Below, piece by piece: positions 1 to 64,000 of a stretch of DNA of 64,000 nucleotides (its first letter is position 1; each line of letters starts with the position of its first letter). A model generated the notes under the pieces. The model was not told where the DNA came from and ran no database searches. It saw nothing but the letters and a program-made list of their open reading frames with translations. The position numbers and the translations under genes were made by a program. The stretch is from an uncultured bacterium. GTDB lineage: Bacteria > Verrucomicrobiota > Lentisphaeria > Victivallales > UBA1829. Location of the stretch: contig CACZEK010000005.1 of NCBI GenBank assembly GCA_902780135.1, positions 130,839 to 194,838 on the forward strand, written 5' to 3'.

Positions 1-921
1 GAACTTGTAAAGCGGGATCTGCTTCTCGCCGTTCACGTCGCACTTCGTCATACGCGGGAACGTGGTGCTGTAGCGCGAGGTGCAGAAGGTGTTGATCTCC
101 TCGTCGGAGCCGGGCGCCTGCCCGCCGAACTGGTTGCAGGGGATGTCGATGAGCTCGAAGCCCTTGTCGTGATATTCCTTGTAGAGCTTTTCGAGGCGTT
201 CGTACTGCGGCGTGAACCCGCAGCGCGTGGCGGTGTTCACCACGAGCACGACCCTGCCCTTGAAATCGGCGGTCTTGACGTCCTTGCCGTCCCACGACTT
301 GAGCTCGAACCCATAGAACCCGGACGCCGCCGCATCCTTGGTGACGTCGAGCATGGAGCCGACCCAGTCGGCGATCTCCTTGTCCGCCTCGCGGACGTTC
401 GCGCCGCGGATGGCTTTCGCGGGGAGCACCTTTCCGGCTTTTTCCGCAAGCTTTTTCGCGTCGCGTTCGCAGTTCTGCATGCCGCCGCTGCCGTAGGTGA
501 AGAACGGGATCACGGTCTTGCCCGCGAGGCCGGCGGAGGCAAAGAAGCTTGCCGCCGGGGGCGCGACCGTGCCGAACCAGTTCGGGGAGCCGATGAAGAC
601 GACGTCGTACTTCCGGAAATCGACCGGCTCGTTCGCGAGCTCGACGCGGACGCCGTCGCGGATCTCCTTCTGCGCCTGCGCCAGGCACGCGCTGTAGTCC
701 TTCGGATAGGCGTTCTTCGGCTTGATCTCAAGCAGTTCGCCCCCGGAGGACTTCTGAATCTGCTCCGCGGCGTACTTCGTGTTCCCGGATTCGCTCCAGG
801 AATAGTATGCCACGAGGATACGGCCGGACTTGACGGAAACCTTTTCGGGCGCATCCTGGGCGAACGAGCTGAGCACCGCGAATGCGGCGAACGTAACGGC
901 GATCATCTTCCGGAACGACAT
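1..921 (-). CDS. Exported flavodoxin-like domain fused to glutathione peroxidase (C-terminus runs off the window start)
   Basis: Absent from the ORF track because it is open at the window edge. My translation of the reverse strand from ATG 921-919 gives MSFRKMIAVTFAAFAVLSSFAQ (signal-peptide-like). Flavodoxin_4-like motifs follow (RILVAYYSWSESGNT, YDVVFIGSPNWFG, GKTVIPFFTYGSGG). Then come the GPx motifs VVLVVNTATRCGFTPQYERLEKLY, PCNQFGGQAPG and IPLYKF. Confidence 0.8.
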   Translation of the reverse strand, partial: MSFRKMIAVTFAAFAVLSSFAQDAPEKVSVKSGRILVAYYSWSESGNTKYAAEQIQKSSGGELLEIKPKNAYPKDYSACLAQAQKEIRDGVRVELANEPVDFRKYDVVFIGSPNWFGTVAPPAASFFASAGLAGKTVIPFFTYGSGGMQNCERDAKKLAEKAGKVLPAKAIRGANVREADKEIADWVGSMLDVTKDAAASGFYGFELKSWDGKDVKTADFKGRVVLVVNTATRCGFTPQYERLEKLYKEYHDKGFELIDIPCNQFGGQAPGSDEEINTFCTSRYSTTFPRMTKCDVNGEKQIPLYKF

Positions 922-978
922 AAAAACCTCCTGTTTTGTTTTGTGAAAAAAGATTGCGGCTGTATAGTCGACTAAAAT

Positions 979-1007
979 AATATACTTTCTTTGCGGAAGG
1001 ATTTCAA
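979..1007 (-). promoter_or_regulatory. sigma70-like promoter for the flavodoxin-GPx gene
   Basis: Reverse strand reads TTGAAA (1007-1002), 17-nt spacer, TATATT (984-979), about 55 nt upstream of the ATG at 921. Confidence 0.45.
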
Positions 1008-1127
1008 ATGAAATAGAGAAAAAAGGGCAGCCGGGCCGCGGCGGCGGGACCCGCGCCATCGGCGGCGCACGGCGGAAACGGCATCGCAAACGCGGCGGCG
1101 GTCCGGGAGCGTGGCGTTTTCGGGCGG

Positions 1128-1901
1128 TCAGCGGAAATCGACGGGGCTGTTGCCGTATCCGAGCGAAAGCCCGCGGGCGAGCGCGTCGGAGAGGCGTTCC
1201 TTGGCGCGCCGGATGCTTTCGAGCATGGTCAGGCCGGACGCCAGGCCGCACGCGATGGAGCTGGACAGCAGGCAGCCCGTACCGTGGTTGCCGCACGGGG
1301 ACGCGACGCGGGTCGGAAGCCATGCGCCGTCGCCTTCCCGCGACAGGAAATAATCGTCGAACGAGCCGTCCGTGCGGTGTCCGCCCTTCAGCAGGACGGC
1401 GGTGCGGAAACGTTTTACGAGTTCGCGCGCGGCGGATTCGATTTCGGCAGGCGCGGCGAGCTCCGCCGGATCGCGCCCGAGGAGCTTCGCGGCTTCCGGC
1501 AGATTCGGCGTGAGGAGCGACACGCACGGCGCGAGGATCCCGACGGCTTCCGGCGCGCCGAGCGCGACGCCGCCGGTGGACGCCAGCACGGGGTCGAACA
1601 CGACGTTCCCCGCCCCGAATTCCCGCAGGAGTTCGGCGGTCACACGGGCATGCGCCACGCCCGGCATCGCGCCGATCTTCACGGCGTCCGGGGGGATGTC
1701 GGACAGCACGGCGCAAAGCTGCTGCCCCAGGAATCCCGGATCAATGATCTGCACCCCGGTCACGCCCAGCGTATTCTGCACCGTGAGCGCGGTCGGCGCC
1801 GCCATCCCGTACAGGCCGTGCGCGGTGATGGCGCGCAGGTCCGCCTGGATCCCCGCGCCGCCGCTCGGGTCGGACGCCGCTATGGTGAGCACGGTCTTCA
1901 T
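1128..1901 (-). CDS. thiD: Hydroxymethylpyrimidine / phosphomethylpyrimidine kinase
   Basis: MKTVLTIAASDPSGGAGIQADLRAI..., later GNHGTGCLLSSSIA, typical ThiD. Start moved to the internal ATG at 1901, which overlaps the thiE stop (ATGA). The upstream part of the ORF is Arg-rich junk. Confidence 0.9.
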   Translation of the reverse strand: MKTVLTIAASDPSGGAGIQADLRAITAHGLYGMAAPTALTVQNTLGVTGVQIIDPGFLGQQLCAVLSDIPPDAVKIGAMPGVAHARVTAELLREFGAGNVVFDPVLASTGGVALGAPEAVGILAPCVSLLTPNLPEAAKLLGRDPAELAAPAEIESAARELVKRFRTAVLLKGGHRTDGSFDDYFLSREGDGAWLPTRVASPCGNHGTGCLLSSSIACGLASGLTMLESIRRAKERLSDALARGLSLGYGNSPVDFR

Positions 1902-3166
1902 GATTTGAACCACTCGTCGAGGCGTTTCAGCACGCGGTCCGCTCCGGCGAAATCCGCCTCGGTGAAGAACATGTCGGGCACGCCCGCCGTGCGGAGTCCG
2001 CACGAACGCGCGGTGTCGAGGCAGGCGGGGATGTCGTCGAAGAGCCACGTGGAGCTTCGGCGCGTGCCGAGGCGTTCGAGCGCGGTCCAGTAGAACGCCG
2101 GATCCTTCTTGTCGAGGCCGGTCTCGCCGGTCGTGATGATGTCAAGGAAAAGATCAAGCAGGCCGTCCCGGGCGAGGATGGCTTCGACCGCCTTCCGGTC
2201 GCTGGCGGTGCCGATGACCATGCGGCATCCGCGCCGCCCCGCCTCGCGCAGGAACTCCTCCGCGCCGGGCTTGAGCTCGCACGCCAGATAGCGCGTGTTC
2301 AGCAGATCGAGCAGCCCCTTCATCGTCTCTCCGGGCGTGATCTTCAGTCCGTAATCCCTTTGCAGATACGCCGCGCCGGCGGCCAGGTCGGTGCAGTTCG
2401 CGAGCTGTTCGTCCAGGTCGGGCTTCGGCTCCGCGCCGTTCGCGCGCAGGAAATCCGAGGCGAGGCCCTGCCAGACGCGCATGGAGTCGAGCACGGTGCC
2501 GTCGAAATCGAGGATCATGCCGGTCTCGTCCGGGAGCGTGAAATCCGCGCGGTCCACGAACGATTTGAGCTCGCGCGCCGCCGCTTTCACGTCCGGCGCG
2601 CCGAATATGGCGGACACGACCGAAACGCCCGCGATGCCGCTGTGTTCGAGCTGGAGCAGGTTGCCCGCGTGGATGCCGCCGATGGCGACCGCGGGGATGT
2701 CCGCCGCGCCGCAGATGCCCCGGAGCGCGGTATGCGTCACGCAGGTGGCGTCAAGCTTGGTCGAGGTCGGAAAGACCGCCCCGACGCCGATGTAGTCCGC
2801 GCCGTCCTTCTCCGCCTTGAGCGCCTCCGCCACCGTGGACGCGGAAACGCCCAGGATCGCGTCCGGGCCGAGCGCGCGCCGCGCTTCGCATGCGGCGGTG
2901 TCGCTCTGCCCCACGTGCAGGCCGTCCGCGCCGATCGCCAGCGCGAGCTCGAGCGAATCGTTCACGATGAACGGCACGCCGAACTCGCGGCAGAGCGACC
3001 GGATCGCGAGTGCGTCGGCTTTGGCGGCCTCGAACGACGCGCCTTTCGCGCGGTGCTGGATGCAGGTCGCGCCGCCCTCGAGCGCAAGGCGGACGCGTTC
3101 GATCAGGTCCGGGCCGTCGTCGGTGATGGCGTAGAGTTTGAGGTAGTCATGCCTGGCGGACTTCAT
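1898..3166 (-). CDS. thiE: Thiamine-phosphate synthase fused to a C-terminal HAD-family phosphatase domain
   Basis: N-terminal half is ThiE-like: LYAITDD..., IQHRAK, DGLHVGQSD, GADYIGVGAVFPTSTK, AIGGI. C-terminal half carries the HAD motifs DFDGTVLDS (motif I), IGTASD (II) and LFDDIPAC (IV). Confidence 0.85.
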   Translation of the reverse strand: MKSARHDYLKLYAITDDGPDLIERVRLALEGGATCIQHRAKGASFEAAKADALAIRSLCREFGVPFIVNDSLELALAIGADGLHVGQSDTAACEARRALGPDAILGVSASTVAEALKAEKDGADYIGVGAVFPTSTKLDATCVTHTALRGICGAADIPAVAIGGIHAGNLLQLEHSGIAGVSVVSAIFGAPDVKAAARELKSFVDRADFTLPDETGMILDFDGTVLDSMRVWQGLASDFLRANGAEPKPDLDEQLANCTDLAAGAAYLQRDYGLKITPGETMKGLLDLLNTRYLACELKPGAEEFLREAGRRGCRMVIGTASDRKAVEAILARDGLLDLFLDIITTGETGLDKKDPAFYWTALERLGTRRSSTWLFDDIPACLDTARSCGLRTAGVPDMFFTEADFAGADRVLKRLDEWFKS

Positions 3167-3974
3167 AATCGAGCCTTTCGTGGAGCGTGGTGACGTCCAG
3201 GTTGCCGACGGCGTCGAAGAGGCGCACCGCGAACGTGCCGCATCCTTCGCCCGGCTTCAGGGATTCGTAGGCGAGCTCTCCACAGACGCCGTATGCGGCG
3301 AGCGCGGCGGCGATCGCTTCGAACTGGAATTTCGGTTCGGCTCCGGCGTACGCCGCGGCCAGGGTGGACAGCATGCAGCCGGACCCCGTGACCTTCGTCA
3401 TGATCTCGTGGCCGCCGCGGATGACCGCGACGCGTCCGTCCGTGCCGCCGACGAGGTCGATCGAGCCGGTCACGGCAAACACGCAGTTGAACTTGGCGGC
3501 AAGCGCGCGGACGTCCTCCACGGCGCGGTCGAGCGTCTCCTCCGTGATCGCGTCGTCCGCCGAGGCGTCGACGCCGCGCGTGGCGCTCTTCAGCCCGAGC
3601 AGGGCGTTCGCCTCGGACCGGTTGCAGCGCACCACGGAGACGCCGCGCTTCAGAATCTCGAGCGAAAGCTCCGTGCGGGACGGCGCGCAGCCCGTGCCGA
3701 CCGGGTCGAGCAGGACCGGAATGCCGCGGCGGAGCGCGACCTCCTGCGCGCCACGGATGGCGTCGCGGAAGGTGGGCGTGAACGTGCCGATGTTGATGGA
3801 AAGCGCGTCGGCTTTCTCCGTAAATTCGATCGCGCCGACCGGATCGTCCGCCATGACGGGCGAGGCCCCGGCGGCAAGCAGCATGTTCGCGCAGCCGTTC
3901 GTGGTGACGACGTTCGCGAAGCATTCGACGAGCGGGCGTTTCTCCCGCACGCGTGAAAAACAGCGGATCAGCAT
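3147..3974 (-). CDS. thiM: Hydroxyethylthiazole kinase
   Basis: PLVECFANVVTTNGCANMLLAAGASPVMADDP, LSINIGT, VLLDPVG and VTGSGCMLSTLAAAY are ThiM hallmarks. It lies between thiC and thiE. Confidence 0.9.
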   Translation of the reverse strand: MLIRCFSRVREKRPLVECFANVVTTNGCANMLLAAGASPVMADDPVGAIEFTEKADALSINIGTFTPTFRDAIRGAQEVALRRGIPVLLDPVGTGCAPSRTELSLEILKRGVSVVRCNRSEANALLGLKSATRGVDASADDAITEETLDRAVEDVRALAAKFNCVFAVTGSIDLVGGTDGRVAVIRGGHEIMTKVTGSGCMLSTLAAAYAGAEPKFQFEAIAAALAAYGVCGELAYESLKPGEGCGTFAVRLFDAVGNLDVTTLHERLDYEVRQA

Positions 3975-3983
3975 GGCGTCACC

Positions 3984-5291
3984 TCATTTACTCATTTCTT
4001 TGAGCTTGTTCGAGAGGCGGACGGAGCAGAAGTCCGGGCCGCACATCGTGCAGTATTTGCCGGACGCGGCGTCCTCGGCGCAATGGCTCTCCTGAAGCGC
4101 GGCGCGGCGGTATTCGCGGGCGCGGTCCGGGTCGAGCGCGAATCCGAACTGGCGTTCCCAGTCGAAGTCGGCGCGGGCGTCGGAAATGGCGTCGTCGCGT
4201 TCCTGCGCGTGCGGCTTTCCGAGCGCGACGTCGGCTGCATGGGCGGCGATTTTGAACGCCACCACGCCGCGGCGCACGTCCTCGTTGTCCGGGAGTCCGA
4301 GGTGTTCCTTCGGCGTCACGTAGCAGAGCATCGCCGCGCCCCAGTACGCGCCGGCGAGGCCGCCCATCGCGGCGACCATGTGGTCGTAGCCGGGCGCGCA
4401 GTCGGTGACGACCGGGCCGAGGATGTAGAACGGCGCGTCGCCGCACACTTCCTGCTCGCGCTTCATGTTCATCTCGATCTGGTTGAACGGCACGTGGCCG
4501 GGGCCTTCGACCATCGCCTGGACGTTCGCCGCGCGGCAGCGCCGCACCAGCTCGCCGATCACGTCGAGCTCGCCGAACTGCGCCTCGTCGGAGGCGTCGG
4601 CGATGCAGCCGGGCCGGAGCCCGTCGCCGAGGGAGAGCGTCACCTCGTAGTCGCGGCAGATCTTCAGGATGTCGTCGAACGCGTCGTAGAACGGGTTCTC
4701 CATCTTGTGGTCGCCGATCCAGGCGGCGATGAGCGCGCCGCCGCGGCTGACGATGCCGAGCTTGCGCTTCAGCGCGGCGGGGATGTGCTTCCTGAGCAGT
4801 CCGGCGTGGATGGTCATGTAGTCCACGCCCTGCTTCGCCTGGTCCTCCACGACCTCCAGGATCGTGTCGCGGGTGAACTTTCCGGCGCCCGCGCGTGCGG
4901 CGATCTCGTAGACCGGCACGGTGCCGACCGGGATCGGGGACTGTTTGATGAGCTCCTTGCGGAAGAGCGCCAGGTCGCCGCGGGTGCTGAGGTCCATGAT
5001 GGTGTCCGCGCCGTACTTGAGGGAGGTCTCGAGCTTTTCGAACTCGTTTTTCGGGCAGCTGGACGTCTGGGAGTTGCCGATGTTGGAATTGATCTTGGTG
5101 CGGAGGGCGCGGCCGATGCCCATCGGCTTCAGGCTGGTGTGGTTCACGTTCGCGGGGATCACGATCGTGCCGGCTGCGACGCCGTCGCGGATGAACTCCG
5201 GCGAAAGGTATTCCGAGGCGGCCACAGCCGCCATTTCGGGTGTTACGACGCCTTGCTTCGCGGCGTCCATCTGGGTCATGTCTGCTTTCAT
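3984..5291 (-). CDS. thiC: Phosphomethylpyrimidine synthase (radical SAM)
   Basis: IRTKINSNIGNS, ADTIMDLSTRG, VPVYE, YMTIHAG and the C-terminal CTMCGPDFCS cluster. I prefer the start at ATG 5291, preceded by AAGGAG. The longer ORF start at 5336 would overlap the riboswitch. Confidence 0.93.
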   Translation of the reverse strand: MKADMTQMDAAKQGVVTPEMAAVAASEYLSPEFIRDGVAAGTIVIPANVNHTSLKPMGIGRALRTKINSNIGNSQTSSCPKNEFEKLETSLKYGADTIMDLSTRGDLALFRKELIKQSPIPVGTVPVYEIAARAGAGKFTRDTILEVVEDQAKQGVDYMTIHAGLLRKHIPAALKRKLGIVSRGGALIAAWIGDHKMENPFYDAFDDILKICRDYEVTLSLGDGLRPGCIADASDEAQFGELDVIGELVRRCRAANVQAMVEGPGHVPFNQIEMNMKREQEVCGDAPFYILGPVVTDCAPGYDHMVAAMGGLAGAYWGAAMLCYVTPKEHLGLPDNEDVRRGVVAFKIAAHAADVALGKPHAQERDDAISDARADFDWERQFGFALDPDRAREYRRAALQESHCAEDAASGKYCTMCGPDFCSVRLSNKLKEMSK

Positions 5292-5334
5292 GCGGGACTC
5301 CTTGTCGTTGTTGAGCAGGAAAGCATCCATCGGC

Positions 5335-5447
5335 AAATCCCTGCGCCGGCATGATCCGGATCAGGTCTCATGCGCCGTGCCCGGCGCATACGGGTCGAAG
5401 CCCTTTCCGGCTTCCTCTCAGCCCGCCTCGGCGGACTCCCCTGCTCA
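5335..5447 (-). promoter_or_regulatory. TPP (THI-box) riboswitch controlling the thiC operon
   Basis: Reverse strand reads ...CAGGGGAGUCCGCCGAGGCGGGCUGAGAGGAAGCC...GACCCGUAUGCG...GAGACCUGAUCCGGAUCAUGCCGGCGCAGGGA. This contains the invariant CUGAGA and ACCUGAUCNGGNUNAUNCCNGCG...AGGGA cores, immediately 5' of thiC. Confidence 0.88.
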
Positions 5448-5474
5448 TGTGGTATGTTTGATGTTTAATTGAGT

Positions 5475-7214
5475 TCAGTTCGCGATCGAGTCGGTCGACT
5501 CCTTCTGATGGTTCCGGAAACTGCCGGGCTGCGGATAGAGGAGGCGTTCGTCGAGCGCAAAGACCCACCCCTCCTCCTCGCCGGGCTCCACATACGATTT
5601 CACGATCTTCCAGCCGTGTTCATAGAGATAGGACGCCTGGGCGACGCGGGGCCAGAGCAGCACGGCGTACTTCGAGCCGAACGCCCTGTAGACGTCCTCC
5701 GGGTACGGGTCGCCGCCGAGGCCGGGCGTGGTCGAGGTCAGCAGCAGCGTGCGCCGGGGATCGCGCGAATACGAGAACATCGGGTCCATGCCCCATTGCC
5801 ACAGGTGGTCCTGGTCGTTGTAGAAAAGCGCGGGGAAATCGCTCCAGTCCAGGTTGACGACCGGACGGCCCGCGGGCACATTTTCCCGCAGGAACGCAGT
5901 GATCTTCGGCAGCGGCTGGACCAGGACCCGGGGACATTCCTTTCTGAAATAATGCGAGGAATGGACGCCCATTACGACCGACAGCGCGGCCAGCAGGCAC
6001 GGCACGCCCCATTTGAACCGGCTCAGCGGCAGGCGGAATCCTTCGCGGGTCATGTGCTCCAGCAGGAGCAGGAACGCGATCGCGGCGAACGGGCCGGCGT
6101 ATTCCACGGTGCGCGCCGCCACGAGGATGCCGGCGGTAAATCCGCACGCAAAGACCGTGACCGCGATGACGTTCGGGTCGATCTTCCGCAGCCCTTTCCG
6201 TTCGACCAGGCGAATGAACATCATCAGGATGCACCACGCCATGAGGTAGAGCGGGGCGACGGTCCTGTTGAACCCGAAGCGCGGCGGGAGCATTTCGCTC
6301 GGTTTCGTGAGGCGGACGCCCGCCATCATGGGGGCGATCAGGGCGTCCCACGACTGCACCTTCCAGATGATGAACGAATTCGGGAACTGCGGATGGAGCG
6401 TGAGCCCGAGCAGCACGCCGCCGAGCGACAGGACCGGCAGCCAGAGCTCGCGCCAGCCGCCGCTCTTCAGCCGCGTCACGGCGAACACCAGCGGCACGAT
6501 CACGATGAAATGCGGGTTCGAATAACTCCATGCGAAGCAGAACGACAGCACGCCGACCACGGTCAGGCGGAACCGGAAGGAGCCCTTCGCCAGAAGCCCG
6601 GCCGTGAACGTCAGAAACGCGATGGACAGGAGATGCGGACGCAGCACCGAGAGGCGGAACGTGTAGTTCGGCACGATGACCGAGAAGAGCGGCGCCCCGG
6701 ACAGCAGATACAGCGGACGCACCCCGAGCCGGCGCGCGGCGAAGAGGCACCCCAGGATCGCCAGCCCGGAATAAAACAGCGCGGCCGCGTGGAACGGCGG
6801 TTCCAGGGCGGCGCCGAACGCCTTCTCCACGGCGAAAATGACGTTCAGCCCGGCGTGGTACAGCAGCTCCTTGTCCGCGAAACGGTCCTTCCACACGGAC
6901 ATCTGCGTCCAGGGAAACTCCTTCGCCGCATACACGCCCGGACCGAGCTTCGCCATCATCGCGTGGTACAGCGCGTCCTGCGAATTCTCGCCCGACTTCA
7001 TCACGCAGACGCGGAGAAGCCCCAGCCACGCAAACGGGATCAGGAACGCGAACACGAGCATGACGCGGCCGGCGCGGCCGATCCCGGCACGGGGACGCGC
7101 GGACGCCTCCGGAGCCGGAGCTCCGGCGGGCGCATTCCCTGCCGTCTGCGTCTGGGGCTGAAGCGTGTCCTGGGGATTCACGAACGGGTCCTTTCCCTGA
7201 TGCGGGGCTTTCAT
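5475..7214 (-). CDS. Polytopic membrane protein, possibly GT-C-fold glycosyltransferase-like; function unknown
   Basis: 579-aa ORF with a Pro/Ala/Gln-rich N-terminus, at least 10 hydrophobic helices and a C-terminal soluble domain. Start ambiguous (7214, or internal ATG 7061). Confidence 0.7.
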   Translation of the reverse strand: MKAPHQGKDPFVNPQDTLQPQTQTAGNAPAGAPAPEASARPRAGIGRAGRVMLVFAFLIPFAWLGLLRVCVMKSGENSQDALYHAMMAKLGPGVYAAKEFPWTQMSVWKDRFADKELLYHAGLNVIFAVEKAFGAALEPPFHAAALFYSGLAILGCLFAARRLGVRPLYLLSGAPLFSVIVPNYTFRLSVLRPHLLSIAFLTFTAGLLAKGSFRFRLTVVGVLSFCFAWSYSNPHFIVIVPLVFAVTRLKSGGWRELWLPVLSLGGVLLGLTLHPQFPNSFIIWKVQSWDALIAPMMAGVRLTKPSEMLPPRFGFNRTVAPLYLMAWCILMMFIRLVERKGLRKIDPNVIAVTVFACGFTAGILVAARTVEYAGPFAAIAFLLLLEHMTREGFRLPLSRFKWGVPCLLAALSVVMGVHSSHYFRKECPRVLVQPLPKITAFLRENVPAGRPVVNLDWSDFPALFYNDQDHLWQWGMDPMFSYSRDPRRTLLLTSTTPGLGGDPYPEDVYRAFGSKYAVLLWPRVAQASYLYEHGWKIVKSYVEPGEEEGWVFALDERLLYPQPGSFRNHQKESTDSIAN

Positions 7215-7485
7215 TCAGTTTTGCGGATGCCCGGCATGCGGGCGAAAAACAATATCTTAATAAAATACAGCCGGAACGGCGGAACTTCAACCGGAAAGCG
7301 GAAGATATTCTCTTTTTTCTTGGAAATGAGAGGCGGCCGGATTCCGTTCCCCGCGGGATCGCACCGGGCGATGCAGAAAAATATGAAAAAAACAATCAAA
7401 AACCTGTTGAAAAAACACTGGCAGGGATGTAAATTACTTTTCGGGAAAAGATAACAAGGTATCCCCGTCTTCCGTTTCACACGCC

Positions 7486-10400
7486 ATGTCAATCTCTTTC
7501 AGCATCATAAAACTCTTTCTCCTCAAGGGATTTCCGTCCTTCCGCACGGGACGGCGCATTCTCCTTTTCCCGATTCTCCTGATGATTGCCGCCGCGCCGG
7601 CGTTCGCGCAGGATGAGGACGAGGAGGAGGAAGCCGTTTTCGAGGAGCAGCCGGAACCGGCGGGCCGGCAGACCGTCGCGGACACCGGGACGCATTCGCG
7701 CGACGTGTTCATCCTTTTCCCGTTCACGGCCTCCTATGCGGAGCACGTCTTCATTTCGAACGCCATTTCGAAGCACGTTGCCACGCTGGACGATTCCTAC
7801 GTGATGAAGCAGAAGGAATTCAACATCCTGGACACCTCGCAGGAAGAGATCCGGCAGCGATTCAACGAACTGAAACCCGAGCTGGACAACGGGAAGGCCG
7901 CCGCCGTGATCTGCATCGGGCAGGAGTTCCTGCCGCTTCTGGCGCGGAACGGCGACCTGATCCCGGAGGACGTCCCGGTTCTGCTTTACACCGAGAAGAA
8001 GCCGGAGGAAACCGAGCTCGGCCGCAAGAACATCGGCGGCGTGATCCTGGAAAGCCCGGTTGAAAGATCGCTCGACCTGATCTTCCAGGTATTCCCCGAC
8101 ACGAAGCGCATCATCCCGCTTGCCGGACGCACGGAAACCGGCAGGGAGTACATCCGGGAAGTGGAGGAAATCCTGGCGAAGTCGCATCCCGGCGTGGAGT
8201 GCCTGGTCATCGACAACCGCAGCGTCGATACGCCCGAAATGATCCGGCGCGTGAGCGAATCCGGCAAGGGATCCGCCGTGCTGTTCCATTCGTGGTACGG
8301 ATTCGACGCCATGAACCTGGTCTCCCTGTCGTTCTTCATGGAGCGCCTCTGCCTCAATCCCGACGTGCCGGTCTTCGCCGTGAACGACTCGATGTTCGCG
8401 TATCCCGTCGCGGGCGGCGTGATTTGCCCGTCCGATGCGGCGATCGAAAAGCTGATCGGCCTGCTTGACCAGGCTTTGACGACCGGCATCGACCTGAACG
8501 CGGCATGGGAAACGGTCGAGGGCAAACGCATCATCACCGCCAGCAGTTTCCAGCGGTTCGGGATCAGCCGCCGCACCAACTCGAACAATCTGGTCGTGGG
8601 CATGGATTCGCAGTCGATGTTCCGCCGCGAAAACGCATACGCCCTGGTCGCCGTGACTTTCTCCGTGGTCCTGACCATCGCCCTGCTCGGCTATATCGTC
8701 GTCTGGGACCATTACCGCCGGCGCCTCCTGAAGCTGCTCCGAGCCATTTTCAAGCAGATCCCGAGCCGGATCGTCGTCGGCAGCCGCAACGGCATCGCGC
8801 ACTTCATCCACCTGGGCAAGTTCGGCGAGGGAAGCGGCGTCGTCCATTTCCCCGTGAGCGAGCTCCCGGAATACGCGGACGAGACGTTCCGGCATGCCTG
8901 GGACGAGGTTTTCGCGACCGGAGAGACGCAGAAATTCCAGATGGCAACGGGCAGCCGGCACCGCGCCGTGGAAATGGCGCTCTTCGAAGACAAAGACATA
9001 TTCGGGCACGAGACGGCGTTCTGGATCTCCCACGACGTAGAGGAACTCCTGCAGGCACAGAACGAGCTGAAGGCGGGCCTTGAAAACCAGAAAAAGCTGA
9101 ACGATCTTTTCGACGCCTCGCTGAAAAAGCTTTCCGCGGACGCCACCGCGGTCGACATGACCAACGACGTGCTGTCCCTTATCGTCCGCAGCGTGAAGGA
9201 ACACATGAAGGCGGACTACTGCTGCATCATGCGGTACAATTACGAAAAGAACGGCATGGAGATCTTCGTCAGCGAGACTTCCGACAAGCTGTCGGTCGAC
9301 GAGAAGAAGCATTTCATCCCGTTCCCGGAGAAGAAGGACGACAAGCTGATGGCGCGCCTGCAGAACCGCATGCCGGTCGTGCTGAACGACTTCACCGCAT
9401 CGCTCTTCATGAGGCCGGAAGACGCGGAACAGCCCGACAACAAACGTCCGAAAAAGGTCAGCATGTGCTTCTCGCCGGTCTTCATCGACGGCAAGCTCTG
9501 GGGACATCTTACCGCCGTTTACCGGAAGGCAAAGCACGAATTCTCCGACCAGTATCTGCAGTTCCTCCAGGGCACGGCGCACGTCGTGGAAGCCATGCTC
9601 GAATACCGCTTCATCCACTCCAAGCTCGAACGCGGCGAATACGAAAAGCAGCTTATCATGGAAAACCTGCCGCTGCCGCTGATCCTGCTGGACCGCGAGC
9701 TCAACCTGATCCAGAGGAACTCCGCGGCGCAGAAGGACCTGCTGGATTTCCCGGATTCCCTCAGGAACAAGCTCTGCCACACGGTCTTCTGCAAGGCGGG
9801 CGCCCCGCCGGAGGACTGCCCCGTCCGCGGCGTCCTGGCCGACCACAAGCCGCACGTGAAATCGCTGGAGTTCGGCGGCAAGGACTATATGGTCCACGCC
9901 TACCCGATCCTGATCGGCGGCGAGCTCGCGAACATCCTGCTGGCATGGTTCGACATGACCGCCGAAAACGAGACCCAGCGCAAACTCGAGACCGCGCTCC
10001 GCGAGGCGAAGGACGCCAGCAAGGCGAAGAGCCTCTTCCTCGCCTCCATGAGCCACGAGCTCCGCACGCCGCTGAACGCCGTGATCGGATTCTGCGAGCT
10101 GCTGCAGAACAACGCGCTTTCGAGGGAAAGCCAGCTCGAATATCTCAAATCCATCTCCGTCGCGGGCCATACCCTGCTGGACCTCATCAGCAACATCCTC
10201 GACACATGCAAGCTCGAAACCGAACAGATCGAGCTTCAGAACGAGAAGACCGACGTCCACAAGATCCTGACCGACATGGTCGGCATGTTCAAGTCGCTGG
10301 CCGAGAAAAAGCAGCTCGCGCAGCCGCTGGTGATGCCGGACGACATGCCGTTCGTGGTGCTGGACCGCATGCGCCTGCGCCAGGTGCTGGTGAACCTGCT

Positions 10401-11226
10401 CGGCAACGCCTACAAGTTCACGGACAAGGGCTATGTCGGCATCAAAGTCTCGTGCAAGATCAAGGAACAGGGCAAGTGCCGCCTCGCCATCGCCATCCGC
10501 GACTCCGGCATCGGCATCGCACCCGACAAAAAGCAGAAGATATTCGAACCGTTCGTCCAGCAGGACGCCATGCGCGACACGCACGTCTACAAGGGGTCCG
10601 GCCTCGGCCTCGCCATCTGCGACCGCTACATCAAAGCCATGGGCGGCAGGATCGACCTGGAAAGCGAAGTCGGCAAGGGCAGCATCTTCACCGTCGTCTT
10701 CGAGAGCATCCCGTACATCATCCCGACCGAGGAAGAGCGCGCCGCATCGAAGGCGGGCGGCGGCCCGGGCGGCGGCGAACTCCCCGCCAACATGTTCGGC
10801 GGTGCGGGAAAACAGCAGAAAACGGCTCCGAAAGTCGACCTGACCGGATACAATGCGCTCATCGTCGACGACGTGCCGATCAACCTGAAGGTCCTCGGCG
10901 CCATGCTGAAGGGATTCCACCTCAATATCGTTCAGGCGGGCTCCGGCGCCGACGCCCTGAAAAAACTGCCGGAAGCCAAACCGGACCTGGTCCTGTCCGA
11001 CATGTGGATGCCGGGCATGTCCGGCGAAGAGCTCGCTCGTGAGATCAGGTCGACTCCGGGCGGCGACAAGGTGGTCATCATGGCGGTGACGGCGGACGTC
11101 GAAAACCAGAACAACTTCGACATGTCCGTGTTCGACGGCATCCTCCTGAAGCCGGTCACGAAGGAAACGCTCGCGTTCGCGTTCCAGGAAATGATCGACA
11201 AGGGCCGGATCACGCCGAAGGGCTGA
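7486..11226 (+). CDS. Hybrid sensor histidine kinase / response regulator with a periplasmic solute-binding-like sensor domain
   Basis: Signal/TM segment, then an acidic run AQDEDEEEEA. An ABC-substrate-binding-like region, a TM segment and PAS/GAF-like segments follow. H-box SHELRTPLNAVIGF; HATPase motifs NLLGNAYKFT, DSGIGI, GSGLGLAI. C-terminal receiver domain ALIVDDVPINL...DLVLSDMWMPGMSG. Confidence 0.9.
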   Translation: MSISFSIIKLFLLKGFPSFRTGRRILLFPILLMIAAAPAFAQDEDEEEEAVFEEQPEPAGRQTVADTGTHSRDVFILFPFTASYAEHVFISNAISKHVATLDDSYVMKQKEFNILDTSQEEIRQRFNELKPELDNGKAAAVICIGQEFLPLLARNGDLIPEDVPVLLYTEKKPEETELGRKNIGGVILESPVERSLDLIFQVFPDTKRIIPLAGRTETGREYIREVEEILAKSHPGVECLVIDNRSVDTPEMIRRVSESGKGSAVLFHSWYGFDAMNLVSLSFFMERLCLNPDVPVFAVNDSMFAYPVAGGVICPSDAAIEKLIGLLDQALTTGIDLNAAWETVEGKRIITASSFQRFGISRRTNSNNLVVGMDSQSMFRRENAYALVAVTFSVVLTIALLGYIVVWDHYRRRLLKLLRAIFKQIPSRIVVGSRNGIAHFIHLGKFGEGSGVVHFPVSELPEYADETFRHAWDEVFATGETQKFQMATGSRHRAVEMALFEDKDIFGHETAFWISHDVEELLQAQNELKAGLENQKKLNDLFDASLKKLSADATAVDMTNDVLSLIVRSVKEHMKADYCCIMRYNYEKNGMEIFVSETSDKLSVDEKKHFIPFPEKKDDKLMARLQNRMPVVLNDFTASLFMRPEDAEQPDNKRPKKVSMCFSPVFIDGKLWGHLTAVYRKAKHEFSDQYLQFLQGTAHVVEAMLEYRFIHSKLERGEYEKQLIMENLPLPLILLDRELNLIQRNSAAQKDLLDFPDSLRNKLCHTVFCKAGAPPEDCPVRGVLADHKPHVKSLEFGGKDYMVHAYPILIGGELANILLAWFDMTAENETQRKLETALREAKDASKAKSLFLASMSHELRTPLNAVIGFCELLQNNALSRESQLEYLKSISVAGHTLLDLISNILDTCKLETEQIELQNEKTDVHKILTDMVGMFKSLAEKKQLAQPLVMPDDMPFVVLDRMRLRQVLVNLLGNAYKFTDKGYVGIKVSCKIKEQGKCRLAIAIRDSGIGIAPDKKQKIFEPFVQQDAMRDTHVYKGSGLGLAICDRYIKAMGGRIDLESEVGKGSIFTVVFESIPYIIPTEEERAASKAGGGPGGGELPANMFGGAGKQQKTAPKVDLTGYNALIVDDVPINLKVLGAMLKGFHLNIVQAGSGADALKKLPEAKPDLVLSDMWMPGMSGEELAREIRSTPGGDKVVIMAVTADVENQNNFDMSVFDGILLKPVTKETLAFAFQEMIDKGRITPKG

Positions 11227-11419
11227 CCGGGGGTTCTTTGCGGGCCCCCGCCCGCGCCCTGCCCGCCGCACCGCGGGCGCTTTCCCGTCCCGCTGACGCG
11301 GATCCGCACCGCCCGGCTGACATGTCCCCGCGTGCCCGGCTGTTCGCTGCCGGGCTGAATTCTCTGCCGCGCAAAGCGTTCTGTCCCGCCCGTCTTTCAC
11401 GGTTTAGGCGGTTCTCCGC

Positions 11420-11448
11420 TTGCATTTCCTTTTTCCGCGTGCTATATT
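11420..11448 (+). promoter_or_regulatory. sigma70-like promoter upstream of the aminotransferase gene
   Basis: TTGCAT (11420-11425), 17-nt spacer, TATATT (11443-11448), 34 nt before the ATG at 11482. Confidence 0.45.
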
Positions 11449-11481
11449 ATTGTTTACTAATCAGAAAGGACACCGCACGCC

Positions 11482-12723
11482 ATGTCACAGGAAAACTTCC
11501 TTCAGCAGAATTTCGCCGTCAGAATCGGCGGTTCCAACTTCGGAAAAGACACCAAGATCTACAAGTTCGAGAAGATCAAGCGCGCCAAACGCGCCGCCGC
11601 CGCCGAAAATCCCGGCGTCGAGCTGATCGACATGGGCGTGGGCGAACCCGACGACATGGCGTTCCCGTCCGTGGTCTCCCGCCTCGCGGAAGAAGCCGCG
11701 AAATGGGAAAACCGCACCTACGCCGACAACGGCTGCGCCGACTTCAAGGCGGCGGCCGCCCGCTATATGAAGGCGCTGTACGGCGTCGAGCTGGATCCCG
11801 ACACGCAGATCGTCCACGCCATCGGCAGCAAGTCCGCCCTCACGCTGCTTCCCTCCTGCTTCATCAATCCCGGCGACATCGCCGTCCTGACCGTCCCCGG
11901 CTACGGCGTCCTCGGCACCTGGACCGAATACCTCGGCGGCGAGGTCGTCAAGCTCCCGCTCCTTGAGGAAAACGGGTTCCTGCCCGACCTGGACGCCCTC
12001 ACGGAAGACCAGCGCAGACGCGCCAAACTGCTCTACCTGAACTATCCGAACAATCCGACCGGCGCGTCCGCCACCGTGGAGTTCTTCACGAAGGCGGTCG
12101 AATTCGCCCGTCAGAACCACATCCTCATCGTGAGCGACGCCGCCTACGCGCCGCTGAACTTCACCGGAAAGCCGCTGAGCATCCTCTCCATCCCCGGCGC
12201 GTTCGAGTGCTGCGTGGAGCTTCACAGCATGTCCAAGGGCTTCAACATGACCGGCTGGCGTCTCAGCTGGGTCTGCGGCAATCCGCTCGCCGTGAAGGCG
12301 TTCGCGACCGTGAAGGACAACGCCGACAGCGGCCAGTTCCTCGCGATCCAGAAGGCCGCCATCGCCGCGCTCGACGACCAGGCCGCCATCACGCCCGCGA
12401 TCTGCGAGAAGTACCACCGCCGCCTCGCCAGCATGGTCGAGACGCTGAAGAAGCTCGGCTTCAACGCAAAAGTCCCCGCCGGCAGCTTCTACCTCTACGT
12501 GAAAGCGCCGAAGGCGACCGCCGACGGCACGCAGTTCGAAAACGGCGAGGCGTTCAGCCAGTGGCTCATCCGCAACAAGCTCATCAGCTCCGTGCCGTGG
12601 GACGACGCCGGGCACTTCGTCCGCTTCAGCGCCACCTTCGTCGCGCGCGGCGGCATCGAGGATGAAAAGCGTGTCCTGGACGAGTTCGCGCGCCGCCTTG
12701 CCGACTGCAAGTTCGTTTTCTGA
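11482..12723 (+). CDS. PLP-dependent class I aminotransferase, LL-diaminopimelate aminotransferase (DapL)-like
   Basis: IDMGVGEPD, NYPNNPTG, and the PLP-lysine motif SMSKGFNMTGWRLSW. The N-terminal KIYKFEKIKRAK segment and about 410 aa length resemble DapL. The exact substrate cannot be fixed by eye. Confidence 0.8.
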   Translation: MSQENFLQQNFAVRIGGSNFGKDTKIYKFEKIKRAKRAAAAENPGVELIDMGVGEPDDMAFPSVVSRLAEEAAKWENRTYADNGCADFKAAAARYMKALYGVELDPDTQIVHAIGSKSALTLLPSCFINPGDIAVLTVPGYGVLGTWTEYLGGEVVKLPLLEENGFLPDLDALTEDQRRRAKLLYLNYPNNPTGASATVEFFTKAVEFARQNHILIVSDAAYAPLNFTGKPLSILSIPGAFECCVELHSMSKGFNMTGWRLSWVCGNPLAVKAFATVKDNADSGQFLAIQKAAIAALDDQAAITPAICEKYHRRLASMVETLKKLGFNAKVPAGSFYLYVKAPKATADGTQFENGEAFSQWLIRNKLISSVPWDDAGHFVRFSATFVARGGIEDEKRVLDEFARRLADCKFVF

Positions 12724-12765
12724 GCCGCGGACAGCGACCCGTTCACACAAGGAGCCGGTTTCCCG

Positions 12766-13470
12766 ATGCACGCGTTCCGTTTCGACGACCTCGCCCCGGC
12801 GGAACCCGGCTCTTCTTTCCGCCTCGATTCGAGGGAGGAAGCCCACCTGTTCCGCATTCTCCGGGCGCGTCCCGGCGAAACGGTCGCGGTCATGGACGGA
12901 CACGGCACGCTCGGAACGGCAGTCGTGGAGGCGGACCATCTGCTGCGCCTGGAATCGAAGCGCACCGCACCGCCGCCCGCGCGCCGTCTGCATCTCTACT
13001 TCGCGCCGCCGAAAAAGCAGAAGCTCGACGCGCTGCTGAAACAGGCGGTCGAGCTCGGCGTGCATTCGCTCGTGCCCGTCCTCTGCGAACGCTCCGTTGC
13101 CCAGCCGGGCGAAAACTCCGTCGCGGGGCGCTGGATGGACCTCCTTTTTGAGGCATGCAAACAGTCCGGCAACCCGTTCCTCCCCGCCGTCGCAAACTCG
13201 ATGCCGTTCGCGGCGGCGCTCGCTCACGCCCGCGGGACCTGCGATGCGCTGATCGTCGGCTCCAACCGCACGGGCGTCTTCCCCGAACTCGGGACCGCCT
13301 CGGACGTCGCGTTTTTCGTCGGGCCGGAAGGCGGGTTCACGGACGCCGAGACCGAGGCGATGCTCGCCGCCGGGGCCGCTCCGCTGAGGATCGGGGACTG
13401 GACGCTCCGCGTGGAGACCGCCGCGGTCGCGGGGCTGGGCGTGCTGAACGTCCTTATGAATCGCGGGTGA
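12766..13470 (+). CDS. rsmE: 16S rRNA (uracil1498-N3)-methyltransferase
   Basis: AHLFRILRARPGETVAVMDG, KLDALLKQAVELGV and FVGPEGGFTDAE are RsmE family hallmarks. AAGGAG RBS upstream. Confidence 0.85.
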   Translation: MHAFRFDDLAPAEPGSSFRLDSREEAHLFRILRARPGETVAVMDGHGTLGTAVVEADHLLRLESKRTAPPPARRLHLYFAPPKKQKLDALLKQAVELGVHSLVPVLCERSVAQPGENSVAGRWMDLLFEACKQSGNPFLPAVANSMPFAAALAHARGTCDALIVGSNRTGVFPELGTASDVAFFVGPEGGFTDAETEAMLAAGAAPLRIGDWTLRVETAAVAGLGVLNVLMNRG

Positions 13471-13500
13471 AAACCGACAAGTCCAGCGGGATAATCAATC

Positions 13501-13593
13501 TGTGCCGTTGCGAAGCGAGGCACATCCGCAGTGGAGGCTTTTGCCTCCTGTCCGAGCGAAGCCGGACACTACTGCAGTTGAGGCTTCGCCTCA
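13501..13593. repeat. Cluster of four tandem hairpins, two with a GCGAAGC core (REP-like / bidirectional terminator)
   Basis: tgtgcc-gttGCGAAGCga-ggcaca (13501-13524); ggaggc-tttt-gcctcc (13532-13547); tgtccg-aGCGAAGC-cggaca (13548-13568); tgaggc-ttc-gcctca (13579-13593). Lies between convergent rsmE and the phosphoesterase gene, and overlaps the latter's 3' end. The first hairpin matches the reverse complement of 43609-43634 at 22 of 23 positions. Confidence 0.6.
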
Positions 13594-14699
13594 TCGGGCT
13601 TGCGCAGAATGATCTCCGTGATCTCGGACGGGACGCCGAGGCGGAACATGAATCCGTTCCACAACCCCGCGCCGCTGCTCACGTACAGCGTCATGCCGTC
13701 CACCTGATACATGCCGGAGACGAATCCCTTGTTTGCGATCTTCACCAGCAGGGCGGGCAGTCCGGCGATCATGCCGCCGTGCGTGTGCCCGGAAAGCTGA
13801 AGCGAAATCGGATATTTGGCGTAATCGCGCGCGAAACGCGGCTGGTGCGACAGCAGGACGACCGGCGCGCCTTCGGGCGCTCCGGCAAGCGTCTTGTCCA
13901 GGTCGGGCGTCTCCCGTCCCGCATGCCACTTGCTGCTCTTGTTGTCGTCCGGCAGACCGGCGACCACGAGCCGCGCGCCGTCTTTTTCGATCACGACGTG
14001 CCGGTTGAGGAGCGTTTCGATGCCGGCGGAGTCGAGGAAGGCGATCCACTCGTCGAGTCCGCGGAAATACTCGTGGTTGCCGGGCGAGGAGTAGACGCCG
14101 TATTTCGCGTGCAGGTCGCCGAGCTGGTGCATGTGCGGCCTGATCTCGTCCGGCTTCAGGTCGCCCAGGTCGCCTCCGAGCAGGATCAGGTCGGGATGCA
14201 CGGCGTTTGCGCGGCAGACGATGGTCCAGAGGTAGAGTTTCGAGCTGGTCCTGCTGATGTGCGTGTCCGTGATGTACACGATGCGGAATCCGTCGAACGC
14301 ATCCGGCAGGTTCCGGACCGTGACCGTCACGGGCTTGACCGCGGGCGGGCGCACCGCGCTGATCTCGCCCCAAAGCGCCAGGGCGCCGGAGAGGGCCAGG
14401 ATGACCGCGATGCTGTATTTCTGGTTCGGGATGCGGCGTTTTTTGAGGTGCATGACGAGCAGTGCCATGTCCCGCAGGAAAAAGAACGGCGTGGAAAAAA
14501 CGAGGACGCCGGAACACCATGCGGCGGGCAGAAGCGCGGCACGGGGGAGGATCCCGGTGAAAAGCACGACCTGGACCCCGATGGACAGAAAGAAAAGCCC
14601 CAGCGCGATGAACGGACGGATCCGTCTGCCGACGGGCAGGGACAGCCCGATGCTGCACGGAGCGTAGGCAAGAGCCAGCAGAAGCACTATGATCCACAT
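13569..14699 (-). CDS. Membrane-anchored metallophosphoesterase (YkuE/YaeI-like)
   Basis: N-terminal TM helices, then the calcineurin-like motifs ITDTHIS, GGDLGD, GNHEY and LSGHTHGG. I prefer the ATG at 14699; the ORF track's start at 14726 is a TTG. Confidence 0.85.
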   Translation of the reverse strand: MWIIVLLLALAYAPCSIGLSLPVGRRIRPFIALGLFFLSIGVQVVLFTGILPRAALLPAAWCSGVLVFSTPFFFLRDMALLVMHLKKRRIPNQKYSIAVILALSGALALWGEISAVRPPAVKPVTVTVRNLPDAFDGFRIVYITDTHISRTSSKLYLWTIVCRANAVHPDLILLGGDLGDLKPDEIRPHMHQLGDLHAKYGVYSSPGNHEYFRGLDEWIAFLDSAGIETLLNRHVVIEKDGARLVVAGLPDDNKSSKWHAGRETPDLDKTLAGAPEGAPVVLLSHQPRFARDYAKYPISLQLSGHTHGGMIAGLPALLVKIANKGFVSGMYQVDGMTLYVSSGAGLWNGFMFRLGVPSEITEIILRKPDEAKPQLQ

Positions 14700-14797
14700 G
14701 ATGAACGGTCCCTGAAAAAATGGCAAAACATCCGCCCGGAAAGAAGCGCGGCGCGGGATTTTCTTTAATTTAGACGCATTTTCTTTTTTTTCAAGGT

Positions 14798-14825
14798 TTG
14801 ATTTTTCGATTTTCCATTGTATATT
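14798..14825 (+). promoter_or_regulatory. sigma70-like promoter for the MBL-fold hydrolase gene
   Basis: TTGATT (14798-14803), 16-nt spacer, TATATT (14820-14825), in an AT-rich intergenic region. Confidence 0.45.
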
Positions 14826-14879
14826 GTAGGAAAAACGTTTTTAACTTTTCCGCAGGACCCCAGACCAACGAGGTGCGAT

Positions 14880-15746
14880 ATGAAGAAATTCCTGACCGCC
14901 GTCGCCGCCATCATGTGCGCCGGAGCCGCGGCGTATGCCGCAGACTCTCCCGACGTGAAAAAATTCACGTTTGCCAACGACGTGGAGGTTTACGCCATCC
15001 GCGACAAGAATACGACGATGAAGGCATCCCTCTTCACCGACTACACCAAGACGTCTTCCCTCAAGAAGGAAGACCTGAAGAAGGAATACCCGGCATCCGT
15101 CAACTGCTTCGTGATGCGATGCAATTTCAAGACGTTCCTCATCGACGCGGGCAACTACGACCCGAAGGGATCGCTCGTCACCAAGCTCGCGACCATCAAC
15201 ATCCGCCCGAAGGCGGTCGACTACATCCTGATCACCCACCTGCACCCGGACCATGTCGGCGGCCTCATCGACAAGGACGGCGGGGCGGTTTTCCCGAACG
15301 CAAAGGTGTACGTGTCCTTCGATGAATGGAAACACTGGAGCCCGATCATCGCCAAGCAGAAACCCACCGAGCTTCTCCGCCAGTTCCGCGACGCTTACAA
15401 CGGACGCATCCAGACGCTGAACCCCGGCGAGCCGGTCGTGCCCAAGCAGGTCTACGCGGTGAAGGCGGCCGGACACACCCCCGGACACTGCTTCTTCCGC
15501 CAGGGCAAGCTCCGCTTCGTCGGCGACATCGTGCACGCGGTCGACCTCCAGATCGAACACCCCGAGTACTGCGCGTCGTTCGACAGCGACCAGAAGCAGG
15601 CATACCAGACCCGCGTGTCCTTCCTGGAGACCATGAGCAAGGAAGGCTGCATCGTGTTCGGCGCGCACATCCCGTTCCCCGGCGTCGGCTATATCATGAA
15701 GGAAGGCAACGGTTTCAGATTCGATCCGTATCAGCCGGGGAAATGA
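14880..15746 (+). CDS. Exported MBL-fold metallo-hydrolase (lactonase/beta-lactamase superfamily)
   Basis: Start at ATG 14880 (GAGGTG RBS) gives the signal peptide MKKFLTAVAAIMCAGAAAYA. HxHxDH motif ITHLHPDHVGG, later GHTPGH. Confidence 0.85.
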   Translation: MKKFLTAVAAIMCAGAAAYAADSPDVKKFTFANDVEVYAIRDKNTTMKASLFTDYTKTSSLKKEDLKKEYPASVNCFVMRCNFKTFLIDAGNYDPKGSLVTKLATINIRPKAVDYILITHLHPDHVGGLIDKDGGAVFPNAKVYVSFDEWKHWSPIIAKQKPTELLRQFRDAYNGRIQTLNPGEPVVPKQVYAVKAAGHTPGHCFFRQGKLRFVGDIVHAVDLQIEHPEYCASFDSDQKQAYQTRVSFLETMSKEGCIVFGAHIPFPGVGYIMKEGNGFRFDPYQPGK

Positions 15747-15830
15747 TGCGGACAGGACGGAAAAACGGCTGAAACAGCGCATTTTTCCCGAAAAGCCCGT
15801 ATTTTTTCCGTTTTTTTGGCGATTTGCTAT

Positions 15831-15858
15831 TTGCATTTCTCAAGAAATCCGGTATAAT
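15831..15858 (+). promoter_or_regulatory. sigma70-like promoter for the prepilin-type gene
   Basis: TTGCAT (15831-15836), 16-nt spacer, TATAAT (15853-15858). Confidence 0.5.
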
Positions 15859-15962
15859 ATATAATGCGCGACGTTTCCTTGGAGATATTGCGCCTTGATT
15901 CCCGAACAACGACATACAAACATAACATAGGCAAACAACACCAATTGAAAGGCAAGCTCAAA

Positions 15963-16841
15963 ATGAAACATTGCAAACAGGCGTTTACCCTCATTGAGCT
16001 GCTGGTCGTCATCTGCATCATCGCGATTCTGGCGTCCATGCTGCTTCCCGCTCTGCAGAGCGCACGTGAGAGCGCGAGCACCGCGACCTGCGTCAGCAAC
16101 CTCGGACAGTTCTCCAAGGCATACCAGATGTACGCCACCAACTTCAACGACTTCATGCCCAACCTCACCGCCACCCAGAGCGGCGGCAGCTGCACCTGGG
16201 AACGCGCCCTGATCGAGGCGCTCGGCCAGGACTACAACAACTCCCCCTTCAAAAAGTCCTTCTTCTGCGACGCCGACTCCTCCAGCGACGACACCTCCAC
16301 CGACGCCTACGGCATGCCGAAGAAGAAATCCTACAGCGTCAACAACCTGAAGGACGTCATCCATCCCCGCATTCCGCTTACGCTCGGCCCCGGCGGCAAG
16401 GAAGAAACCTCCAGCTCCGGCGAAGGCTACATCAGCGGCAACAAGACGACCTCCGTCTATACCGCTTCCGACCTGATCGTCATCGGCGAAAACGTTTCCA
16501 AAGGCAACAGCTTCGGCGCCGCCAGCTTCAGCACCTCGGATTCCGACGCGAACAGCCCGGGTTCCGCCAGCCCCGCACAGCAGCAGGTCTCCCTCTACAA
16601 GCGCCTCACCTCCCACACCACCGCCGGCGAACTCTACCTCGACGGCCATGCCAAGCACATCAAGCCGCAGCAGACCCTCCCCGCGCAGGAAGGCCTCCAG
16701 CTCGCCCAGAAGTACCAGTACTCCGACTCCGGCCCGACCGGCTGCGCCACGGAAGGACTGGGAAGCTGGACCGATTGCCCGAAGCGCAAAACCGGCAACA
16801 GAAGTTGCCCCGGCGATTCCACCTGCCACAAGAAAAACTGA
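15963..16841 (+). CDS. Prepilin-type N-terminal cleavage/methylation domain protein (DUF1559-like)
   Basis: Start at ATG 15963. [38 protein letters not shown] is a classical type IV pilin-like leader plus helix. The C-terminal [17 protein letters not shown] resembles the H-X9-DG motif (spacing here is 8). This family is hugely expanded in PVC bacteria. Confidence 0.85.
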
Positions 16842-16906
16842 TTTCCCGTTTGCCTGCGGGACTCTTCGGATTACAGCGTCCCGCAGGTGGCACATACGCT
16901 GTTCAG

Positions 16907-16942
16907 GCGGTTTCGATCCGTGTTCGAAGCCGCTTTTTTTTT
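16907..16942 (+). terminator. Rho-independent terminator after the prepilin-type gene
   Basis: gcggtttcga-tccgtgt-tcgaagccgc (9 of 10 bp paired) followed by T9 (16934-16942). A perfect 10-bp hairpin cctgcgggac...gtcccgcagg precedes it at 16853-16887. Confidence 0.65.
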
Positions 16943-16968
16943 CACTCTTCCCGATCAGGAGGTCCAAC

Positions 16969-18423
<1,455 letters not shown>

Positions 18424-18488
18424 ACCCCGTCCGCATTCAGCATGCCCTGATCTTTTTCAGGCGGACTGAACCGCATTCAGACCATCAA

Positions 18489-18523
18489 CGGGTCCGGGTT
18501 GAAAAGCCCGGGCCCGTTTTTTT
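18489..18523 (+). terminator. Rho-independent terminator after the AKR gene
   Basis: cgggtccggg-ttgaaaag-cccgggcccg (10 bp, one G-U pair) followed by T7. Confidence 0.7.
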
Positions 18524-18568
18524 GCGGAAATGTTCTTTTATTTTTAAGAAAGAAAGCGGAAAAACGGC

Positions 18569-18596
18569 TTGATTTTGCGCCGAAAGACTGTATATT
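18569..18596 (+). promoter_or_regulatory. sigma70-like promoter for thyX
   Basis: TTGATT (18569-18574), 16-nt spacer, TATATT (18591-18596). Confidence 0.45.
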
Positions 18597-18653
18597 GATG
18601 CTGAACTTCATTCAAAACAAAAACCATCTCCTCAAGCGGAAGGAACGACTGAA

Positions 18654-19355
18654 ATGGCTCTGACACACGTGAACGTGCCCCCGGAAAATCATGTGAAAGT
18701 ACTCGACGGACAGGGCTGGGTAGGACTGATCGACACCCTCGGAACCGAAACCACGATCGTGAACGCCGCGCGCGTTTCGTTCGGCAAGATCCGCCAGGAA
18801 ATGGACGAGCGGGACGTGGCGCTGCTGCACTACCTGATCGAAAACCGTCACACGAGCCCGCTGGAGCACATCGTCTTCACGTTCAGCGTGCACTGCCCGC
18901 TCTTCGTGCGCGGCCAGTGGCACCGCCACCGCACCTGGTCGTACAACGAGATCTCGCGCCGCTACACAGAGATCGACATGGAGTTCTACGTGCCGCCGAA
19001 ACTCCGCAAGCAGGCGGAGAACAACCGCCAGGCGTCCGTCGCCTGCGAGGACTTCGACGACGCCGCGCTCCGCGAGCTCATCCGCGCCCAGAACGAACAG
19101 TCCCTGAAGGCGTACCAGGCGCTGCTTGATGCGGGCGTCTGCCGCGAACAGGCGCGCGGGGTGCTCTCCCAGAACATGATGGTCACGTTCTGGGGCACGG
19201 TCGACCTGAGCAACCTGATCCATTTCCTGGAGCTGCGCGACAGCGACCACGCCCAGTGGGAGATCCGCGAATACGCGAAGGCGATCAAGAAACTGATCAA
19301 GCCCGTGGTCCCGCACGTGGCGGAATACTACGAATCCAAGGGCGAAGTCTGGTGA
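18654..19355 (+). CDS. thyX: FAD-dependent thymidylate synthase
   Basis: RHTSPLEH and the ThyX signature RHRTWSYNEISRRY. About 230 aa. Confidence 0.93.
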   Translation: MALTHVNVPPENHVKVLDGQGWVGLIDTLGTETTIVNAARVSFGKIRQEMDERDVALLHYLIENRHTSPLEHIVFTFSVHCPLFVRGQWHRHRTWSYNEISRRYTEIDMEFYVPPKLRKQAENNRQASVACEDFDDAALRELIRAQNEQSLKAYQALLDAGVCREQARGVLSQNMMVTFWGTVDLSNLIHFLELRDSDHAQWEIREYAKAIKKLIKPVVPHVAEYYESKGEVW

Positions 19356-19380
19356 CGCGCTCTCCGCACGGAGCGTCTGA

Positions 19381-21267
19381 ATGACCGAGTATCTGGCGCA
19401 TCTGAGCGGCGGGATCCTCCCCGCCCTGCTCGTGGCGTTCGCCTTCGCGGCGGGGTTTGCCGGGACCGGATACGGATTCCTGCGCGTCTGCGGGCTCGGA
19501 CGCGGCATGATGCGCGGCATGGAGCTCCGGCTCGTCTCGCTCGCCGCCGGATTCGCCGTCTGCGCGTTTTTCTGCGCCGCAGTCCTGATGAGCCTCGGCA
19601 CGGGGGATCTCCCGTGTTCGGTCTGCCTGTTTCCCGTGCTCGCCGGGACCGGATGCCTGATCCGCTTCCGGAAAGAGTTCTTTTCCCCGTTTTCCATCCG
19701 GGGCCGGATGCCGTTCGCGCTCCTGTTCGTCCTGATCCCGCTGGTCTTCCTGTCCATCGGCGCGTTCCAGTATCCCGCCAGCTGGGACGAATGCGTGTAT
19801 CAGCTGGCGGTGCCGCGGCGCTGGCTCGCCGACGGACGCATCCTGCTGTACCGCGACCTGCCGTATTCCGGGTTCCCGATGCTTCCGCAGTTCCTGTACG
19901 TGCCGATGATGAAGTTCGGCGGACTGGCGGCGGTCAAGTTCCTGCTGTACGGCGGGGCGGCGTGCTTCTTCGCCTCGCTCGCGCTTCTGGCATGCGGCGG
20001 CGTCCGGCGCAACCTGGCCGGGGCATGCGTCTTCGCCGGGTCGTTCCTGATCGCGCCGCTGACGGTGCATGTGCTGATCTCCGGCTACGCCGAGCCGCTG
20101 ATGGGCTCGCTGCTCGCCGCCGGGCTTCTGCTCGCGGACGCCGCCCTGAAAGCCCCCGGAAAACGCGCGGATTCCCCCGGATTCGCCGTCGCATGCGGGA
20201 TCCTCGCCGGGGCGATGGCGGCGATCAAGCTGACCGGGGGATTCGCCGGGGCCGCGCTGCTGCTGTACGTCCTGCTGCGGAAACGCGGCGGGAAGATCCG
20301 GTTCATCTTCTTTTTCGCCCTCGCGGGCGCGCTGTTCGCGACGATGTTCTACCAGCGTCCGTGGATCGCGACGGGGAATCCGTGTTATCCGTATCTGGGC
20401 GGGCTCTTCGGCGCGCCGGAGGCGATGACGTCGTCGTTCCATCACCAGCTCGGCACGGCGAAGTTCGCCGGTCGTTCCGTCGTGACGCTGATCCTGCTTC
20501 TGCCGGGACTGACCTTTCCCGCGCTTTCCAGGATGTTTGACGGGGTGTACGGCCTCCAGATGCTCCTCTGGTCGTTCCTGGCCCTGATCGCGCTCTGGCG
20601 CCGCCCGAAACGCATTTGCGCCGCTTTCCTGCCGCTGCTGTTCCTCGCCGGAGCATGGCTCCTGACGTCGCCGCAGGCGCGGTTCCTGATCCCCGCGCTC
20701 GCCTTCCTCGCGCTGCTTATGCGCGACGCCTTCCCGCTGGTCCGCGGACGCGCCGGACGCATCGCCCTGTGGGCCGCCGTCGCTTTCGCGCTGTTCTCCT
20801 TCCCGCCATCCGTGTATTCCTCCTACGGCGCCAATCTGCGCGCGACGGCGTCGGGCGGGGACGGCAAACGCGACATCCTGTACGGACGCACCGGGGACAG
20901 CATGCTCCCCGCCGTGGACATCCTGCTCGACCGGCTCTCCGGCGGGGGCAAATGCCTGCTGGTCCTGGAGGAGCGCACGCTGTACTTCCCGCGCGGATGC
21001 GAGATCGGCACGCCGTTTTTCCAGGACAAATACTTCCCCGGCGGGAAGATCCCCGGCGCGGACGGACTCCTGAAACTGCTGGACGACGGCGGATTCGTCT
21101 GCCTGTACGTGCGCCCGCCGGAACGCAATCCCGATTATCTGCCGCAGGCCGCCGACCTCTGGGCGGACGATTTCCGGGCGGCGCTGGAGTCTCTGGTGAA
21201 GCGCGGCAGTCTCCGTTATGAGCCGATGCCGGGCGGCGCGGAGCTCTTCACGCGGATTCGCCGCTGA
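19381..21267 (+). CDS. Polytopic membrane protein, GT-C (ArnT/PMT-like) glycosyltransferase candidate
   Basis: At least 12 hydrophobic helices. The first extracytoplasmic loop carries an acidic DE motif (YPASWDECVYQLAVPRRW). C-terminal soluble domain of about 130 aa. Confidence 0.75.
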   Translation: MTEYLAHLSGGILPALLVAFAFAAGFAGTGYGFLRVCGLGRGMMRGMELRLVSLAAGFAVCAFFCAAVLMSLGTGDLPCSVCLFPVLAGTGCLIRFRKEFFSPFSIRGRMPFALLFVLIPLVFLSIGAFQYPASWDECVYQLAVPRRWLADGRILLYRDLPYSGFPMLPQFLYVPMMKFGGLAAVKFLLYGGAACFFASLALLACGGVRRNLAGACVFAGSFLIAPLTVHVLISGYAEPLMGSLLAAGLLLADAALKAPGKRADSPGFAVACGILAGAMAAIKLTGGFAGAALLLYVLLRKRGGKIRFIFFFALAGALFATMFYQRPWIATGNPCYPYLGGLFGAPEAMTSSFHHQLGTAKFAGRSVVTLILLLPGLTFPALSRMFDGVYGLQMLLWSFLALIALWRRPKRICAAFLPLLFLAGAWLLTSPQARFLIPALAFLALLMRDAFPLVRGRAGRIALWAAVAFALFSFPPSVYSSYGANLRATASGGDGKRDILYGRTGDSMLPAVDILLDRLSGGGKCLLVLEERTLYFPRGCEIGTPFFQDKYFPGGKIPGADGLLKLLDDGGFVCLYVRPPERNPDYLPQAADLWADDFRAALESLVKRGSLRYEPMPGGAELFTRIRR

Positions 21268-21308
21268 ACCTCCGCTTTCCCTCTTCTCCCCCCTCAAAAA
21301 AGCCGCCG

Positions 21309-22724
21309 TCAGGTCGGGCGGGAGCTCTTCGCGCACTTGCAGGAACGCCCCAGTCCGACGGGATGCTTCGCGCCGAGGCCGGTGCGTTTGCCCTTCAGGC
21401 GGGCGCGGATCTCGTACATGTAGTAGAGCAGCAGCATCACGCCGGTGATCGTCCAGGTGATGCCGGATGCGAAGCATGCCCCGGTGTAGCCGAACCAGTC
21501 CGCCAGGTAAAGCGCCGTGAAGATGCGGCTGACCGTCTCCATGGCGCCGCCGAGCAGCGGCACCAGCGAACACCCCATGCCCTGAAGCGTGTTGCGGAAG
21601 ATCAGGATCATGCCGAGCGAGATGTACGCGGGCGCGACCGTGAAGATGTACTGGCGCCCCGCCTTCAGAATCTCCGGCGACGCCTCGATGTCCAGGAACA
21701 TCCGCAGCAGCTGCGCGCTGAAGACCATCATCAGGATCGCTCCGGCGACCGAGATGAACGCCGTGATCAGCCATCCGCTGCGCACGCCGACCAGAATCCG
21801 CCGGTAGTTGTTCGCGCCGCTGTTCTGCGCCGTGTACGCCGCCAGGGTCGTGCCGATCGCGAAGAACGGGATGCAGATCAGGCCCTCGAGGCGTCCCGCC
21901 GCCGTCGTCGCCGCCACCGTGCCGGGTCCGAACCGGTTGAACGCGCTCTGCAGGATCACGCACCCCAGCCCGGTCACGGAGAACTGAAGCGACATCGGCA
22001 CCGCCACGCGCAGATGCTCCCAGTAGAACCGCCAGTCGATGCGCCAGTCGGACCGCCCCGAAGGCAGGAGCTCCGGGAACTTCTTCAGGATGATCAGGAG
22101 GCAAACCACGCCGGAAACGAACTGCGAGGCGACGGTCGCGCATGCCGCGCCCGCCACGCCCATATCGTATTTGCAGACCAGCAGCAGGTCCAGCCCGGCG
22201 TTCAGGAACGACGCGAAGACGATCACGTAAAGCGGGCGCTTGCTGTCCCCCAGCGAACGCATCAGGAACGACATCAGCAGGTAGAACGTCATGGACGGCG
22301 TGCCCGCCACGATGATCCGCAGATACTTCAGGGAATCCGCCCGGATCTCGGCAGGCGTGTTCATCGCATCCAGGATCGGCTCCAGATACGCCAGAAACAC
22401 CAGCGTGACCGCCGCAACCAGCGCGGAACACAGCACCACGGCCGCGCAGAACGACCTCCGCACGCCGGACGCGTCCTTCGCGCCGAACCGCTGCCCCGTG
22501 ATGATCGTGAGTCCGGCGGGCAGCCCCCAGAAAAATCCCAGCAGCATGAAGATGACCGATCCGGCGTTTCCGACCGCGGCGAGCTTGTCCGGCCCGCACC
22601 AGCGCCCCACGATCACGGAGTCGACCATGCTGTACAGCTGGTTGCAGGCGTTCCCGATCGCCAGCGGGATCGAAAAGAGCAGGATGATTTTCAGGGGATT
22701 GCCCCGCGTGAGATCTTTCGCCAT
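21309..22724 (-). CDS. MATE family efflux transporter
   Basis: MAKDLTRGNPLKIILLFSIPLAIGNACNQLYSMVDSVIVGR... is a typical MATE N-terminus. 12 TM segments, about 470 aa. Confidence 0.9.
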   Translation of the reverse strand: MAKDLTRGNPLKIILLFSIPLAIGNACNQLYSMVDSVIVGRWCGPDKLAAVGNAGSVIFMLLGFFWGLPAGLTIITGQRFGAKDASGVRRSFCAAVVLCSALVAAVTLVFLAYLEPILDAMNTPAEIRADSLKYLRIIVAGTPSMTFYLLMSFLMRSLGDSKRPLYVIVFASFLNAGLDLLLVCKYDMGVAGAACATVASQFVSGVVCLLIILKKFPELLPSGRSDWRIDWRFYWEHLRVAVPMSLQFSVTGLGCVILQSAFNRFGPGTVAATTAAGRLEGLICIPFFAIGTTLAAYTAQNSGANNYRRILVGVRSGWLITAFISVAGAILMMVFSAQLLRMFLDIEASPEILKAGRQYIFTVAPAYISLGMILIFRNTLQGMGCSLVPLLGGAMETVSRIFTALYLADWFGYTGACFASGITWTITGVMLLLYYMYEIRARLKGKRTGLGAKHPVGLGRSCKCAKSSRPT

Positions 22725-23105
22725 GATGCGCCCCGGGTCTTGCTTCGAAAAGGGTCAGTTTCTCAATCTCATTGCGGCCGCCGACCGGCCGTAAAACAGT
22801 GCGTTCGCCGGATTATCTTTCCCCGTTTCGCCACGGAGGCAGACAGTCCCGAAAAACTCGAAGCATATAATATGCCACGTTATCCGCTTTTTTCAAGCCG
22901 TTTTCGTTTCCAGTCCAATATTATCCGCCATTTCGCGCGGGAGGGAGCCGGGGAAGAAGCGGGGGCGACGCTTCTCGCTCCGATTGGACGCCGCAAAAAA
23001 AGACGTGCCGAAAAAAGCCGGTCCGGCACAATAAAGCTTTTTCCCGCAACGTTATTTGAGCAGAAGCGAGAACCAAAAACACCTCGCAGTCAGGAGGCTA
23101 TCAAG

Positions 23106-23621
23106 AATGTCACGACAAACGCCATTGGAGTTGCTCAGGCAACGAATCCGCTGATCACCATTGCGACTTATGTCGCGGTCTTCCTGACCGTGCTGCCCAT
23201 CGGCATTTTCGGCTTTGTGCAGGTCCTCCAAGCTCAGCCAAGCGCAGCCGGGACGACGATCCTGACGGCAGAAGCGGATGAAACCACTGCGGAACTCACG
23301 GCCGCGGAACGGCGCGCCCAGCGCAGGGCGGCCCGTGAAGCAAAGACAAAAACCGCCGCGGCGGAACCGGAGGTAACGGTCGAAGTCGTATCCGACGGCG
23401 CAGGCTTCAACGGAAACGGCATGCAGAACGCCGGCTTCGGCACGATGCCGACGCCTTTTGCGGGCGGCTTCGGGATGATGCCGATGCCGCCCTTCGGAGG
23501 GTTCCCCGGTTTTGGAACGATGCCGCAAACGGACACCGAAGGCTTCAACGGTTTTGGAGCGATGCCGAATGCCGATGGGAACACCTTCAACGGTTTCGGC
23601 GCGGACTTCGGCAATTTCTGA
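23106..23621 (+). CDS. Small membrane-anchored protein with a Gly/Phe/Met/Pro-rich C-terminal tail (start codon unresolved)
   Basis: Coding-looking frame: ...NAIGVAQATNPLITIATYVAVFLTVLPIGIFGFVQVLQAQP..., then an Ala/Glu/Arg-rich helix, then GFNGNGMQNAGFGTMPTPFAGGFGMMPMPPFGGFPGFGTMP...NGFGADFGNF*. A good terminator follows. A strong AGGAGG lies at 23092-23097, but the only ATG at SD distance (23107) is in another frame. The first in-frame canonical start after the SD is GTG 23190; the upstream in-frame ATG is at 22872. Confidence 0.5.
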   Translation, partial: NVTTNAIGVAQATNPLITIATYVAVFLTVLPIGIFGFVQVLQAQPSAAGTTILTAEADETTAELTAAERRAQRRAAREAKTKTAAAEPEVTVEVVSDGAGFNGNGMQNAGFGTMPTPFAGGFGMMPMPPFGGFPGFGTMPQTDTEGFNGFGAMPNADGNTFNGFGADFGNF

Positions 23622-23644
23622 ACTTAAGCTCAATCGACGATGCG

Positions 23645-23680
23645 GGACGTCTCCCACGGTTGGAGGCGTCCTGCTTTTTT
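23645..23680 (+). terminator. Rho-independent terminator
   Basis: ggacgtctcc-cacggtt-ggaggcgtcc (10 bp, one G-U pair), then tgc plus T6. Confidence 0.65.
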
Positions 23681-23739
23681 CGTGGAAATCCCGCCATGCG
23701 GGCTGAACGGATTGCCGATCGTTTTGCCGTTTTATGGAT

Positions 23740-23768
23740 TTGCTTTTTCCTGCGAGGCATAGTATATT
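23740..23768 (+). promoter_or_regulatory. sigma70-like promoter
   Basis: TTGCTT (23740-23745), 17-nt spacer, TATATT (23763-23768), upstream of the gene at 23847. Confidence 0.4.
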
Positions 23769-23846
23769 TAGGGTGATGGTTCAATTTCAACATGTTCAAC
23801 AAGGATTGCGCGACGGAAAAAACCCGGCATGCAAGGAGGAAACGAC

Positions 23847-24473
23847 ATGAACAGACCTCTGATACGATTCGCGACGACGGCCCTGGTCGCGGCGCTCGGA
23901 ATCGCCACGGCGTTCGCCGGATCGAACGGCGGCGGAACGAGGATATTTGTGGGGGAGAGTATCCCCGTCGTCGACAAGACGATCGTAAAGCCCGCGCCGC
24001 AGCCAAAGCCCAAACCCAAACCGCAGGGGACGGCTCCGTCCGCGAAGCCGGCTCAGGATGCCAAACCGAAGCCGGGTCCCGCCCCGAAGCCGGGTCCAAA
24101 GCCCCGTCCGGTCAATGAAGTCTCCAGCGTGGTCTATTACACCGACGGCCTTGAGGTGAACATCGGCCAGGTCCCGCAGGCAGTGCAGGAGCTCCAGCCT
24201 GTGGTCGAACAGGCCGTGCGGAACATGCCCAGCGCGGAAGAGATACAGGAAATGGCGCGACAGCTTCAGGGCCCGGTCACCCAGCAGGTCGAACAGGCCA
24301 TGGAACAGCTGCCCGAACCGATGCAGGAGGCGCTGAACGAACCGATCATCATCACGCCGCAATCCGTGAGCAACGGCGGCGGCTCCAAGTCCAAACGCCG
24401 TTCCAAATGGACCTACGACGTCCCCGGCATGACCGGCGGCAACGGCAACGGCCCGCTGATCTACAATCCGTGA
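23847..24473 (+). CDS. Secreted protein with a Pro/Lys-rich spacer; function unknown
   Basis: ATG 23847 preceded by AAGGAGG. Signal peptide MNRPLIRFATTALVAALGIATAFAG. KPAPQPKPKPKPQ...KPKPGPAPKPGPKPRP linker, then a Gln/Glu-rich helical region. Confidence 0.7.
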   Translation: MNRPLIRFATTALVAALGIATAFAGSNGGGTRIFVGESIPVVDKTIVKPAPQPKPKPKPQGTAPSAKPAQDAKPKPGPAPKPGPKPRPVNEVSSVVYYTDGLEVNIGQVPQAVQELQPVVEQAVRNMPSAEEIQEMARQLQGPVTQQVEQAMEQLPEPMQEALNEPIIITPQSVSNGGGSKSKRRSKWTYDVPGMTGGNGNGPLIYNP

Positions 24474-24721
24474 TCCATTGTCCCGCCGGGGACATGCCCG
24501 GCTCATTGCCGCCGTCGCCGCGCGCATGGAATCCGTCCTGCCATGATGCCGCCCGGCGAGGCGTCTTGAACAGGAAACGCACACGAAAACACATGAGGCG
24601 AATAGGAAGAAGATCATCATGGTGGACGGCGGACCGCGCCGGAATATGAACACTGCGGCAAAAAAACGGAAAGCCTGACGCGGAGAAGGAAATCGCGTCC
24701 TGACGGATCGTTTCCGGGAAC

Positions 24722-24819
24722 AGCCCCCTCGCGGACAGATTGGCTGCGAGGGGGGCTTCGCATGGAGAAAACGGAATATTCATTAAGGCTTCGGCATAGA
24801 GGGGCGCCGGAGCCTTAAT
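24722..24819. other. Two strong stem-loops between convergent genes (terminator-like, no U-tract)
   Basis: gccccctcgc...gcgaggggggc (24723-24756). attaaggcttcggc-atagaggggc-gccggagccttaat (24782-24819) has a 14-bp stem with one G-U pair on the + transcript. Confidence 0.4.
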
Positions 24820-24872
24820 CGTATTCGCGGGGGGGGCGCCGTCCCGGTAAAGGAACAGCGGCGTCCCCGGCG

Positions 24873-27800
24873 TTACGCCGGCGGCGCGGCGAGCAGCACG
24901 AATTTGCGGTTTTCGCTGTCCAGGCCGATGCGGGAATCGCCCCACGCCGAATTGAGGTTGCAAACCGTCATGTAGCTGGGGACATCCCATTCCAGTTTCG
25001 CCCAGTCGGGACGGAGCCTGGCGGCGCCGAGCATGCCGCTGCTGTCCGTCTCCTGGATCCAGACCGTGAGCCCGGCGTTCCGCAGCTCGCTCACGTCATA
25101 CATGCCGGACTCCTGAATATCCAGGGCGAAGAACAGTTTTTCGCCCTGTTCCGCCGTATGGATGTCGGCGAAATTGGTATCCGAAATGACCTCGAACGCC
25201 CTCTGCTGCGTCACGGTCAGCGCGTATTTCGTGTTGTTGTCAATGCAAAGGCTGTTGCGGGAGTCGATCTCCACCAGATAGTCGCCGGAATAGAGCTCGA
25301 GCTCCGGGATGACGGCGATGCCCATTTCGTTCAGCGTCGCGGACTTGATCAGTTTGCCGGACATGGAGCGGATGTTCAGCGTCGCCTCCCCGGCATCCCC
25401 GGTGAGTTTGAACTCGTACCGCCCAGCGCATCCGTCGTCCACCGTCAGCAGATAGGCATCCGAATCATTCCGGTATCCGACCCATCCATTGACCTGGACC
25501 GGGTCCTTCCCGGCGGAGATGGTCCACGTGTCTTCATCAAGCGGGGAATCGCTGAAAGCCGCGAATTGCAGATCCAGGGAGTAATCGGTATTGTCCCCGC
25601 CCCTGCCGTTGTCGCGGGCGCCGACCCGCACATAGAAGTTGTTCGTGACGATGAACTGATCGAGAAGCATCCCCGAGGCGGCGGAGGCGTCGACCGAGAA
25701 CGACCTGACCCGCTGGTACTGCCCGTTTGCGCTGCTCTGGACAAAGAGGTCCACGACCAGCTCGCCGGTAAGATTCTCCGGGTCGATCACGGAGAGGCTC
25801 AACTCGCCCGCATCCTCCAGCAGATAATCCCAGACGTCATCTTCGTCAAAAGCGCCGACCCAGCTTTCCATGGTTTCGGAATACATGCCCTTTTCGTCCA
25901 CGCTGTCCGGCAGCGAGACGGCGCCGCGTTCCGGCCTCAGGTTGGGGAAGACGTCGCCCGAAATGGAGAATGAGAGTTCGGACGCCGCCCCGTCCTTTCC
26001 CGTTCCGGCGGCGGTGAAATAGTAAAGCCCGTTGTCCAGCAGGAGATCCTCGGCCGTGTCGGAGGCGGCAGTCGCCTCCCCGTCGGTCACTTCAATGACC
26101 ATTATCTTTTCGTCGTGCCCCCGGCGTATTCCGTCCACCTGGTACAGGGTCAGCGTGCCGGTGAACCCGCCGAAATCCGTCTTTTTCCAGTCGTAGAGTC
26201 CATCCATCAGGGAAAAGCGGTCGGTGGAGACGGAGTCCGAACCGGCGGCCAGGGCAAGCGTGAAATCGGAGAAGAAGCTCACCGCGTCATCCCACTCCGC
26301 GATGCCGGGCTCGATCGCCCTGCCGTCCGCGTCGTACGGCGTGACACGGAACGAATAATGACCGGCGGCGAGATCCAGTTCGATGGCGGTTCCCGCAATG
26401 CCCCGCAGAACGGCGCTGTCGTTCCAGTCCTCCTCCACGGCGTATTCGAGATCGTAGGAGCTCGCGCCTTCGACGGCGTCCCAGCTCAGGGCTTTGCCGG
26501 AGCCGATGGTCACGACAGCCGGAGCGATCGTCTTCGAGACGGTGTTGTCTTCCTCGAAGATGCCTTCGTCGACCGCATTTTCCCGGTCCAGCCGGACGGA
26601 CAACGCCGCGAGTCTCCCGATGAAGTCCTGCGGAATGCCCGCCGCCAGCTGAAGCTCCCGGCTTTCTCCGGCGGCAAGACTGATCTTCGCCGACGCGACG
26701 ACCGGATCGCGGTCGTTGAGGATCTCGCTTTCGCTGAGGACGACATCCACCGAGAATTCGCCGGAATCCTCGGTGCCGAGATTCGCCACGGTGCAGAAGA
26801 CGTTCGCCGTCCGCAGGTCCGCCGCCTGGAACTCCAAGCGATAATCCGTCACTTTCAGGGACGCAGTACGGATGGCGATTTCCACTTCATCCGTTTTGGT
26901 GCTGTAGGCGACCTCCGCGCAGTTTGTGCTCTGCGCCATGACGTAGAACCTGTATTTTCCTCCCTGGATCTCTTCCGGCAGGTCGATTGTGACCTTGCGA
27001 TATTCGTCTCCTTCGGTCGCTTCCAGATAGTCGAGGATCATCCCTTCGTATTCGTCCGCGGGCTGGTCGGCCCGCTGCATGTAGAGCGCGGCCAGATAGC
27101 TGTCACCGGTCGCATGAGCCTGATATTCCACCGTGACGGATTTCCTGTCCACCGACACGACCCGCACACCGGTCTCGATGGGATCGCCCGCCTCGGCAAA
27201 CATCACCACCTCGCCATTCCGGTTGCGGCTGCCGTAGGCATCCAGCGTCCAGTCGCCCTGTGCAGCATTGTCGATCCTCAGTTCAAGTTGCGAGAAGCTG
27301 ACCTGTTTCACCGTGATCGGCGTGTTCAGGTCAGTCGATCTGTATATGCTGCCGTCCGGTCCTGTGAGAACCCATTCCAGGTCGGTGAGAGAATGCTGCA
27401 CGGCGAGGGTGACGTATGTCCGGCCCTCCGCCGCGAGTTCGGTCGAGGTCCAGCTGTAGCTGCCGATCTTGTCCCCCGATATTTTTTCCGGGATGTCATC
27501 CTCCGGGGCGACAGTACGGAGCATGCGCTTGGCGCCGGAGGACGCGTCTTCCAGCCGGGTGTTGGCGCAGGTGTGGGCGAGGCCGCGGTTGGACAGGTCG
27601 AGGAACCAGCTGTTGCTGACGTTGACGCCGACCTTGACGAAGAGAACTTTGACCTGCGCCCGACCGCCGGCCGAGATGGAAATCGTCTTCCGCGAACCGG
27701 CCTGGTTGTAGATAACGCTGACGCCGCCGCCGACATTGACGCCGACCCAGTTGACCTTCAGGGCGGTGAAATCCCACTTGAAGGAGCCGTCCAGCGCCCC

Positions 27801-29021
27801 TCTGACGGTTAAATCGCCTCCGCCCCAGCAGACCGAACCGGAGATACGGAAATTGAAGGTCTCGGATTTCCTGGTCCCGACAGAAAGACTGATCTCATTT
27901 TTGCCGTCTTCGTATTTCCATCCGCCTTTGACTTCCAGCAGACCGACAAATGTTCCCTCGACGGACAGGCTCATGTTCTGGAAATTGCTGGAAATCTCTC
28001 CGAACACGGCGGCCTCGGCCACGCGGAATTTGCCGTTCTTCAGCCCGATCATTTTTGCGAATTTCGACGACAGGGCGTTGAAGTCGATCTGAGGCCCGAA
28101 CGCCACACCCAGACCGGGCGCGTAGGTCTGCACCGATTCGGCCAGGCCCGAAACGCCCATCTTGATCTGCGTGAAGATCACGGGGCCGATCGGGATCTCG
28201 CCCTTGACTTCGAGGGCGATGTTGTTGAGTCTGCCGCTCTTGAACCCCACGCGTCCGACCACCAGCCATTCCGTGCCGGAGGGAACCGTGAACTTGACTC
28301 CGAGCCCGACTTCCCACTCGGACTTGAACGCATTGTACGCGCCGATCGCGCCGACCTTCAGGCCGCAGTTCACGCCGATCTTCTTCAGCCAGTCGAGGTC
28401 CAGCAGACCGGTCGCGGTGAAGACATACTCCTTTTCCTGCTGGATGCCGGACCGGTTGTACATGAAATACAGGCCGTTGTTCGCACCTGCCTCCCCTATG
28501 AAATCCTTGCGCTGGATGATGTTGCCGGAAAGGTCGTAGAACTTGTTGCGGGTGCGCATCGCCTCCTTTCTTTCCTCTTCCGTTTCCGGCTTCTGGTTGA
28601 AGATCTCCAGAGGATCGGTCAGGGTGTCGGGATCGTACTCGCCGAGGAGCGTGGCGGAGACCGTGAGGATCGAGCCGATCCGGACGTACACGATCCCCTG
28701 GACCACCAGAAGCTTTCCGGTAAGAGCGCCCTCGTCGCTCCTGACATCCACGACCGAAACGTAGACGCTGTTCAATTCCACCTGGAACGCCGTGGCGTCG
28801 ATGCCGAACGTGCCGCCGATGCTGAAGATGCCGGGGTCTTTGTCCTTGTAGCTTTCCAGCAGGTCGTCTATGGTGGAAGGAACGTCTTCGCCCTCCGCTG
28901 ATTTCGTCCCGACCGAGATCGTCACGGGGTTTACGGTATTGAGTTCGTCATAGGATTCTGAGAAATCGACGTTTGGAGTCATGCGCGGCGCCCTCTGTTG
29001 AATGGAAACTCGAAATGACAT
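24873..29021 (-). CDS. Giant (1382 aa) repeat protein: beta-rich N-domain, CARDB-like, FN3-like and PPC-like modules; no signal peptide
   Basis: Single clean ORF. CARDB-like FCTVANLGTEDSGEFSVDVVLS...LAAGESRELQL. FN3-like LSWDAVEGASSYDLEY. PPC-like DSDAYLLTVDDGCAGRYEFKLTG...GDYLVEID. An alternative start at ATG 28982 has a GAGGG RBS, whereas ATG 29021 sits only about 10 nt after the predicted -10 box. Confidence 0.85.
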   Translation of the reverse strand: MSFRVSIQQRAPRMTPNVDFSESYDELNTVNPVTISVGTKSAEGEDVPSTIDDLLESYKDKDPGIFSIGGTFGIDATAFQVELNSVYVSVVDVRSDEGALTGKLLVVQGIVYVRIGSILTVSATLLGEYDPDTLTDPLEIFNQKPETEEERKEAMRTRNKFYDLSGNIIQRKDFIGEAGANNGLYFMYNRSGIQQEKEYVFTATGLLDLDWLKKIGVNCGLKVGAIGAYNAFKSEWEVGLGVKFTVPSGTEWLVVGRVGFKSGRLNNIALEVKGEIPIGPVIFTQIKMGVSGLAESVQTYAPGLGVAFGPQIDFNALSSKFAKMIGLKNGKFRVAEAAVFGEISSNFQNMSLSVEGTFVGLLEVKGGWKYEDGKNEISLSVGTRKSETFNFRISGSVCWGGGDLTVRGALDGSFKWDFTALKVNWVGVNVGGGVSVIYNQAGSRKTISISAGGRAQVKVLFVKVGVNVSNSWFLDLSNRGLAHTCANTRLEDASSGAKRMLRTVAPEDDIPEKISGDKIGSYSWTSTELAAEGRTYVTLAVQHSLTDLEWVLTGPDGSIYRSTDLNTPITVKQVSFSQLELRIDNAAQGDWTLDAYGSRNRNGEVVMFAEAGDPIETGVRVVSVDRKSVTVEYQAHATGDSYLAALYMQRADQPADEYEGMILDYLEATEGDEYRKVTIDLPEEIQGGKYRFYVMAQSTNCAEVAYSTKTDEVEIAIRTASLKVTDYRLEFQAADLRTANVFCTVANLGTEDSGEFSVDVVLSESEILNDRDPVVASAKISLAAGESRELQLAAGIPQDFIGRLAALSVRLDRENAVDEGIFEEDNTVSKTIAPAVVTIGSGKALSWDAVEGASSYDLEYAVEEDWNDSAVLRGIAGTAIELDLAAGHYSFRVTPYDADGRAIEPGIAEWDDAVSFFSDFTLALAAGSDSVSTDRFSLMDGLYDWKKTDFGGFTGTLTLYQVDGIRRGHDEKIMVIEVTDGEATAASDTAEDLLLDNGLYYFTAAGTGKDGAASELSFSISGDVFPNLRPERGAVSLPDSVDEKGMYSETMESWVGAFDEDDVWDYLLEDAGELSLSVIDPENLTGELVVDLFVQSSANGQYQRVRSFSVDASAASGMLLDQFIVTNNFYVRVGARDNGRGGDNTDYSLDLQFAAFSDSPLDEDTWTISAGKDPVQVNGWVGYRNDSDAYLLTVDDGCAGRYEFKLTGDAGEATLNIRSMSGKLIKSATLNEMGIAVIPELELYSGDYLVEIDSRNSLCIDNNTKYALTVTQQRAFEVISDTNFADIHTAEQGEKLFFALDIQESGMYDVSELRNAGLTVWIQETDSSGMLGAARLRPDWAKLEWDVPSYMTVCNLNSAWGDSRIGLDSENRKFVLLAAPPA

Positions 29022-29030
29022 ATTTTTGAT

Positions 29031-29059
29031 AATGTAACCCGTCTTATCCGCTTTTTCAA
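29031..29059 (-). promoter_or_regulatory. sigma70-like promoter for the 1382-aa gene
   Basis: Reverse strand: TTGAAA (29059-29054), 17-nt spacer, TACATT (29036-29031). Confidence 0.4.
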
Positions 29060-29108
29060 CTCCGTTTTTTTTGTTTTTACCATTTTTTCAAATATCGCAT
29101 TCCGGCTC

Positions 29109-29136
29109 TTGCATTTTGAAAAGCCCGTGTTATAGT
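29109..29136 (+). promoter_or_regulatory. sigma70-like promoter for the 1190-aa gene
   Basis: TTGCAT (29109-29114), 16-nt spacer, TATAGT (29131-29136). Confidence 0.45.
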
Positions 29137-29207
29137 AATACCGAATTGTTTGAAAACATATTTCTGCAAACGGCAGTCCGGTTCAACGGACCAATACGAG
29201 GTGTTTT

Positions 29208-32200
29208 ATGAGTTACGAAGTCGCTTCCGGGCAGACATCAAACGGCATTTCCCTGGAAAATGATTTCATGTATGTCTTCGACGGCGGCACGGCGAACACG
29301 ACTACCGTGAACACTGCCGGAAGCATGTATATCGAAGGCGGCGGCACGGCAAACAATACCGTCGTGAACGAGTCCGGCAGCATGTCGGTCGCCGGCGCCG
29401 CGAACAAGACCGTCGTAAACGGCGAGGGAGACTGGGGAAGCGGCAAAGTGACCGTTTGCGACGGCGGCGTGGCGAATTCGACCACGGTGAACAGCGGCGG
29501 TATCCTCCAAATCGAAAAAAACGGCCTCGCCGAAACGACCGAAGTCAACGATCACGGCAGCATGCACGTCTTCAGCGGAGGCATGGCGAACTCGACCGAA
29601 GTCAACCATGGCGGCAGCATGTACGTCAACGCGGGCGCCGCGGCCGGCGCGGTCACGGTGAACAGCAGCGGAACGCTGGAAGTCCAGCCGGGCGGTTCGG
29701 CGGCCGCGATCCGGGAAAACGGCGGATGCGTCATCGTCCCGGACGGCGCGAATGCGTCTTTCGTCGCAAACAGCTTCGGCGGACTCGTCCTGTCGAACGG
29801 GACCGCCACGCTGCATACGGGGACCACAGCCACATCCGCCGCCGTGGACGGTTTCGGCACGCTGTTTGTTTATGCGGACGGCATGGCGCAATCGACGACG
29901 GTGAACAGCGGCGGGAAACTGTATGTTTCCGCCCGCGGCACGGCAAACGACATTACGCTGAATGAATTCGGCATCATGAGCATCTGCAGCGACGGCGTGG
30001 CAAACACCGTCATCGTGAACAGCGGCGGCACGGCAAACGTCGACAAGGGCGGCATCATGAAAGACGCCGTTGTGAACGACTGCGCCGGCGTGTATGTTTC
30101 CGGGATTGTGAGCGGGACCATCGTTAACGGCGCCGACGAATGGAATTACGGCGAGCTGTTTGTCCATGCCGGCGGCACGGCGAATTCGACCACAGTGAAC
30201 AGCTATGGCGGGATGAGCATCGACGAGGGGGGCAGAGCGGACGGGGTGTCCGTGAACGGCGGCGGCAGCCTGGTCATTTCCTCCGGCGCCGTGGCGGCCG
30301 GGATCGTGGAAAACGGCGGATACGTCAGTGTCGCCGACGGCGCAAGCGCGGCTTTCGTCGAAAATACGTTCAGCGGCATGACGCTGTCGGGCGGCGCTGC
30401 CACTCTGCACGCGGGAACGACCGCGGAGTCCGCCGCGGTTTACACCTCCGGCGCGTTGTACGTCTACGACGGCGGTGCGGCGAACGGGACCGTCCTGACC
30501 GGGGCAGACAAGGAGGACTGCGCCGAGATGTACATTTACGACGGCGGCGCGGCGAACGGGACCACCGTGAACGGCGGCGGCTGGGTCTACGTCGGCGGCA
30601 CGGCCGGTTCGACGGTCGTGAACGGCGACGGTTATCTGGGGATCGCCGACGGCGGCAAACACACCGGCACGCTGACCATAGCCGAGGGCGCGGTGGTGTC
30701 GGCCTATGCCGGGAGCGTCATCGACTTCGACGTCTCGGCCGCGGCCCCCGGAAGCCCGGCGCAGGTCAGTGACCTGTCACGGATCCAGGGAACGCCGTTG
30801 TACACGCTCACGGTCGGCGCATCCCAGGCGGACGGCACGTACGGTCTGGCGGAAGGGGCGGCCGGATTCGACAAGACGATCACGGTCGTGAACGCCTCCG
30901 GCACGACGCTCGGTACGCTCACGGCCGACGGCGGCACGCAGGTGTTCGACGGGGTGAAATACACGCTCGCGCTGAACGATTCCGAACTCGTCGTGACGGT
31001 CGGCGATCTTCTGCCCGAAAACGGCCCGGAGGAGCCGCTGAACAACACGCTGCTGATCGACAAGACCAAGGTCAACAAGGACGTGACGGAGGAATACGGG
31101 ACGGTCCTGACCGCGCCCGGACAGGAGATCCGTCTCGACAAGGCAGGAACGGTCGACTACGGCGAAAACCATTACCACAACCACGTCGGGAAATCCGCCT
31201 CCGAGCAGGATGCCGATTACAAGCTCGACTACGCGAAGATCGTGCTGAAGCACGGCGCGAAGCTGAGTTTCCACGCCGAGGCGACGGCGGCGGCGACGTT
31301 CACCGTGTACGGCCTCACGCAAAACGGGGAGACCGGGAAATACACGCTGAAGAAAATCCAGACGCTGAATCTCAAAAACAGGAACGGCGTGTTCACAGCC
31401 GACTCCCCGAAAACGGTCCTGCTTGAAAAGAGCGGAACGGACAACAGGGAGTATTACGTCTCCATGCAGTTCGCGGATAAGAAAGCCGACGAGGCGTATT
31501 ACAACGTGACGCTGAACGGCGCCGACACGGGAACCCTGTTCTACTCCGACAGCGACGACGGCTGGAACAACGGACCGCTGCTGGTCGAAAACGGCAAGGG
31601 CAAGGTCCCGGATGCGGACCTGATCGCGAATCTCAGGGAGACGAAGATCGCGGAGTCCGGCGCGCAGGATGTCGCGTTCGACACCAACGAAATCAAGGCT
31701 GACGGTGCGCCGGAGATCGAGGGCGGCTGGAACAACTTCGTCGGCTTCGAAGATCCCGACGATTACGCGAAATTGACGATGACGCAGCCCGTGAAACTGA
31801 CATTCATGATCACGGCGACGGACAAGGTGAAACTCGTCGTTTACAAACTGAATAAAGGAAGCAAATGGAGTTCGACGTCCGTCAAGTCGAAGGAACTCAC
31901 CCTGAACTCGAAGGAAAAGAAGGCGGGGTTCGCGACGCGCACGCTGGAAGTCAATCTTGCCCGCCTTGTCGGGGAGGAGAACACGGGATACTATGTCTCG
32001 GTTCAGAGCACGAACGCATCGAGCGGCGGCAAAGCGTGGTACGACGTGAGCGTCGACAGCATCGTGTACGCCTCCGACTACGGCACGAACAACAAACTCT
32101 TCCCGGACAAGAAGAACAAGGAGCTCAATCCGGAACTTGAGCGGACGACCGTGAATCCCGGAGAAAAGAAGTCCGTCGTCATGGAAGTCGCGATCGAGGG

Positions 32201-32780
32201 CAAGGACGACGTCGCGGTCGAAAAAAAGGTCGGCGAAACGACCTACCGGAGCTTCGTCGGCTTCGGCGACGAATACGACTATGCGGAGATCGTCTTCAAC
32301 GGCGCCGGGAAATGCGTCTTCACGGTCGACATCTGGGGCACGGAAAAAGCAAGTGCGAAATTCACGGTCTACAAGCTCACGTTCAAGAGCGGCAAGTGGA
32401 CGAAGAAGTCGCTCGCCACGCTCACGCTCAAGAATACGAAGGGCGCCGTCGACGGATATGCTTCCGCCTCGGACGGCAGGACCGTCGAGATCGAGAAGAA
32501 GACCGACGACGCCACGAGGTACTTCGTCTCCATGCAGTCCGTCGATGCGAAGAAAGGCAAAGAGGTGTACTACAACATTTCCGCCGGAATGCCGTCCGGT
32601 TCGTCGGATTCCGCGCTCGCCATGCCGGAGACGGATGTGCCCGCGGACAGCCTCGCCATGCCGGACAGTCTGAGCTTCGGGCAGTACGACACCGCGGACG
32701 CCCTCGCCGGAACTTGCCTCGATCCCGCTTCGGACAAGCTCTTCGGCGAATCCGGAAACGGCCTCCTCGCCTCGCTGTAA
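29208..32780 (+). CDS. Giant (1190 aa) protein: AIDA-type beta-helix repeats plus three PPC-like modules; no signal peptide, no translocator
   Basis: GAGGTG RBS. The first 500 aa or so are about 19-residue units (GGTANTTTVNTAGSMYIEGGGTANNTVVNESGSMSV...). Three modules of about 120 aa follow, sharing DYAKI/DYAKL/DYAEI, FTVYGL/VVYKL/FTVYKL and YYVSMQ/YYVSVQS/YFVSMQS...YYNV. Confidence 0.85.
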   Translation: MSYEVASGQTSNGISLENDFMYVFDGGTANTTTVNTAGSMYIEGGGTANNTVVNESGSMSVAGAANKTVVNGEGDWGSGKVTVCDGGVANSTTVNSGGILQIEKNGLAETTEVNDHGSMHVFSGGMANSTEVNHGGSMYVNAGAAAGAVTVNSSGTLEVQPGGSAAAIRENGGCVIVPDGANASFVANSFGGLVLSNGTATLHTGTTATSAAVDGFGTLFVYADGMAQSTTVNSGGKLYVSARGTANDITLNEFGIMSICSDGVANTVIVNSGGTANVDKGGIMKDAVVNDCAGVYVSGIVSGTIVNGADEWNYGELFVHAGGTANSTTVNSYGGMSIDEGGRADGVSVNGGGSLVISSGAVAAGIVENGGYVSVADGASAAFVENTFSGMTLSGGAATLHAGTTAESAAVYTSGALYVYDGGAANGTVLTGADKEDCAEMYIYDGGAANGTTVNGGGWVYVGGTAGSTVVNGDGYLGIADGGKHTGTLTIAEGAVVSAYAGSVIDFDVSAAAPGSPAQVSDLSRIQGTPLYTLTVGASQADGTYGLAEGAAGFDKTITVVNASGTTLGTLTADGGTQVFDGVKYTLALNDSELVVTVGDLLPENGPEEPLNNTLLIDKTKVNKDVTEEYGTVLTAPGQEIRLDKAGTVDYGENHYHNHVGKSASEQDADYKLDYAKIVLKHGAKLSFHAEATAAATFTVYGLTQNGETGKYTLKKIQTLNLKNRNGVFTADSPKTVLLEKSGTDNREYYVSMQFADKKADEAYYNVTLNGADTGTLFYSDSDDGWNNGPLLVENGKGKVPDADLIANLRETKIAESGAQDVAFDTNEIKADGAPEIEGGWNNFVGFEDPDDYAKLTMTQPVKLTFMITATDKVKLVVYKLNKGSKWSSTSVKSKELTLNSKEKKAGFATRTLEVNLARLVGEENTGYYVSVQSTNASSGGKAWYDVSVDSIVYASDYGTNNKLFPDKKNKELNPELERTTVNPGEKKSVVMEVAIEGKDDVAVEKKVGETTYRSFVGFGDEYDYAEIVFNGAGKCVFTVDIWGTEKASAKFTVYKLTFKSGKWTKKSLATLTLKNTKGAVDGYASASDGRTVEIEKKTDDATRYFVSMQSVDAKKGKEVYYNISAGMPSGSSDSALAMPETDVPADSLAMPDSLSFGQYDTADALAGTCLDPASDKLFGESGNGLLASL

Positions 32781-32790
32781 ACCAATTTGC

Positions 32791-32841
32791 ACAGGGCATT
32801 CCGGCTCATTCCGCCTGGAATTCCAAAATGCCCTGTTTTTA
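32791..32841 (+). terminator. Rho-independent terminator after the 1190-aa gene
   Basis: acagggcatt...aatgccctgt (10 bp) enclosing an inner attcc/ggaat stem, followed by T5. Confidence 0.6.
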
Positions 32842-32853
32842 CGCCAAAACGAC

Positions 32854-32880
32854 TTGCAATTTCGCCTGACCCGGTATATT
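32854..32880 (+). promoter_or_regulatory. Possible sigma70-like promoter about 280 nt upstream of the esterase gene
   Basis: TTGCAA (32854-32859), 15-nt spacer (short), TATATT (32875-32880). Confidence 0.3.
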
Positions 32881-33159
32881 TTATTGGCAAATCATCCGTT
32901 AATGCCACATCCGGACGGAGTCCGCCATGAAAAAAACAGATGCCGCAGCCCTGCGTGATTATGTGTTCGGAGTTCACGCGAAACAGCGGCAAATCTCCCC
33001 CGCGGCACAAACAACGCCGACCGAACATGCGCGGAACAGCGGGCAGCGCTCTCCGGGCCGGGCGGGGCAGCAGATTCAATCACCCCCAGAAACGGGCCGG
33101 CTTCCGATCGTCGGGTGACCTCGGAAGAAGCCCAAAACCATGATAAGGAGTTCAAAAAT

Positions 33160-34500
33160 ATGAAACTCGGTTATTTCCTCGGTTGTTCCGTCGCTCTCGC
33201 GTTCGCTCTGACCGCGATCGCGCAGGCTCCCGCACAGGGCCCCGCACAGGGCGGCCAGCGTCCCGCCATGGGACAGGGAGGCCAGCGTCCCGGCATGGGT
33301 CAGGGCGGCCAGCGTCCCGGCATGGGTCAAGGCGGCCAGCGTCAGGGCGGCCAGCGCAACGGCGGCAGTCCGTTCGGAGCCGGCGGCTTCGGCGGAGGCG
33401 GTCGCGTGGAACCGCTTCCGGAAGGATTCGTCCCCTCCGAAACGACCATCTTCAATTCCCAGTATCCCGCCGTGAATCCGAAGACGCGCGAGGCGATCTA
33501 CAAAGTGAACGCCCCCGGCGCGCAGAAAGTCACGATCACGCAGGAAGGCAAAGTCTACAACATGGAAAAGGCCTCCGACGGACGCTGGACCGTCAAGACC
33601 GATCCGCTGGTCGTCGGCTTCCACTATTATTCCTTCAACGTCGACGGCAACACGTTCTTCGATCCGGGGACGGAAGCGTATTTCGGCGGAAACTTCGAGC
33701 AGTCCGGCATCGAGATCCCGGAAGACGAGAAGGAAGCCGCCTACTACCACTTCGACAAGAACGTCCCGCACGGACAGGTCCGCCGCTGCGACTACTGGTC
33801 CGAGATCAACGGCGTCCCGCGCGTCTGCCACGTCTACACGCCCGCGGAATACGAGACGCATCCCGAAAAGCGTTACCCGGTTCTCCTGCTCCTGCACGGC
33901 TGGGGCGAGGATGAAAACGGCTGGACCAATCAGGGAAAGACCAACTACATCATGGACAACCTGATCGCGGCGGGCAAGGCAGTCCCGATGATCATCGTCA
34001 TGGACTGCGGCGACCTGAAGACCAACTCCTACTTCAAGAAGCCCGGACAGGGCGGCCGCGGCGGCAACGTCAACGACATCTTCGTCAACGAGCTCCTTCC
34101 GTTCATCGACGCCAACTTCCGCACGCTCCCCGGACGCGAGAACCGCGCCATGGCGGGCCTTTCCCGCGGCGGCATGCAGACCTGGAGCACCGTTACGTCC
34201 AACCTCGACAAGTTCTCCTGGATCGGCAGTTTCAGCGGCCTTTCCGTGAACGGCGCGATCGACCAGGCGTTCAACGGCGCGTTCAAGACCGCGAAGGAAG
34301 ATCCCTCCAAGAACATCAACCACATCTTCATCGGCCTCGGCTCCGAGGAGCGTCCCGAGAACGCGAAGCGCGTGGCGGACGCCTTCAACGAATTCGGCAT
34401 CAAGACCACGTTCTTCGTGTCCGAGGGTACCGCCCATGAGTGGCTCACCTGGCGCCGCTGCCTCCGCGAATTCGCGCCGATCGTCTTCAACAAGAAGTGA
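33160..34500 (+). CDS. Secreted carbohydrate-esterase-type alpha/beta hydrolase (feruloyl/acetyl-xylan esterase-like) with an N-terminal Ig-like domain
   Basis: ATG 33160 preceded by AAGGAG. Signal peptide MKLGYFLGCSVALAFALTAIAQA, then a GQRPGMGQG repeat linker. Ig-like domain ([14 protein letters not shown]). YPVLLLLHGWGEDENGW, nucleophile elbow AGLSRGG, C-terminal [11 protein letters not shown]. Confidence 0.85.
   Translation: MKLGYFLGCSVALAFALTAIAQAPAQGPAQGGQRPAMGQGGQRPGMGQGGQRPGMGQGGQRQGGQRNGGSPFGAGGFGGGGRVEPLPEGFVPSETTIFNSQYPAVNPKTREAIYKVNAPGAQKVTITQEGKVYNMEKASDGRWTVKTDPLVVGFHYYSFNVDGNTFFDPGTEAYFGGNFEQSGIEIPEDEKEAAYYHFDKNVPHGQVRRCDYWSEINGVPRVCHVYTPAEYETHPEKRYPVLLLLHGWGEDENGWTNQGKTNYIMDNLIAAGKAVPMIIVMDCGDLKTNSYFKKPGQGGRGGNVNDIFVNELLPFIDANFRTLPGRENRAMAGLSRGGMQTWSTVTSNLDKFSWIGSFSGLSVNGAIDQAFNGAFKTAKEDPSKNINHIFIGLGSEERPENAKRVADAFNEFGIKTTFFVSEGTAHEWLTWRRCLREFAPIVFNKK
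33253..33360 (+). repeat. In-frame 27-nt coding tandem repeat (ggccagcgtcccggcatgggtcagggc, about 3 copies plus degenerate units)
   Basis: 33253-33279, 33280-33306 and 33307-33333 are near-identical. They encode GQRP(A/G)MGQG. Confidence 0.8.
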
Positions 34501-34536
34501 CCGGTCTTTCCCATCCGCGGAATAAACAGTGCCTTC

Positions 34537-34575
34537 GGGGCGTCCGGATCGAACCGGGCGCCCCTTTGCTTTTTG
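34537..34575 (+). terminator. Rho-independent terminator after the esterase gene
   Basis: ggggcgtccgg-atcgaa-ccgggcgcccc (11 bp, one G-U pair) followed by tttgcttttt. Confidence 0.65.
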
Positions 34576-34674
34576 TGCGGCGGCGGCTTTTCGGGAAACA
34601 CGCGGTCGATGATCGGCGGGCAGTCTTACCGGGACCGATCCGAAATACCGTCCGTTTTTACTTTGCGGATCGGC

Positions 34675-34702
34675 TTGACTTTCGGCCGAGGAATGCTATA
34701 TT
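34675..34702 (+). promoter_or_regulatory. sigma70-like promoter
   Basis: TTGACT (34675-34680), 16-nt spacer, TATATT (34697-34702), 60 nt before the ATG at 34763. Confidence 0.45.
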
Positions 34703-34762
34703 CTTTTAGTTCAGCCTTGTTCCGGCAAAAACCGCCGGGCGAAAAGGAAAGGTATCCCAGCC

Positions 34763-35452
34763 ATGAAACTCCGCAGCTACCATCTTGCCGCCGCACTCTT
34801 CCTCTTTGCCGGCATCGCATTTGCCGTTGCGCTGGAGCCTGCCGACGAAGACAGCCGCCGGGAAACCATCTACACCTTTCACAGCCCCATCGCCACGGAA
34901 AGCAGAAAAACGTTCGAGCGCCTTTTTTACGACACCGCCCGGAAGGAGGACCTGACTATCAAGCTGCTCCAATACAGCAGCATCGCCGAGACGGAAAGCG
35001 TGTGGGGCAGTTATTCGACCGAAGATCATAACGGCGGCGGAAACACCGCTTCCGCGGCGGCCCCGGACTCCGACGGCCGCGTTGCCGGGGAGGAAGGATT
35101 CCATGTCTACGATTTGGCCGCGCCATTCGGCGACCGCATTACGGAGGACATCGGGTTTACGGGACGCAGAGGCGGCGAATACGAACTCAATTTCGGGGAG
35201 GCCGAAACCAGGGAGCCCGAACAATACCAATTGCCGGAAAATGGAGCGAGCGGCATCCTCGTCTTCGACAAAAGCTTTTTCCTGGCGAATGAGAACAAGG
35301 CGCAGATTCTGTTCGGAGACCCCTATGCCGGCGATTTCAACGACAACGACGTGGTCGCTCTTCCGCTTGCGCTGCCGATCGCGCTGCTTTTCCTTGCGAT
35401 CGGAGCCGGCATTGTCCTGATCATATTCACCACGATTGACGATAAAAAATGA
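34763..35452 (+). CDS. Hypothetical protein with an N-terminal signal/anchor and a C-terminal TM anchor
   Basis: MKLRSYHLAAALFLFAGIAFAVA..., an acidic middle part, and C-terminal ALPLALPIALLFLAIGAGIVLIIFTTIDDKK. No recognisable family. Confidence 0.65.
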   Translation: MKLRSYHLAAALFLFAGIAFAVALEPADEDSRRETIYTFHSPIATESRKTFERLFYDTARKEDLTIKLLQYSSIAETESVWGSYSTEDHNGGGNTASAAAPDSDGRVAGEEGFHVYDLAAPFGDRITEDIGFTGRRGGEYELNFGEAETREPEQYQLPENGASGILVFDKSFFLANENKAQILFGDPYAGDFNDNDVVALPLALPIALLFLAIGAGIVLIIFTTIDDKK

Positions 35453-35545
35453 TCTCCACGGAATCAAACAAATGCTCATCTCCTGTTCAGCAAACCGGTC
35501 CCGTCCCGATGGAACAGAAAAACGGCAAAAAAGGATGACACCGCC

Positions 35546-37828
35546 ATGAAACGGAAAACGATCGCGATCATTCTGCTGGTGCTTTTCATTCTCGCAAGTC
35601 TTCCGATATGCGGATATTACGGCGTAAGGGCGAAACGTCGCGCCGACCTGCGCGACAAGGCGATGGCCGCGTATGAAAACAAAGAATACGGGACGGCGGA
35701 GTCCCTCCTGCTTCAATATGTTCAAATGTACCCGGACGCCGAAGCGGAATACGCGGCCCTGGCGAACATCTATCACCAATCCGGGAATGCGGGAATGGAG
35801 GCGCAGATGTGGCAGTCCGCCAACACCCTGAACCCGCAGAAGCCGGAATACCGGGAAAAAATGCTGAGCAGCGCGATAAAGGCGGCAAACTACGCTCTTC
35901 TGTACGGCATTCTCGGGCGAAAGGCAAAAGTGGACGACACGTTCACCTACCGGGAACTCTATCTGTATGTGATCTCCTCGTACCGGTCCGGCTATCCGAA
36001 AGACGGAAACGACGCCTACAAAAAGCAGATCGAGCGCGACCCGGAAGCGTTCCGCGAGAACGATCTCGGACGGATGGCGGAATTCATGGCAACCTACAAC
36101 AAATGGACCGATGGCGAACGCGATGCCTTTTTGAACACCGCGATGCAGTCGGAAGACCCCGCGGTCCGGTTCGAGGCGCTTTACTTCGCCATCCGCCGCC
36201 TGGAACAGCGCCGCGACGACAATCCGGAAACCGACGCGGAAATGGAGCGGCTGCTGAAACAGGCCGCGGAAGTCAATCCTCTTGCGGGAACGCCGATCCT
36301 GGCGGATTACTACTTTTCAAAATACCGGTTTGCCGATGTGATGGATGTCCTGGAGCCGTATCTGAAAACAATCGATGACATCAATCTGTATCTGCAGTAT
36401 GCGGAAAGCTGTGTTTTCACGGGCAGGCTTGACGAACTCAGGACGCTGGAAGAAAAGCTGCAGAAGAAGTCCGGCGCCCTGTCGTTCCTGGCGGATTATT
36501 GTGAAACCCTGACCGCGTATCTCGAAAACGACGAGAGGAAGCTTGCCGTCGCCGTCCGCAAAAACGGCAAGCGCATCGATTCCCCTCTCTCGCGTTTCAT
36601 CCGCCTGCGTGTGGCGGTATCAAACGACTCGTTCGACGAAATACGGACCGTGGCGCAGGAGATATTCCCCAATCAGCCGTTCCACGACCTGCACAACCGC
36701 GCCCTGCTCGTCTGCCTGGACTACATCTCCCGGAAGATGCAGAAACCGGAAAACCAGAAGGACCCCGCGCAAATGGCAGATCTGGCGGAGATCCTGTCGG
36801 GGTATCTGCATGGGAACAGGCTGCTTTCGGAGATCATCCTCATGAACCAGTACAGGAAGAACCTGGTGAAAGAGACATATCTGCTGAACGCGCTGAAGTA
36901 TTTTCCGGACGACGTCCTCCTGTCGTGCATCACCGCGGAGTTCCTGATCTTCAACGAAAAAGCCGAAAGCGCGCTGCCGATCATCGAACAGGCGCTGGAC
37001 GTTGAGGAATCCGCGAAGGAACAGCCCGGCCGCGAACTCCAGATCCTCCACATGCTCGCGCTGGACCAGCTGAAACGGCACGACGAAGCCGCCGAAGCGT
37101 TCCGGAAACTGGCGCTGCAGTTTGAATCCGATACGGAACTGCTGGGGCAGTATTTCCTGTTCTGCGTTGACAACGGGCGCACGAAGGATCTGGCATCCAT
37201 GGCCGACAGGCTGGACGCCTCAAAGGACGAGAAACTGAAGGAGTTCGGAAAGTTCTTCCGCGCGGCGGACCTGCTCCTGTCCGGAGACGGGTCGAAGGAA
37301 AAGGAAGCCCTCGACCTGCTTGCCTCGACTCCGAACGACGCGCCGGATTTCACGTTCTACGCGGCAAACCGCCTGTGCAAATCCGGCAGGCTTGATGAAG
37401 CGGAGGAGAAATACAAGGCGATCCTGGAGACCTACCGCACCCCGTCCCTGCTTTATGTCAATCTCTCCGACATCTACCACGCCAAAGGAGAGGACCGGAA
37501 GGCGCTGGACGCCGCGAAGACGGCGTTTGGCATGGAAAAGGAATCCCTCCTCCCCGCGTTCACCTATGCGAAGAGGCTGTCCGAGGAAAACCGTTATGAG
37601 GATGCCGTGAACGCCCTCAATTTCCCGCGTCATGCCGTGAACTTCCGCAAGGACATCGTGGAGCTGTGGCGCGAGTGCATGCATCATGTCATCGAAAAGA
37701 GCTTTGCCGACCGGAAATTCCTTCAGGCGGAGCAGCAGTGCAAGCATCTGCTGATCATCGTGCCGGACGATGAATTCGGGGAAAGAAACCTGGAGAACGT
37801 CCGGCTGCTTCTCTTCCAGAAGGACTAA
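35546..37828 (+). CDS. N-terminally anchored TPR-repeat protein (760 aa)
   Basis: TM segment IAIILLVLFILASLPICGYY, followed by many 34-aa helical repeats (e.g. AMAAYENKEYGTAESLLLQYVQMYPDAEAEYAALANIYHQSGN, YVNLSDIYHAKGEDRKALDAAKTAF). Confidence 0.8.
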   Translation: MKRKTIAIILLVLFILASLPICGYYGVRAKRRADLRDKAMAAYENKEYGTAESLLLQYVQMYPDAEAEYAALANIYHQSGNAGMEAQMWQSANTLNPQKPEYREKMLSSAIKAANYALLYGILGRKAKVDDTFTYRELYLYVISSYRSGYPKDGNDAYKKQIERDPEAFRENDLGRMAEFMATYNKWTDGERDAFLNTAMQSEDPAVRFEALYFAIRRLEQRRDDNPETDAEMERLLKQAAEVNPLAGTPILADYYFSKYRFADVMDVLEPYLKTIDDINLYLQYAESCVFTGRLDELRTLEEKLQKKSGALSFLADYCETLTAYLENDERKLAVAVRKNGKRIDSPLSRFIRLRVAVSNDSFDEIRTVAQEIFPNQPFHDLHNRALLVCLDYISRKMQKPENQKDPAQMADLAEILSGYLHGNRLLSEIILMNQYRKNLVKETYLLNALKYFPDDVLLSCITAEFLIFNEKAESALPIIEQALDVEESAKEQPGRELQILHMLALDQLKRHDEAAEAFRKLALQFESDTELLGQYFLFCVDNGRTKDLASMADRLDASKDEKLKEFGKFFRAADLLLSGDGSKEKEALDLLASTPNDAPDFTFYAANRLCKSGRLDEAEEKYKAILETYRTPSLLYVNLSDIYHAKGEDRKALDAAKTAFGMEKESLLPAFTYAKRLSEENRYEDAVNALNFPRHAVNFRKDIVELWRECMHHVIEKSFADRKFLQAEQQCKHLLIIVPDDEFGERNLENVRLLLFQKD

Positions 37829-37968
37829 GCGCGAAAGCCGGCGCCCGCTCCGGAAACGGCTGGCGGGACAGGCATCGCGGCGGACGGCATACGCTCACGG
37901 TACGCGGGCGGAGCATCGCATCCATCCCCCTCCGTTTGCCCTCCCCGTTTAGCCGTTTAAAATAAAAA

Positions 37969-38058
37969 TGGCGGAGAGAGTGGGATTTGAACCCACGATA
38001 GAGTTGCCCCTATACAGCATTTCCAATGCTGCGCCTTCGACCACTCGGCCATCTCTCC
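37969..38058 (-). tRNA. tRNA-Ser (anticodon GGA), CCA encoded
   Basis: Reverse complement GGAGAGATGGCCGAGTGGTCGAAGGCGCAGCATTGGAAATGCTGTATAGGGGCAACTCTATCGTGGGTTCAAATCCCACTCTCTCCGCCA. 7-bp acceptor stem, anticodon loop TTGGAAA, long variable arm, TTCAAAT T-loop. Confidence 0.92.
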
Positions 38059-38154
38059 GCAGATAAGACCCCTTTTTTTGCGAAAAAAACGGAAGGCCCC
38101 GGGAATGCGCCGGACCATGACAACGACCTGTTTTTCAGCGGGAAACAACTGGTT

Positions 38155-39378
38155 TCACACAGGTTTCCGGGCCGGCCGGTATCCCGTCTTCAGCAATGCC
38201 GCAAACATGACCGCCGCCTGGACCGCCACGAAGACCGGAAGCGCCTCCATGGAGATCAGGTCGCCCGCGTAGCCGATCAGCGGCGGGATGACCATGATGC
38301 CGACCATGCTGGCCGCCCCCTGGAGCCCGGTCAGCGCGGCCGCCGTGGCGTCGTTGAACCCGCGCCGCGTAACCTCGTGCATCAGGCACGGATAGACCGG
38401 CGCGAGCGCGAACCCGACCAGCAGAAGCGCGGCGGACGGAAGGAACCCGGTTGCCGGGACCAGAAGAAGGCACGAGGCGAACAGGACGGCCGCGCCCGAA
38501 AGCGTGGAAAGCAGGCGGTTTCCGAGCCGGTCCGCCGTGAATCCGAGCAGGAAACGTCCGGCGGTCAGCATGCCCCAGTAGGCGGTCACGACGTATTGCG
38601 CGGTGTTCAGGTCCATCCCGCGCGCACGGGTCAGGAACGCGCACCCCCACAGCCCCGCGCCCGCCTCGATGCCGCAGTAAACGAAGAAAACCAGGACGCA
38701 CAGCCAGAAATCGAGCGAAAACTCGCATTTCCCCTCCAGTTTGTCCATGGACGATGCCGCCGCGGCCGCCCGGTCCTCCGCCTCCTCGTCGCGGCGCGCG
38801 CGGTCCCACAGCCCGATCGTGGAGCAGAAGAACACGGCGAGCAGGATCTGCGTGGACCCGATCGCGAAATACGCGCTCCGCCAGGACCCGGCGGACTGGA
38901 GGAAGACCGAGGCGATCAGCGGCCCGAGGGTTGCGCCGACGCCCCAGCAGCAGTGCAGCCAGCTCATGTCGCGGCTGGAATAATGCTTGGAGACGTAGTA
39001 GTTCATGCCGGTGTCGATCGCGCCCTGCCCGAACCCGAGCGGCACGGCGAACGCGAGCAGCACGGCGAAAACCGGGGAGAAACCGCATCCGACGAGCGAA
39101 AGACCCGTCACCGCGCCGCAGACCGCCAGCAGGCGCCCCGTGCCGATCTTCCGCAGGATCAGCCCGCTGGCGGAGGCGGAGACCGAGGAACAGAGCGCGA
39201 CGACGGTCGCGATGAAGCCGCCGTAGCGGAGCGGGACTTCGAACGCCTCGCTCATGGGGATCCAGGCGGCGTCGAGGATCTTGTCCGGGAGCCCGAGGCT
39301 GATGTACCCCAGGTAAATGATGCCGAGCAGGAGGATCTTCCTGCGTGCCGGGGCGATTCTGTCAAAAAAACGTGCCAT
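38155..39378 (-). CDS. MFS transporter
   Basis: 407 aa, 12 predicted TM helices, N-terminus RKILLLGIIYLGYISLGLPD. Confidence 0.85.
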   Translation of the reverse strand: MARFFDRIAPARRKILLLGIIYLGYISLGLPDKILDAAWIPMSEAFEVPLRYGGFIATVVALCSSVSASASGLILRKIGTGRLLAVCGAVTGLSLVGCGFSPVFAVLLAFAVPLGFGQGAIDTGMNYYVSKHYSSRDMSWLHCCWGVGATLGPLIASVFLQSAGSWRSAYFAIGSTQILLAVFFCSTIGLWDRARRDEEAEDRAAAAASSMDKLEGKCEFSLDFWLCVLVFFVYCGIEAGAGLWGCAFLTRARGMDLNTAQYVVTAYWGMLTAGRFLLGFTADRLGNRLLSTLSGAAVLFASCLLLVPATGFLPSAALLLVGFALAPVYPCLMHEVTRRGFNDATAAALTGLQGAASMVGIMVIPPLIGYAGDLISMEALPVFVAVQAAVMFAALLKTGYRPARKPV

Positions 39379-39441
39379 GACAAGAAAAAAGCGCGAACCG
39401 GAAAGCCCGGTCCGCGCGGAAAAGAACGGATTGGCCGGAGA

Positions 39442-40572
39442 TCAGTCCTTCGGGAACTCCATGCCTTCCACGATGCCGGGGATCTCCGCCTTGTAGTAGG
39501 AGTACGCCATGCGGCGGAGGAAGGGAACGTCGAGCTTCCAGTTCAGGATCTCGTCGCCGAGGTCGGCGCGGACGTTGGAGTTGTCGAACGTGATCTGGGT
39601 GGAGAAGTACGGGATGAGGTCTTCGATCATGCGCATGACCAGCTTCTCGTCCTTGGAGGGGTCCTCGTTCTTGTCGACGGTACGGAGGCCGGTGACCTTC
39701 AGGATGTCGCGGCAGGCGATGCCGATCATCTCGGTGGAGACGGGGCTGTCGCCGGTGATGTGGTAGGTGCGGTTCTTCTCCGGGATCATGAAGAGCCTGG
39801 ACATGGATTCCTGCACGTAGTCGATCGGCACGAAGTAGATCTTGTCCGAAGTCGCGCTGGCGATGCGGATGTTCACTTCCATCTGGGCGTTCGCGGGGAG
39901 GCCGGCCTTGAATGCGCGGTTGCTCTTGATGCGGCCGAGGAATTCGAGGATGCGGTAGAACGCGAGCGGCTTGCGGATCACGCCGTCGGAACGGCGTCCG
40001 ACGATGATGGAGGGGCGGTAGATGGTGAACGGGACGCCGACGTTCTCGCGGACATACTTTTCCGCGTCGAACTTGCTGCGCTCGTAGGAGTTGATCCAGC
40101 CGGTGGCGGGCATGGTGTCTTCCATGACGCGCCCGGCGAAGGTGCCCGCGACGTAGGCGGTGCTGACATACTGGAAACGCGGGATGTTGAAGCGCTTGAC
40201 GGCTTCGACGGCGTTCAGCGTGCCGTTCATGTTGGTCGCGTAGGTCTTGCCCTCGGGGTCTTTGCCGAGGTTGACGTCCGCGGCGCAGTGGAACATCACA
40301 TCGTAGGGACCGTATTTCGCGATCTCGTCGAACGGGAGCTTCGTCACGTCGCCGGAGATGACGGTAATGCGGGAGATGATGGAGTCGTAGGAGGCGGGAT
40401 CGCCGTCGAATTCACACTGGGCGCGCATGGTGAGCTCCGTGCGCTGCTGGGCGGTCTGCGCGGAATTGCCGCGGCAGATGGCAACGATCTTGAAGTCGGG
40501 ATGATTGCGAAGCAGCGCCGTGACGACGGACGCCCCGACCAGACCCGTGATACCGGTAAGCAGGATATTCAA
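39442..40572 (-). CDS. SDR-family thioester/fatty-acyl reductase-like protein (NAD_binding_4 type)
   Basis: TTG start with AAGGAG 9 nt upstream. Rossmann motif LLTGITGLVGASV at the N-terminus. Catalytic YERSK, STAYV. Confidence 0.78.
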   Translation of the reverse strand: MNILLTGITGLVGASVVTALLRNHPDFKIVAICRGNSAQTAQQRTELTMRAQCEFDGDPASYDSIISRITVISGDVTKLPFDEIAKYGPYDVMFHCAADVNLGKDPEGKTYATNMNGTLNAVEAVKRFNIPRFQYVSTAYVAGTFAGRVMEDTMPATGWINSYERSKFDAEKYVRENVGVPFTIYRPSIIVGRRSDGVIRKPLAFYRILEFLGRIKSNRAFKAGLPANAQMEVNIRIASATSDKIYFVPIDYVQESMSRLFMIPEKNRTYHITGDSPVSTEMIGIACRDILKVTGLRTVDKNEDPSKDEKLVMRMIEDLIPYFSTQITFDNSNVRADLGDEILNWKLDVPFLRRMAYSYYKAEIPGIVEGMEFPKD

Positions 40573-40819
40573 AGCTAACTTACTCCTTGACGGTTTTCGG
40601 TTTTATCTTTAAACAGAATAATGCAGAATGTAAAAGGTGTTCTTACAATATATCACTCTTTCTCAAAAAATAAAGCCGAAAAAGTTAAAAAGTCACGTTT
40701 TTTTGGAAAACAGACGAAAAAATACGCTTTTCGATTGAAAAAAACGTTTCCCCGTGGTACGTTATTACCGTCTTTTTCTTCTTAATTGTCATCCTATCAT
40801 CTGACTCGGAGTTTGCACC

Positions 40820-41920
40820 ATGGGGTTTGCCTGCGGTTTTGTCGGTCTTCCCAACGTCGGGAAATCCACGCTTTTCAACGCTTTGACCAACGGCGGCGCG
40901 GCCGCCGCCAATTTCCCGTTCTGCACCATTGAACCCAATACGGGCATCGTGGCGGTGCCGGACGACCGTCTCGGCGTGCTGGCGAAGATCGAAAAATCCG
41001 CCCGCATCGTGCCGACGTCGCTGAAATTCATCGACATCGCCGGGCTCGTCCAGGGCGCCAGCAAGGGCGAAGGGCTCGGCAACCAGTTCCTCGGACATAT
41101 CCGCAACGTCGACGCCGTGGCGCACGTGGTGCGCCTCTTCCAGGACGGCGACGTGGTGCACGTGGGCGGGTCCATCGACCCGGCGCGCGACCTGGAGCTG
41201 ATCATGACCGAGCTCATGCTCGCCGACCTGGAGTTCCTCCAGCGCAGATTCGACAAGTGCAAGAAGCTCCTGCGCACCGGCGACCCGGAGATCAAGGCGG
41301 AATACGAACTCTCCCAGACCTGCATCGCCGCCCTCGAAGACGGCAAGATCCCGCAGTGGGACAAATCCGACCCGGAAGCCTGCCGCGTCATGGCGTCGCT
41401 CCAGCTCCTCTCCGCCATGCCCGCCTTCGTCTGCGCCAACGTCGACGAAGCCGGATTCCGTTCCTTCGGGCAGGACGACGCCTCGAAGGCGCTGCTCGAC
41501 TACGCCGCCGGGCACGGCATGGAGGTCGTCCCGGTCTGCGCGAAGTTCGAAGAGGAACTTGCCGCGCTGGAACCCGACGAGGCGAAGGCGTTCCTGGACG
41601 ACATCGGCGCGACGGAGAGCGGCCTTCAGCGCGTGATCCGCACCGGATACAAGCTGCTGGATTACTGCACCTTCTTCACCACCGGAAAGGACGAGACGCG
41701 CGCCTGGACCATCGTCAACGGCACCGCCGCGCCCGAGGCCGCCGGAAAGATCCACACCGACATGCAGCACGGATTCATCCGCATGGAGGTCGTCTCCTAC
41801 GACGAACTGGTGGCGCACGGCGGCTGGAACGCCGCGAAGACGGCGGGCAAGCTCCGCACCGAAGGCAAGGACTACATCGTGAAGGACGGCGACTGCGTGT
41901 ACGTCCTTTTCAGCAAGTAA
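40820..41920 (+). CDS. ychF: Ribosome-binding ATPase YchF
   Basis: GFVGLPNVGKSTLFNALT, DIAGLV, and a C-terminal TGS-like DGDCVYVLF. 366 aa. Confidence 0.93.
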   Translation: MGFACGFVGLPNVGKSTLFNALTNGGAAAANFPFCTIEPNTGIVAVPDDRLGVLAKIEKSARIVPTSLKFIDIAGLVQGASKGEGLGNQFLGHIRNVDAVAHVVRLFQDGDVVHVGGSIDPARDLELIMTELMLADLEFLQRRFDKCKKLLRTGDPEIKAEYELSQTCIAALEDGKIPQWDKSDPEACRVMASLQLLSAMPAFVCANVDEAGFRSFGQDDASKALLDYAAGHGMEVVPVCAKFEEELAALEPDEAKAFLDDIGATESGLQRVIRTGYKLLDYCTFFTTGKDETRAWTIVNGTAAPEAAGKIHTDMQHGFIRMEVVSYDELVAHGGWNAAKTAGKLRTEGKDYIVKDGDCVYVLFSK

Positions 41921-41948
41921 CCCGCCTCCGTTTTTCCGCGCCGCAAAC

Positions 41949-43562
41949 ATGGCAGAAGACCAGACATCGTCCGTAAACCGTTTCTTCAGCAGTTCGCGCA
42001 ATCTCGCCGCGTCGACCCTGATCAGCCGCGTCCTCGGGCTGTTCCGCGAGACCCTGACCGCGGGCGTCATCGGCGGCGGCGCGCTGATGTCCGGCTGGAC
42101 GCTCGCGCTGACCTGGGCGAACACCTTCCGCCGCATCCTCGGCGAGGGCGAACTCGGCAAGGCGCTCGTGCCGGTCCTGTCGCTGTCGCTGGAGACCGAG
42201 GGGAAGGAACGCGCCCGCGAACGGTTCTCGACCATTCTGCTGTGGCTGACGCTGCTGCTGTGCGCGCTCGCCGTCGTGCTCGGCGTGCCGTCGTGGCTGA
42301 TCGCGCGCACGCTGGAGCCCGGCCGCTGGAAGACCGCGTTCGAGCTTTTCCCGATCCTCGCGCCGTACATGGTGTTCATCTGCGTCGTGGGGGCGGCGAC
42401 CGCCTGCGCGAACGTCCTCCGCGAATTCTTTTTGCCGTCGCTGACCGCGATCCTGCAGAACGTGGTCCTGATCCTCGCGCTCGTGCTGGTCTGCCGCCAT
42501 TATCAGGGGATGCCCCAGCTGAAGATGTTCGGGCTCGCCGTGCTCATCGCGGGCGTGCTGGAAATGGCTCTGATCTTCCTGATCCTGTGGCGGCGCGGCA
42601 TGATGGTGCGGATCTCCGGCGCGATCATGCGGGACCATGAGACCCTGCTTTCGATCTGGAAACTGATCCTGCCGGGACTGCTCGGCGCAAGCGCGCTCCA
42701 GCTGAGCCTGCAATGCGACCGCCTGATCGCCGGGTTCATCGGCGACTCCGCGGCGGCCTCGCTGTACTTCAGCGAACGCCTGGTGTATCTGCCGGTCGGC
42801 ATCTTCGCGGTGTCGTTCGCCACGGTCGCGAATACGGAGCTGTCGCGGTTCGCCGCGGCGGGCGACTACGGCAAACTGTCGGCGCTGCTGACGGGCACGA
42901 TCCGCATCCTGCTCTTCGTGTCCGTGCCGTTCACGGCGTTCATGGTGTGCTTCCCGGAGGAGATCATCCGCGTTTTCTACAACTACGGCAGATTCGACGA
43001 GACCGCGGTGCGCGAGACCGCGTACGCGTTCCTGATGTACTCGGCGGGGATCCCGCTTTTCGCGGTGTTCAAGATCTCGTCCGTGGCGTTCACGAGCCGC
43101 CGGGACATGGTGACGCCGCTGAAGGTGTCGCTGGTCTGCATCGCGCTGAACATCGTGATGAATCTTGCGCTGATGGTGCCGCTGCGGCAGGGCGGGATCG
43201 CGCTTGCCACGGTCATGTCGTCCCTGCTGAACAACACCCTGCTCCTGACGATCTACAACCGGCAGCTGCCGGACCACAGGATCGACTTCCGCGCGCTGGG
43301 GATGTATCTGCTTCGGCTGATCCCGGCGTGCGGCCTGCCGCTGATCCCGGCTGTCCTGGTCTCCCGCGCGATCCCGCGCAACCTCGAATTCACGCTGCCG
43401 CACTGGAACGTCGAGGTCACGACGCTGAACGTGGCGGCTCCGCTGATCGCGGCGGGACTCGTTTACGGCGTCTGCCTGCTCGTGCTCTGCCGGCTGTTCC
43501 GCATCGAAGAGGCGATGCTGGTGCTCGGCCGCATTTTACACCGGAAAAAACGTTCCGCATAA
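41949..43562 (+). CDS. murJ: Lipid II flippase MurJ/MviN
   Basis: STLISRVLGLFRETLTAGVIGGG...FRRILGEGELGKALVPVL is a typical MurJ N-terminus. 14 TM segments. Confidence 0.9.
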   Translation: MAEDQTSSVNRFFSSSRNLAASTLISRVLGLFRETLTAGVIGGGALMSGWTLALTWANTFRRILGEGELGKALVPVLSLSLETEGKERARERFSTILLWLTLLLCALAVVLGVPSWLIARTLEPGRWKTAFELFPILAPYMVFICVVGAATACANVLREFFLPSLTAILQNVVLILALVLVCRHYQGMPQLKMFGLAVLIAGVLEMALIFLILWRRGMMVRISGAIMRDHETLLSIWKLILPGLLGASALQLSLQCDRLIAGFIGDSAAASLYFSERLVYLPVGIFAVSFATVANTELSRFAAAGDYGKLSALLTGTIRILLFVSVPFTAFMVCFPEEIIRVFYNYGRFDETAVRETAYAFLMYSAGIPLFAVFKISSVAFTSRRDMVTPLKVSLVCIALNIVMNLALMVPLRQGGIALATVMSSLLNNTLLLTIYNRQLPDHRIDFRALGMYLLRLIPACGLPLIPAVLVSRAIPRNLEFTLPHWNVEVTTLNVAAPLIAAGLVYGVCLLVLCRLFRIEEAMLVLGRILHRKKRSA

Positions 43563-43566
43563 ATCC

Positions 43567-43643
43567 GTGCCGCAGCGAAGCACGGCACACACGGAGTGTG
43601 CTGAAGCAGTGCCTTGCTTCGCAACGGCACACACGAAGTGTGC
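43567..43643. repeat. Two tandem 35-nt double-hairpin units (REP-like) with a GCGAAGC / GCTTCGC core
   Basis: Unit A, 43567-43601: gtgccgcaGCGAAGCacggcacacacggagtgtgc. Unit B, 43609-43643: gtgccttGCTTCGCaacggcacacacgaagtgtgc. Each forms gtgccg...cggcac and gcacac...gtgtgc hairpins. Lies between convergent murJ and the aas-like gene. Confidence 0.65.
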
Positions 43644-43681
43644 ACGAATCGGACTGCCTTTATCCTGAACGGAACCCCGGC

Positions 43682-46600
43682 TCAAACCGCCGGGGTCGGG
43701 TCATTGTACTGCTTTGCGAGCTCCACGAGGGCGGCGAGGTCGAGCTTGCCGTTGCCGAGCATGGGGAGGGAATCCACGAGGATGAAGTTTTCCGCCTTAG
43801 GGATCCAGAGGTTCGGGATCTGGCGGTCCTTCAGCTGGCGGATCAGCTCTTCGGGCGCCAGGCGGCGCGCGTCGGTGTAGAAGACGATAAGCTTTTCGCC
43901 GTGCTTGGCGTCGGCGGCTCCGCAGACTGCCACGAGGCGTTCCTCCGGCTGGAGGATGTTGTTGATCTCGCGTTCGACCAGTTCGTGCGGGACCATTTCG
44001 CCGGCGATCTTGGAGAAGCGCGAGAGGCGGCCCGTGATGGTGATGAACCCGTTTCGGTTCATGTGCGCGATGTCGCCGGTCACGTACCAGCCGTCGCGGA
44101 TGACTTCGGCGGTCTTGCCGGGTTCGCCGAGATAGCCCTTCATCACGATCGCGCCCTTCACGATCATGAGTCCGTCGGTGTTTTCAGGCATGAGCTCGAA
44201 CGTGGACGGGTCGACGATCTTGGCGCAGATGCCGGGGAGCGGCGCGCCGATGCTGCCGGGCTTGGCGACCTCGACGCCGAGTTCCATGCGGGAGTTCGCG
44301 ACGTTGATGGAGACGACGGGGGAGAGCTCGGTGCAGCCATATCCCTCGGTGATCTCGAGTCCGGTGAGCTTGCGGAATTTCGCCGCGATGTCCTCGCGGA
44401 GGCGTTCCGCGCCGGTGATGGTGAGGCGGAGCGACTTGAAGTCCTCTGCCGTGCCCTTGCGCATGTAGAGCATGAGGAAACTGGGCGTGGCGACCACGAT
44501 GGAGATCTTCTGCTCGCGGATGACCTTCAGCGACATGGCGGCGTCGAGGGCGTTGGCGATGAAGACGGCGCGCGTGCCGGTGACGACCGGGAGCCACATG
44601 CAGACGGTGAGTCCGAAGGAGTGGAAGATCGGGAGGTTGCTGAGCACGCTGTCGGTCTTGCGCCAGCCGATCATGGCGGTCATGGCGGTGACGTCGGCGT
44701 TGATGTTGTGGTGCGTCAGCATGATGCCCTTCGGGATGCCGGTTGAGCCGCTGGAGAAGATGAGCACGGCGATGCGGTTGACGTCCTGCCAGCTCTTCGG
44801 CGAGACGAGCTTGATGAGCTCCTCGTGCGTGAGGAAGATGCAGGCGAGCAGCCAGATGTATTTCGAGCCCGGGCGTCCGATGTCGGCGGCGGCGTCCTCC
44901 AGGAACACCATTTCCGGCGTGGGCTTCATGCGGATCTTCTGGATGAAGACGCGGCTGGTCAGGATGTGCTTGATGTTCGCGATCTGAACGGCGTGCCGGT
45001 TGGCGGGGATGCCCGCGGTGAAGTTCATGACGGCGGGCTTGCGGTCCGCCATCAGGACGCCGGTGATCGTGCAGACGGCGGCGAGGCTGTTCGGCAGCAT
45101 CACGCCGACATACTCCTCGGATTCGTCGCAGAGACGGCGGATCCAGCGGCTGATGAGGATGGATTTCAGCATCAGCATGAAGAGCGGCGGGTTCTGGAGC
45201 CCGTGCGCGTCGTCGAACTGCTGGAGCGTGCGGCGGAACGGATGGTGCTTCGCCATCCACGCGAACTGGCTGTGGAAAGGGCGTTCGCCGCGTTCGGGGA
45301 TCAGCTCGGTGTCGGCGGCGAGCTCGGACAGGATGATGCGGATCTCGTACGCCGAGGTGTCGCGCGGGATCGGCTTGCCGACGGTCACGCTCGCCGGGTG
45401 CGGGAGTTCGTCCGGCCAGGTGAGCTTGAACTTGCCGTAGTAGCAGGAGAAGATGCTGCCCCAGGTCATGCCGATGCGGACCGGGATCACCGGGATCTCC
45501 GGCATGTCGTCCGGCATCATTTCGCCGACGCCGTCCTTGAAGCTGGACATCGTGCCGTTCTTCGTGATGTCGCCCTCCGGGAAGACGCACACGATCTCGC
45601 CCTGCCGGAGCAGTTCGCGCGTGTACTCCAGCTGCGCCTTCAGCTGCTTCGGCTTGTTCGACGGCACCGAGATGAACCCGGCGGACCGGAAGAGCGGACG
45701 CCAGAACGGCGCGTTGAAGTAGCTCTCGTGCATCATGAAGCGGATCGGCCGCGAGGTGCACGCCTGGATGAAGAAGATGTCGACGAAGCTCGCGCGGTTG
45801 CCGATCAGCAGCGCCGGGCCCTCTTCCGGCAGGTTCTCCACGCCGAACTTGCGGAGGCGGTACAGCGTGCAGAGCAGCCCGCGCATCAGCGCGCGGAGGA
45901 GGAACTGCGGCATGATGTAGAACGACGTCGCGCCCAGGATGATCGTCAGGCACGCCAGGATCAGCGTGATCGAGAAAATGGACAGTCCGTAGTAGTACAT
46001 CAGGAACGACATGAGGATCGTCAGCAGGATTCCGGCGGCGAACGGCAGATAGAACCAGCTGAAGAACGGCGGGATCAGCTCGTGCCGGATGAAGTATTTC
46101 TGGTACGCCTCGAGCGGGACCAGCATGACGCCCGCGAAGAACCCGAAGACGAACAGCAGGAGCATCAGCAGGCCGCCGCCCGTGTACTGGTCCGGGAACA
46201 GCGGCAGCAGCCCGATCAGCAGCGCGGCGAGCGTCATCATCACGGTCGACGGCGGCACGAGGCCGATCTCGATCATGTCGCCGGAAAGTTTGCCCGCCGC
46301 CAGGCAGCCGAGCACCGCGCCGACCACGGGCGCGGCGATGATCGAGTACAGGAAGATGTCGCTGCCGGACACCCCCGTCCCCGCGAACTGCACCGAAATA
46401 TACTGCATCGCCATGGAGGAGATCAGGATGATCGAGGCGAAAATATAGCCCTCGCCGATCCCCGTCAGCGCCAGCTCGCGGTACCGCTGCTGGAGCTTGA
46501 ACGCCGTCACCCACTGCTGTTTCAGGTCGCGGAACCGCAGTTTCCGGCAGAACGACTGGTTCGGGTTCAGGTGCGACGACAGAAGCAGGTTCAACGTCGC

Positions 46601-47209
46601 GAGCGCGACGCCCGCCGCTCCGACCGCCGCGGTGTTCGAAATGAAGTGGATGCAGAAGACCGCCGAAACCGTGCCGATGATGATGCCGAGGAACGTCATG
46701 GACTCCACGATGCCCGCGTTGCGCGAGAGCTCCTTCTTGTCGGCGGCGTCCGCCAGATAGATCTTCAGCGCGGGACGGTAAAAGGAGAAGACCACGCCCA
46801 TGCAGGCGGCGAAGATCAGCAGAGGCGCCGGGCCGAGTTTTCTCACCGGCGCCAGGAAGAAGCTCCCCGCGAGGATCAGGAAGATCTCCACGGCGCGGCT
46901 GAACACCACCACGTTGCGAGCGGAAAACCGCGTGCACAGGAACTGGCAGAACACGCTCGTGAACAGGAACGGCGCAGTATAAACGGCCGCGACCAGAAGC
47001 ACGTTCAGCGCCTGGCGGCTGAAGACCGGGACCGCCTGATTGATAAGAAGCGCGGAATAGGCGCAAACATAGACGGGGATCAGCGCGCTCAGCAGAGCCA
47101 CGCCGCCGACGATGCCCTTGTTGACAGGCTGCCTGGGGAATTCGTTTCCGTTCATGCTCCGGCGCTCCGGTCCGGACGGACCTGTTGACGGGGGGTTCTG
47201 TTCCGGCAT
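43682..47209 (-). CDS. Triple fusion: LplT-like MFS lysophospholipid transporter + PlsC-type acyltransferase + acyl-ACP synthetase (Aas-like)
   Basis: About 430 aa of N-terminal TM helices. Acyltransferase motifs GNRASFVD (His replaced by Arg) and VFPEGDITKNG. AMP-binding core LIFSSGSTGIPKGIMLTHHN, YGCTE, GDIAHMNRNGFITITGR. Confidence 0.88.
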   Translation of the reverse strand: MPEQNPPSTGPSGPERRSMNGNEFPRQPVNKGIVGGVALLSALIPVYVCAYSALLINQAVPVFSRQALNVLLVAAVYTAPFLFTSVFCQFLCTRFSARNVVVFSRAVEIFLILAGSFFLAPVRKLGPAPLLIFAACMGVVFSFYRPALKIYLADAADKKELSRNAGIVESMTFLGIIIGTVSAVFCIHFISNTAAVGAAGVALATLNLLLSSHLNPNQSFCRKLRFRDLKQQWVTAFKLQQRYRELALTGIGEGYIFASIILISSMAMQYISVQFAGTGVSGSDIFLYSIIAAPVVGAVLGCLAAGKLSGDMIEIGLVPPSTVMMTLAALLIGLLPLFPDQYTGGGLLMLLLFVFGFFAGVMLVPLEAYQKYFIRHELIPPFFSWFYLPFAAGILLTILMSFLMYYYGLSIFSITLILACLTIILGATSFYIMPQFLLRALMRGLLCTLYRLRKFGVENLPEEGPALLIGNRASFVDIFFIQACTSRPIRFMMHESYFNAPFWRPLFRSAGFISVPSNKPKQLKAQLEYTRELLRQGEIVCVFPEGDITKNGTMSSFKDGVGEMMPDDMPEIPVIPVRIGMTWGSIFSCYYGKFKLTWPDELPHPASVTVGKPIPRDTSAYEIRIILSELAADTELIPERGERPFHSQFAWMAKHHPFRRTLQQFDDAHGLQNPPLFMLMLKSILISRWIRRLCDESEEYVGVMLPNSLAAVCTITGVLMADRKPAVMNFTAGIPANRHAVQIANIKHILTSRVFIQKIRMKPTPEMVFLEDAAADIGRPGSKYIWLLACIFLTHEELIKLVSPKSWQDVNRIAVLIFSSGSTGIPKGIMLTHHNINADVTAMTAMIGWRKTDSVLSNLPIFHSFGLTVCMWLPVVTGTRAVFIANALDAAMSLKVIREQKISIVVATPSFLMLYMRKGTAEDFKSLRLTITGAERLREDIAAKFRKLTGLEITEGYGCTELSPVVSINVANSRMELGVEVAKPGSIGAPLPGICAKIVDPSTFELMPENTDGLMIVKGAIVMKGYLGEPGKTAEVIRDGWYVTGDIAHMNRNGFITITGRLSRFSKIAGEMVPHELVEREINNILQPEERLVAVCGAADAKHGEKLIVFYTDARRLAPEELIRQLKDRQIPNLWIPKAENFILVDSLPMLGNGKLDLAALVELAKQYNDPTPAV

Positions 47210-47341
47210 GCGGCGGATTCGTGTATGGATGGGTGCATAAGGCGCATGATCGTGTCCATATAGTTTTTGACGGTATCGTTTCGGGTGCAGGAAACCGTTT
47301 GCGACCGGAACAGGCTTCCGTTCCGAACAAACGCATTAAAT

Positions 47342-47370
47342 AATATAGCACGCGCGAGGCCCTTTTTCAA
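47342..47370 (-). promoter_or_regulatory. sigma70-like promoter for the aas-like gene
   Basis: Reverse strand: TTGAAA (47370-47365), 17-nt spacer, TATATT (47347-47342). The perfect palindrome tttgcgcaaa lies just upstream at 47375-47384 and is a candidate MarR operator. Confidence 0.45.
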
Positions 47371-47582
47371 TACCTTTGCGCAAAAATAATTGAGCAAAGT
47401 AACAACTATCCGGGAAATAAATTCGGAATTGATAATTTTTTATTTGCATAAACATAAAAAACGGGCGGAAACGGCAAAAAAACCGAAAAAAAGAGAAACA
47501 TGATACAATAAAACGTCATCAAAAAACGTTAGAGTTCTGAACAAACACGCCCCGAAACCCCATCGCTAGCAAGGAAAACACA

Positions 47583-48059
47583 ATGTCAGTCACGAACAGA
47601 CCGAAAACGGCATGGACCATGCTCTTCCGGGTCGTCGACCGTCTGCGCGCGAAAAGCGCACGCAACGTCGCGATCCCGAACATGAAAATCACGCTTGGCA
47701 AGATGCGCATCATCAACTATCTCTTTGTCCGCGAAGGCGAACCGCCGATGGTCAAGGAAATCGCCGAAATGTTCGGGCTGACCTCCGGCGCCGTCTCCCA
47801 GACGGTCGACGCGCTTGCCGCCGACGGCGTCGTGGAGCGCATCCCGTCCTCCGTCGACCGCCGGTCCGTGCACGTCTCGCTGACGCCGTTCGGGAAGAGC
47901 ATCCGCAAGCAGCTGGAAGCGTACCTGAACGACGTGATGACCGGGATCCTGGACGAAGTGCCGGAGGAAAAACAGGAGGCGTTCCTGGAAGTCCTTCAGG
48001 ACATGTCCGAGACGTTCACCGAGACCCAGCGCATCGCCCGCGAATCCATCAAGCGCTGA
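47583..48059 (+). CDS. MarR-family transcriptional regulator
   Basis: Winged-helix core MVKEIAEMFGLTSGAVSQTVDALAADGVVERIPSSVDRRSVHVSLTPFG. Divergent from the lipid gene. Confidence 0.85.
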   Translation: MSVTNRPKTAWTMLFRVVDRLRAKSARNVAIPNMKITLGKMRIINYLFVREGEPPMVKEIAEMFGLTSGAVSQTVDALAADGVVERIPSSVDRRSVHVSLTPFGKSIRKQLEAYLNDVMTGILDEVPEEKQEAFLEVLQDMSETFTETQRIARESIKR

Positions 48060-48100
48060 CGGCGCGCCCTTCCCCGTACATCATTTCCCTGTAAAAAGAC

Positions 48101-48132
48101 AACGGCTCCTCCGCGTGGAAGAGCCGTTTTTT
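48101..48132. terminator. Bidirectional terminator between marR and the thioesterase gene
   Basis: aacggctc-(12 nt)-gagccgtt, with T6 on the + strand and cttttt on the - strand. Confidence 0.5.
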
Positions 48133-48157
48133 CATGCCGTGTGAGGGAAAAGCTTTT

Positions 48158-48883
48158 TTACTTTTGGGGAGCCGTGGAGAACTCGAAGACGGTGCAGACG
48201 CCGGACCCGTTCGACAGCGTGAACGTGAGGCCGCCGGGGGCGGGCGCGTCGCGGTACAGGGCGGGGGTGATGAGTTCGCCGGGCCGCGCCTGCGCCTTGT
48301 ATTCGAGGCGGAGGCGGTCGAACTTGAAATCCGCCGGGAGATACTCCATGGTCTCGTCGAGGGAACGGTTGCTGTTGAAGTGCCCGAACATGTCGGCCTG
48401 GTGCTCCTTGACGCGGAACGGCGCGAGGAGTTCCGGCTCCCGCGCCGGGAGCGCGATCTTGCGGGAGAGGTACTCCATGGGAAGCGGGGCGTCGAACCGG
48501 AGATCGCGGACGATCTGCGCGGGGACCTTGCCGGGGCGTCCGGACGCGCGGTCGACGAACGCTCCGATGGCGGCGCAGAGGACGCAGATCCGTCCATTGT
48601 CGTCGCAGATGGCGGTGTTGCGGAAACCGAAGAAGTTCCTGCAGTCGTAGACATTGGTGCGGACCGTCAGGTGTTCGCCGTAGGCGGGGAGCCGGATGAC
48701 CTCCACCTGCCGGAACGCCAGGAAGACCGCGATGCCGTTGTTGCGCAGATACACGGAGAAATCGTCCTCGGAATCCATCTGGAAGCACTCGCATTCCAGG
48801 AGATAGTCGAGGGCATGGCTGAGGCGCAGGCAGCCGCCGGGCGCGGTGTCGCTGATGGCGACGGTTCGTTCGATCTGAAACAT
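48158..48883 (-). CDS. Acyl-ACP thioesterase-like protein
   Basis: 241 aa double hot-dog layout. RLSHALDYLLECECFQM... and a second half starting FRVKEHQADMFGHFNSN resemble the FatA/FatB-type bacterial thioesterases. Confidence 0.7.
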   Translation of the reverse strand: MFQIERTVAISDTAPGGCLRLSHALDYLLECECFQMDSEDDFSVYLRNNGIAVFLAFRQVEVIRLPAYGEHLTVRTNVYDCRNFFGFRNTAICDDNGRICVLCAAIGAFVDRASGRPGKVPAQIVRDLRFDAPLPMEYLSRKIALPAREPELLAPFRVKEHQADMFGHFNSNRSLDETMEYLPADFKFDRLRLEYKAQARPGELITPALYRDAPAPGGLTFTLSNGSGVCTVFEFSTAPQK

Positions 48884-48924
48884 ATCGTTCCTTCGTTGCG
48901 GTTCCGGACAAAACCGGAATGCCG

Positions 48925-49983
48925 TCAGTTGGATTTTGCGGCCGGACCGTCCGCGGAGAAGGGCTTCGCGGTCCAGTCGACGGAATCCATGTCGGCGAAG
49001 AACTCGGCGAGGCGCGTCGCGGCGGTGTCGTAATCCTTCAGGATCAGGCCCTTGTCCGGGATGCTGGACTGGCGGACCTGCTTGAATGCGTCATTGTCGT
49101 TCAGGCGGCTGCTCGCCTGCTGCGCCTGGTCCACTGCCTTCACGTATTCCACAAACCTGCTGTAAACGCGGGCGAGGCGTTCGGACTCGGTCCCGGCGGA
49201 AACGGTTTTGCCGGGGAAATACGCCCGGTAGACCGGCTGGATCTGGACCGCGAGCTGGGACATGCGCTTGAGGCGTTTCTCGAAATCGGCGCGCCAGGCC
49301 GGGACGTCGATGAGCGAATCGAAATGCTCGTAGGAAGCGTTGAAATACTCCACGTCGCGCTTGAACTCCAGGTACGGCAGGATCTTTCTGAACCGGGAAG
49401 AGACCGAATACTTGCCGCTGCGGAGCCCGAACCCGAGAGAGGAAAGCGTCTGGACGGCGTTTCCCGCCATGCGGAAGGAGAATCCGGCGGAGGACCGGCT
49501 CTGCGCGGAACCGGATCCGCCGCTTCCGGACGAGCCGAGCCCGGCATAATCGCTGAGCGACTGGCCGGTGATGCGGGACAGCGGGTCGTTCGCCTTCGCC
49601 ACGTTGGATTTGTTCCGGTCCCGGCTGTTCCCCTTCTGATTCGAGGACGTCTCCGCGGCGGTCTGGACGGGCGCCTGGAACGCCGTGCGGATATTCCGGG
49701 CATGCGCGGCGGGATTGAGATCCTCGCCGATGCCGAGGTCCTTGACGATCCCCTGCAGGGTGTTCGCGTCGCTGACGAACCGGTCGAGCGTCCCGATGTA
49801 TTCCTGGCGGAACGCGGAGGAGACGCCGGACTCGCGCGCCTCGGCGAATCCGCTCATGACGACAAGCAGTTCGCGGTCGAAGCGCGCCAGGATGTCTTCC
49901 TTCTCATCGGCGGCGGACGCCGTTCCGGCGAACAGCGCGGCGACGGCGGCGAGGACCGGGACCAACAAATTCAATCGCTTCAT
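48925..49983 (-). CDS. Secreted protein of unknown function (352 aa)
   Basis: AGGAGGAG RBS. Signal peptide MKRLNLLVPVLAAVAALFAGTASA. Central Ser/Gly-rich disordered stretch. Its ATG overlaps the stop of the upstream small ORF (ATGA). Confidence 0.7.
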   Translation of the reverse strand: MKRLNLLVPVLAAVAALFAGTASAADEKEDILARFDRELLVVMSGFAEARESGVSSAFRQEYIGTLDRFVSDANTLQGIVKDLGIGEDLNPAAHARNIRTAFQAPVQTAAETSSNQKGNSRDRNKSNVAKANDPLSRITGQSLSDYAGLGSSGSGGSGSAQSRSSAGFSFRMAGNAVQTLSSLGFGLRSGKYSVSSRFRKILPYLEFKRDVEYFNASYEHFDSLIDVPAWRADFEKRLKRMSQLAVQIQPVYRAYFPGKTVSAGTESERLARVYSRFVEYVKAVDQAQQASSRLNDNDAFKQVRQSSIPDKGLILKDYDTAATRLAEFFADMDSVDWTAKPFSADGPAAKSN

Positions 49984-50207
49984 GTCAAGTCTCCTCCTGA
50001 TTGCTTTGAACGGTTTTTCGACGGTTTGTTCCGCACAGAGGCAAGGTCAGCCTTTCTTTTCCTGACAAGGTATCTTGCGGAAACCAGTTTGGGATTCCCG
50101 TGCTTGTCTCCGATGACGACTTTGAGGCCGAGTTTTGCATCGTGTTCCAGCATTTCATCCACGGCTTCCTGCATGGCTTCAACAGCCTTTCTTGCTTCTT
50201 CACTCAT
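49980..50207 (-). CDS. Small (75 aa) protein, candidate partner/antitoxin of the zeta-like kinase
   Basis: MSEEARKAVEAMQEAVDEMLEHDAKLGLKVVIGD..., with a basic C-terminus. Its start overlaps the kinase stop by 8 nt (ATGAGTGA). Low-GC like the kinase gene. Confidence 0.55.
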   Translation of the reverse strand: MSEEARKAVEAMQEAVDEMLEHDAKLGLKVVIGDKHGNPKLVSARYLVRKRKADLASVRNKPSKNRSKQSGGDLT

Positions 50208-50790
50208 GATTCAAGACTCCTTGTATTGCTGAAAAACGTTCTTTATCCTGAATGTCCGGCGGTTGACCGCATGTTTTTTCGAAGATCAGAACAACCTGGT
50301 TCCCGGTATTGTCAAAACACATCGTCCTGTCACAGACATCGGCGTAGGCGAACAGGTTCCGGATGCTCCGCGGATAACGCCTCACGATGTCTTCCGGCGG
50401 GATGTCATGTCCGCCTTTCAGAACGCGCTGGCGGACTCTTTGCGCGGAAAACGCGATGCCCGGGATGTAAAGGTAAAGCAGAGTAACGTTCCATCCGGCG
50501 TGGCGCCATTCCCTGATGCGAGGCAGATAGGTGCGCCCGGAAAGCGTGGTCTCGAACGCGAAATCCTTCCGTTCGGCGTTTTTTCGGTTCAGAGTCTCCA
50601 GAAATATCTTGCCCGCCCTCAGCAACCCCGCCTCGAAATCGAGCGGGGAAAGCCCTTTGGCGATCTCGTCGGCGTTGATGAAGTCATAACAGGACACGAT
50701 CCGCGGCAGATACTTCAGCGCAAAAGTGGTCTTCCCGGCCCCGTTCGGACCGGCGATCACATAGCAATGAGGCTGTTTTTCACGTTTCAT
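50200..50790 (-). CDS. Zeta-toxin-like P-loop kinase (COG4185-type)
   Basis: Walker A IAGPNGAGKTT, INADEIA, FETTLSG, and the family-typical RVRQRVLKGGHDIPPEDIVRRYPRS. Confidence 0.8.
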   Translation of the reverse strand: MKREKQPHCYVIAGPNGAGKTTFALKYLPRIVSCYDFINADEIAKGLSPLDFEAGLLRAGKIFLETLNRKNAERKDFAFETTLSGRTYLPRIREWRHAGWNVTLLYLYIPGIAFSAQRVRQRVLKGGHDIPPEDIVRRYPRSIRNLFAYADVCDRTMCFDNTGNQVVLIFEKTCGQPPDIQDKERFSAIQGVLNHE

Positions 50791-50820
50791 GCGTTCTCCT
50801 CCGCCGCGGGGCGCACGGTC

Positions 50821-51300
50821 TTACTGCGCTTTGTCCTCCTTGCCGGGGAGCGCGCGGAGGATGACGCCGGCCTCCTGCAGGATCCTGCGTGCGGTGCCGT
50901 CGATGGAATAATGCTCGTTGAAGACGACCTCGGCGATGCCGCCGTTGATGATCATTTTCGCGCAGAGGAGGCAGGGGCTGAACGTGGTGTAGAGCGTGGC
51001 GCCCTTGATGGAGATGCCGTGGTAGGCGGCCTGCACGATGGCGTTCTCCTCGCCGTGGGAGCAGAGGCATTCCTCCAGCGCGGTGCCGGACGGGGCGTTG
51101 GAATTGCAGCGCGGGCAGCCGCCCTCGTTGCAGTTCTTGATGCCGCGCGGGGTGCCGTTGTAGCCGGTGGAGATGATGCGCTTGTCCTTCACGATGACGG
51201 CCGCGACGTGCCTGCGGCTGCAGTTGCTGCGCGCGGCGACGACCTTCGCGATCTCCATGAAATACTCGTCCCAGTCGGGTCTGTCCTGTTGGCTGCTCAT
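50821..51300 (-). CDS. Deoxycytidylate (dCMP) deaminase
   Basis: WDEYFMEIAKVVAARSNC, zinc motifs HGEENA and SPCLLCAKMI. Confidence 0.9.
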   Translation of the reverse strand: MSSQQDRPDWDEYFMEIAKVVAARSNCSRRHVAAVIVKDKRIISTGYNGTPRGIKNCNEGGCPRCNSNAPSGTALEECLCSHGEENAIVQAAYHGISIKGATLYTTFSPCLLCAKMIINGGIAEVVFNEHYSIDGTARRILQEAGVILRALPGKEDKAQ

Positions 51301-51336
51301 TTCGGGGGTCCTCCTGTTATGCGGGGAAGAAAACGG

Positions 51337-52746
51337 TCATGCCTGGTGTTCGACGAATTCGCGGTGGAGCGCCTTCTGGGCGCATTCGAACTGCTCGCGC
51401 TCGATGACAAACTGGATGTTCACCTGGCGGATGGTCTGGTCGATGGCGAGCACGTTGACCCCTGCGGCGGACAGCGCGTTCGCGGCGCGCGCGAGGAATC
51501 CGGGGATCTTCATGTTGGAGCCGATGACGGAGACGATGGCAACCTTGGTCACGTGGATTTCGGCGTTCGGGAAGTCGCGGTGGATGCTTTCGAGGCAGTT
51601 GTTCAGGCGCTTGCTCTTCTCCGGCACGAAATGCGCGATCGTGTTCGCGTTCGTGGTCTTGGCGATGTAGTCGATGTCGCGGTCGGCGAGGTGCTTCGTG
51701 AGGCGGTAGTCGTAGCCGGGCTCGCCGACCATTTCCGGGTCGAACACCTCGACGCCGAGCATGTCGGCGCGTCCGCAGATCATTTCGACGCGCGGGTTCG
51801 GGGAGACGTATTCGCGGCTGATGAGGGTGCCGGGGTGCTTCGGGTCGAACGCGTTCTTCACGCGGATCGGGATGCCCTTCATCTCCATTTCCTTGGCGGC
51901 CTTCGAGTGGATCGCCTCCATGCCCATGTCGGAGAGCTGGTCGGCGATGTCGAAGTTGGTGTTGCCGATGACCTGGACCTTGTCGATGCCCATGAGCTTC
52001 GGATCGCCGGTCGACAGGTGGAATTCCTTGTGGATGATGCCCTCGCGGGCGCCGGTGAGCACGGCGATCTTGCTGAACGTGATCTCGCTGTAGCCGCGGT
52101 CGAACCGGAGCATGATGCCGGGGTCGAACTTCACGTAGCCGGTCACGACCGGGAGCTCGGCGGAGAAGTCGACGCCCTCGAACCCGGCGAGGATCGCCTC
52201 GTCGAGCGTGCGGGACTCGGTGGAACGCCAGCCGGAAAGGTCGATGAAGTGCGCGTTGATGCCGTTCGCCTTCAGGATCTGGACGGAGTTCCACGCGCTG
52301 TGGACCTCGCCGACTGCGGCGAGGAATTCGCGGGTCATGGGCAGGTAGTCGCCGGGGCGCATGAACCCGTAGGAACGCATGTCCTCCAGGTCCTGCAGGA
52401 ACTTGCTGATGTCGTCGAGGCGGCCGTTGATGAACTCGTTCGCCTTCTTCACGTTCAGGCCGAGGAACCCGAACTCCTGGTTGTAGTCGAGCATTTTCTC
52501 GCGGACGCGGGCGAGGGCCTCGCGCCATTCGCCGCTGCCCGCGGTGAAGTGCCCGTAGACGCCGGGCGCGCCGGTCTTCTTGTCCTCCAGCAGGAGGTTC
52601 GTGATGCCGGAATAGGCGGAGACGACGAAGATGCGGTTGTACATGTCGGCGGGGGTGTGGTCGGCGATGATGACGTTCTGCATGATCTCGCCGAAGCGGG
52701 ACATGCTGGTCCCGCCGATCTTTTCAACGGTGTGGTTCATGTTCAA
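51337..52746 (-). CDS. Aspartate kinase
   Basis: VEKIGGTSM and VVSAYSGITNLL, with two C-terminal ACT-like regions. 4-nt overlap with hom. Confidence 0.88.
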   Translation of the reverse strand: MNMNHTVEKIGGTSMSRFGEIMQNVIIADHTPADMYNRIFVVSAYSGITNLLLEDKKTGAPGVYGHFTAGSGEWREALARVREKMLDYNQEFGFLGLNVKKANEFINGRLDDISKFLQDLEDMRSYGFMRPGDYLPMTREFLAAVGEVHSAWNSVQILKANGINAHFIDLSGWRSTESRTLDEAILAGFEGVDFSAELPVVTGYVKFDPGIMLRFDRGYSEITFSKIAVLTGAREGIIHKEFHLSTGDPKLMGIDKVQVIGNTNFDIADQLSDMGMEAIHSKAAKEMEMKGIPIRVKNAFDPKHPGTLISREYVSPNPRVEMICGRADMLGVEVFDPEMVGEPGYDYRLTKHLADRDIDYIAKTTNANTIAHFVPEKSKRLNNCLESIHRDFPNAEIHVTKVAIVSVIGSNMKIPGFLARAANALSAAGVNVLAIDQTIRQVNIQFVIEREQFECAQKALHREFVEHQA

Positions 52747-54041
52747 AGCTCCTCAATGCGAAGCAGGCAGATCTTGCCGTGGACGGCGTCGAACGCCTCC
52801 ATGGCGGTGATCGCCTGGCGGACGGCGGCTTCCTTCGCCTCGTGCGTGATGATGACGATGGACGCTTCGCCGGACGTATTTTTCGAAACCGGGTTCTGCA
52901 TCAGGCGGGACACGCTCACGCCCTGCTCGGACAGGATGCCGGCGAGTTTCGCGAGCACGCCGGGACGGTCCGTGACCGTGAGGCGCAGGTAGTAGCGCGA
53001 GGTGATCTCCTCCATCGGGACGATCCCGGCGCATTCGACGGACTTGCGGTATGCCGGGATGCGGACCGGGATGCCGCCCGCGAGGTTGAGCGCGGCGTCG
53101 GCGATGTCGGACACGACCGCGCTGGCGGTGGCGGCGCGGCCCGCGCCCCGGCCGTAGAAGAGGGTGTCGCCGACGAAATCGCCGTTGACCATGACGCCGT
53201 TGAAGACGTCGGAGATGCCGGCGAGCGGGGCGTGCTTCGGGATGAGCGTGGGATGGACGCGCACCTCAATGCGGCTGTCGGCGCACTGCTTGATGATGGC
53301 GAGCAGCTTGATCTTGTAGCCGAGCTCGTCCGCGCAGCGGATGTCGGACAGCGAGACGTCGCGGATGCCCTGCACGTAGATCTCGTTGGTGTTGTGCCAG
53401 CCGCCGTACGCCAGCGAGGCGAGGATGACCGCCTTGTGCGCGGTGTCGAATCCGTCGATGTCGAGCGACGGGTTCGCCTCGGCGTAGCCGAGCCGCTGGG
53501 CGTCCTTCAGGACCTCCTCGAAACCGAGGTTTTCGCGCTCCATGCGGGTGAAGATGTAGTTGCACGTGCCGTTCAGGATGCCGAAGATGCGGTTGATGCG
53601 GTTGCCCACGAAGCCTTCGCGCAGGCTCTTGATGATCGGGATGCCGCCCGCCACGCTCGCTTCGTAGAACACCGTGCCGCCGCCCGCTTCCGCCGCGTCG
53701 AAGATCTCGCGGCCGTAGTCCGCCAGCAGCGCCTTGTTCGCCGTGACGACCGTCTTGCCCTGTTCGAGCGCGCTCAGGATGAACTTGCGCGAAACGGTCG
53801 TGCCGCCGATCAGCTCCACCACGATGTCGCTCTTCGCGATCACGGACGGGGTGTCGCTCGTCAGCAATCCGGGCGGAACGGCCACGCCGCGGTCCGTCGT
53901 CGTATCGAGGTCGCCGATCCCGGTCAGTTCCACATCCACGCCGGTCCGTTCGCAGATCAGACCGCGGTTTTTCAGAAGACAATCCGCCACTCCGGCGCCG
54001 ACCGTGCCGAATCCGAGGATTCCCACACTCACATGTTTCAT
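52743..54041 (-). CDS. hom: Homoserine dehydrogenase
   Basis: VGILGFGTVGAGV Rossmann motif, VVTANKALLA, GILNGTCNYI, C-terminal ACT domain. Confidence 0.9.
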   Translation of the reverse strand: MKHVSVGILGFGTVGAGVADCLLKNRGLICERTGVDVELTGIGDLDTTTDRGVAVPPGLLTSDTPSVIAKSDIVVELIGGTTVSRKFILSALEQGKTVVTANKALLADYGREIFDAAEAGGGTVFYEASVAGGIPIIKSLREGFVGNRINRIFGILNGTCNYIFTRMERENLGFEEVLKDAQRLGYAEANPSLDIDGFDTAHKAVILASLAYGGWHNTNEIYVQGIRDVSLSDIRCADELGYKIKLLAIIKQCADSRIEVRVHPTLIPKHAPLAGISDVFNGVMVNGDFVGDTLFYGRGAGRAATASAVVSDIADAALNLAGGIPVRIPAYRKSVECAGIVPMEEITSRYYLRLTVTDRPGVLAKLAGILSEQGVSVSRLMQNPVSKNTSGEASIVIITHEAKEAAVRQAITAMEAFDAVHGKICLLRIEEL

Positions 54042-54083
54042 ATTACGTTACTCCGGTTTCTGGGAAAAATAAGTTATCTTCAT

Positions 54084-54112
54084 AATATACACCCCTGCCC
54101 GGAAAAATGAAA
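54084..54112 (-). promoter_or_regulatory. Possible promoter of the hom-led array
   Basis: Reverse strand: TTTCAT (54112-54107), 17-nt spacer, TATATT (54089-54084). The -35 box is weak. Confidence 0.35.
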
Positions 54113-54123
54113 GTCCTCTTTTT

Positions 54124-54165
54124 AAAAAAAACGGCATCCCGGCCCTGTGGAAAGCCGGAATGCCG
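54124..54165 (-). terminator. Rho-independent terminator after the second esterase gene
   Basis: Reverse strand: cggcattccggc-(10 nt)-gccgggatgccg (12 bp, one G-U pair) followed by T8. Confidence 0.7.
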
Positions 54166-54237
54166 GAAAATGACGGATGCCGCCGGCGGCACGGAAGGAT
54201 GCCGGACCGCCGTTCCGCGGCTCAGGTCAGACGCGGA

Positions 54238-55464
<1,227 letters not shown>

Positions 55465-55586
55465 TTAAGAATGTCGAATTGAAAAACAATTTCCACTAAA
55501 GTACAGCGAAAACGCGCGTTTGTCAATCCCGCGAACACGCTTTTTGCTGAAAAATGCGGAAAAACCGTGATGAAAAACGAAGCGGG

Positions 55587-56099
55587 TCAACGTATCGGGA
55601 TAGAAAAGAATGACGCGCCGATGGCAAGTCCCAGAAAAAGGAGATTCGCCACTTTCAGAAGCGTGGCCCGTTCGAACAGTTGAATGACGATCAGCCCGGC
55701 GGTCATCAGATAAAGGACATCGAACACACCGAGAGGAAGATGGTCCCAGAAGAGGATCCCGAGCATGATGAAGCAGGAGATCCACGCCGCGGTCCGGCTT
55801 TCCGAAAAAACCATCTCCGCCAGCAGATACAGGCAGAAAAACAGAAACCACTGGAGAGAATGGCTGGTGACGAAACAATCCGCCACCAGAGCGAGAAACA
55901 GAACGCCCCCGACCGCCTTCAGCCAGTGGTCTTTCGCCAGTTGAAGCCAGCGGGGGCCGGACGCGCACGGTTCCTCGTCCCCGGAGTCGGATTCCGGAGA
56001 AGGTTCCGGTTCGTTGCGGGCGTAGTCGGCGGGATCGAACGGGGCCTCGCCGGCTCCGTCCCGCGGAGAATGCCCGTCCTCGTCCGTTCGCGCCGACAT
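55587..56099 (-). CDS. Small membrane protein (170 aa): acidic N-terminal tail plus about 4 TM helices
   Basis: Only the last 171 codons of the 1049-aa track ORF look real. MSARTDEDGHSPRDG...DSGDEEP, then VGGVLFLALVADCF, WFLFFCLYLLAEMV, AAWISCFIMLGILFW, LYLMTAGLIVIQLF, LLFLGLAIGASFF. Confidence 0.6.
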   Translation of the reverse strand: MSARTDEDGHSPRDGAGEAPFDPADYARNEPEPSPESDSGDEEPCASGPRWLQLAKDHWLKAVGGVLFLALVADCFVTSHSLQWFLFFCLYLLAEMVFSESRTAAWISCFIMLGILFWDHLPLGVFDVLYLMTAGLIVIQLFERATLLKVANLLFLGLAIGASFFSIPIR

Positions 56100-56131
56100 C
56101 GGAAGAACCGCCGGGGAAGAATGGGGTTGTG

Positions 56132-56419
56132 TTACTCGAGGGAGGCGAGCCACTCGGCGACGGCGTCGGCGGAGCCGCCTTCGGTTTTGATCTCCTCCTC
56201 GTAGACCTCGCAGATCATGGCGGAGAGGTGCTCTATGTCGATCTTCTTGCCCGCGAGCTCGCTGACGGTCTTCAGCAGGTCGTGCTTGGTGAACGTGTAG
56301 TTGTTGGCTGCGACGAGGTCGGCGATCTCCTTGGCGGATGCGGCGCGGCCGATGGCATCGCGGAATTCGTCGTCGGACATGAGGCGGACACAGAAGGCTT
56401 TTGCGAGTTCGATGGACAT
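56132..56419 (-). CDS. Nif11-domain protein (95 aa) with a Gly-Gly motif before a 13-aa tail
   Basis: Start at ATG 56419. MSIELAKAFCVRLMSDDEFRDAIGRAASAKEIADLVAANNYTFTKHDL matches the Nif11 / N11P leader-type domain pattern. ...EEEIKTEGG-SADAVAEWLASLE. Confidence 0.7.
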   Translation of the reverse strand: MSIELAKAFCVRLMSDDEFRDAIGRAASAKEIADLVAANNYTFTKHDLLKTVSELAGKKIDIEHLSAMICEVYEEEIKTEGGSADAVAEWLASLE

Positions 56420-56466
56420 ACTGAAATCCTTTCGATGGGGGTGTTGAATGACAGGTCGTTTGAGAT

Positions 56467-56495
56467 ACAATAGCACGGAACATGCGAAAAATCAA
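56467..56495 (-). promoter_or_regulatory. sigma70-like promoter for the Nif11-type gene
   Basis: Reverse strand: TTGATT (56495-56490), 17-nt spacer, TATTGT (56472-56467), just downstream of the uvrC stop. Confidence 0.45.
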
Positions 56496-56554
56496 CGCGG
56501 AAACGGAAAAACGGCGGAAAAATGAGGGAAAACGGCAAGGATGCCGAGCCGCGT

Positions 56555-58051
56555 TCACAGCGGATCGACCGAGCCGTCGGCGGCGTGCTTCGCGAGGTAG
56601 TCGCAGATGGTGCGCGCGAACTCGATGCCGATGCCGCCGACGCGGGACGCGATCTCCTCCGGCGTGGCGCTGCGGAGCGCGCGGACGGAGCCGAATTCCC
56701 GCAGAAGCGCGGCCTTCCTCGCCTCGCCGATGCCCTCGATCTCGTCCAGCAGGGAATCGCGGATGGTCTTCAGCCGGAGTTCGCGGTGGTAGGTGATGGC
56801 GAACCGGTGCGCCTCGTCGCGGACCGCCTGCAGAAGTTTGACCGCGGCGCTGTCCAGCGGCAGGCGGACGGACTCGGATTCGCCGGGGATGAAGACCTCC
56901 TCGTGCTTTTTCGCGAGGCCGATGACGGGGAACGGCGGGCAGTGGATGGCAACGAGGGCGTCGAGCGCGCTGGAGAGCTGGCCCTTGCCGCCGTCGACCA
57001 TGAGCAGGTCGGGCAGCGGGCGGCCTTCCTCCATGAGGCGCGTAAAATGCCGCGTGACCGCCTCCTTCATCATCGCGAAGTCGTTCGGCCCCTCGACCGT
57101 GCGGATGCGGAACCGGCGGTATTTCTTCTTGTCGGGGCGTCCGCCGGTGAAATGCACCATGCTGGCGACGGCGAGCGTGCCGGAGATGTTCGAGATGTCG
57201 AAACACTCGATGTTTTCGGGCATGACGGGCAGGCACAGCTCCTCGCCGAGCTCCTTCACCGCGCCCTCGCCCGCGACGAGCGACGGGATCCGCACGTTCG
57301 CGAGGTTGCGGCGGCGTCCGGCGTAGAGGCAGTCGAGGTTGTCCGCCACATCGCGCAGGTTGGCGGCCTTCTCGAACTGCTGTTTCGAGGCGGCCTCCGC
57401 CATGCGCTGCTTCAGGATCGCGGCGACCTCGCCGATGTGCCCGTTCAGAACGTCGATCAGCTTCTTCACGCGTTCGTCGTATTCCTCCTTCGTGACCTCG
57501 CCCACGCACGGGCGGCAGCAGTCGCGGACGGTCCCGGCGAGGCAGTGCGCGCGGTCCTCCGGCCCCGGCTCGGCGCAGCGGCACACGCGGATGCCGAAAT
57601 GCCGCACGAGGAAGTCGGCGGTGAGGTGGAGCGCGCCGCCCTTCGGGAACGGCCCGAAGTAGAGGCAGGAATCGTCCTTCTTGAGGCGGGCGAACCTGAG
57701 GCGCGGGAACGTCTCGGCGGGGTCGATCTTCAGCATCAGGTAGCGCTTGTCGTCGCGCATGAGGACGTTGTAGTGCGGCGCGTACTCCTTGATGAGGCGG
57801 GATTCGAGGATCAGCGCCTCGTCCTCGGTACGGACCGTGATGGTCTCCCAGGTGGCGATGGAGTGGATCAGCGAGCGCAGTTTCGGGTCGGCGGTGCGGA
57901 TGCGCGAGTCCTGAAAATACTGGCTCATGCGCCGCCTCAGGTTCGCCGCCTTGCCCACGTAGATGACCGTGCCGAAGCGGTCGCGGTAGATGTAGCAGCC
58001 CGGCTTGTCCGGGATGTCCGACGGCCTGAACTCGGGATGCAGTTTCGACAT
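56555..58051 (-). CDS. uvrC: Excinuclease ABC subunit C
   Basis: GIY-YIG domain PGCYIYRDRFGTVIYVGKAANLRRRMSQYF. UVR-like FEKAANLRDV. C-terminal HhH pair GIGEARKAALLREFGS...GIGIEFA. 498 aa, shorter than the roughly 600 aa typical. Confidence 0.9.
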   Translation of the reverse strand: MSKLHPEFRPSDIPDKPGCYIYRDRFGTVIYVGKAANLRRRMSQYFQDSRIRTADPKLRSLIHSIATWETITVRTEDEALILESRLIKEYAPHYNVLMRDDKRYLMLKIDPAETFPRLRFARLKKDDSCLYFGPFPKGGALHLTADFLVRHFGIRVCRCAEPGPEDRAHCLAGTVRDCCRPCVGEVTKEEYDERVKKLIDVLNGHIGEVAAILKQRMAEAASKQQFEKAANLRDVADNLDCLYAGRRRNLANVRIPSLVAGEGAVKELGEELCLPVMPENIECFDISNISGTLAVASMVHFTGGRPDKKKYRRFRIRTVEGPNDFAMMKEAVTRHFTRLMEEGRPLPDLLMVDGGKGQLSSALDALVAIHCPPFPVIGLAKKHEEVFIPGESESVRLPLDSAAVKLLQAVRDEAHRFAITYHRELRLKTIRDSLLDEIEGIGEARKAALLREFGSVRALRSATPEEIASRVGGIGIEFARTICDYLAKHAADGSVDPL

Positions 58052-58078
58052 GCGCGCCTCCGTTCCCCCTCGGTCCGC

Positions 58079-59131
58079 TCAGACGCGCCCGGTGATCAGC
58101 ATGCAGTCGCCGTAGCTGAAGAACTTCATGCGTTCCCGCACGGCGATGCGGTATGCCTTGCGGATCGGCTCCATGCCGGCGAACGCGGACACGAGCATGA
58201 GGAGCGTGCTTTTCGGCAGGTGGAAGTTCGTAAGGAGCATGTCGGCGGAGCGCACGTGGTACGGCGGGTAGATGTAGATGGACGTCTCCCCGGTGCGCGC
58301 CGTGAAGACGCCGCGACCGTCCACGCAGGATTCGAGCGTGCGGAGCGAGGTGGTGCCGACGGCGAGGATGCGGCCCCCGGCGGCGCGGACGCGGTTGAGG
58401 CGTTCGGCGGCCTCCGGCGAAAAGACGAAATACTCCGCGTGCATCGGGTGGTCCTCGATCTTCTCCTCGGACACGGGCTTGAACGTGCCCGCGCCGACGT
58501 GAAGCGTGAGCTCGACGCGCTCCACGCCCTTTTCCTTCAGCGCGGCGAACGTCTTCTCCGTGAAATGCAGCCCGGCGGTCGGCGCCGCGACCGCGCCCCT
58601 GCACTGGGCGTAGATCGTCTGGTAACGGTCGCTGTCCAGCGGCCGGTCGGGACGCTTGATGTACGGCGGCAGGGGCAGGTGTCCGCAGGCGGCGAAGATT
58701 TCGTGCGGCTCGCCGCCCGTGAGGTCGATCACGCACGAGCCGTCCGGGAGCTTCCCGGCGACCGTCACGCGGTACGGGGAGAGTTCGCCGCCGGAGGTGC
58801 GCAACCTCAGCACGGTGCCTTCCTTCAGGCGTTTCGCGCCGCGCGCGAGGCAGATCCAGCGGCCTTCCGTGTCGGGGTTCAGGTAGAAAAGTTCGACTTC
58901 CGCGCCGGTGGATTCCTTGCGCGCGAACATGCGGGCGGGGATCACGCGGGTGTTGTTCAGCACGATCGCGTCGCCGCGCCGGAGGTGGTCCGGGAGCGAT
59001 TCGAACATGCCGATCGAAACGTCGGACGTGGCGGGGTCCAGCACGAGCATGCGGTCCGCGCCGCGCACCTGCGACGGCTCCTGCGCGATCAGTTCCTCGG
59101 GCAGTTCGTAGTCGAAATCACTGGTGAGCAT
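58079..59131 (-). CDS. queA: S-adenosylmethionine:tRNA ribosyltransferase-isomerase
   Basis: FDYELPEELIAQEP, LPPYIKR, APTAGLHFT, GTTSLRTLES. Confidence 0.93.
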   Translation of the reverse strand: MLTSDFDYELPEELIAQEPSQVRGADRMLVLDPATSDVSIGMFESLPDHLRRGDAIVLNNTRVIPARMFARKESTGAEVELFYLNPDTEGRWICLARGAKRLKEGTVLRLRTSGGELSPYRVTVAGKLPDGSCVIDLTGGEPHEIFAACGHLPLPPYIKRPDRPLDSDRYQTIYAQCRGAVAAPTAGLHFTEKTFAALKEKGVERVELTLHVGAGTFKPVSEEKIEDHPMHAEYFVFSPEAAERLNRVRAAGGRILAVGTTSLRTLESCVDGRGVFTARTGETSIYIYPPYHVRSADMLLTNFHLPKSTLLMLVSAFAGMEPIRKAYRIAVRERMKFFSYGDCMLITGRV

Positions 59132-60584
59132 CTTCGTACATCCGCTCGTAGTTTCCGGCGGTGCGGTTCCAGGAGAAGTCCGTGGTCATGGCGCGGCGGA
59201 TCATCTTGCGGAAGACCGCGGGCTTGCCCTGGCGGACGTTCGCCGCCCAGGTGATCGTGTTGTTCAGCGCCATGGAGTTCAGGTCCCAGAAGACGAACCC
59301 GGTCGCGGGATCCTTTTCGTTCGTGAGATTGATCACGGTGTCGGCGAGGCCGCCGGTGCTGCGGACGATGGGGAGCGTGCCGTAGCGCATGCTGTACATC
59401 TGGTTGAGTCCGCACGGCTCGTAGCGGGAGGGCATGACGAAGAAGTCCGCGCCCGCCTCGGCGAGGTGCGCGGTCGCCTGGCTGGCGTATCCGATGTAGA
59501 CGCCGATCTTGCCGGGGAATTTTCCGGCGAGGTAGCGGAACCAGTTTTCGAGGTACATGTCGCCGCTGCCGATCACCACGAACTGCATGTCGAAGTTCTG
59601 CGCGAGGTATTCGAGGCCGCGCGCGAAGACGTCCAGCCCCTTCTGTTCGGCGAAGCGCGAAATGGTGGCGAAGAGCGGCACGCCGGGATCCTGCTTCAGC
59701 CCGAACTGCTCCTGCAGCGCCTTCTTGCAGACCGCCTTGCCGGAGAGGTCGTCGGGCGTGAACGTGGCGGGCAGGGTCCTGTCCTTCGCGGGGTCCCACT
59801 CGTCCACGTCGATGCCGTTCAGGATGCCGCGGAGCCTGCCGCGGGCGGCGACGTGCCGGAGCGAGGCGTCGAGGCCGAATCCGTATTCGGGGGAGAGGAT
59901 CTCGGACGCGTAGGTCGGGCTGACGGCGTTCACCATGTCGGAGGTCATGATGCCGCCGTGCAGGTAGTTGATGCAGTCGTGGAACTCGAGGCAGGTGTAG
60001 TTGAAGTAGTCCCAGCCCAGCCCGGTCCAGTACAGCTTGTCCTTCGGGAAGATCCCCTGGTACCCGATGTTGTGGATCGTGAGCGCGCTGCGGCAGTTCT
60101 GGAACGCCGGAAGCGTGCGGTAGTAGTCGCTTTTCAGGTACACGCTGCACAGCGCGGCGTGCCAGTCGTTCACGTGCAGGATGTCCGGGTTGAGCTTGCG
60201 GAGCGCGGCGACCTCCATGGCGGCGCGGCAGAAGAACGCGAACCGCTCGGCGTTGTCGCCGTATTCCCGGCCGTCCCAGTCGTAGAGGCGCGGCCGGTCG
60301 AAGAAGCGGTCGTACTCCAGGAACATGAACGTGAGGTTGTCGCCTGCCTTCAGGATATTGACGCCCGCCCACTCGATGCCGGGGCCGAACGGCACGCCGA
60401 TGAGGTCGAGGCGTTCGTCGAACTTGAGGTTGAGCTTCCCCATCTGCTGGCGGTAATACGGCATGAAGACGGTTACCTGGTGTCCGCGTTTGGCGAGGGC
60501 TTCCGGCAGCGCGCCGGAGACGTCGGCGAGGCCGCCTGTTTTGGCGTAGGGAGTGGCTTCGCTGGTAACCCATAAGATTTTCAT
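59118..60584 (-). CDS. glgA: Glycogen synthase (ADP-glucose type)
   Basis: MKILWVTSEATPYAKTGGLADV, HVNDWH, PSRYEPCGLNQMY. Confidence 0.92.
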   Translation of the reverse strand: MKILWVTSEATPYAKTGGLADVSGALPEALAKRGHQVTVFMPYYRQQMGKLNLKFDERLDLIGVPFGPGIEWAGVNILKAGDNLTFMFLEYDRFFDRPRLYDWDGREYGDNAERFAFFCRAAMEVAALRKLNPDILHVNDWHAALCSVYLKSDYYRTLPAFQNCRSALTIHNIGYQGIFPKDKLYWTGLGWDYFNYTCLEFHDCINYLHGGIMTSDMVNAVSPTYASEILSPEYGFGLDASLRHVAARGRLRGILNGIDVDEWDPAKDRTLPATFTPDDLSGKAVCKKALQEQFGLKQDPGVPLFATISRFAEQKGLDVFARGLEYLAQNFDMQFVVIGSGDMYLENWFRYLAGKFPGKIGVYIGYASQATAHLAEAGADFFVMPSRYEPCGLNQMYSMRYGTLPIVRSTGGLADTVINLTNEKDPATGFVFWDLNSMALNNTITWAANVRQGKPAVFRKMIRRAMTTDFSWNRTAGNYERMYEDAHQ

Positions 60585-60650
60585 GGTGCGGTTCCTTTCG
60601 GGGTGAATCGGGGACGGGGTGGGGAAACGTTTTTCGGGGGGAAGAGAGGT

Positions 60651-61601
60651 TCAGGAGCGGCGCATTTCCTCGCGCGCCTGCCTGAGGCGCTGGAGCTCCT
60701 GTTCGGTCAGGCTGTTGATGCCGCTGCGGGAGATCTTGTCGAGCAGATAGTCGAGCTCGCGCTGGGAGACGCGCGTGCCGTTGAACCCGTAGTTGGAGCC
60801 CGTGCTGAAGTTCGGGCCGTAGTCGGAATCGCGCTCCGGGCCGCGTCGGTAGGTCCAGCCGGAGGCGCCGTTGTCGCCGCTGCTGCTGCCGCGCGGCGGA
60901 CGGTATCCGCGCTGCCAGGCGCGGGGGGACACCGGATCCCAGAGCATTTCGCGGCGGAAGAAGATCTTGATGAAAAGGTAGCCGCCGATGAAGCCGGCGA
61001 TGTGGACGAGGTTCGCCACGCCGGGCTGGCCGCCCGTGATCTCCAGGACCAGCTCCAGCGCAAAGAAGACGATCGCCATGGTCCGGAGCTTGACCGGGAA
61101 CGGGATGAAGAAGAGGAGCATCGGCGTTTCCGGCGCCATGACCGCGGCCGCCGCCGTGACCGCCATGACCGCGCCGCTCGCGCCGCAGAGCACCGCCGGG
61201 CTGTTCCACGACGCCGCCAGCCAGATCAGGTTGCCGAGCAGGCCCGTGGAGAGGTAGAGTCCGAGGAACGCCCTGCCGCCGAGGCGCGGCGCGACGATGC
61301 CGCCGAAGACGTAAAGGCCCCACATGTTGAACAGGATATGCCCGAATCCGCCGTGCATGAACATCGCGGTCAGCGGCTGCCAGTACATCCCGCCGCGGAA
61401 CTGGTCCGGGCTGAGCCAGAGGGTCTCAATGGCGAACCGTTCCCGCGTGAGGGTGAAAAGGAAGAGAGCCGCGTTGACCGCGATCAGCGCGTAAATGCAT
61501 TTCAGCCCGGTCTGCAGCTTGTTTTCCGGTTCGGGCCGCCGCCTCATATAGTCTCTGTCGTCCAGCATGGTCCTGTGTCTCCTGTCAAAAACGTTACGCA
61601 A
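60651..61601 (-). CDS. Rhomboid-family intramembrane serine protease with a C-terminal extension of about 110 aa
   Basis: HGGFGHILFNMW (HxxxN), catalytic GASGAV, HIAGFIGG. The C-terminal tail is Gly/Ser/Arg-rich and ends in a helical ELDYLLDKI...LRQAREEMRRS segment. Confidence 0.85.
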   Translation of the reverse strand: MRNVFDRRHRTMLDDRDYMRRRPEPENKLQTGLKCIYALIAVNAALFLFTLTRERFAIETLWLSPDQFRGGMYWQPLTAMFMHGGFGHILFNMWGLYVFGGIVAPRLGGRAFLGLYLSTGLLGNLIWLAASWNSPAVLCGASGAVMAVTAAAAVMAPETPMLLFFIPFPVKLRTMAIVFFALELVLEITGGQPGVANLVHIAGFIGGYLFIKIFFRREMLWDPVSPRAWQRGYRPPRGSSSGDNGASGWTYRRGPERDSDYGPNFSTGSNYGFNGTRVSQRELDYLLDKISRSGINSLTEQELQRLRQAREEMRRS

Positions 61602-61712
61602 ACAATAATATACTCCGCGGGCAGGCGTTTTTCAAGCAGAAAACGGAAAGGACGGGCCGCGCGCCGCGATCCCCGTTTGCGCCGCGCGCGGGCAAAGCCG
61701 GACGGGAAACGG

Positions 61713-63500
61713 TCAATAATAGTTTTTGATCGTGCTGTAGACGTAGGAGAGCGTGATCTTCCCGTTCGCGGGGACGGTGATCTCCCAGACCAGCTTGTTC
61801 TTGTCGTTCCTGAGACTGTCGCTCGACAGCCGGGTCTGCTTCGGATCGCCGTCCGCCTTGATCAGGTCGCCGTAGAAGACGGAATCAATGATCATTTTGA
61901 CCGCCTCGCCGCCCCGGTTGACGACGACGATCTCCGCCGTGACGTCCGGATGGGCGTAGGTGTTGGTCCCGTAGGAAGTATGTTCGGTGAACACGCGGTC
62001 GCGGTTTCCGGTCTCCCTGTCGGAAATCGTGCAGGAAACCGTCAGGGCGCGCGTCATCCGGACCTCGGCGGGCGCGCCCGGCGAAAACCAGGTCCCGACG
62101 CTCTGTCCGAAGACCTTGCCGTCGCGTTCGATCTCGTAGGGGGCGGTGGTGAGGGCGAAATCGAACGGGTTGCGGAAGTGGATGGCGCTCCACGGCTCGG
62201 GGCCGGCGGCGTACTTGTCCGAACGCCCGCGGGAATATGTCCCGGAGAGCGGCGCGGACCAGACGACGACCTGTTCGTAGTCGGTTTCCTTCGACGCGAT
62301 GGGGATGTACAGCGTGTCGCCCTTGTTCATGGAGAGCCTGCCGAGGGATTTGTACTGGATGTCGTCCCGGTCGGCATCGGCGTCGGGAATGTCGGCTATG
62401 GGGATGTCTCCGATGGGATCGGGGACGAAGCTGTTCGACAGGACGGACGCCGCCTGCCCCATGACGCCGCCGGAAGACCGTCCGAACCCGCTGCCGCCCG
62501 AAGCCAGGGACTGGATGAACTGGCTGAGGGTGATCTTCTTCGTCACGGAGGAAAGCGCGTTGGCAAACGCCATGTTCGGGAACCCGGAGATCAGCTCGAC
62601 CTCGGCGTTCTCGAACGATTCGACGGTGTTCATGAGCGTGGCGGTCATGGAGACCGTCATTTTGCCGTCGCCCCGGAGGTTCATGCGGTAGAACGGGGAC
62701 CAGGTGAAGCCGCTGCTCAGATACCGCATGCTGACGGGCCCCCGGTGCTTTTCCGGCGCCTGCACGACCTGGATCTCCTCCAGCGCCTCGTCGTTCGGCG
62801 AGGAGCCGCCCCTCTGGACATAGTCCCTGTCGTCGGAAATCGTTTTCGAGCGGATTTCCGAGATGTCGTCCCTGCGGACGGTCACATAGCCGCCGTCGTC
62901 CGTCCGGACGGTAACATAATCGTAGCTCACCGGGGCTTTCGGCTTCGCGCTTTCCGTGCTGTAGCTGGAATAGGACGAACTGCTCCGCACCAGGTAACTG
63001 TAGACCGACGAACTCAGATAGGCGTCGTCCTCCGTTTTCCTCACGAACGCCGGAGATACGTCCTGCGTGCCGAGCACCTGCCCCGAGATCTCGGTCCCGT
63101 CCTTCTTTTTCAGCGTGACATGCTGCCATTCGTAGATGTCCGTCAGCGATCTCCACGCCACGCCGTACCCGGGCGCGGCGTTTTTCGGTTTCGGAGCCGC
63201 TTTCAGCGTGGTGCGCCGGAACAGCGTTTCCGCGGGATCGAACCACAGTGTGCCGTGGCGGGGCGCGATGGAACTGTTCAGGATGAGCGGTTCGGACCAG
63301 TCGCGCGGCGCGATCTCGCGCGTGACGAATCCGAACCCGTTTTTGTAGAGGGAAAGCTTCACGATCGGGGCGTTGTCGGATTGTTCCGCGGATTTTTCGT
63401 TTGCGGCGGACTGCGCGTGGAGCGCGGCGGGCGCGAACGCGGCGGCGAGGACGATAGCGAGGACGGCGGCGCAGGGCAGAACGAACAGGGATCTCTTCAT
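61713..63500 (-). CDS. Secreted protein of unknown function (595 aa), possibly DUF4139-like
   Basis: Signal peptide MKRSLFVLPCAAVLAIVLAAAFAPAALHA, with beta-rich sequence throughout. The family guess rests only on general resemblance (VKLSLYKNGFGFVTREI...). Confidence 0.7.
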   Translation of the reverse strand: MKRSLFVLPCAAVLAIVLAAAFAPAALHAQSAANEKSAEQSDNAPIVKLSLYKNGFGFVTREIAPRDWSEPLILNSSIAPRHGTLWFDPAETLFRRTTLKAAPKPKNAAPGYGVAWRSLTDIYEWQHVTLKKKDGTEISGQVLGTQDVSPAFVRKTEDDAYLSSSVYSYLVRSSSSYSSYSTESAKPKAPVSYDYVTVRTDDGGYVTVRRDDISEIRSKTISDDRDYVQRGGSSPNDEALEEIQVVQAPEKHRGPVSMRYLSSGFTWSPFYRMNLRGDGKMTVSMTATLMNTVESFENAEVELISGFPNMAFANALSSVTKKITLSQFIQSLASGGSGFGRSSGGVMGQAASVLSNSFVPDPIGDIPIADIPDADADRDDIQYKSLGRLSMNKGDTLYIPIASKETDYEQVVVWSAPLSGTYSRGRSDKYAAGPEPWSAIHFRNPFDFALTTAPYEIERDGKVFGQSVGTWFSPGAPAEVRMTRALTVSCTISDRETGNRDRVFTEHTSYGTNTYAHPDVTAEIVVVNRGGEAVKMIIDSVFYGDLIKADGDPKQTRLSSDSLRNDKNKLVWEITVPANGKITLSYVYSTIKNYY

Positions 63501-63553
63501 TGCCGGAATTCCTTTCCTGTGTGTCAGATAAGCGGCGGAAAAAAGTTTTTGTT

Positions 63554-63582
63554 ATAATACACCGATTTCCATTTTTTGTCAA
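63554..63582 (-). promoter_or_regulatory. sigma70-like promoter for the 595-aa secreted protein gene
   Basis: Reverse strand: TTGACA (63582-63577), 17-nt spacer, TATTAT (63559-63554). Confidence 0.5.
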
Positions 63583-63696
63583 GCGGCATAGGGGGTCTGC
63601 ACGGACAAAAAACCTTAAAAATCAGGGCCATGCCGCGAAAAAGCCCGTGACGGAGCGCTGTCCGCCGCGGGCGATTTGTTCGTTTGTTTTCTGAAC

Positions 63697-64000
63697 TTAT
63701 TTCTGCAGGAATTCGAAATGAACGGTCCTGCGGAGCGCCTCGTGCATGTCGTACGGGGGCTTGAAGTCCGTATGGAGCATCTTTTCCGACGAGAAGACCG
63801 TCTGCGCGCAGAATTTCTTGATGCGGATGGAGCTGATCGGGAAGTTCCGGCGCGTGAGGAACGCCAGGACGTCGAAGCAGTAACCGCCGAGGAGCCCCAG
63901 CCAGTACGGCAGGGAGAACGGGGGCAGTTTTTTCCCGAGGATCTTTTCAAAGCCGCTGACGAGGTCGTTCATGTCGTAATCGGGCTTGTCGATGTAGTTG
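63697..64000 (-). CDS. C-terminal part of an NAD-dependent epimerase/dehydratase-family protein (5' end beyond the window)
   Basis: The frame stays open to position 64000 (...NYIDKPDYDMNDLVSGFEKILGKKLP...ISSIRIKKFCAQTVFSSEKM...). This resembles C-termini of SDR sugar epimerases. Confidence 0.55.
   Translation of the reverse strand, partial: NYIDKPDYDMNDLVSGFEKILGKKLPPFSLPYWLGLLGGYCFDVLAFLTRRNFPISSIRIKKFCAQTVFSSEKMLHTDFKPPYDMHEALRRTVHFEFLQK

Follow-up and report, generated by a model that had tools for sequence, protein, structure and literature searches.

A co-inherited divergent gene pair from a ruminant-gut Victivallales bacterium encodes an AIDA-repeat protein and a rare partner protein that may share a type I-like export route

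Comparison of related loci supports the inheritance of two divergently transcribed genes, one encoding a protein with AIDA-type repeats (plus strand) and the other a rare partner protein (minus strand), as a single 6-kb cassette that behaves as a unit. We tentatively favor the explanation that the locus encodes two large, acidic proteins, co-regulated and inherited together, which are exported to the cell surface or the extracellular space by a type I-like route. The truly unfamiliar part of the pair is probably the partner protein, and the export route itself is probably ordinary.

The window (the whole 64-kb stretch of DNA that was analyzed) comes from an uncultured ruminant-gut (rumen) bacterium of the Victivallales (Lentisphaerota). 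The open reading frames of the pair lie exactly at 24873-29021 (partner protein, minus strand, 1382 aa) and 29208-32780 (AIDA-repeat protein, plus strand, 1190 aa), and GC content by codon position indicates that both are real genes, so the two large back-to-back genes described in an earlier, sequence-only reading of this DNA are upheld. The spacer between the open reading frames is 29022-29207; however, homolog alignment places the start of the partner gene probably at Met14 (28982, giving a protein of 1369 aa), which would lengthen the spacer to ~225 bp. The features of the locus are as follows, with residues of the partner protein numbered from the start of the open reading frame:

24873-28982, minus strand: partner protein gene (open reading frame to 29021; probable start Met14)
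24876-24950, minus strand: C-terminal tail of the partner protein, ...GLDSENRKFVLLAAPPA, kept across the partner family
25173-25901, minus strand: two β-sandwich modules of the partner protein, residues 1041-1167 and 1161-1283
26535-26828, minus strand: CARDB domain of the partner protein, residues 732-829 (E=9e-8)
27588-28850, minus strand: N-domain of the partner protein, residues ~58-478
28851-28982, minus strand: variable acidic N-terminal leader of the partner protein, residues 14-57
29059-29031, minus strand: sigma-70-like promoter of the partner gene, TTGAAA-17-TACATT, from a consensus scan
29109-29136, plus strand: probable promoter of the AIDA-repeat gene, TTGCAT-16-TATAGT, from conservation in six loci
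29176-29191, plus strand: small hairpin in the AIDA-repeat gene's 5' leader (GTCCG-GTTCAA-CGGAC)
29208-32780, plus strand: AIDA-repeat protein gene (1190 aa, pI 4.55, no signal peptide)
29208-30927, plus strand: conserved N-terminal module of the AIDA-repeat protein, residues 1-573, co-inherited with the partner gene
31053-32612, plus strand: exchangeable cargo of the AIDA-repeat protein, three β-sandwich modules
32613-32777, plus strand: C-terminal region and tail of the AIDA-repeat protein, SALAMPETD...LSFGQYD...ASDKLFGESGNGLLASL, a candidate secretion signal

The promoter of the partner gene, found by the scan, is situated within an invariant ATAATGTAA box and is kept in six loci. That of the AIDA-repeat gene scores below the threshold of the consensus scan, yet is kept in 6/6 loci, and the earlier proposal of a shared spacer with a promoter in each direction stands with this difference in how the two were recognized. 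The 5' leader of the AIDA-repeat gene is likewise conserved. Its hairpin directly precedes a GAGGTG ribosome-binding site, and the stem is maintained despite base changes in two other contexts (L003 and L005).

The block 24883-30927, which spans the partner gene and the spacer and extends to codon ~570 of the AIDA-repeat gene, is 75-80% identical at the nucleotide level in four other fetched contexts (L001, L003/4, L005/6, and L009/10). Homology ends at the stop codon of the partner gene and within the AIDA-repeat gene, and both the flanks and the C-terminal cargo of the AIDA-repeat protein vary between contexts. It had been suggested that related genomes be checked for synteny and divergent orientation of the two genes, and this check was positive: the divergent pair was found in 10/14 informative contexts (also in L014, L017, L019, L022, and L024), with pairing, orientation and spacer promoters kept down to 55-61% identity of the partner protein. 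The AIDA N-modules linked to the cassette are 47-63% identical to that of the window, whereas paralogs compared by tblastn reach 29-40%, and the linked modules form a separate orthologous group. Contigs from one bovine gut metatranscriptome run contain both genes of the cassette. Four more distant homologs of the partner gene (in L002, L013, L021, and L025) have no AIDA neighbor, and no gene of the partner type was found near the AIDA paralogs of L008, L011, L012, and L015 in the fetched contexts. The earlier suggestion of a two-gene system is supported by the conserved block and the ten divergent contexts, but does not extend to these four distant homologs. The unpaired homologs, together with the numerous AIDA paralogs that make chance adjacency possible, are what could be expected if there were no functional coupling and two unrelated surface-protein genes had by chance ended up, within one clade, on either side of a common promoter region. 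We consider this improbable, as the pair, its orientation and its promoters are kept in ten contexts while the flanks and cargo turn over, and the linked N-modules constitute their own orthologous group.

The identity of the repeats in the plus-strand protein is clear, with matches to Pfam PF16168 (E=4.2e-26) and TIGR04415 (E=1.6e-30), sequence matches to the solved passengers of TibA (4q1q) and Ag43 (7koh, 4kh3) at E=1e-20 to 1e-13, and an autocorrelation peak at a period of 19 residues, all of which agree with the ~25 copies of a ~19-residue AIDA-type unit counted previously. Its N-module is an AIDA-type β-helix of ~25 rungs of 19 residues, beginning at residue ~20, plus a short cap. The protein, which starts MSYEVASGQTSNG, has neither a signal peptide nor a hydrophobic segment at this end, as had been noted; the best 12-residue hydropathy within its first 40 aa is 0.58, compared to 1.8-2.9 in the secreted proteins of the window. 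Other proteins of the window do carry classical signal peptides, which makes the absence from the pair meaningful. No autotransporter barrel family matched the protein at E≤0.1, consistent with the reported lack of a C-terminal β-barrel. The three C-terminal β-sandwich-like modules are present (residues 616-796, 807-971, and 980-1128) and homologous to one another; they matched no Pfam family, their type was found in 53-55 of the best 120 family matches, and their nature suggests a role in binding or adhesion. The LAMPE/LAMPD stretch, described before as a short tail, belongs to a conserved C-terminal region of ~55 aa. The protein belongs to a heavily expanded family of ~1000 Lentisphaeria "AIDA repeat-containing proteins" that range up to 2665 aa in size, and of which we found no description in the searched literature. 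None of the best 120 of these ~1000 homologs has a signal peptide, and a hydrophobic N-terminal segment is absent in 116/117 that start with Met. At orthologous positions elsewhere the cargo consists of C10/C11/C39-like peptidases, CARDB, FG-GAP or RTX blocks.

What unites the AIDA family is its C-terminus rather than its N-terminus. Nearly all complete members among the best 120 terminate in a hydrophobic residue followed by L-A and 0-3 further residues. The corresponding regular expression, [LIVMF][LIVMA]A.{0,3}$, whose background at random positions is 1.6%, matched 71/120 (best 120 of ~1000 members), and among the 37 genes of the window it matched only the two of the pair, whose products end ...LFGESGNGLLASL and ...KFVLLAAPPA. 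Two family members, P0090 and P0114, have a papain-like domain at the N-terminus instead of AIDA repeats, yet bear the same tail. RTX nonapeptides were present in the last 400 aa of 33/120 paralogs (again the best 120 of ~1000), as confirmed by Pfam PF00353 and NCBIfam RTX_toxin, and in ~30 paralogs these repeats immediately precede a tail resembling that of the AIDA-repeat protein. When the C-terminal 32 aa of 27 RTX-bearing paralogs were made into a profile, it matched residues 1167-1188 of the AIDA-repeat protein with 11.2 bits, the best score among 2000 shuffled sequences being 4.1 bits. Neither window protein has RTX repeats itself (no PF00353 match). The AIDA-family tail profile did not detect the tail of the partner family. 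Distant relatives of the partner protein terminate in LLASL, MLA or LAASV, P0152 terminates in SLLASL, and the distant family member P0148 has RTX repeats and then ...ALLASRGYSI at its end; the putative placement of the partner-family tail in the same class as that of the AIDA family rests on these end motifs and this one RTX-bearing relative.

Type I systems export RTX proteins by means of a C-terminal signal that lies after the repeats and is not cleaved off (PMC6891781). As the tail described here is conserved and is preceded by RTX repeats in relatives, a route that uses a C-terminal signal, i.e., type I-like, is the simplest reading. The claim of the sequence-only reading that no export signal is present probably does not hold, since both proteins bear a C-terminal tail that follows RTX repeats in relatives, and the non-textbook route of export and anchoring that it invoked is not required. 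A different reading of the same tail, that it is the tag of an undescribed Lentisphaerota/Kiritimatiellota sorting pathway with a role like that of the type IX CTD and is not a type I signal, is in our opinion unlikely. It would account for the same tail ending occurring despite unrelated cargo and even different N-termini, for the many tail-bearing proteins that have no RTX repeats, and for no type I genes being seen in any context; in addition, tail-carrying fragments are labelled Victivallales and Kiritimatiellae, and the family is undescribed in the literature searched. However, the tight association with RTX repeats already favors type I and no candidate machinery lies beside the genes, the secretins near two AIDA-family members (in L005 and L008) being anecdotal.

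The partner protein is acidic (pI 4.41) and consists of a poorly conserved leader (residues 14-57) that is predicted to be disordered, a neutral ~420-aa N-domain and then Ig-like domains in a strongly acidic array, together with the CARDB domain and the β-sandwich modules. A signal peptide is absent from the protein, as stated in the sequence-only reading, and from 23/23 homologs; all members of the partner family that start with Met also lack a hydrophobic segment at the N-terminus. The description of its N-terminal ~480 aa as amphipathic β-strand sequence was also appropriate: residues ~60-480 are rich in Gly and Val, and the N-domain is predicted to consist of 21 antiparallel strands, which are long (12.5 aa on average) and show an alternating pattern of hydrophobicity. 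The top Foldseek matches of the N-domain in both PDB and BFVD were all outer-membrane barrels (ushers, porins, FadL, LptD, and autotransporter β-domains). We predict with moderate confidence that the N-domain is outer-membrane-barrel-like, closure of the barrel being only putative, as the confidence of the model is moderate (pLDDT 71) and the TM-scores were only 0.2-0.3. The N-domain family is very rare, with 14 clusters among 1.84 billion representatives. As to the domains that had been named downstream, CARDB was confirmed by Pfam, and the FN3-like and PPC-like labels had no Pfam support. A profile of the modules of the AIDA-repeat protein matched both β-sandwich modules of the partner protein with 22-25 bits (≤7.4 bits in ~400 decoys), showing that, as proposed, the module type is common to the two proteins.

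We infer the following for the export of the pair, its location at the surface, its anchoring and its physical cooperation. Neither protein would enter Sec, and both would leave the cell through a type I-like system (ABC/MFP/outer-membrane factor) whose genes would lie elsewhere in the genome and which would recognize the C-terminal tail (hydrophobic-L-A and 0-3 more residues), a conserved element that is probably not cleaved. The N-terminal β-helix of the AIDA-repeat protein would serve as a stalk that carries the exchangeable C-terminal cargo, and the N-domain of the partner protein would keep the latter attached to the cell envelope, in the way that N-terminal parts retain or anchor LapA and RsaA, and the partner protein would work jointly with the conserved β-helix module. 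Retention at the surface by an N-terminal part is a known design in type I-secreted proteins (PMC6891781, PMC8277102). With the same tail class, the same modules and an RTX-bearing relative, P0148, the partner protein appears to be another substrate of this route and not a translocator.

Both proteins resemble the RTX adhesins and other type I substrates (LapA, MpIBP, SiiE, and the S-layer protein RsaA) in being large, acidic (pI 4.55 and 4.41) and devoid of an N-terminal signal peptide, in combining modular extender and ligand-binding domains, and in having their putative export information at the extreme C-terminus; the likeness is increased by the paralogs and the one relative of the partner protein in which genuine RTX blocks directly precede the same tail. 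They differ from such adhesins in having no RTX repeats and no linked ABC/MFP/OMF genes, in that the stalk of the AIDA-repeat protein is an AIDA β-helix and not a series of Big/Ig tandem repeats, and in that the putative retention domain of the partner protein, a barrel-like sheet of ~420 aa, is unlike the LapA-type retention modules. We know of no type I substrate that contains an outer-membrane-barrel-like domain. Genes of the LapG/LapD type were not seen. In keeping with the sequence-only reading, there are no secretion-system genes within the 64-kb window, and ABC, MFP or TolC-type genes were seen neither there nor in about a dozen fetched contexts.

Several known systems were rejected as a home for either protein. 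The AIDA-repeat protein has in common with the type Va autotransporters AIDA-I, TibA and Ag43 the 19-residue strand-loop-strand repeat and the right-handed β-helix, but its helix is followed by β-sandwich modules and a short conserved tail, it has neither a Sec signal nor a C-terminal 12-strand translocator, and its full-length NCBIfam scores are ~10% of the cut-offs (116 bits for NF033176 and 96 for NF033177, cut-off 1200 each). In the partner protein the parts are arranged as in the inverse autotransporters intimin and invasin (type Ve), namely an N-terminal barrel-like domain, a linker and an Ig-like chain; it has no signal peptide, LysM or IAT_beta match, and its predicted strands number ~21, not 12. 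For type IX, there is no Por_Secre_tail at the end, and the TIGR04183 match in the partner protein is internal (residues 1207-1256 of 1382) and scored 15.9 bits relative to a cut-off of 23.

Type VI substrates have no signal peptides, and the cassette could in principle be tied to such a system, with both proteins as cargo, effectors or accessory parts, the β-helix N-module serving for delivery and the variable C-terminus as effector. Signal-less proteins with a conserved N-part and a swappable C-part would fit the pattern of polymorphic effectors (PMC3482391), and type VI core genes do adjoin the cassette in two contexts: in L009/L018 tssC-tssE-tssF-tssG follow the homolog of the partner gene, and in L019 tssA (ImpA_N), tssB (VipA) and tssC come after the gene for the AIDA partner, P0056. 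The TssC proteins of L009/L018 and L019 are 53% identical, vs. 74% for the partner-protein homologs there, so these seem to be two distinct type VI loci. The connection nevertheless appears doubtful to us. Type VI genes are absent from the window, L001, L003, L005, and L017, and a 780-bp gap free of open reading frames separates the partner-gene homolog from tssC in L009. AIDA and CARDB were the only Pfam matches, and there was no PAAR, VgrG, Hcp or N-terminal marker match in Pfam/NCBIfam at E≤0.1. Further, the cargo (RTX, CARDB, FG-GAP, β-sandwich) is of extracellular type, no immunity-like gene follows, and a family with ~1000 matches and proteins of up to 2665 aa is atypical for type VI cargo.

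Quite improbable, in our estimation, is a composite of these ideas, an undescribed Sec-independent Lentisphaerota/Kiritimatiellota pathway for export and sorting that uses the tail, possibly with the type VI loci, and in which the partner protein is an outer-membrane barrel that inserts itself without a signal peptide and anchors or hands over the conserved β-helix module of the AIDA-repeat protein. If true, the pair would be a functional analog of two-partner secretion assembled from unrelated parts.

A Sec-independent analog of two-partner secretion or of a split autotransporter, in which the barrel of the partner protein translocates or anchors the β-helix, is very unlikely. Two-partner systems (type Vb: TpsA/TpsB, CdiA/CdiB) likewise have a β-helix, a conserved N-module and a swappable C-terminus, and here too the β-helix gene adjoins a gene for a predicted outer-membrane-type barrel protein (21 predicted amphipathic strands, outer-membrane barrels as top Foldseek matches), the co-inherited part of the AIDA-repeat protein being exactly the N-terminal β-helix, as in the pairing of the TPS domain with TpsB; however, without a signal peptide on either protein there is no known path to the periplasm and BAM machinery, no Haemagg_act/TPS, POTRA, ShlB, autotransporter or inverse-autotransporter family was matched, the genes are divergent and not operonic, the TM-scores are low, the AIDA paralogs of L008, L011, L012, and L015 have no partner gene nearby in the fetched contexts, the distant partner homologs have no AIDA neighbor, and the partner protein has ~900 aa of extracellular-type domains plus a substrate-type tail, its family sharing both tail and modules with the presumed substrates and including one member with RTX repeats.

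The genes of the window (G+C content 58-68%) were told by a third-position G+C above 0.8, and the two giant ORFs, encoding the rare 1382-aa partner (minus gene) and the 1190-aa AIDA-repeat protein (plus gene), have exactly the ends that the sequence-only reading gave them, as does the 186-bp spacer that separates them:

24873-29021, minus strand: minus ORF, 1382 aa
29208-32780, plus strand: plus ORF, 1190 aa
29176-29191, plus strand: small leader hairpin of the plus gene (GTCCG-GTTCAA-CGGAC), just 5' of the ribosome-binding site

Alignment of homologs places the true start of the minus gene most likely at Met14 (28982). Each ORF opens at the first possible start codon downstream of a stop, which leaves no room for a hidden signal peptide in front of either; a signal peptide masked by a wrong start codon was rejected for this reason and because no homolog has one. 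Several neighbouring proteins in the window carry textbook Sec signal peptides, which makes the absence of one from both giant proteins informative. The remaining genes are housekeeping genes (thiamine synthesis, a hybrid histidine kinase, ThyX, MatE, esterases, MFS, MurJ, YchF, UvrC, and others), and the earlier statement that no translocator or secretion genes lie nearby was borne out, as none of the genes in the 64-kb window belongs to a secretion system. Rfam and tRNA scans found nothing close to the locus. Elsewhere in the window, the gene at 15864-16841 has a prepilin-type N-terminal methylation motif, and the 591-aa aldo/keto reductase-ferredoxin ORF at 16648-18423 has a TAT signal at residues 107-126 and therefore probably starts ~100 codons further downstream than listed.

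Residues ~20-500 of the plus protein are AIDA-type repeats (PF16168, E = 4e-26; TIGR04415, E = 1.6e-30) with a clear period of 19 residues, and they match the TibA and Ag43 beta-helix passengers, whose structures are solved, at E = 1e-20 to 1e-13. The protein is as first described in this respect, and also in having neither a signal peptide nor a barrel; on these two grounds, and with full-length scores at about one tenth of the curated cut-offs, we rejected the possibility that it is an autotransporter. The repeats are followed by three copies of one beta-sandwich-type module (residues 616-1128), which belongs to no Pfam family, and by a conserved region in the last ~55 residues (SALAMPETD...LSFGQYD...ASDKLFGESGNGLLASL). 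The sequence-only reading had noted modules of a shared kind in both proteins and called them PPC-like, besides FN3-like ones in the minus protein. A common module type is indeed present, although it was revealed only by family profiles and BLASTP of the minus against the plus protein gave nothing significant, but the labels were not confirmed: a Pfam search with ten isolated module segments at E <= 10 found neither PPC nor FN3 nor any other credible family.

For the plus protein, 995 relatives were obtained by protein search, the named ones being "AIDA repeat-containing protein" of Lentisphaeria MAGs; these Lentisphaerota genomes devote much coding capacity to giant AIDA-repeat proteins, of which roughly a thousand are detectable. 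Among the best 120 of the 995, no complete member has a signal peptide, and the first beta-helix rung mostly lies only a few residues from the protein start. The C-terminal halves of these 120 vary widely (RTX blocks, FG-GAP/VCBS, CARDB, and peptidase C10, C11, and C39-like domains). The extreme ends of the family agree, typical examples being ...IFEESGKGILASL, ...DDKSAWQSLLA, and ...WQNIATLA, and a simple end pattern for this tail (hydrophobic-L-A plus 0-3 residues) is matched by 71 of the best 120 relatives, as opposed to 1.6% at random positions. Only the minus and plus genes match it among 37 genes of the window. RTX nonapeptides occur within the last 400 residues of 33 of the best 120, and NCBIfam aligns the RTX stretches of relatives to the repeat block of RTX hemolysins; for five paralogs NCBIfam gave only RTX_toxin and no named type I target-domain model. 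A tail profile built from the C-terminal 32 residues of 27 paralogs with RTX matched the extreme C-terminus of the plus protein at 11.2 bits, compared with 4.1 bits for the best of 2000 shuffled sequences. The output of a search with a profile of the tail consisted only of short fragments from contig ends.

RTX proteins undergo type I secretion via an uncleaved C-terminal signal located after the repeats (PMC6891781). This precedent, the lack of signal peptides, the agreeing ends, the link to RTX, and the match of the tail profile together make it the most economical reading that the whole AIDA family, including the RTX-less plus protein, would use an RTX-like C-terminal-signal route. The earlier claim that the pair has no export signal was mistaken, as both proteins have the conserved C-terminal tail, which is RTX-linked in relatives. 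A conventional (type I-like) route of this kind is the best supported for both proteins; it stays an inference, since RTX repeats are missing from both members of the pair and transporter genes were not located, type I genes having been looked for next to seven family members and none found. The plus protein is an autotransporter-type stalk on what we take to be a type I-like chassis; both kinds are known and the combination is new, a beta-helix of autotransporter type being re-used on a different, putative export route. Many AIDA-family proteins share the tail, often behind RTX, and this yields a testable rule for secretome prediction in the phylum. Our search of the literature on Lentisphaerae/Victivallales secretion found nothing relevant, and the AIDA-repeat family is described in no searchable paper.

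Several observations were made at other members of the family in the fetched genomic contexts (L numbers). Within a few kb of AIDA-family genes there are secretin genes in L005 (1-4485) and L008 (17451-21052), the former also with T2SS E- and F-type genes; this proximity may be due to chance. In L012 (14992-20656) an RVT_1 reverse transcriptase (372 aa) directly follows a 1486-aa AIDA-family gene on the opposite strand, and may represent a diversity-generating retroelement acting on that gene. In L015 (6299-8258; also L016, 2420-4379) a 565-aa AIDA ORF of conserved N-module size is followed 4 nt on by an 85-aa ORF consisting of the conserved ALAMPE...LA tail region; the two ORFs represent a split gene or else a minimal form made of stalk and tail.

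The minus protein is the truly unknown element of the pair. Its family is rare, as evidenced by only 24 relatives in a word-indexed search and 14 clusters when 1.84 billion representatives were searched exhaustively with a profile, and most relatives share its length (~1365 aa) and architecture: a variable acidic leader, a neutral domain of ~420 residues (pI 5.8), and a very acidic remainder (pI 4.2) that holds a CARDB domain and two modules of the plus-protein type. No sequence family model matches the N-domain and the family profile matched no PDB sequence. A first AlphaFold model of the N-terminus, based on close homologs only, had a pLDDT of 45 and meaningless fold matches, and was replaced by an AlphaFold2 model whose alignment included distant relatives (pLDDT 71, pTM 0.67). 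The latter predicts 21 antiparallel strands with a mean of 12.5 residues, 16 of them strongly alternating in hydrophobicity, and all leading Foldseek matches in the PDB and a viral structure library are outer-membrane barrels (the ushers FimD and PapC, porins, FadL, LptD, and autotransporter beta-domains; E~1e-5). The local architecture of the model is thus barrel-like, but TM-scores of 0.2-0.3 are too low to show barrel closure. If the prediction holds, a protein that has a barrel-like domain but no signal peptide poses a real puzzle as to how outer-membrane proteins are made. The ends of the minus family resemble those of the AIDA family (...KFVLLAAPSA; ...SLLASL, P0152; ...ITMLA, P0149; ...GLAASV, P0155), and one relative (P0148) has RTX repeats followed by ...ALLASRGYSI, so that the minus protein looks like a fellow passenger, and not the channel, of the same route.

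Comparison of the window with the fetched loci revealed one conserved block (24883-30927), which runs from the minus gene across the spacer to codon ~573 of the plus gene, with 75-80% nucleotide identity in L001, L003/4, L005/6, and L009/10; homology stops at the minus-gene stop codon and within the plus gene. As protein-level searches added divergent pairs in L014, L017, L019, L022, and L024, the divergent pairing is kept in ten contexts, and it persists even where the minus proteins are only 55-61% identical; the synteny does not extend to four more distant minus homologs (L002, L013, L021, and L025), which have other neighbours. The cargo of the plus partner changes by context: C39/CARDB/C10/C11/RTX in a partner of 2665 aa, C10/C11/RTX in one of 2160 aa, FG-GAP in one of 906 aa, C39-like and CARDB domains in one of 1830 aa, and three modules in the 1190-aa protein of the window. 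We rejected the reading of these proteins as polymorphic toxins since none of the cargo domains belongs to a toxin family and there is no immunity-like gene downstream. With its conserved partner, promoters, and beta-helix module and its exchangeable cargo, the cassette is a natural domain-swapping system in surface proteins.

A promoter had been proposed in each direction of the spacer, and both are conserved across related loci: that of the minus gene (TTGAAA-17-TACATT) has its -10 element inside an invariant ATAATGTAA box, and that of the plus gene reads TTG[CT]AT...TATAGT. The stem of the leader hairpin is retained despite base changes in L003 and L005, suggesting a conserved leader element. 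L014 (~405-896), from a Victivallales MAG, has a longer spacer of 469 bp, with two tandem copies of the promoter box CATAATGTAATC...TTTTTCAAC. The conserved pairing, spacer promoters, and hairpin are good evidence for co-regulation of the pair and selection on it, and do not demonstrate physical cooperation. The proposed two-gene system by a non-textbook route stands as regards a conserved cassette and an outer-membrane-like barrel predicted in a protein that lacks a signal peptide; for export, the conventional C-terminal signal is better supported.

The outer flanks of the cassette vary between contexts. An integrase-like gene lies directly after the minus homolog in L017 (8833-10146); this, and the fact that no two contexts share their flanks, suggests that the cassette is mobile or situated at a rearrangement hotspot. 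Two flanks contain type VI genes: tssC, tssE, tssF, and tssG follow the minus homolog after a 780-bp gap in L009 (1-4879; same contig as L018, 14903-18745), and tssA, tssB, and tssC follow the AIDA partner in L019 (3-2935). The TssC proteins are 53% identical and the minus homologs 74%, hence these are probably two different type VI loci, and such a repeated adjacency is hard to ascribe to chance. However, type VI genes are absent from the window and from four other long contexts, neither protein contains type VI marker domains, and the cargo domains are extracellular in type. We retain the adjacency as an unexplained association, and a functional link to type VI secretion as a rival to the C-terminal-signal route.

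To our knowledge, rumen and gut Lentisphaerota are almost unstudied. The region was found in public runs of bovine, sheep, and goat gut metagenomes, and genome matches name the clade (Victivallales MAGs, goat gut). Contigs of one bovine gut metatranscriptome run (window 24970-30376, 95-100% identity) span the greater part of the minus gene and, in the plus gene, a portion of the 5' half. The cargo part of the plus gene, from 30657 onward, is uncovered by the contigs of that run, which may reflect a strain with different cargo.
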